Source: a virus
Lineage: Duplodnaviria; Caudoviricetes
Virus record (IMG/VR): IMGVR_UViG_3300037789_000016
Span: 1 to 26,356 of that record
Direction: 5' to 3' (one strand)
DNA: 26,356 bases
In this document: positions 1 to 26,356 of the stretch, piece by piece
Layout of the letters: each line of letters opens with the position of its first letter
Position numbering within the stretch: the stretch's first letter is position 1
Notes under the pieces: model-generated
Told to the model about the DNA's origin: nothing
What the model saw: the letters and a program-made list of their open reading frames with translations, nothing else
Databases searched by the model: none
Translations under genes and position numbers: made by a program

Positions 1-287
1 CTATTGTAAATGTTGGAGGTGTGGCTCAGTTTGACAACACGGCAAGTAATTGGATTGATAACACTACGATTAAAATAGCACTAAAGTATGCGGCTAATGA
101 TTTTGCTCTTTGGGTTAATGGCGTAGAGGTTTTATCTGATTTAAGTGGCTCGACTTTTTCCGACGGGGTTTTGACTAGGTTTGGTTTTGATGCTCCGAAT
201 GTTGCCCCATTCTACGGCAACGTAAAACAACTAAACGTATTCCCAACGGCATTAAACGATACTCAATTAGAAAACTTAACGTCATGA
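1..287 (+). CDS. C-terminal part of a tail fibre / LamG (ConA-like) domain protein; 5' truncated by the window edge
   Basis: Frame is open from position 3 (IVNVGGVAQF...). The pattern KIALKY...FALWVNG...FYGNVKQLNVFPTALNDTQLENLTS resembles a LamG-type C-terminus. It lies just before the lysis genes. Confidence 0.65.
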   Translation, partial: IVNVGGVAQFDNTASNWIDNTTIKIALKYAANDFALWVNGVEVLSDLSGSTFSDGVLTRFGFDAPNVAPFYGNVKQLNVFPTALNDTQLENLTS

Positions 288-652
288 TAATTTTTAGAAA
301 ATACAGTTTTGGCAGCAAGGGAGCAGCCACGACAAAAATAAACGCTTTGCCACACGATGAGGAAGGCAACCCTATTCACGGACACGCCATAGTCCATCTC
401 GGACACTTGGTAGAGCAAAAGGGAACGTATGACGAGGAAGGCAACGAGGTAACACCTCCCGTTATGAGTTCAACCTACCACATTGACGTATTATGGGATG
501 GAGAACCCGATCCGAGTTGGGACAATCAAATGGTATGGTGTAAGCCCGTAGGCGTTCACGTTTTCGGATCGAGTAGCGCAATAGCAGAATGGACGGAGAA
601 GTGTAAGGAATTACATCCTGAATACTTCCCTGAACCAAGTGAGGAGATATGA
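284..652 (+). CDS. hypothetical protein, tail-fibre associated
   Basis: 122 aa ORF with ATGA overlaps on both sides; no family recognised with certainty. Confidence 0.7.
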   Translation: MIIFRKYSFGSKGAATTKINALPHDEEGNPIHGHAIVHLGHLVEQKGTYDEEGNEVTPPVMSSTYHIDVLWDGEPDPSWDNQMVWCKPVGVHVFGSSSAIAEWTEKCKELHPEYFPEPSEEI

Positions 653-1059
653 CCGTAACGCACCGAAAGAACCGACACTGGGCAACGTTGAGCAGTCGGA
701 TCAATGTACTTCGATTATTGTGGAGCAAATCGAAGCAGGACCAATACACCTTGACCTTTGACAAGTCGTGCCTATCCGCTTCGAAGAATGCCTACAATAA
801 AATTCTCGGAACGTCACAGTACTTAAACCCACGCAAACGGTCGCTTCGACTTGCGTGGAAACCAGACGGAAACGGAAACATCTCAATCGCAGAGATGCAC
901 GAGGTGGACTATAAGATTCAGTTTCGGGTGTTGGGTCGGGTCGTTCCGGGTAAGCCCATAACGGTCGATTTCAGAAAAGTTTACAAATTCGAGTGGAATA
1001 CACCGTATTTTGGCGGTAACGAAACTCCGAACATGACGATAAAATATAGCATCAAATGA
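649..1059 (+). CDS. hypothetical protein (basic, beta-rich, PYFGGN motif)
   Basis: 136 aa ORF coupled by ATGA overlaps to both neighbours. Confidence 0.7.
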   Translation: MTVTHRKNRHWATLSSRINVLRLLWSKSKQDQYTLTFDKSCLSASKNAYNKILGTSQYLNPRKRSLRLAWKPDGNGNISIAEMHEVDYKIQFRVLGRVVPGKPITVDFRKVYKFEWNTPYFGGNETPNMTIKYSIK

Positions 1060-1352
1060 GTTCAGAAACAATTATCACCATTATAGGCGGTGCAGCACTA
1101 ACTGGATTTGTCGGATACCTTTGGGACAAGTTAAAGCGATCCGAATCAGACCGAAAGCAAACGCTTGAAGAATTGGTTAAGAATGTGAACGCGCTCGATC
1201 AAAGAGTTGACAAGTGCGAATGGGAGATAACCAATATCAAAGAAAACCAGCACCGTCACGATGCGACAACGGATAAGATATTCGGACTGCTCGGAGACAT
1301 TCAATCCACGCTTGGAGAAATTAAGGAGCGTTTGGCAAAAGTCGAGGCATGA
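1056..1352 (+). CDS. putative holin-like membrane protein (single N-terminal TM helix plus coiled coil)
   Basis: Hydrophobic IITIIGGAALTGFVGYLW followed by a heptad-rich charged tail; immediately upstream of the endolysin. Confidence 0.55.
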   Translation: MSSETIITIIGGAALTGFVGYLWDKLKRSESDRKQTLEELVKNVNALDQRVDKCEWEITNIKENQHRHDATTDKIFGLLGDIQSTLGEIKERLAKVEA

Positions 1353-1780
1353 ATCTAAAGCGAATCATAGGCGGTGCAGCAGCAACGGGAGCAATCGTAG
1401 GCGGTTCGTTCCTTATCGGTGACACTTACTTCAATGATTCCGAGTTTGCATCACCCGACAACGCTCAATCCTACCAATACTTTGACTCTACACTTCGCGC
1501 TAAATTAGACACGCTACGACACGATTGGGGGCAACCTATCCGAATCAATTCAGCCGTCCGAACACGGGCGCACAACAGACGAGTGGGAGGCGTGGACGGT
1601 TCGAGCCATTCCGCACCGTGTTATTGTGCGGTGGATATTCATATCAGTTCGTCCGAGATGAGGTGGTTCGTGATAAATTGGGCGATAGAGCATAAGATAA
1701 ACCGAATAGGAGTGGGTAAGACCTTTATCCATCTCGATTTGGACGATACCAAACCAAACCAAGTTATATGGACGTACTAA
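1349..1780 (+). CDS. endolysin, peptidase M15 family (Zn peptidase) with an N-terminal SAR-like segment
   Basis: INSAVR..HNRRVGG...SSH......AVDI and FIHLD Zn-ligand motifs; Gly/Ala-rich N-terminal segment IIGGAAATGAIVGGSFLI. Confidence 0.85.
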   Translation: MNLKRIIGGAAATGAIVGGSFLIGDTYFNDSEFASPDNAQSYQYFDSTLRAKLDTLRHDWGQPIRINSAVRTRAHNRRVGGVDGSSHSAPCYCAVDIHISSSEMRWFVINWAIEHKINRIGVGKTFIHLDLDDTKPNQVIWTY

Positions 1781-2871
1781 AAATAATGCAAGACAACCCG
1801 ATGAAGCCGCGTGAATCCGTTATGGGTTACGCTCGAAGACTATCAAAGAAATACGGTTGTCACACGCAAAGTGTCCGAAAGCAATATTACAATCTAAAAC
1901 GAAAAAACCAACACACGGCACTTTACGAAGAAGCCGAAAAGAAAGGATTCGATGCGGATTCGGTCAGTTTTTATTGGCATAAGTCCAAACACATTTCCGC
2001 AGCTATTAAACCCGAAAAGGTCAGTTACGAGGATTTGCGAAAGGATTTAATCGAAGAACTATCGAACTATTCGCCTATATTCCCGAAAATAGAGCATCCC
2101 GTCAATACCGATCCGCACTTACTCGTAATTGATCCAGCAGACGTTCATATTGGAAAGTTAGCAACAGAGTTTGGAACGGGAGATCGATACAATTCGGACA
2201 TAGCAATTAAAAGAGTGATTGAAGGCGTTTTGGGCGTACTTCGAAAGGCGCGAGGGTATGAGATAGACCAAATACTATTCGTGGCAGGAAACGACATTAT
2301 TCACACCGATAACACGAAACGAACAACAACGAACGGAACGCCCCAAGATACGGACGGGATGTGGTACGATAACTTCATGGATGCGAAAGATCTTTATATT
2401 CGAGTTATCGAGTTATTGCTTAATTACGCTCCAGTGCATTACTGTTTCAATCCGAGCAACCATGATTTTGTGCAAGGGCTATTATTGTCCGATGTGATTC
2501 ATACTTACTTCCGTAACCATCCAAACATGACATTTGACGTGGACTTAAAGCATCGGAAATACTACACCTACGGGGTAAACTTAATCGGAACTACGCACGG
2601 AGATGGAGCGAAACAATCCGATTTACCACTACTTGCAGCGAATGAGAGCGAGGACTGGTCGAAGTGCAAACATCGATACATTTACACGCACCACGTCCAT
2701 CACAAGAATTCTAAAGATTATCCAGGAGTTACGGTTGAATCGTTACGAAGCCCATCGGGTGCAGATTATTGGCATCACAAAGCTGGGTATCAACACGCAC
2801 CGAAAGCGATTGAAGGGTTTCTGCACCATCCTGAATTTGGGCAAGTCGCTCGGTTTACGCATTTGTTTTAG
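1768..2871 (+). CDS. calcineurin-like metallophosphoesterase with N-terminal HTH-like region
   Basis: Motifs in canonical order: DVHIG, GNDIIH, SNHD, THGD, HVHH. Confidence 0.8.
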   Translation: MDVLKIMQDNPMKPRESVMGYARRLSKKYGCHTQSVRKQYYNLKRKNQHTALYEEAEKKGFDADSVSFYWHKSKHISAAIKPEKVSYEDLRKDLIEELSNYSPIFPKIEHPVNTDPHLLVIDPADVHIGKLATEFGTGDRYNSDIAIKRVIEGVLGVLRKARGYEIDQILFVAGNDIIHTDNTKRTTTNGTPQDTDGMWYDNFMDAKDLYIRVIELLLNYAPVHYCFNPSNHDFVQGLLLSDVIHTYFRNHPNMTFDVDLKHRKYYTYGVNLIGTTHGDGAKQSDLPLLAANESEDWSKCKHRYIYTHHVHHKNSKDYPGVTVESLRSPSGADYWHHKAGYQHAPKAIEGFLHHPEFGQVARFTHLF

Positions 2872-2873
2872 GA

Positions 2874-3095
2874 TTACTCTACAAGCCCCAAAAATGCTTT
2901 TCTCGTTCCTTTAATAACTGTATTGGAATCATCGTTATCAATCTCCAACCGAAAAAACTCGGTGTGACTGCCCCGATTAAACGAAATTCGAGCCGAATAG
3001 GTTGGTAACTTCTCCCATTCAGAGGCAAATTCTTTGAACTTACGCGCAAACTCCCATTTGTCCGCAATAAAATTGACAAGGTCTTGGTTTATCAT
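2874..3095 (-). CDS. hypothetical protein (minus strand, own promoter)
   Basis: 73 aa ORF filling the gap between plus-strand genes; preceded by TATATTTG and an A-rich start. Confidence 0.65.
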   Translation of the reverse strand: MINQDLVNFIADKWEFARKFKEFASEWEKLPTYSARISFNRGSHTEFFRLEIDNDDSNTVIKGTRKAFLGLVE

Positions 3096-3115
3096 AATTT
3101 TTAGTATATTTATTG

Positions 3116-3123
3116 CAAATATA
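3116..3123 (-). promoter_or_regulatory. Bacteroidota-type -7 promoter element (TAnnTTTG)
   Basis: CAAATATA reads TATATTTG on the minus strand, 20 nt upstream of the ATG at 3095. An opposed variant TATATTTA (3105-3112) faces the 3132 gene. Confidence 0.6.
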
Positions 3124-3131
3124 AAAAAATC

Positions 3132-3566
3132 ATGCGGTACTTAATCATTCTACTCGGACTTTTTTCATGCACCCACATTGAACCAGTCGAACCCAATCAG
3201 CCCGAAACGCCAAGCGTCCTACACACAACGGACGAGATTGGAGGCGATGAGTTCGTGTGGAAACCGAGACGATGCCCATCACAAGATTGGCACATGACGA
3301 GTTACTTCGAAGTGGCTGGTGCTGCGATCGGAACAAACGAGCCAACACAAGTTCGGTTATTTTGCGATTCGGGATATGTTCGAATGACGTGCGATTATCT
3401 TCAAATCAACACGAATGACACAATCTACATCGTGACGGACAGAAGCGGATTCTACAATATCGAAGCCGAAAACTTTGGAAGTGGGTTTATGTACTTCCAA
3501 CTCGACACGATTAAGATATGGGGAATTGATTCGGTTCGGATTGAATCCGTATCTTTGCGCTTATGA
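3132..3566 (+). CDS. lipoprotein of unknown function
   Basis: Short signal peptide MRYLIILLGLFS-C with lipobox, followed by an acidic/Pro-rich linker. Confidence 0.75.
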   Translation: MRYLIILLGLFSCTHIEPVEPNQPETPSVLHTTDEIGGDEFVWKPRRCPSQDWHMTSYFEVAGAAIGTNEPTQVRLFCDSGYVRMTCDYLQINTNDTIYIVTDRSGFYNIEAENFGSGFMYFQLDTIKIWGIDSVRIESVSLRL

Positions 3567-3988
3567 TTCGATTCATCATCATATTTGCACTATTCTTGTG
3601 CAGTTGTTCCGCAGAATGGCACTTGACCCGTGCAATTTTGAAAGACCCGACAATTATTGAAACGGACACGATTCACGACACCATAATAACACAAGGCCAG
3701 TTTGCAACCGATTCGGTGCGATTACCGCAGTTAAAGCCGTGCAGTCTGAACGTCACCATACCAGTCGATACAAATGGCGTTAGAGGTCAAATATACGTTC
3801 GAGGCGAATGGATTCGGTACGAAGTGGAATGTCCTGGAGACACCTTATATAGAACCGTGCCTGTTGAGAAAGTAATTTATCGAACCAAAGAAGAACCGTT
3901 TTGGGCAAATTTGGAACGGATAATATACGCATTGGCCGTGTTGGCTGGACTTCTTCTACTTATGCGATACCTACCCGACCGAAAATAA
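3563..3988 (+). CDS. putative unimolecular spanin-like protein (N-terminal lipoprotein signal, C-terminal TM helix)
   Basis: MIRFIIIFALFLCS-C lipobox, beta-rich middle region, C-terminal IIYALAVLAGLLLLM; last gene of the lysis region. Confidence 0.65.
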   Translation: MIRFIIIFALFLCSCSAEWHLTRAILKDPTIIETDTIHDTIITQGQFATDSVRLPQLKPCSLNVTIPVDTNGVRGQIYVRGEWIRYEVECPGDTLYRTVPVEKVIYRTKEEPFWANLERIIYALAVLAGLLLLMRYLPDRK

Positions 3989-4010
3989 TTGTAAAAAATT
4001 TTTCTTGTTG

Positions 4011-4043
4011 TTTGCATATGTGAAAACTATTCACGTACTTTGT
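4011..4043 (+). promoter_or_regulatory. probable early promoter (near-consensus Bacteroidota sigma-A type)
   Basis: TTTG (4011-4014), 21 nt spacer, TACTTTGT (4036-4043), upstream of the first recombination gene; the -7 element is imperfect. Confidence 0.5.
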
Positions 4044-4069
4044 CGGAGTAATAATTTAATTCTAATACA

Positions 4070-4543
4070 ATGAAAACACACTGGAAAAAATTACACAATC
4101 CGCATTATCTCGGTTCGCACGACCTACTCGATGGCGAAACGACTAATCCCACCATCAATGCGACAATTACCAAAGTCGTATCAGAAGAAGTCACGGGGTC
4201 GGACGGAAAAAAAGAAGTCTGTTCCGTAGCGTATCTGAAAGGAAACAAGCCGATGATACTCAACGTAACCAACTCAAAGGCAATCGAACGACTTTGTGGA
4301 AGTCCATTCATTGAGGATTGGACGGGTGTTGAAATCGGAATAACAGTAGAACAAGTCCGCGCGTTCGGACAAACAGTTGACGCGCTTCGAATTAAATCGC
4401 CTAAGAAAAAACCCGAACTGAAACCAAACACTCCGCAATGGGACAAAGCGGTCCAGTTCGTTCAAGGTGGTGGCAAGGTCGAAGCGATTCAGAAGAAATA
4501 CACCATTTCAAGTGCTAACCTAAAAACTTTGACCAATGTTTAA
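4070..4543 (+). CDS. putative ssDNA-binding / recombination partner of the exonuclease
   Basis: HWKK....YLG..DL, KPMILNVTN and IEDW.G motifs; overlaps the exonuclease gene; function inferred from position. Confidence 0.5.
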   Translation: MKTHWKKLHNPHYLGSHDLLDGETTNPTINATITKVVSEEVTGSDGKKEVCSVAYLKGNKPMILNVTNSKAIERLCGSPFIEDWTGVEIGITVEQVRAFGQTVDALRIKSPKKKPELKPNTPQWDKAVQFVQGGGKVEAIQKKYTISSANLKTLTNV

Positions 4544-5129
4544 GATAAGAGCATCACAAGCTGGAAAGATAATGACCAATTCGCGTAAGAAAGGGGAGTT
4601 ATCTAAGACCACACAGAGTTACCTTCAAGAGTGGTTAAAGGAATCAATCTACGGGCAACGTAAGGAAATCGAATCGAAATACCTTACAAAGGGAATCGAA
4701 GTCGAAGAAGATGCCATCGAATTGGCTGGGGATCATCTCGGTTGGTTTATGCCCGAAAAGAACGAGAGGAACTTCGAAGACGAATACTTCACGGGAACGC
4801 CCGATGTGATTCTGGGCGATACGGTTATCGATATTAAATCCCCGTGGGACTGCTTCACCTTTCCTTTATTCGACACGGAAATCCCAAATAAGGACTACTA
4901 CTATCAACTTCAGGTTTATATGCACCTGACGGGCCTTAAAAAAGCCCAACTCGTTTACGTTTTGATGGACACGCCAACGGACTTGTATGGGGCGAATCAG
5001 ATCAGCTACGAGAACGTTGATACCAAGTACCGAGTGAAAGTGTTTGACATTATTTATAACCAATACGACATCCAAGAATTACAGAATCGTGTCGAGGAAT
5101 GTCGCAACTATCTAAATTCTTTATTATGA
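4536..5129 (+). CDS. YqaJ / lambda-exonuclease family PD-(D/E)xK nuclease
   Basis: IRASQ, KGIEVE, GTPD.......IDIKSP, YYYQLQVYM. Confidence 0.85.
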   Translation: MFKIRASQAGKIMTNSRKKGELSKTTQSYLQEWLKESIYGQRKEIESKYLTKGIEVEEDAIELAGDHLGWFMPEKNERNFEDEYFTGTPDVILGDTVIDIKSPWDCFTFPLFDTEIPNKDYYYQLQVYMHLTGLKKAQLVYVLMDTPTDLYGANQISYENVDTKYRVKVFDIIYNQYDIQELQNRVEECRNYLNSLL

Positions 5130-5338
5130 AAATCCAAGAAGTAAACATTTCAGCTGGGTTCAGCAACCGAATCCAAGCCCACACAGACGATTTGACTGCA
5201 ATCATTTCGGGCGGTGAGGTTAAATTCACGTTGGAGGACATCGACATCCATCCAGAAGAAGTCGAGCAAGTCAAGAAGGTTATGGACTTAATCCATACCA
5301 TAAACGGATTGATTAACGAACATAACCGATCGCTATGA
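5126..5338 (+). CDS. hypothetical protein
   Basis: Start reassigned to ATG 5126 (ATGA overlap with the exonuclease stop); 70 aa. Confidence 0.65.
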   Translation: MKIQEVNISAGFSNRIQAHTDDLTAIISGGEVKFTLEDIDIHPEEVEQVKKVMDLIHTINGLINEHNRSL

Positions 5339-5778
5339 CCCTAATCGAACAACTATTCAACGAACTTGAATCGGGGGCAATGCGTATCGCTCCAGAAGTG
5401 AAAGAGAAGTATCTCGAAAGGGAGCAAATTGAATCGCATCGAATCAAGGAAATAATGGGCATCAGTATTGATCAAAAGAAGGTGACCATTAAGAATATTT
5501 TCGATGTAGTCGCTTCGATTTGTGACGTGGAGAAAGAAGCAATGAAAAGCCGTGACCGGCACCACAAGGTATCATTTGCTCGGCAGATATTCATGTATCT
5601 CGCATCGGAACTAACCGAACATTCTGATACGGTTATTTCGGCCTACGTCAAAAGGGATCGGGTCATGGTCGGATATTCGAGAAGCACCATCCCAAGCGCA
5701 AAACAATACGGCACGGAATGGGAGCGAAGATGTATTGCTGAATGCGAGGAGATATTGACATTAAAAACCCCACATTAG
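5335..5778 (+). CDS. DnaA C-terminal (domain IV)-like HTH DNA-binding protein
   Basis: IFDVVA...V....MKSRDR...VSFARQIFMYLASELT..S...I.....RDR.V matches the DnaA_C pattern; no AAA+ domain. Confidence 0.75.
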   Translation: MTLIEQLFNELESGAMRIAPEVKEKYLEREQIESHRIKEIMGISIDQKKVTIKNIFDVVASICDVEKEAMKSRDRHHKVSFARQIFMYLASELTEHSDTVISAYVKRDRVMVGYSRSTIPSAKQYGTEWERRCIAECEEILTLKTPH

Positions 5779-5892
5779 AACGTTTGCCGTTGTCGCGGTA
5801 AGGGTAGGGCTATCCAGTCTCCAGGAGTAGATTAAGTCGGGTGGGGTGCGTGTAGAGGCGTTTCATAACCGTTATGGATGGCAATTGACACG

Positions 5893-5921
5893 CCCCGAAT
5901 CAAAGCGGTTCGGGGTTTTTT
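5893..5921 (+). terminator. intrinsic terminator-like hairpin directly upstream of the methyltransferase
   Basis: CCCCGAATC-AAAGC-GGTTCGGGG followed by TTTTTT. Confidence 0.7.
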
Positions 5922-5930
5922 CTTAAATTT

Positions 5931-6989
5931 ATGATTATGAATGTATTATCACTATTTGACGGTATGAGCTGCGGACAGATTGCACTCAAAGAACTTGGAA
6001 TAAAAGTCGAAAAGTATTATGCGTGTGAAATCGACAAACACGCCATTAAAAATACCTTGCACAACTTCCCAAATACAATTCAGATTGGTTCGGTCACGGA
6101 CGTAAAGGCATCGGATTTGGAGCGAATTGATTTAATCATTGGCGGTTCTCCTTGTCAGGGTTTTAGCTTTGCTGGGAAGCAATTGAACTTTAACGACCCG
6201 AGAAGTGCGTTGTTTTTTGAGTTTGTTCGGTTGGTCCAAGAGGTGAAGGCAATCAATCCAAATGCAAAGTTTTTATTGGAGAACGTAAATATGAAAAAGG
6301 AGTATTTGCGAGTTATCAGCGAATATCTCGGAGTTTTTCCCGTTCGTATCAACTCTAATCTTGTTTCGGCACAGAATCGAGACAGATGGTACTGGACGGA
6401 TATACGGACAAAAGAAACTGGATTGTTTGCAGAGAAATGGACGGATATCCCACAACCCAAAGATAGAGGGATATTATTGAAAGACGTTTTGGAAGATGAG
6501 CTAGACGATAAGTATTACTTGAGTGATAAGGCAGTAGAAGGTCTGTTAAACCATAAGAAACGAGCCGAAGAGAATGGATGGGGGTTTGGTGCAGCTTTAC
6601 CAGAAGGTAACGATAAAATGAATGCATTAAAGGTAGGAGGTAAAGGCAAGGATGATGTTGTTTGCGTAGCTATGCGTATTCCCGAAGCAACATCAGCTGG
6701 ATATATCGAAGTGAATCCGGGAGAATGTGTAGATATGGAACACCCTAAATCAAAAACGAGACGAGGGCGAAAAATGACTGACAAGTCGAACTGTTTGATG
6801 GCTAAAAAAACCGATTTTATGCAGTACACAAAAGACTTCAAACTCCGCAGACTAACCCCAACCGAATGCGCTCGACTTCAAACCATACCAGACTGGTACG
6901 AATGGATCGTGTCCGATACGCAACAATACAAAATGCTCGGAAACGGTTGGACGGTCGAAGTGATTAAACACATATTCCAATACCTTTGA
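5931..6989 (+). CDS. C5 cytosine DNA methyltransferase (orphan)
   Basis: Motif I LFDGMSCG, IV GGSPCQGFS, VI ENV, VIII QNRDR, IX RRLTPTECARLQ, X LGNGW. Confidence 0.95.
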   Translation: MIMNVLSLFDGMSCGQIALKELGIKVEKYYACEIDKHAIKNTLHNFPNTIQIGSVTDVKASDLERIDLIIGGSPCQGFSFAGKQLNFNDPRSALFFEFVRLVQEVKAINPNAKFLLENVNMKKEYLRVISEYLGVFPVRINSNLVSAQNRDRWYWTDIRTKETGLFAEKWTDIPQPKDRGILLKDVLEDELDDKYYLSDKAVEGLLNHKKRAEENGWGFGAALPEGNDKMNALKVGGKGKDDVVCVAMRIPEATSAGYIEVNPGECVDMEHPKSKTRRGRKMTDKSNCLMAKKTDFMQYTKDFKLRRLTPTECARLQTIPDWYEWIVSDTQQYKMLGNGWTVEVIKHIFQYL

Positions 6990-6994
6990 CAAAG

Positions 6995-7023
6995 AACCGA
7001 TCCGATTTGGGTCGGTTTTTTTT
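6995..7023 (+). terminator. intrinsic terminator after the methyltransferase
   Basis: AACCGATCC-GATTT-GGGTCGGTT followed by a T run. Confidence 0.75.
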
Positions 7024-7051
7024 GGTTTTTAATTGGAAAGGGTTATATTTG
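7021..7051 (+). promoter_or_regulatory. consensus Bacteroidota promoter for the replication operon
   Basis: TTTG (7021-7024), 19 nt spacer, TATATTTG (7044-7051). Confidence 0.85.
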
Positions 7052-7054
7052 TAT

Positions 7055-7144
7055 TCGTAATGCGGTCAGAGGCTTACGACATTGTTTTAATCCCCTATTG
7101 TTTTTGGTTTTCTCTGACTGCCCCAAATTCGATAGGGGATTTTT
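7055..7144 (+). ncRNA. candidate structured 5' leader (two hairpins with complementary loops)
   Basis: Hairpin 1: TCGTAA/TTACGA. Hairpin 2: AATCCCCTATTG/CGATAGGGGATT plus TTTGG/CCAAA. Loop sequences GCGGTCAGAG and CTCTGACTGC are complementary. Confidence 0.55.
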
Positions 7145-7157
7145 AATTTTACACGAA

Positions 7158-7841
7158 ATGGATAACGGTTGGATAAAACTTTACAGGAATTTAATAGATT
7201 GGGAGTGGTGGGACGATCATAATGCATCCCGGCTTCTGATTTATTTGTTGTGCAAAGTGAACTACGAGGAAAAGAAGTGGAAGGGTATCGTTATCAAACC
7301 AGGTCAAATTGTTATGAGTTGGGACGGATTAAGTAAGGGTATTGGTTTAAGCGTTCAAAGTTGCCGAACTGCCATGAAAAAATTGGAATTGTCAAACGAG
7401 GTAACAAGAAAAACAACAAACCGTTATCAACTGGTAACCCTTGTAAAATGGGAAAAGTTGCAGGAAATAAAAGTTAGTCCAAGTGGCAAATCAACAAGCA
7501 AACTAACAAAGAAGCAACAAGCAACTAACAAGCAACTAACAACAACTAAAGAAAGTAAAGAAGATAAAGAAAGTAAAGAAGTTGTTAGTATACGCGGAAA
7601 AATCCCAAAGTTATCAGATGTTATTGCTTATGCAATGGAAAAAGGAGTATCAATACAACTTGCAAAAGATGCTTTTGAATATTACGAAGATATGGCATGG
7701 GAGGATAAAAAGGGAGAACCTGTTCAGAATTGGAAAAATAAGATATTAAATAACTGGTTTAAGGACAGAAATGGAAATCTTAAAAAAGAAAAACCCTCCC
7801 AATCCGAACCGATTCCACCATACCTAAAAAACCGATTATGA
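7158..7841 (+). CDS. phage replication initiator / replisome organiser
   Basis: Start reassigned to ATG 7158 (MDNGWIKLYR); wHTH-like N-terminus, low-complexity linker, C-terminal FEYYE...W.D.KG.PVQNWK; directly upstream of DnaB. Confidence 0.8.
   Translation: MDNGWIKLYRNLIDWEWWDDHNASRLLIYLLCKVNYEEKKWKGIVIKPGQIVMSWDGLSKGIGLSVQSCRTAMKKLELSNEVTRKTTNRYQLVTLVKWEKLQEIKVSPSGKSTSKLTKKQQATNKQLTTTKESKEDKESKEVVSIRGKIPKLSDVIAYAMEKGVSIQLAKDAFEYYEDMAWEDKKGEPVQNWKNKILNNWFKDRNGNLKKEKPSQSEPIPPYLKNRL
7492..7589. repeat. iteron-like repeats; putative replication origin inside the initiator gene
   Basis: AACAAGCAACT x2 (7516-7537) plus variants; TAAAGAAAGTAAAGAAG x2 (7547-7563, 7565-7581); inverted GTTGTTAGT (7581-7589). 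Confidence 0.6.
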
Positions 7842-9193
7842 TAACCCTAAACAACAAAGAACTCGAAGCGAAGGTGTTAAGCACAATACTTTTCAGTCCA
7901 AATGAACTCAACGCGATTCTGCACGACTTCCGACCTGATAGCTTTTACTTCGAACCGCATAAGGCAATCGCGAAGCAAATCTTGTCAAGACGAATCAAAG
8001 GCGAACAGTTTGACGCGATGGTAATCGGAAACGATTTGAACGTAAAAGGCGAGTTTATCAGTCAGGATCAAAGCGACTGGATTCAGTACATCATGATGAT
8101 GGACCAATATGCTGGAGGTGGTGCGAATCTTCCAACGTGGAATCTTGAAATTAACCACCTTGCGCAAAAACGTCAATTTCGCGAGTTAAGTTTGGGTTTG
8201 TCAGATTTGGATTATTCCGAACCGATTGAAACGCTAATTAGCGAAACGGGTGCGAAGATGGCAAAGATAACCAGTCTAAGCCCGAAGCGCACCGAAATAA
8301 GCGTTCGAGATAGTTTACCGAAAGTGATGGATATTATCAACGGAAAGGTAAGCGCAGGACTTCGAACGATAAACACAAAGCAAAACAGTATCTTCCAACA
8401 GAAGCCGGGAGATTTAATAATCACCGCAGCCCGTCCCGGAATGGGTAAGACCGCAGAAATGTTGCAAGAAGCGGTTCAAAAAGCCCGAATGGGGTTAAGC
8501 GTTCGGATAGTCAGTAGCGAAATGACATCGGTCGAATTGACCAAAAGGTTAGTGGTTCAGATGGCAAAGGTCAACAACGAACACATTAAGCGCGGTCAGG
8601 TCGATGAAAACGAAATGGAACGAATCAATAAGGCAGTAGCTGAATTAGAGCAATTGGATATTTCAATCGACGAATCGACTAACTTCGATCAAATCCGAAT
8701 GAATTGCCTAAGCGCATACAACGTGAAGAAGTTTGACTGGTTGGCGGTGGATTATTTGCAGAGGTTATCAGGTGGAAGTGGGGATAGCCCAAACCACCGA
8801 ATCGGGAGCATTGCGAAAGGATTTAAGAACTTAGCGAAGGAATTGGAGATACCTGTTTGGCTACTCTCCCAACTTAATCGGGGCGTTGAAACAAGAGGTG
8901 GAATGAAGATTCCTACCTTAGCGGACCTTCGGGAATCGGGAGAGATTGAGCAGGAGGCAGATGTTATTCGGTTCAGATACCGAGCGCAGTACTACGGATT
9001 TGAAACTTGTTCGGACGGATCAACGCCAAGTCAGGGAATGGCTGAAGCGTTTATAGCTAAAAACCGAGATGGGGACACGGGAACGTTTATGGATAAGTGG
9101 ATTGGGAATCAGATGCGATTTGAAGAAGATTTGGAAGGAAATTGGGATAAAATGCCCGAAGTTAACCACGAAATAGGAGAAGCACCGTTTTGA
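7838..9193 (+). CDS. dnaB: replicative DNA helicase, DnaB family
   Basis: AARPGMGKT, SSEM, VDYLQ, LSQLNR, DLRESGEIEQEAD, IAKNRDG. Confidence 0.95.
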   Translation: MITLNNKELEAKVLSTILFSPNELNAILHDFRPDSFYFEPHKAIAKQILSRRIKGEQFDAMVIGNDLNVKGEFISQDQSDWIQYIMMMDQYAGGGANLPTWNLEINHLAQKRQFRELSLGLSDLDYSEPIETLISETGAKMAKITSLSPKRTEISVRDSLPKVMDIINGKVSAGLRTINTKQNSIFQQKPGDLIITAARPGMGKTAEMLQEAVQKARMGLSVRIVSSEMTSVELTKRLVVQMAKVNNEHIKRGQVDENEMERINKAVAELEQLDISIDESTNFDQIRMNCLSAYNVKKFDWLAVDYLQRLSGGSGDSPNHRIGSIAKGFKNLAKELEIPVWLLSQLNRGVETRGGMKIPTLADLRESGEIEQEADVIRFRYRAQYYGFETCSDGSTPSQGMAEAFIAKNRDGDTGTFMDKWIGNQMRFEEDLEGNWDKMPEVNHEIGEAPF

Positions 9194-9726
9194 AAGAAAA
9201 GAAGTGCAAAATATGCGGAAACGATTTTAAGCCGTTTAAAACAACGCAAAAGGTTTGTTCGGCATCATGTGCCATAGAATATGCAAAAGTCCAAGAGAAG
9301 GCAAAAAAAGCCAAGAAAATACGCAAATGGCAACGGGAGAAGCGAATCGAATTGATGACCCACAAGGATTGGCTCAAAAAATTACAAGTCGTTTTTAATT
9401 CGTATATTCGAAAAAGAGACGAGAATAAACCGTGCATCAGTTGCGGAAAACCGTTAAGAGGCAAGTTTGATGCGGGGCATTTTTATTCAGTTGGAAGCAC
9501 ACCGAATTTGAGATTCCACGAAGATAACGTACACGGTCAATGTGTGGAATGCAACAGACACCTTCACGGAAATTTAATCGAATACGCTGAACGTTTGCCG
9601 GGTCGGATTGGCCCGGAACGTTTCGAGCGTTTGAAGGAACTCAAAAACGAGCCGAATAAATTAAGCATTCCAGAGATTCGGGATTTGATTGAGAAATATA
9701 AAACCAAGATAAAAAATGAGAGTTAA
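9190..9726 (+). CDS. ninG: NinG/Rap family recombination endonuclease
   Basis: CKIC...C..SC, FNSYIRKRD, CISCG, DAGHF, RFHEDNVHGQCVECN; TTG start. Confidence 0.9.
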   Translation: MKEKKCKICGNDFKPFKTTQKVCSASCAIEYAKVQEKAKKAKKIRKWQREKRIELMTHKDWLKKLQVVFNSYIRKRDENKPCISCGKPLRGKFDAGHFYSVGSTPNLRFHEDNVHGQCVECNRHLHGNLIEYAERLPGRIGPERFERLKELKNEPNKLSIPEIRDLIEKYKTKIKNES

Positions 9727-9973
9727 ATTTGAAGTAAGAGCAGATTTTACAGAATCAAAACCAGTTATTTATTGGTGTGATTTGCAAATAATACCAAGAC
9801 AATACGATAGGGTTAATGTAATTGATTTTTTAGATAATCACGATTGGCGTAAGGTTAAGGATGATTCTGATTGTTGGTCAGGAACTAGTGGTGCAGTTGA
9901 AGTTGTTATCTTGCGAAAAGACGATACTGGATTTTATTATGAAATATCAGTTTACTGCGAAGATCATAAATAA
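9716..9973 (+). CDS. hypothetical protein (AT-rich)
   Basis: 85 aa ORF coupled to both neighbours. Confidence 0.65.
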   Translation: MRVKFEVRADFTESKPVIYWCDLQIIPRQYDRVNVIDFLDNHDWRKVKDDSDCWSGTSGAVEVVILRKDDTGFYYEISVYCEDHK

Positions 9974-10419
9974 TGAAAAAGATAACCTACATCACCAAAA
10001 TCGAAAACGGCCGAATGACCCGAAACCGATCGGCTATTTTCAAAGCGATTCAAATCTTTGAAGGCCGAGAACTCGAAATAACCTTATCCCGACCAAAGCG
10101 AAAACGCTCGAACAGTCAGAATTCGTATTGGTGGGGCGTAGTCGTACCGATTTATCAAAAGATTTTCAATGATGCTGGACACCTATGCGACAACAATGGA
10201 GCGCACTACTTACTTTGCGACCTTATTCGTGAAAACCATCCCGATACGCCGTTATTCAATGAAGTGTTATTGGGAGACACATACGTTAAGCAAACGAAAG
10301 GCACGAGCGAACTGACTAAGTCCGAATTTATGGACGTTATCGCATCGGCTCAACAAATCGCATCAGAATGGTTCGGTGCGTATATTCCGGATCCGAACGA
10401 GCAACTAACAATCGAGTAA
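9973..10419 (+). CDS. NinB-like protein
   Basis: KRSNSQNSYWW ... TSELTKSEF ... IPDP pattern. Confidence 0.6.
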   Translation: MKKITYITKIENGRMTRNRSAIFKAIQIFEGRELEITLSRPKRKRSNSQNSYWWGVVVPIYQKIFNDAGHLCDNNGAHYLLCDLIRENHPDTPLFNEVLLGDTYVKQTKGTSELTKSEFMDVIASAQQIASEWFGAYIPDPNEQLTIE

Positions 10420-10426
10420 TTATAAC

Positions 10427-10471
10427 AAAGTAAGGGTAAATAAAGCCGAATAATGTAATAAAGTAAGGGTA
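10427..10471 (+). repeat. 12-bp direct repeat AAAGTAAGGGTA, 33-nt period
   Basis: Copies at 10427-10438 and 10460-10471. Confidence 0.75.
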
Positions 10472-10686
10472 TGACCGACCACATCAAACCGAAACACTAC
10501 CAATCCAACTCAATGGAAGTTTGGGAAATGATGCTCAAAATATGGGGCAAGGAGAAGTTTATTGCGTTCTGCGAGATGAATGCGTTTAAGTACCGAATGA
10601 GAGCCGGACTGAAACCCGACCAACCGATTGACCGCGATTTGGATAAAGCGAGATGGTATGAAGAAAAAGCAAAAGAATTGAGATGA
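10471..10686 (+). CDS. DUF3310-family protein
   Basis: HIKPKHY...FCEMNAFKYRMRAG.K......DLDKARWY. Confidence 0.85.
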   Translation: MTDHIKPKHYQSNSMEVWEMMLKIWGKEKFIAFCEMNAFKYRMRAGLKPDQPIDRDLDKARWYEEKAKELR

Positions 10687-10689
10687 ATG

Positions 10690-10720
10690 TTTGCGTATTT
10701 GAAAATAAAGATTACCTTTG
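10690..10720 (+). promoter_or_regulatory. consensus Bacteroidota promoter
   Basis: TTTG (10690-10693), 19 nt spacer, TACCTTTG (10713-10720). Confidence 0.85.
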
Positions 10721-10757
10721 TCCACATAATCGTTTACTAATCTTAATTTATGTCAAC

Positions 10758-10892
10758 ATGAAACGAGTCAAAACAGAACTACTTGAAATGTGGAAAAACG
10801 ACCGAGACGGTCTAATTGGAGGGATTTTAATCGTCCCGATGATTTACGGATTTCTTTATGCAGTAGCAATTCTTCAAAACATCTTATTATGA
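10758..10892 (+). CDS. small single-TM membrane protein (44 aa)
   Basis: Start reassigned to ATG 10758 downstream of the promoter; hydrophobic LIGGILIVPMIYGFLYAVAIL. Confidence 0.65.
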   Translation: MKRVKTELLEMWKNDRDGLIGGILIVPMIYGFLYAVAILQNILL

Positions 10893-11095
10893 GCAGAGAA
10901 GCAGAAAACACATTGATGATGCTATTCGCAACGACTGGAGTATCATTCATGTACCTTGCGTATAGTTCAACCGCAGTCAAGACTTGGTCACTCCCGATGG
11001 CATTTGCATTAACTATGATCGGAGTAATAGGTGCAATTTTCGCACTTATCGGAGTGAGCCGAATTGTTTGGAACCTAAAAAATCGGAAAAAATGA
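10889..11095 (+). CDS. small two-TM membrane protein (68 aa)
   Basis: Start ATG 10889 (ATGA overlap); two hydrophobic segments and a basic C-terminus. Confidence 0.7.
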   Translation: MSREAENTLMMLFATTGVSFMYLAYSSTAVKTWSLPMAFALTMIGVIGAIFALIGVSRIVWNLKNRKK

Positions 11096-11334
11096 AAGTT
11101 TTTGTGATTACAGACCGAGACGCTGGATATCCGCAACGGGTATGCCGAATCAAGTCGATTGAAGAAATGGCCGAGCAAATAATGATGGAGAACCCCGAAG
11201 GTGCGGATTGGGAATACATCGCTCAAGGAACGCACCCCGACACAAAGCATTTCGGAGAGATTCTAATCTATGACGAAGTGCATCGTATTATTGACGAGTA
11301 CGATGTGGAAGAGTTTGATGTGTTTGAGAAATAA
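11092..11334 (+). CDS. hypothetical acidic protein
   Basis: Start ATG 11092 (ATGA overlap), MKVFVITDRD... Confidence 0.7.
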   Translation: MKVFVITDRDAGYPQRVCRIKSIEEMAEQIMMENPEGADWEYIAQGTHPDTKHFGEILIYDEVHRIIDEYDVEEFDVFEK

Positions 11335-11346
11335 AAAAAATATAAA

Positions 11347-11505
11347 ATGAGAAGTCCAAAAGAAACAGCAGAAGCCATTGAAAAAACAATAACTGAAATA
11401 TTTAATTCAAAAGAAATTACAAAAGAATGTATTTCAAAAATTTGTAAAAAAAACAATGTAAGCGAATCACACATTAAAACAGTAGCAGGTTTGCAACATA
11501 TATGA
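11347..11505 (+). CDS. hypothetical 52-aa protein (not in the ORF track)
   Basis: MRSPKETAEAIEKTITEIFNSKEITKECISKICKKNNVSESHIKTVAGLQHI; ATGA overlap with the next gene; very AT-rich. Confidence 0.65.
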   Translation: MRSPKETAEAIEKTITEIFNSKEITKECISKICKKNNVSESHIKTVAGLQHI

Positions 11506-11768
11506 CACGCCCCGTACCAAAACGAACAGAACACTATACATTTCTTGAACGATGTGGACTTCCTGATCACTGGCCGATATGGAAGAATCGAAAAGGTCAG
11601 GAGTTTATCATGGCCGGAGCGCGAAAAGAAACGGTCGATGGGAAATATAAGTGGTTCGCCCATGTGTTTTTTGTGAAAGGTGGGTATCAAAAAGTGCCGT
11701 TCGAGAAAATGTCCGAATATGAAAAAATGCAGTCGGCACACATGGTAGCTGTTGCAAAATCAAAATAA
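11502..11768 (+). CDS. hypothetical protein
   Basis: 88 aa ORF in operon context. Confidence 0.6.
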   Translation: MTRPVPKRTEHYTFLERCGLPDHWPIWKNRKGQEFIMAGARKETVDGKYKWFAHVFFVKGGYQKVPFEKMSEYEKMQSAHMVAVAKSK

Positions 11769-11782
11769 AATCATTACATTTA
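11751..11782 (+). promoter_or_regulatory. probable promoter for SSB and the sugar-modification genes
   Basis: GTTG (11751-11754), 20 nt spacer, TACATTTA (11775-11782); one mismatch in each element. Confidence 0.5.
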
Positions 11783-11804
11783 CGAAAATTAAAACCAAAC
11801 CAAT

Positions 11805-12083
11805 ATGGCTAAAATTGTAGCAATTAAAATCGATGTCACGAAGATTGACAAGGAGCGTTTATATAAAGGCGCAAAAGGAACTTATCTCGATGCAGTAGTA
11901 TTCCTCGAGGACGAACCGGACCAGTACGGTAACAACGGGATGATTACGCAACAAGTCAGCAAAGAAGAGCGTCAAAACGGGATAAAAGGAAGCATTCTCG
12001 GGAACGTTAAGATTGTTGGACAAACGGATTCAATCGCTCAACCGACACAAGCGAAAGGCGACACAGAAGATTTACCGTTTTGA
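11805..12083 (+). CDS. putative single-stranded DNA-binding protein
   Basis: Small beta-rich protein ending in the SSB-type acidic tail EDLPF. Confidence 0.65.
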   Translation: MAKIVAIKIDVTKIDKERLYKGAKGTYLDAVVFLEDEPDQYGNNGMITQQVSKEERQNGIKGSILGNVKIVGQTDSIAQPTQAKGDTEDLPF

Positions 12084-12085
12084 TT

Positions 12086-12253
12086 ATGACATTACACAAA
12101 ATCAAACGACACAAATTGGTCGAAGTAGTCCAAACCGATAACATCCGAGAGATTTGCCGACAGTCTGGAGCGGATTATATGAGAACGTGGAGAGCGGTGA
12201 AAAAATCGGACGGATTCGTTTATTTGGGGAATCGATACATACTTGAGACATGA
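12086..12253 (+). CDS. hypothetical 55-aa protein (not in the ORF track)
   Basis: MTLHKIKRHKLVEVVQTDNIREICRQSGADYMRTWRAVKKSDGFVYLGNRYILET; fills the gap, ATGA overlap with 12250. Confidence 0.65.
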   Translation: MTLHKIKRHKLVEVVQTDNIREICRQSGADYMRTWRAVKKSDGFVYLGNRYILET

Positions 12254-12726
12254 TCCACCCAACAGCCATAATCTATCCAAACTGCGAGATACACGAATCG
12301 GCTTATATAGGTCCGTATTGTATCATAGGCGCACCGCCCGAAGACAAAAAGACATTCCCCGATGGTGGTAAAGGAGTGGTTATTGGAGAGGGTGCGGTAT
12401 TGCACGGTCACGTCACGGTTGATTCCGGTACAAAAATAAAAACGGAGATAATGGACGGGGCATGGCTTATGAAAGGCGTTCACGTTGGACATGATGCAGT
12501 GATAGGAACTGAAGCTATTTTGTCTTGTCACGTTTTAATAGGCGGATGGGTTTGCGTAGGACAATACACCAATATCGGACTGGGTGCAGTTGTCCACCAA
12601 CGAGTAACTATCCCACCTCGTTGCATGATAGGGATGAATAGCACCGTTATCAAAAAGTCCGAAATGAAAGATGGTGGTAAATACGCAGGTAGTCCAATCC
12701 GATACATAGGAGAAAACAGACGATGA
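12250..12726 (+). CDS. LpxA-like left-handed beta-helix (hexapeptide repeat) acyltransferase, truncated
   Basis: IHPTAII, IGPYCIIG, PPED, HVGHD (catalytic His motif), VHQ, GSP; lacks the LpxA C-terminal helical domain. Confidence 0.85.
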   Translation: MIHPTAIIYPNCEIHESAYIGPYCIIGAPPEDKKTFPDGGKGVVIGEGAVLHGHVTVDSGTKIKTEIMDGAWLMKGVHVGHDAVIGTEAILSCHVLIGGWVCVGQYTNIGLGAVVHQRVTIPPRCMIGMNSTVIKKSEMKDGGKYAGSPIRYIGENRR

Positions 12727-13388
12727 AGATAATATACTACACCGCGATGCAAGGCCGACACGACACCGTTCGAATGTGTCTTGAATACAACATGGCGGTG
12801 CGAGATAATTTGAAAGAACATGGCGTCGAATTATCGTTCATCTACGGATATACTACTGACGGTGACGACAAGTTCTTAAACGATTGGGAGGTTCACACTT
12901 ATTTCGCGCCAAATAGTCCGCTTCACGCTAAATTTAACGGAGGAATGGACCTACTCGAATCTATGGATTACGATTGTGTGTTGATGATGGGGAGCGACGA
13001 TATAGCGGACACGGATTATTATCTTTCGATTCAAAAGCACTACCAAGACTACGACCACATCGCACTCAAAGATATCTACTTCCACGACCGATTGAACAAA
13101 CGCTCGTATTATTGGCCCGGATACGACAACCACCGAAAAGGTGAACCAGCAGGAGCCGGAAAGGTTTACACCCGTTCAATGATGGAGCGAATCAAACACG
13201 ATTTATTCCGACCGAGTGTCGATCGTGGGTTGGATCACGGTTGTTGGACTTTGATGAAGCAACATAACGCAAAGATTAAACTCCTATCGGTCAAAACGCA
13301 CGGTATGGTAGTGGACATAAAAGACACTGATAGCAAGACAAAGTTGCGGAAATTCACTAACTTAGACCGAGCAACACTACCATTATGA
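12723..13388 (+). CDS. GT-A fold (GT2-like) glycosyltransferase, copy 1
   Basis: N-terminal strand plus TAMQGR, PLHAKFN.G, hydrophobic strand plus GSDD (DxD-like), GAG, GLD. Confidence 0.7.
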   Translation: MKIIYYTAMQGRHDTVRMCLEYNMAVRDNLKEHGVELSFIYGYTTDGDDKFLNDWEVHTYFAPNSPLHAKFNGGMDLLESMDYDCVLMMGSDDIADTDYYLSIQKHYQDYDHIALKDIYFHDRLNKRSYYWPGYDNHRKGEPAGAGKVYTRSMMERIKHDLFRPSVDRGLDHGCWTLMKQHNAKIKLLSVKTHGMVVDIKDTDSKTKLRKFTNLDRATLPL

Positions 13389-14350
13389 TAAAATTCGCTA
13401 TTATTGGTTATGGAAGAATCGGAAAACGTTATCACGGTTTAATCGAGCAACACCCCGACTGCAAACTAACTACAATAATAGACCCGAACCACCCCGAACC
13501 GACACTCGATACCGTTGCCGAAATCTTACTCAAACAAATCGACGTAGATTGTGCGGTCATATCCACCCCAAACCACCTTCACACACCTATCGCATTACTT
13601 CTACTCGATGCAGGAATAAATGTTATCATAGAAAAACCAATTAGCTTTACGCGAAAAGGAGCAGAAGCAATCCAAGAAGCATCCATAAACGCGCATAGCT
13701 TTGTTGTGATGCAAAATCGATACAGTCCAGTATCGAGATGGCTCAAATCAATCGTAAGCAAATTAGGTCGGATTTATACCGTTGTAGTGAACTGTTTTTG
13801 GAATAGGGGCAAAGAGTATTACATGAAGCACGAATGGCACGGAAGCAAAATAAAAGACGGAGGAGTGCTATACACGCAGTTCTCCCACTTCTTGGACATT
13901 GTTCAATGGTGCTTCGGGAAAATCGATCCAACTCAAGCCACATTCTACAACCACTCACATCCGTATATCGAAATAGAAGATTCCGGAACGGTTCATTTCG
14001 ACCTACCACAAGGCAAAGGAATTTTGAACTTTTCTACTTCATGCTTTTCTGAAAACATGGAGAGCAGTATCACAATACTTGCCGAGAACGGATCGATTAA
14101 GGTCGGAGGCCAATACATGAATGAGGTCGCACATTGCGACATCAAGAACTACCAACTACCCGAAATATGCGATACGACCGAGCCAAACGACTACGGAAGT
14201 TATAAAGGGAGCGCATCAAACCACGCCGAAGTAATTCAGAACGTGGTGGAAACGTTGCAAGGCAAATCGAAACCGGATGTATCTATCTCGGATGGGGTTG
14301 AGTTAATCGATTCGATTGAAAAGATGTATAAAATAGCGAAATTCAAATAA
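13385..14350 (+). CDS. Gfo/Idh/MocA oxidoreductase, WbpB/WlbA-like (putative nucleotide-sugar 3-dehydrogenase)
   Basis: IIGYGRIG, STPNHLH, IEKP, QNRY, WNR..EYY....WHG....DGG.L.TQ.SH..D, EDSG. Confidence 0.85.
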   Translation: MIKFAIIGYGRIGKRYHGLIEQHPDCKLTTIIDPNHPEPTLDTVAEILLKQIDVDCAVISTPNHLHTPIALLLLDAGINVIIEKPISFTRKGAEAIQEASINAHSFVVMQNRYSPVSRWLKSIVSKLGRIYTVVVNCFWNRGKEYYMKHEWHGSKIKDGGVLYTQFSHFLDIVQWCFGKIDPTQATFYNHSHPYIEIEDSGTVHFDLPQGKGILNFSTSCFSENMESSITILAENGSIKVGGQYMNEVAHCDIKNYQLPEICDTTEPNDYGSYKGSASNHAEVIQNVVETLQGKSKPDVSISDGVELIDSIEKMYKIAKFK

Positions 14351-14379
14351 TTTTTGTATTTTAGCGAAAATTTTGTATT

Positions 14380-14832
14380 ATGCCCATACCAAAACCAGTT
14401 AGTTCAGAAACACGAACAGACTTTATTGGACGTTGCATGGCCAACGATACGATGAGAGCAGAATACCCTGACAGAGATCAGCGTTATGCCGTATGTGAAT
14501 CGCAATGGTCAGAGCCCAAAACAAAGTCGTTCACGAACTATCCTAAAGCAGCATCGGACGAGGCACAAAGGGCTATTGACTTCAAGGAAAAGAACGGAAG
14601 CGATTGTGGAACAAACGTGGGATGGACAAGAGCGAATCAACTGGCTAAACGTGAACCGATAAGTCTTGAAACGGTTAAGCGAACATATAGCTTCCTATCA
14701 AGAGCAAAGGAGTACGATACTGGGTCGTTTACAGACCGTGACGGGAACGAAGTATGTGGTTCGATAATGTATGCAGCATGGGGAGGAGATCCGATGCGTA
14801 GATGGGCTGAAAATGAGTTAGAAGAGGATTGA
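14380..14832 (+). CDS. two-domain phage protein upstream of terminase (possibly head-associated)
   Basis: N-module MPIPKP...FIGRCM...YPD..QRYAVC; C-module CGT.VGW.RANQLA..E.IS..TVKR..SF..R...CG..MY.AWGG. Confidence 0.65.
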   Translation: MPIPKPVSSETRTDFIGRCMANDTMRAEYPDRDQRYAVCESQWSEPKTKSFTNYPKAASDEAQRAIDFKEKNGSDCGTNVGWTRANQLAKREPISLETVKRTYSFLSRAKEYDTGSFTDRDGNEVCGSIMYAAWGGDPMRRWAENELEED

Positions 14833-14851
14833 ATAGTCAAGTTTTTTCAAA

Positions 14852-15130
14852 ATGGCACACGGAGGAAAAAGAAAAGGGGCTGGTCGTAAACCGAAAGCAG
14901 ATGAGGTCAAGATGATTGAGCGAATGGATGCCGTTCTTGCACCTACCGAAGTTTGGCAAAAGTTAGCAGATAAAGTAAAAGAAAAAGACGTACAAGCCAT
15001 CAAAACATGGCTCGGATATAGATTCGGAATGCCTAAGCAAACAGTCGATCAAAATTCAACAGTAGAGATCAAAAAAACTGTATTGGAACAAAGTGACATT
15101 GACCAACTAACATCGCTCGATGACGTATGA
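14852..15130 (+). CDS. terminase small subunit (putative)
   Basis: HGGKRKGAGRKPK basic N-terminus; overlaps the large subunit gene. Confidence 0.65.
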   Translation: MAHGGKRKGAGRKPKADEVKMIERMDAVLAPTEVWQKLADKVKEKDVQAIKTWLGYRFGMPKQTVDQNSTVEIKKTVLEQSDIDQLTSLDDV

Positions 15131-16514
15131 GATAGCAGTCGATAAGAAGTATCTTTCTTATTACAATTTCTTTCTCGAGGCCTTTAAGGTACTGGAACCA
15201 CAGACCCCGTTTGTGTCGAATTGGCACATTAAGTTTGTATGCAATGTCCTACAAGCCGAGACGTATCGAATACTTGCAAATAAACCATCCAAAGGCGATC
15301 TGATTATAAACGTTCCTTTTCGAACGGGAAAGTCTTACATCACAACCATAGTATATCCAGTATGGAGTTGGATAATCAATCCACACATGGGATTCTTAAC
15401 CGTGTCATATAGTTCAGCACTATCAACCGAACACGCACGAAAGTCGAGGCAACTGATTCAATCCGACTGGTTTCAGGAGAATTTCGGGCATATTTTCGAA
15501 ATGACGGGAGACCAAAACGTAAAGAGTAATTACGAGAACGACAAAGGAGGGAAGCGATTCGCAACGAGTACGACCGCAACCGCTACGGGAACGGGTGGAG
15601 ATGTGATTATATTGGATGACCCATTAAACCCGAAAGAAGCCAGTTCAGAGGTGGAAAGAAGCAGAGCGAACACGGCTTATTCCGAGACGTTCTATTCCCG
15701 TACCAAAAACCCACACACGGCCATACGGATAATCGTGATGCAAAGACTGCACGAGGACGACTTGAGTGGATATCTTCTCAAAAAAGAAGGTTATCGGCAC
15801 ATCTGTATTCCAGGCGAGTTAACCAACGAGGTCAAGCCGACAAAGCTACGGGATAAATACAAGGACGGACTGTTTTGGCCGACACGATTCACGCAGAACC
15901 TACTCGACAAGTTTAAGGTTGAGTTAGGAAGCGTGGGTTATGCTGGGCAGATTCTCCAAACACCAACACCGCCAAGTGGTAACATCTTCAAAAAAGAGTG
16001 GTTTGGAATCGTTCACGAATTGCCACAGAACGCAACGTGGCACGTTAAAGTTGACCCAGCTTATACGAGTAAAAGTGAAAACGACCCAACTGCGGTTATG
16101 TGTTACGCGTGGCATGATAATTTTTTGTATATTCGCAACGTGGAAACGGTTCGGTTAGAGTTTCCGCAGTTAGTTACGTTCTTAAAGTCCTATGCGCATA
16201 ATCACGGACTAAGCCGACAGTCTAAGATTTACATCGAGCCAAAAGCGAGTGGAAAGTCAATAGTGCAACAGTTACGATCCGAAACTGGTCTGAACGTTTT
16301 GGAGGACAAACCACCGGAACGAGACAAGGTAAGCCGAGCCAATGCCGTATCTGCAAAAGTTGAAGCAGGTCGGGTCAAGTTGTTAGCAGGGGGATGGAAT
16401 GACCGCTTTTTAGGAGAGGTTATTCAATTCCCGTATGCAAAGCACGATGACCAAGTGGACGTAATGGTTATGGCGTTAAACGATGAGCAAAAAACTACAT
16501 TCTTCGCACTATGA
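15120..16514 (+). CDS. terL: terminase large subunit
   Basis: Walker A PFRTGKS, Walker B IILDDP, MQRLH..D, nuclease VDPAY and HDDQVD. Confidence 0.95.
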   Translation: MTYEIAVDKKYLSYYNFFLEAFKVLEPQTPFVSNWHIKFVCNVLQAETYRILANKPSKGDLIINVPFRTGKSYITTIVYPVWSWIINPHMGFLTVSYSSALSTEHARKSRQLIQSDWFQENFGHIFEMTGDQNVKSNYENDKGGKRFATSTTATATGTGGDVIILDDPLNPKEASSEVERSRANTAYSETFYSRTKNPHTAIRIIVMQRLHEDDLSGYLLKKEGYRHICIPGELTNEVKPTKLRDKYKDGLFWPTRFTQNLLDKFKVELGSVGYAGQILQTPTPPSGNIFKKEWFGIVHELPQNATWHVKVDPAYTSKSENDPTAVMCYAWHDNFLYIRNVETVRLEFPQLVTFLKSYAHNHGLSRQSKIYIEPKASGKSIVQQLRSETGLNVLEDKPPERDKVSRANAVSAKVEAGRVKLLAGGWNDRFLGEVIQFPYAKHDDQVDVMVMALNDEQKTTFFAL

Positions 16515-17779
16515 CACTATTTGATCGAATCAAACAAGCCATCAGCCCCAACAAGCTATACCGACAAATCTACCAATGGATTGGAACCAATACTCCCATA
16601 TCGATTGAGCAGAACGCAGACGAGTACGTTAGAGAGGCGTATTCTAAAAATGCCTTAGTCTATTCGGTGGTGAGCCAAATCGCATCGACTGCGGCCGATT
16701 CAATCAAGCATGTTAAATTCGTCAATGCACAAGGCGAGGAGGTCGAGGATGAAAAACTCCGCCAACTATTTGCACGACCCAACCCACTTCAAGGGCGGTT
16801 GGAGTTCTTCCAGCAATTGTTCGGATTCAAATTAATTACGGGTAATTCGTATGCGTACGGTATCAAGTTAGAGAACGGACCAAATGCAGGAAAGATTCAG
16901 GAGATGTTCGTTATGCCATCGCAATGGACGGAGATTGTAACGGGCGGACCGCTTCAACCCGTTAAAGGTTACCGCGTGATTATCGGTGAGCAAGGTATTG
17001 AGTTTGAACCCGATGAGGTGTGTCACGATAAGTTCCCAAATTACGACTATGACTGGGGGCAGGACCTTTACGGGATGAGCCCAATCCGAGCCGCAGCGAG
17101 AGTGGTGGCGAAAAGTAACGAGGCATATTTGGCCAGTCAGAAATCGTTCGAGAACATGGGAGCGATTGGAATCGTGTCGAGCGATGAAAGTCCGAACAGT
17201 ACGAGCGAATTCACCAAAGAACAAGCATTAGATATCGAACGCAGTTGGTCCAAGAAATATGCAGGAGCAAATAAGCGCGGTAAGTTAGCGTTCACATCGG
17301 CACGGGTGAAGTTTATCGACATGGGGTTAAGCCCAGTTGATTTGGGTATCATTGACGATCAGCGTTGGAACTTACAAGATATTTGCCGAGTGTATCACGT
17401 GCCTTCGATTATGTTCAGCGACAACGACAGTTCGACTTATAACAACTACGACACGGCACGGAGAGTATTCTTCAACAACGCAGTGCAGCCGCTTGTGAAC
17501 GGATGGTTGGAAGAGTTCAACCGATGGATAGGCGATTCGTATGGGGTCAAAGTCGAGATGGACTGGAGCAAAATTCCTGAACTGCAAAAGGATCTTAAAC
17601 TCCAAGCCGAAACGTTCAAAATCGCAGTCGATTTGGGTGCGATGAGTTTGGCGGAGTTCAGAGAAAAGATTGGGCTACCCGAAGTAACCGATGAAGATTT
17701 GAACCGATACTTTATGAACGCAGGTCGAGTGCCTTTAGATATTGACTTAAATCCAGACGCGCCGAGTGACTTTTTATAA
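16511..17779 (+). CDS. portal protein, HK97 family
   Basis: RPNPLQ, ITGNSY, YGMSPI.AA, ICRVYHVP, STYNN, EFREKIGLP; follows terL. Confidence 0.92.
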   Translation: MTLFDRIKQAISPNKLYRQIYQWIGTNTPISIEQNADEYVREAYSKNALVYSVVSQIASTAADSIKHVKFVNAQGEEVEDEKLRQLFARPNPLQGRLEFFQQLFGFKLITGNSYAYGIKLENGPNAGKIQEMFVMPSQWTEIVTGGPLQPVKGYRVIIGEQGIEFEPDEVCHDKFPNYDYDWGQDLYGMSPIRAAARVVAKSNEAYLASQKSFENMGAIGIVSSDESPNSTSEFTKEQALDIERSWSKKYAGANKRGKLAFTSARVKFIDMGLSPVDLGIIDDQRWNLQDICRVYHVPSIMFSDNDSSTYNNYDTARRVFFNNAVQPLVNGWLEEFNRWIGDSYGVKVEMDWSKIPELQKDLKLQAETFKIAVDLGAMSLAEFREKIGLPEVTDEDLNRYFMNAGRVPLDIDLNPDAPSDFL

Positions 17780-18527
17780 GGAGATAGACAAGGAGAAGCG
17801 GAAGTACGAGCGTAAATACGAGCGTGAGTGCAGACGTATGCTTATGGCGCAGATCCAACCCGTATTAGATTATCTTGAATCTACGGGCGATATGCAGAAT
17901 CCAGATATGGCCGCGAATAAACTCAACTTCGAGCGAACCAGCGCCTTTTACACCGCGCTTTATTCAGAAGTTGGTCAGCACTTCTCTGCAATGACATACA
18001 ACGACATCATTAAGCGAAAGGACGTAAGCGAAACGGTTCAGGACAGTTGGCTTAATCAGATACTGAACTACATGAGGTTTACGGCAGGGTATCGCATCAC
18101 ATCCATAAACAAGACAAGCCGAAAGAGAGCAGTCGAATTGATTCGGAGGGCGTTGGTCCAAGCGGAGGAGGCAGGATTGGGATTGGTTGAAACGCGCAAC
18201 AGTATCGTGAAGTATGTAGGCGATACGTGGCGAAATGATGCGAGATACCGAGCGGAACGAATTGCAAGGACGGAGGTATTGACCGCATCGAATCGGGCGA
18301 GTTACATCGGGGCACAAGCGACTGGATTGGAATTGAAGAAAAAGTGGATAGCTGGAGCAGATGCACGAGTAAGACAAACCCACGCAGAGGCGAATGGACA
18401 AATCGTTGAGATGGACGAGGCGTTCACAGTCGGAGGCAGTTCAATGATGGTACCAGGAGATGCACAAGCACCAGCAGACGAGACAATCAACTGCCGATGC
18501 GTTGTAAGATACATAACAGACCTATGA
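17766..18527 (+). CDS. minor head morphogenesis protein (SPP1 gp7 / Mu gpF family)
   Basis: RAERIARTE, KKWIA..D.RVRQTH, PGD......INCRC; GTG start. Confidence 0.9.
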   Translation: MTFYKEIDKEKRKYERKYERECRRMLMAQIQPVLDYLESTGDMQNPDMAANKLNFERTSAFYTALYSEVGQHFSAMTYNDIIKRKDVSETVQDSWLNQILNYMRFTAGYRITSINKTSRKRAVELIRRALVQAEEAGLGLVETRNSIVKYVGDTWRNDARYRAERIARTEVLTASNRASYIGAQATGLELKKKWIAGADARVRQTHAEANGQIVEMDEAFTVGGSSMMVPGDAQAPADETINCRCVVRYITDL

Positions 18528-18796
18528 CATCAGCCGAGAAATTCTACCAGCTATTATCGAAACGGCATGGAATCACACCGGACCAAGCCAAAGAAATTAG
18601 TATCGACCTACTCAAAGCGAGTTGTTTCAAGAAGAAAGCGGACAAACGGTTCATCGTTGAGGTGGAAGTGCCGAGACGAATCGAGTTGGGTTATTCCGTT
18701 ACGGATAGCTTGGCGTATGTATGCCGAGAGTTCGACATCGACTTCAACTTAGCCAAGTTTTGGCACTACCGAATGATGGGGATGGATCAATTCTGA
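18524..18796 (+). CDS. hypothetical protein
   Basis: Start reassigned to ATG 18524 (ATGA overlap). Confidence 0.65.
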   Translation: MTSAEKFYQLLSKRHGITPDQAKEISIDLLKASCFKKKADKRFIVEVEVPRRIELGYSVTDSLAYVCREFDIDFNLAKFWHYRMMGMDQF

Positions 18797-18906
18797 TTCT
18801 CGTAAAAGTAACACAAACACGCAATGTCATACGTTGCGTTCTGAAAATACTCGACTTCGATTTGGAATTGAAGCGGACTGCCTTCAAAGGGATTTTGTAT
18901 TTCCAT
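18787..18906 (-). CDS. possible 39-aa minus-strand peptide
   Basis: MEIQNPFEGSPLQFQIEVEYFQNATYDIACLCYFYENQN; spans most of the intergenic gap, A-rich start context. Confidence 0.4.
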   Translation of the reverse strand: MEIQNPFEGSPLQFQIEVEYFQNATYDIACLCYFYENQN

Positions 18907-18955
18907 TTTCAGTATTCTTAACTATTCATCATGCAATATACGATATTTTCGTAAC

Positions 18956-19636
18956 ATGATGAAGTATAAAAATGTCAGTCTTCCCGTTGAGGAAGTGAAT
19001 ATGGATAAGGGCATCGTGACCCTATACGCATCAGCGTTTAATAACATGGATTCGGATGGAGATGTTATCCGTCAGGGAGCATGGACGAAATCAATCAAAG
19101 AACGCGGTCCAGCATCGGGCAAACCCCGAATTAAGCACTTATGGATGCATGACATGATGAACCCGATTGGGATTCCTATGTCAATGGAGGAGGACGGTCA
19201 GGGTTTACTTATTCAATCCAAAGTTAGCGATGTTCGAAACGGTGACTATTTGAAACTGTACCGTGACGGTGTTATCACAGAGCATTCGGTCGGATTCGAA
19301 GTCATTAAGACTGGCGAGAGCCGAAACGAAATTACCGAAGCAAAGTTATGGGAATATTCGTCAGTCACTTGGGGGGCGAATGAGAACACTCCAGTCGTGG
19401 GGATGAAGTCGGAGTTTACGCAAAAGGATGCATCGGCACTTACCGAACGGTTAGATAACTTAACCAAAGCACTTCGCAACGGAGACTACACAGACGAAAC
19501 ATTCCACCTCATCGAGAATCAACTCGATATCATAAAGAATCAAATTATATCACTCGCAAAAAGCGATGAGCCGGACAATTTCACTCAAAGCAATTACGAG
19601 CCGATTGACCTAATAGAAATTTGGAAATCAATTTAA
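18956..19636 (+). CDS. HK97-family prohead protease
   Basis: YASAFNN.DSDGD.I..GA, LWMH....PIG, EHSVGF, LWEYSSVTWGAN. Confidence 0.93.
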   Translation: MMKYKNVSLPVEEVNMDKGIVTLYASAFNNMDSDGDVIRQGAWTKSIKERGPASGKPRIKHLWMHDMMNPIGIPMSMEEDGQGLLIQSKVSDVRNGDYLKLYRDGVITEHSVGFEVIKTGESRNEITEAKLWEYSSVTWGANENTPVVGMKSEFTQKDASALTERLDNLTKALRNGDYTDETFHLIENQLDIIKNQIISLAKSDEPDNFTQSNYEPIDLIEIWKSI

Positions 19637-19641
19637 AGAAA

Positions 19642-20886
19642 ATGGAAGATCAAATCAAAGAGCAGTTGAGCCATATCAAAAATGACCTCAACGCACAAAT
19701 CGAAAAAGCTAACTCGCAAAGCGAAGTAGCTGGAAAGGTAGCAGCTGAAACAAAGAGCGCAATCGACAACTTGTCGAAAGAGTTCATGGAAAAAGCAGGT
19801 GCTAATCAAGAGCTTTTGGATTCACTTCAGTCTGACCTAAAGAAAATGAAGTCAGGTTTACAAGGTGGATTTAGCAACGTAAAATCATTCGCAGAGAAAT
19901 TGGCGGAAGATTCATCGTTCAAAGCATTTGCTGCACGTCAGTCACGCAACACGAACCCAATCGAGTTGAAAGCGGCTGGAACAATGACAGAAGCGGCTTC
20001 ATTGACAAACGGAACAAACGTATCGTTTATCGAGCCGACACGCAGAGCAGGTATCATTCCTGTAAAACGTGAGCAGTTGCACGTTCGTTCAGCATTCGGT
20101 ACTATCCCAATGACTGGAAGCATCTACGCTTATGCACAAGAGACGGCAGTTGATGGCGCACCTACTACTGTAACAGAAGGTAACGCAAAACCAGCATCGG
20201 ACAATGACTTCGAAATGAAAGAAGCACCAGCTCGTAAGATTGCGCACCACAAGCGTATCTCTGAAGAGTTGTTGAATGACGTTCCTGCATTAGCTGGATT
20301 CCTTAACACAGTAGGAGTTCAGGAACTTATGGACGTTGAAGATACTCAACTTCTTACTGGAAACGGTTCAGCACCGAATCTTACCGGATTGAATGATGGA
20401 GCATTGACTGACGCTAACTTCAGCGGAACAATCTTCGAAGATCGTTACGCAGCAGGTACTGCGACTTACTTTGACGCAATCATCGCAGCACACGGATTGA
20501 TCGCAGCAGGTAAGCACAACGCTGACGTTATCATGATGAACCCATCTGACTTCTACTTCATGCAAGGGGAGAAAGATTCACAGGGTGAGTACCTTTACAA
20601 GATGTTGACATACGAAGGAAGCATTCCTTTGTTCAACGGAATCCCAGTTGTAACAACAACCGCAGTAACTGCTGGAACGTTGGTAATGGGTGACAGTTCG
20701 GCTGCACAAATTGCACAACGTGAAGGAATCTCGGTTCGTTTGTACGATCAGGATCAAGACAACGCAGTTAAGAATTTGGTAACGGTTGTAGTTGAAGAGC
20801 GTTTGGCGTTCCCAATCTACTACCCTACTGCATTCTACTACGATACATTTGCCAACACTATCGCGGCAATCGAAAGCGCATCGTAA
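19642..20886 (+). CDS. major capsid protein, HK97 fold with N-terminal delta domain
   Basis: Start ATG 19642; coiled-coil N-terminus, EGNAKP, KIAH...ISEELL.D, ED.QLL.GNG, NLVTVVVEER. Confidence 0.95.
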   Translation: MEDQIKEQLSHIKNDLNAQIEKANSQSEVAGKVAAETKSAIDNLSKEFMEKAGANQELLDSLQSDLKKMKSGLQGGFSNVKSFAEKLAEDSSFKAFAARQSRNTNPIELKAAGTMTEAASLTNGTNVSFIEPTRRAGIIPVKREQLHVRSAFGTIPMTGSIYAYAQETAVDGAPTTVTEGNAKPASDNDFEMKEAPARKIAHHKRISEELLNDVPALAGFLNTVGVQELMDVEDTQLLTGNGSAPNLTGLNDGALTDANFSGTIFEDRYAAGTATYFDAIIAAHGLIAAGKHNADVIMMNPSDFYFMQGEKDSQGEYLYKMLTYEGSIPLFNGIPVVTTTAVTAGTLVMGDSSAAQIAQREGISVRLYDQDQDNAVKNLVTVVVEERLAFPIYYPTAFYYDTFANTIAAIESAS

Positions 20887-20909
20887 CCGTTGCACTATTG
20901 GCTTGGTGG

Positions 20910-20942
20910 AGGGGGTTAGGTTATTATCTAACCCCTTTTTTT
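20910..20942 (+). terminator. intrinsic terminator after the capsid gene
   Basis: GGGGGTTAGG-TTATTA-TCTAACCCCT followed by a T run. Confidence 0.85.
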
Positions 20943-20962
20943 GTTTAATTAAAAGTGAAAAG

Positions 20963-21148
20963 ATGAGAATCAAGAAAACAGTATCTTTGAACGGAGAGAC
21001 GTACCGAGAAGGCACAGAACCCGTATTACATCCCGAACTTCAAAACAAATTGAAGCAACTTGGGGCGTTCGGTACGGTTCAAAAGAAGCGCAAACCAAAG
21101 CGCAAAACCAAAGAACAAAAGTTCGATGAAACTGGAGATAAATTATAG
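20963..21148 (+). CDS. small basic protein following the capsid gene
   Basis: Start ATG 20963; 61 aa with KKRKPKRKTK tail. Confidence 0.65.
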   Translation: MRIKKTVSLNGETYREGTEPVLHPELQNKLKQLGAFGTVQKKRKPKRKTKEQKFDETGDKL

Positions 21149-21683
21149 TGGAAGCATTACCGAACCCGTAACGTATCAGGAGGTAAAGGACTATTTGCGT
21201 TTGTCCAACGACTTGGAGCAGACGATGATAACCGAAATGATAACGGGGGCGAGGGAATTTGCGGAAGAATATTGTGGACGTGCATTCGTGGCAAAGACAG
21301 TCACTCAATACGTGTCTGAATTAGAAAAGGAAGAAACGGAGTTTGACTTGGTAATTGGTCCGATTGATTCAATCACGAGCGTGGAGCGAATTGACGAGGA
21401 GGGAAGCGCGACAACGTTGACATTAAACAGTTCGTATTGGTTGACTGGAAATAAATACAAAACGATTCGATTCGCGCAAACGTTCAGCACGGGAGTAGTG
21501 ACGGATAAGTCATACAAAGCCGTTTACACGACCGAAGCAGACTGCCCGACTATCATCAAACGCGCGATCATTGAAATCGCTGGAGAGATGTTCCAAAACA
21601 GGTCATACGCACCGACAGAGTTTGATTTGTTAGGAAGTCAAATAAAGATGCTCGATAAGTATCGCAAAAAGATGTTCATATGA
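21126..21683 (+). CDS. head-tail connector (HK97 gp6 / SPP1 gp15-like)
   Basis: EPVT..EVKDYLRL, MITGARE.AE.YCGR, P..IKRAI.......FQNR. Confidence 0.88.
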   Translation: MKLEINYSGSITEPVTYQEVKDYLRLSNDLEQTMITEMITGAREFAEEYCGRAFVAKTVTQYVSELEKEETEFDLVIGPIDSITSVERIDEEGSATTLTLNSSYWLTGNKYKTIRFAQTFSTGVVTDKSYKAVYTTEADCPTIIKRAIIEIAGEMFQNRSYAPTEFDLLGSQIKMLDKYRKKMFI

Positions 21684-22000
21684 TCAATCAATGGGTTGAT
21701 AGAATAACGATACAACGCGCGACAGTCGGAACGGACGAAATCGGTGGACAGTCAACGACTTGGAACGATGAGACAACCGTGTGGTGTGATGTGAAGGACG
21801 TGAAGGGAAACCAACGGGTCGAGATGGAGCAGATAGTGAACGGTCGGCCTTATGTGGTTGAGATGTATAAGGACGATTTCCCGACACTAACCGAAAACGA
21901 TCGGATTCAGTACGGTGACGAGATACTTAACATCCATAGCATCGAGATCAGTTCGCAAAAGAATAGATTTAAGATAATAGCAATAACAACAAGAAAATGA
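21680..22000 (+). CDS. head closure / head-tail adaptor (SPP1 gp16-like)
   Basis: RITIQR.....DEIGG...TW....TVWC.V; size and synteny fit. Confidence 0.85.
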   Translation: MINQWVDRITIQRATVGTDEIGGQSTTWNDETTVWCDVKDVKGNQRVEMEQIVNGRPYVVEMYKDDFPTLTENDRIQYGDEILNIHSIEISSQKNRFKIIAITTRK

Positions 22001-22257
22001 GAGGAAACGAAATTTATCAGGGTAACACGGCCGAGCAGGTTGACGTATCAGCAGCTGACTATGTTCCAGATCCATTCCGTTCATTCATCGTTCGATGCAC
22101 TGGCGGTACGGGTGTGATTAAAGTAAAGACAGTTGGCGGTGATGACTTCGAGTGGAGAGTATCGGCAGCAGGTCCGGACGTATTGCACGTCCCTTGCAAC
22201 CGTATCTACACGACAGGTACGACTTATGACGGAGATATCGATGCTTACCTTCCATGA
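21997..22257 (+). CDS. small beta protein resembling the RcGTA head-spike base family
   Basis: GGTG.IKVKTVGG....W.V.A....L.V...RIYTTGTT pattern recalled from the Rcc01079-like family. Confidence 0.5.
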   Translation: MRGNEIYQGNTAEQVDVSAADYVPDPFRSFIVRCTGGTGVIKVKTVGGDDFEWRVSAAGPDVLHVPCNRIYTTGTTYDGDIDAYLP

Positions 22258-22709
22258 TAACCGTTAAAATCCCACAAGACCAGTTGGCGAACATTCGCAA
22301 ATCGATGCAAAGCATATCGCAAGAGAAAGCGAAGGCGGTGCAGAGCGCTGTGAAGAAGGCCACAGTTGAGGTTGACGGGGAGGTTAAGGAGTTATTGAAT
22401 CAAAACGGTACGGGTCGGATTTATAGCATTCCAACCATGCCAGGACAGAAGGGCGGACAAAGACGAACGCACAGAGCATCGGAGGAGGGCGAACCACCAG
22501 CGAAGCAGTACGGTTTCTTAGTTGGTGGTATTCGTTGGGAGATACTGGGCAACAAAATGACTGGTCGTGTTCGAAGTCAAGCGAGATATTCAAGAGCGTT
22601 AGAGTTCGGATTTGAGCAGAACAATTTGAAACCACGTCCATTTATGCGACCAGCGGTGGAGAGGATCCAACCGAAGTTTAACCAAGCCATAAGAAAGATA
22701 TTCAAATGA
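22254..22709 (+). CDS. HK97 gp10-family tail component
   Basis: HRAS..GEPPA...G.L..., Y...LEFG......RPFMRPA. Confidence 0.88.
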   Translation: MITVKIPQDQLANIRKSMQSISQEKAKAVQSAVKKATVEVDGEVKELLNQNGTGRIYSIPTMPGQKGGQRRTHRASEEGEPPAKQYGFLVGGIRWEILGNKMTGRVRSQARYSRALEFGFEQNNLKPRPFMRPAVERIQPKFNQAIRKIFK

Positions 22710-23377
22710 AAGCGATAGTCACAGCGGTTCACGGAAGGCGAGAGGTCACACAGATGTTTGTGGACCATTATCGTAACTGGGACGTTTTGAAAATATGCGT
22801 GGCAAGTACAGACGATGACGTTCAGTTCATGCGTGAAAACGGTTGGCACGTTATCCAACATGAGAACCGACCACTCGGAGCGAAATGGAACGCGGTGATA
22901 CGGTTTGCGTTGGAATTTGAATGGGAGCAATTGATTCAAGTTGGATCGGATGACCTTATGAATCCGAAGTATTTGCAATTCGCGAATCACATCGCATTCG
23001 GAGGAATTAAGACGTTGTATTTTTGGGAAAAGGAAAGTGGTGAGTGCATGAAATATACATACGTAGGAAATCGAAAGGATTACATCTTAGGCGCAGGTCG
23101 AGTGATGAGCAGATATGTAGTTGAGACGGTTTGGAAAGATACGGAAGGCGAGTTATTCCCTAACCATTACAACAAGGGGTTGGATTCGGGTAGTGAGATG
23201 CACTTAAAACTAAGCGGATTCAAACCCGAATTGATTCAGACACCTTACCCGATGATAGTGGACGTAAAGAGTGGAGAGAACATTTGGTCATTTAAGACAT
23301 TAAAAGACCGAGCCAAAGACGGAACGAGTTACGAGGAGGTCAGTTTGGCAACGGTTGAAAAACATATAACGAAATGA
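22706..23377 (+). CDS. GT-A fold (GT2-like) glycosyltransferase, copy 2, embedded in the neck/tail genes
   Basis: TAVHGR, PLGAKWN, QVGSDDL, GAGRV, KGLD, IVDVK, all collinear with 12723..13388. Confidence 0.7.
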   Translation: MKAIVTAVHGRREVTQMFVDHYRNWDVLKICVASTDDDVQFMRENGWHVIQHENRPLGAKWNAVIRFALEFEWEQLIQVGSDDLMNPKYLQFANHIAFGGIKTLYFWEKESGECMKYTYVGNRKDYILGAGRVMSRYVVETVWKDTEGELFPNHYNKGLDSGSEMHLKLSGFKPELIQTPYPMIVDVKSGENIWSFKTLKDRAKDGTSYEEVSLATVEKHITK

Positions 23378-23856
23378 GGCATCCAGCATTAGGCATAGTA
23401 AAGGGGGTTTACTCCGCGTTGAATGGAAACGTAACGCTTGGAGGCGAAACGATTCCCGTTTATTCAACCATGCCACAAGGTGTTGATGGGTATTACATTT
23501 ATATCAGTTCCCTACGAAATCAAGAGGACTATACCAAACAAAACTTCGGTGGCACGGTTCGCTTCGATGTAAAGGTGATCAGCCCTACATTGGAGGATAG
23601 CGGATCAAAACTGGGAATGTACGACATCGCATCGCAAGTGATGGAGATACTTCGACCGACACGAGCAGGGAATTTGGCGTTGGATGATGATTTGGAAAAC
23701 AAACTATTCTACTTAGAGGACAGTCGGGAGTTGGAGGACGTAACGCCAACGGGCAAAAATTATCAGGTGGTTTTGTCGATGCTTTGCGAGTACGAGCAGA
23801 ACGGAATCGAATCACCTGGAGCATTTTCAAACGGATTTTCAGACGGATTTAATTAA
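23374..23856 (+). CDS. tail terminator / tail completion protein with C-terminal FSNGFSDGFN extension
   Basis: VYSALNG.......IPVY, YIYI, IASQVMEIL; position between gp10-like gene and major tail gene. Confidence 0.7.
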   Translation: MRHPALGIVKGVYSALNGNVTLGGETIPVYSTMPQGVDGYYIYISSLRNQEDYTKQNFGGTVRFDVKVISPTLEDSGSKLGMYDIASQVMEILRPTRAGNLALDDDLENKLFYLEDSRELEDVTPTGKNYQVVLSMLCEYEQNGIESPGAFSNGFSDGFN

Positions 23857-23862
23857 GATATC

Positions 23863-24399
23863 ATGGCAAATACACAAAGAAGTTTAGCGGACGTATTGGC
23901 GTTATTACCTGATAATTCAACGGGTCTTATCTCGCCACAAGACGTTCGTGATTCAGTCGTTTCAATCTTCGCAAATTATGGAACCATCGGAACAACTGGA
24001 GGCGTAACAACGCAAACCACTAATTCTACCCCGAACACCTTTGATAAGGTGACTCTATTCCAATCGGACGGTATCGATAACGGATGCGTATCAGCCAACG
24101 CTGCGCAGAATCAAATTGACGTGAGTGTTGATGGGGTTTATATTGTCTTGTGGGACGTTTCATTCGAAGGCAATAGTAATACCATTTATTATGGCGATAT
24201 CGAGTTAAACGATGCTGTTGTTCAATTCGGAAAGTGGAAAGCTAAGGTAGGTTCAGGAGGCGATCCCGTTCACGCAGGATGCAGCGCATTGGTAAGTGCA
24301 GAGGCAGGTGATAGAATCAGCGCATCAATCGCTTGTGAAGATGCGAGTGCTGACTTTACTCCAGACGAAATGACCTTAACCGTTATCAAAATCGGTTGA
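23863..24399 (+). CDS. putative virion appendage protein with C1q/BclA-like C-terminal domain
   Basis: N-terminal LPDNSTGLISPQDVRD, Thr/Gly linker, I.V.VDGVY.V...VSF ... AGD.I ... LTVIKIG. Confidence 0.6.
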   Translation: MANTQRSLADVLALLPDNSTGLISPQDVRDSVVSIFANYGTIGTTGGVTTQTTNSTPNTFDKVTLFQSDGIDNGCVSANAAQNQIDVSVDGVYIVLWDVSFEGNSNTIYYGDIELNDAVVQFGKWKAKVGSGGDPVHAGCSALVSAEAGDRISASIACEDASADFTPDEMTLTVIKIG

Positions 24400-24466
24400 T
24401 TTTCAGTAAAAGTAACAATACAAGCAGATTATCGAATTATTTTTAACCGAATAAAATTAAACACAA

Positions 24467-24874
24467 ATGGCAACAATTAAAGGAGATTTAGTCCTTGTCG
24501 AAGCAGGAGGAAACACATACACCTTCCAAACCGATGCAAGTGCAGACCTATCGGCTGACATGATCGACAAGACGACAAAGGACAGTAACGCATACAAGGA
24601 GTTCACTCGTGGCGAACGTACCGGAACGCTAACCGTGAACGGACTGTACGACAACTCAACTGGGAACGGAACGACCGATTCGGCACTTCAAGACCTTATC
24701 GATGGAACTGAAATCGCTATCAAATGGGGTCAGTTCAGCCAAGTTGGTGAGCAGTATTTGTCATGCACGGCACTTATCAGTTCGGTGAACGTAACTGGAC
24801 CGAAGAATGAGATGGCAAGTTATACACTCAACTTGCAGTTAACTGGTTCGTTTGACTTTGAAGTCGTAACATAA
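24467..24874 (+). CDS. major tail tube protein
   Basis: IKGD.V, D.TTKDS..YKEF..G, A.ISS....GP.NE.ASY.L.LQ.TG. Confidence 0.88.
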   Translation: MATIKGDLVLVEAGGNTYTFQTDASADLSADMIDKTTKDSNAYKEFTRGERTGTLTVNGLYDNSTGNGTTDSALQDLIDGTEIAIKWGQFSQVGEQYLSCTALISSVNVTGPKNEMASYTLNLQLTGSFDFEVVT

Positions 24875-25263
24875 TGAAAAAAATCCAAGCTAAAGTAAAC
24901 GGTAAGGCGCAAGTGTTCCGTATGGACATGGCTGCGCTTCTTGAGTACGGTCAATTGATTGGGGTGGACGATGTGAATCAGATCCAAATCAAAATGAACT
25001 CGGTACTTCAAGGAATAAGCGGTGAAGGTGGAAAGGTTCTTATCAGTTCAGTTGAAGCGGTAAGCAAGTTGGCATTTGTGGCAGCGCGTACCGGAGCGAT
25101 CTACAACGAGAAGGAACTGGACATCAAAGAGCGCGATATGCTCAATGCGCTATTAAGCGATGAGGGAGGCGATATTGTCATGGCAATAGTAGAGGCAATC
25201 AACCAACTGAACGGAGGCGGAATAGCAAAAAAAAAGAAGGCACAAGCGCAGAAGAAGTCATAA
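24874..25263 (+). CDS. tail assembly chaperone (lambda G-like)
   Basis: Lies between tail tube and tape measure genes; slippery A-run near its 3' end. Confidence 0.75.
   Translation: MKKIQAKVNGKAQVFRMDMAALLEYGQLIGVDDVNQIQIKMNSVLQGISGEGGKVLISSVEAVSKLAFVAARTGAIYNEKELDIKERDMLNALLSDEGGDIVMAIVEAINQLNGGGIAKKKKAQAQKKS
25230..25236 (+). other. -1 programmed ribosomal frameshift site A AAA AAG
   Basis: In-frame X XXY YYZ heptamer; the -1 frame is open from here to 25568. Confidence 0.8.
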
Positions 25264-25568
25264 CAATAGCCGACTTGTATGACTATTGTTGCGGACGAAT
25301 AGGAATGGAGGAAAGTCGGTTTTGGCATTCCTCCTTTTTTTATGTAACTACCCGAATAAACGGATTCGAAAAGGAAAAGGAACGGGAGTGGTTGCATACG
25401 AGAGAAATAATCGCATCGGTTTACAACACGGTGGTTAAGGAGAAGAAGAAAGGGCGCGATTTGATTCCGCTTAGCTTCGACAAGCCAACGGAGCGAATCG
25501 AGTTAAGCGATGAACAGAAAAGAATTATTGCTAAAATAGCACGAGCAAATGGCGGACAAAGTAGGTAG
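25237..25568 (+). CDS. tail assembly chaperone T portion (translated as a G-T fusion)
   Basis: -1 frame reads ..EGTSAEEVITIADLYDYCCGRIGM...FWHSS...W..TR.I. Confidence 0.72.
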
Positions 25569-26356
25569 CATATACGTTGATATTGGGGCGAACGTTAAAG
25601 ACTTTGAGCAGAAGTTAAAGTCCGCAACGACCAAACTGAACGACTTCGGGAAGAAGGCGAACCAAATTGGGCGTGACTTATCTTTGAAAGTTTCAACACC
25701 AATTATTGGGATTGGTACCGCTGCGGTATTGACGGCTGGTAAATTCGAAAAGTTACAAACGTCACTCGAAGTATTAACAGGATCGGCCGAAGCCGGAGCA
25801 AACGCATTCGAGCGACTTCAACAATTCAGCGCATCTACACCGTTTCAACTCGAAGAACTTGTAAAGGCCAATAACACACTACTCGGTTTTGGATTGTCCG
25901 CAGATGAAGCGTATAACAGTCTTCAAAACATTGGTGACATCGCAGCAGTATCGGGCGGAGATTTGCAAAACATATCGGTTGCATTCGGCCAGGTAGCGGC
26001 CGCAGGTCGTTTAATGGGTCAAGACCTACTCCAATTAATCAACAACGGAGTGCCTATTATTCAGATGTTGGCTGATTCGATGGGAGTTGCAGAGAGCGAA
26101 ATTAAAGACCTTGTAAGTGCTGGACAAGTTACATTCCCTGTATTGGTTAAAGCATTTCAGGACGCAACAATGGAGGGCGGTAAGTTTGCTGGAGGTATGG
26201 AGCGTCAGAGCAAGACTATTTTCGGTTTGTTCAGCACACTAAAAGACAACGTTTCGTTGGCACTTGGCGAATTAGGTAAATCCATATCGGAAAATCTTAA
26301 TTTATCCGAATTTGTCCAAACCCTAACCAAACGCATTCAGGACTTAACAAAGTATT
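25549..26356 (+). CDS. tape measure protein, 3' truncated by the window edge
   Basis: MADKVGSIYVDIGANVKDF...LQQFSASTPFQLEEL...GRLMGQDLLQLINNGVPI; open to the window end. Confidence 0.92.
   Translation, partial: MADKVGSIYVDIGANVKDFEQKLKSATTKLNDFGKKANQIGRDLSLKVSTPIIGIGTAAVLTAGKFEKLQTSLEVLTGSAEAGANAFERLQQFSASTPFQLEELVKANNTLLGFGLSADEAYNSLQNIGDIAAVSGGDLQNISVAFGQVAAAGRLMGQDLLQLINNGVPIIQMLADSMGVAESEIKDLVSAGQVTFPVLVKAFQDATMEGGKFAGGMERQSKTIFGLFSTLKDNVSLALGELGKSISENLNLSEFVQTLTKRIQDLTKY

Follow-up and report, generated by a model that had tools for sequence, protein, structure and literature searches.

A covarying kissing-loop leader ahead of phage replication genes as a candidate transcription attenuator

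Guanidine-IV riboswitches (mepA / GGAM-1, with the variant Gd4v) are 5′ leaders of about 90-100 nt in which a 5′ hairpin and a terminator hairpin are joined by a loop-loop pseudoknot, and the available portions of the reports propose that this kiss keeps the terminator from completing (PMC7736828, PMC11611296, PMC9788692, bioRxiv 2020.10.21.349134). In the rep control of IncI-alpha/IncB plasmids (ColIb-P9 Inc RNA, repY/RLP, PK-repBA), an upstream loop in the leader of the initiator engages in long-range pairing, as described in the accessible part of PMC4705826. In the immunity of phage P4 (CI RNA, seqA/seqC), a leader-derived RNA brings about premature termination before the replication genes, according to the accessible part of PMC4825925. 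Fremin et al. (2023) listed DNAVirus_187, a freshwater, Bacteroidetes-linked candidate RNA lying within 25 nt of DUF1376/DUF4373 genes, as given in the accessible part of PMC10690425. In these respects, the four resemble the phage leader described below.

The leader lies in a 26.4-kb linear virus record that is 35% complete; the window in this text is that whole stretch. The plus strand has a lambdoid-like gene order: recombination genes, a C5 methylase, the leader, an initiator-like gene, DnaB, and NinG, then terminase, head, and tail genes (Table 1). The host is likely a member of the Bacteroidota because of the promoter type and the relatives of the phage. Homologues of the first gene product have the consensus N-terminus MxxGWIKL and appear to begin at the Met of 7158, the likely start in the sequence-only reading too, and not at TTG 7098. 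The short direct repeats within this gene may have an origin role, by analogy with lambda O.

A stand-alone gene for a DnaA C-terminal HTH protein (5335-5778) lies upstream of the replication module and is present too in phi18:3, phi19:3, and tooticki6-1. Ahead of the terminase, a hexapeptide acetyltransferase, an ORF without assigned function, and a Gfo/Idh/MocA oxidoreductase follow one another (12250-14350), like a sugar-modification cassette, which is uncommon in phages. The GC-rich, gene-free segment 5779-5890 is near-identical in sister phages (5/7 pattern matches), folds no better than its shuffles (z -0.8), and gave no match in Rfam. The C5 methylase region 5892-6989 is an insert, the sister phages fusing 5890 straight to the terminator at 6991. 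A terminator-like hairpin (5892-5916) precedes the methylase, 14 nt 5′ of its ATG, and since no -7 box was found in front of the gene, its transcription would need read-through.

Table 1. Features of the leader and of the adjoining genes in the window
Feature	Position	Strand	Details
C5 methylase gene	5931-6989	+	directly upstream of the leader unit
Upstream intrinsic terminator	6991..7021	+	shields the unit from the upstream methylase; its U-tract shares bases with the -33 box
Bacteroidota sigma-A promoter	7021..7051	+	TTTG 7021-7024, 19-nt spacer, TAnnTTTG box TATATTTG 7044-7051
Hairpin P1	7056..7079	+	begins at the predicted +1; arms 7055-7060 / 7074-7079
Loop-1 kissing strand	7062..7071	+	G-rich; core GUCAGAG 7065-7071; three double changes in sister phage
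Single-stranded linker, 9-10 nt	7080..7088	+	linker/coaxial-span ratio 0.74 for the kissed full fold (rough geometric model)
Hairpin P2, terminator-like	7089..7141	+	lower stem 7089-7100/7130-7141, upper stem 7103-7107/7123-7127; z = -6.0
Loop-2 kissing strand	7112..7121	+	core CUCUGAC 7112-7118
U-rich tract	7140..7150	+	U-tract 7140-7144, then AA, then four more U
First gene, initiator / replisome-organiser-like protein, 227 aa	7158..7841	+	phrog_2514 'DnaD-like helicase loader' E 5.5e-22
Short direct repeats within the initiator gene, candidate origin iterons	7489..7542	+	repeat families D2, D4
DnaB helicase	7838..9193	+	overlaps the initiator stop
NinG/Rap junction nuclease	9190..9726	+	

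The promoter, both hairpins, the two loop segments, their complementarity (10 pairs, one G-U), and the U-tract had all been placed by the sequence-only reading, and every coordinate was confirmed on the sequence. TTTG is the -33 consensus of Bacteroidota sigma-A promoters. The TAnnTTTG (-7) box of Flavobacterium psychrophilum covers -12 to -5 in the accessible part of PMC9723704, so that transcription here probably starts at about 7056, and T7055 is for that reason probably left untranscribed. Across the family, P1 most often begins 5-6 nt past the -7 box. The lower stem of P2 has 12 pairs, one of them G-U, and termination is predicted at about 7146-7149. ViennaRNA folds 7056-7148 into two hairpins (-29.3 kcal/mol, z -4.0), and AUG 7158 sits 16 nt beyond the P2 stem. 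A 28-codon frame (7060-7146), with its ATG about 4 nt past the predicted start, covers the entire leader and stops in the U-tract; it is missing from the sister leader and is not general across the family.

The pairing of the two loops amounts to -16.1 kcal/mol, with -9.2 for the 7-pair core. The kiss typical of the family comprises 7-8 Watson-Crick (WC) pairs, here those between 7065-7071 and 7112-7118. Lengthening it to 10 pairs comes at the expense of two inner pairs of P1, but the sister phage retains the longer form as 9 WC pairs. When loop pairs are shuffled, at least 7 WC pairs arise in 0.5% of trials and at least 10 pairs including G-U in 0.3%. Only 1 of the 29 TAnnTTTG sites in the window precedes such a loop match.

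A pattern search of IMG/VR, in which promoter, terminator tail, and ATG were fixed and the loops left free, listed 120 loci of an estimated ~1,300. They contain 115 distinct leaders, 112 of which could be parsed. Contiguous WC loop-loop pairs number at least 6 in 93 and at least 7 in 81 of the 112, as against 4.6% and 2.0% when loops are crossed between different leaders. The same pattern listed 121 loci in GTDB genomes, and once 26 unparsed ones were set aside, only 7 of the 95 bacterial-genome leaders reached at least 6 pairs and 3 at least 7. With strong terminators only, the kiss is found in 5/45 bacterial vs. 89/108 viral leaders. When loop 1 was fixed as GGTNRGAG and loop 2 left free, the exact complement turned up in 31 of 83 cases (three variants), a non-matching variant in 2, and neither in 50. 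The earlier judgement that the loop match is unlikely by chance is borne out by the 93 kissing viral leaders.

MAFFT puts the source kiss out of register with its relatives; the source lineage was therefore assessed by a table anchored on structure, by a covariance model, and by comparison with the sister phage, while pairs were counted on another subfamily. In that subfamily of 25 sequences, 99.5% of kiss cells pair, both-side changes occur at 6/8 pairs, and G-U is absent; the shifted controls all drop to 30-46%, and relatedness inflates the shuffle test. Both-side changes make up 56/200 cells in the kiss, 41/124 in P1, and 42/100 in the upper P2 stem, and neither P1 nor the upper P2 stem has any G-U. 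The idea of a hypervariable 'address' code is unsupported, as the kiss changes no faster than ordinary stems. A covariance model from 9 relatives, with the source excluded, finds 7054-7145 (32.7 bits, E 7e-5). The source leader shares with the family the TAnnTTTG promoter, P1 at +1, a kiss of 7-8 WC pairs starting with GU, a partner strand in the terminator loop, and a first gene within ~30 nt. Scaffold patterns made for the subfamily of the source phage were dropped as mostly chance (7/120 viral loci listed, 1/269 metagenome promoter sites).

The total collection holds 143 unique elements, which fall into 76 clusters when grouped at 80% identity; two of the sequence sets had been picked for a U-tract. 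One kissing strand begins with GU in 131 of them, with 47 distinct 7-mer cores; the GU-strand hairpin is the 5′ one in 87 and the 3′ one in 44, so the hairpin order is swappable. The distance between the two kissing strands is narrow (36-56 nt), which is partly set by the search patterns. Codes such as GUGAGAG reappear on unrelated scaffolds and are mostly constant inside the 80%-identity clusters. YUNR is the U-turn motif. The loop data are compatible with it, a purine following at the third position after G in 109/131 elements; little weight is placed on this because the entire strand is purine-rich. In one subfamily, the terminator stem contains a GAA/GGA internal loop that does not vary, and the A residues after the C-rich kissing strand and the A-U/C-G kiss pairs are invariant too; the internal loop and the A residues (alignment columns 58-61, 80-83) are candidate tertiary or protein contacts. 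A locus in a Bacillota MAG (L404, 4001-4121, minus strand), hence in a non-Bacteroidota bin, combines a hairpin and a terminator with a 9-pair loop match and could be another kissing-terminator RNA. Leaders of the family type also occur on contigs binned as Pseudomonadota and Beijerinckiaceae (L438, L440), which are probably mis-binned phage contigs.

The sister records G027 and G028, which share 5780-5890, carry an orthologous leader with another code. In the kiss, three pairs have compensatory double changes; the terminator stem has one, pair 7095/7135 being swapped from C-G to G-C. Between source and sister, the loop pairing energies are -16 kcal/mol for cognate and -2 to -3 kcal/mol for crossed combinations. 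Covariation, as asked for at the outset, was seen in the family, in the 25-sequence subfamily, and in the sister phage. Because the loop match persists in relatives with different letters, the comparison of sequences indicates a conserved RNA structure, not chance complementarity. One match of 7-10 pairs would be nothing unusual in the scan of a genome (0.3-0.5% per loop pair), but chance complementarity beside an ordinary terminator is already refuted by the family-wide and orthologous covariation and by the bacterial-genome negative control.

The first gene behind the leader of G027/G028 encodes a BT4734-like/PriCT primase. The upstream terminator and the promoter of these records are separated (L776 ~520-720) by a non-coding stretch of ~200 nt that contains short repeats and T-runs and is possibly the origin of the primase-type module. 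The cassette of terminator, promoter, and leader stays invariant while the flanking genes change: identical copies precede the source initiator, an initiator with 38% identity to it, and an 88-aa HTH gene behind which stands an initiator of 68% identity. The primase-headed sister leader and the single cassette before three first genes indicate that the RNA goes with the position of the replication module and not with one protein. At L005 ~2637-2745, a leader of the opposite hairpin order is separated by one small gene from the initiator homologue downstream, which is 62% identical.

Among the first 60 of 90 downstream proteins, which were scanned, 20 match replication-initiator or primosomal PHROGs, and 4 more match related families of unassigned function only (two match DUF6291). 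Another 23, mostly ORFs of 55-80 aa, are without match, and the rest comprise 2 primase/helicase, 4 HNH, 2 Erf, 3 methylase/ParB, and 2 other proteins. Of the claim that this is the leader of the replication initiator, one part stands, in that the leader heads the replication module; it is not bound to the initiator, as it also precedes primases, HNH, Erf, methylases, and small ORFs. Five cultured phages were examined, and in each the leader stands before the replication module: in the Flavobacterium phages 11b, elemoC, and tooticki6-1, the last with two elements, and in Cellulophaga phi18:3 and phi19:3, where the phi19:3 element was read by eye. Over 20 records, three of them not scanned to the ends, one element was counted in 15, two in 3, and none in 2 (one a known miss); these counts are lower bounds, since the detector misses true members (G010, phi19:3).

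We see about an even chance that the leader is a cis-acting transcription attenuator in which the kiss of loop 1 with loop 2 blocks the terminator and allows read-through into the replication genes. No second -7 box was found before 7158, and since the upstream terminator also insulates the unit, the replication genes should need read-through of P2. The kiss is read as the ON state because of this requirement, the order of folding, and the layout of guanidine-IV riboswitches, where the same kiss hinders the terminator in the available portions of PMC11611296, PMC7736828, and bioRxiv 2020.10.21.349134. Host sigma-A polymerase would start at about 7056, and P1 would fold immediately. On leaving the polymerase, 7112-7121 would pair with loop 1 while the 3′ arm 7123-7141 is still to be made. 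The 5′ arm of the terminator would then be trapped in a closed, linker-strained ring, as we infer from topology, and the lower stem would zip too late beside the U-tract, resulting in read-through. If the kiss came late or were prevented, an RNA of ~90 nt would be released. The outcome would be a kinetic race that sets the dose of initiator, helicase, and NinG.

The folding order was followed by the minimum free energy (MFE) of the growing transcript, a series that cannot model pseudoknots and in which the nested loop-loop helix is favoured because P1 is weak. For the source, the loop-1/loop-2 helix is best at 3′ ends 7121-7133, with energies from -18 to -18.8; not until 7141 does the terminator fold overtake it (-29.0). 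In the family, the helix is contained in 130 of 142 MFE structures just past loop 2, in 117 at 8 nt before the U-tract, and in 3 at full length. Simple steric exclusion turned out to be unsupported as a general rule: in a rough geometric model, no more than 45/131 elements have a linker that falls short of the coaxial span even when fully stretched (33 if a 60-degree bend is allowed), and the median ratio is 1.07, so that kiss and terminator could exist together in many of the finished folds. Moreover, a valve without input leaves the upkeep of so elaborate a fold unexplained, which speaks against the attenuator.

An input could come from the leader itself. The kiss would again be the ON state, and released ~90-nt leaders would pair in trans with nascent loops and force termination, so that the replication genes would close as genome copies or co-infecting kin rise. 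We consider this unlikely. An antisense -7 box was seen after 15/141 elements vs. a 12.4% background and, among -7-box promoters, nowhere near the source leader, and the 47 cores speak against a conserved ligand pocket; both suit a self-acting RNA, as does the gap between cognate and sister-crossed energies. In all seven records or loci with two elements the codes differ, but with so many codes two elements would differ by chance anyway. S24 repressors are found in 0/25 records and integrases in 2/25, with HTH_3 genes in 9. A precedent is the CI RNA of P4 in the accessible part of PMC4825925, here without processing or an antisense gene. On the other side stand the both-side changes, which are no more frequent in the kiss than in P1 and the upper P2 stem, the sharing of codes by unrelated scaffolds and their constancy within clusters, and the point that a released RNA able to kiss internally would be inert.

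A somewhat more doubtful reading lets kiss and terminator coexist. The function would then lie in the compact RNA left by termination, or in a nascent fold in complex with polymerase or with a phage antiterminator, and read-through would come about by leak or by a protein; put-like or Q/6S-like action offers models. The linker spans the kissed full fold in about two thirds of the elements, the swappable hairpin order suggests a modular tertiary motif, and the lack of G-U in P1, kiss, and upper stem of the 25-sequence subfamily fits as well, but the linker of the source itself is too short. Nor does a strong downstream terminator that would need processive antitermination appear before 20908, in a scan that misses long-loop terminators. 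Extra targets of the pairing code in the genome of the phage are no more frequent than expected (19 seen vs. 29.5 or 24.9; p 0.03 / 0.14), and their slight depletion is not convincing.

A sensor of the guanidine-IV kind, in which a metabolite, ion, or protein of the host would bind the kissed fold and so switch on phage replication, is a little less probable again. The shared layout, the near-constant GU start of the G-strand, the subfamily with invariant kiss pairs and GAA/GGA internal loop, and the functionally coherent downstream genes would agree with it. However, most loop positions vary, whereas guanidine-IV needs loop bases that are 97% conserved, and either hairpin may come first. The identical leader before three different first genes disfavours autoregulation by the first protein.

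We find a translational switch of the IncI/IncB type, in which a pseudoknot opens a hairpin hiding the initiator start, possibly TTG 7098, very improbable. The frame from TTG 7098 is open, by eye also in the variant with another first gene, and long-range loop pairing before a rep gene is common to both systems, that of the plasmids being described in the accessible part of PMC4705826. Yet homologues start at the 7158 Met, and the first AUG lies at a median of 16 nt beyond the start of the U-tract. An antisense promoter is lacking, as stated above, and a leader peptide is not conserved family-wide (ATG within the first 15 nt in 25/143, at least 15 codons in 8/143). The Rfam model PK-repBA scores 17.6 of 45 bits, on the wrong strand. 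The plasmid analogy drawn at the outset accordingly fails, the start codon lying outside the hairpin. From the suggestion of an attenuator or translational switch, the first half fits and the second, with the AUG 16 nt past the hairpin, is unsupported.

Phages of the Bacteroidota are abundant, and the timing of their replication in the absence of CI-type repressors is poorly understood. This leader heads the replication module in many of them: ~1,300 IMG/VR stretches fit one narrow pattern, and most sampled matches kiss. Since it is retained through module swaps, and with five cultured carriers, it is testable now. If the attenuator reading is true, phages use the kiss-against-terminator design known from guanidine-IV with an apparently free pairing code in place of the ligand pocket, a possible source of orthogonal attenuators for Bacteroidota genetics. 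If released leaders do act in trans, the element would be a one-gene copy counter whose terminated 90-nt product is its own antisense regulator with a phage-specific code of 7-8 bases. It would bring plasmid-style copy control and kin sensing to largely integrase-free, repressor-free Bacteroidota phages and provide a programmable orthogonal kissing-loop terminator.

The Rfam search that had been recommended gave no family match: in Rfam 15, the source stretch has zero matches at the gathering threshold and none near it, and 20 other loci gave only a tRNA. Literature searches, including the accessible part of PMC5737381, brought up no description of the leader family, subscription papers lying outside their coverage. 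Judged by sequence, the family is a real RNA element and uncatalogued. DNAVirus_187, compared by its supplement description only, may be the 3′ half of one leader subfamily. It differs in having only 49 nt, in not being called a terminator, and in showing no kiss in the supplement rows. Some leaders precede Lin1244_N proteins, and one a sub-cut-off DUF1376 match. We take Lin1244_N to be the same as DUF4373.

The antisense attenuators of pT181 and pIP501 likewise act before rep, with an antisense gene that the phage leader does not have. HK022 put RNA places two stems and then a U-tract at an early promoter, without a loop-loop code, and the phi29 pRNA has two complementary loops in one RNA that is not a 5′ leader ending in a terminator. 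Compared with P4, the leader has one complementary pair, one intrinsic terminator, and no sign of a processed internal RNA; its carriers are mostly integrase-free, and its action in trans is putative. It differs from IncI/IncB control by the absence of an antisense promoter and of a conserved leader peptide and by its exposed start codon. Its partner strand, moreover, sits inside the terminator loop, and control is therefore likely transcriptional. With guanidine-IV, the phage leader has in common two hairpins and a loop-loop pseudoknot with a 3′ terminator. A linker too short for the kiss and the full terminator together, the arrangement of guanidine-IV, comes out of the rough geometric model for the source but for just the 45 of 131 elements given above. 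In guanidine-IV, loop nucleotides are 97% conserved, whereas in the phage leaders only the GU start (GU/AC end) is near-constant over the 47 codes. Guanidine-IV precedes sugE and MATE/guanidine-exporter genes, and the phage leaders precede replication, nuclease, methylase, or unassigned genes (60/90 scanned). Finally, the phage leaders have a swappable hairpin order and are almost absent from cellular genomes.
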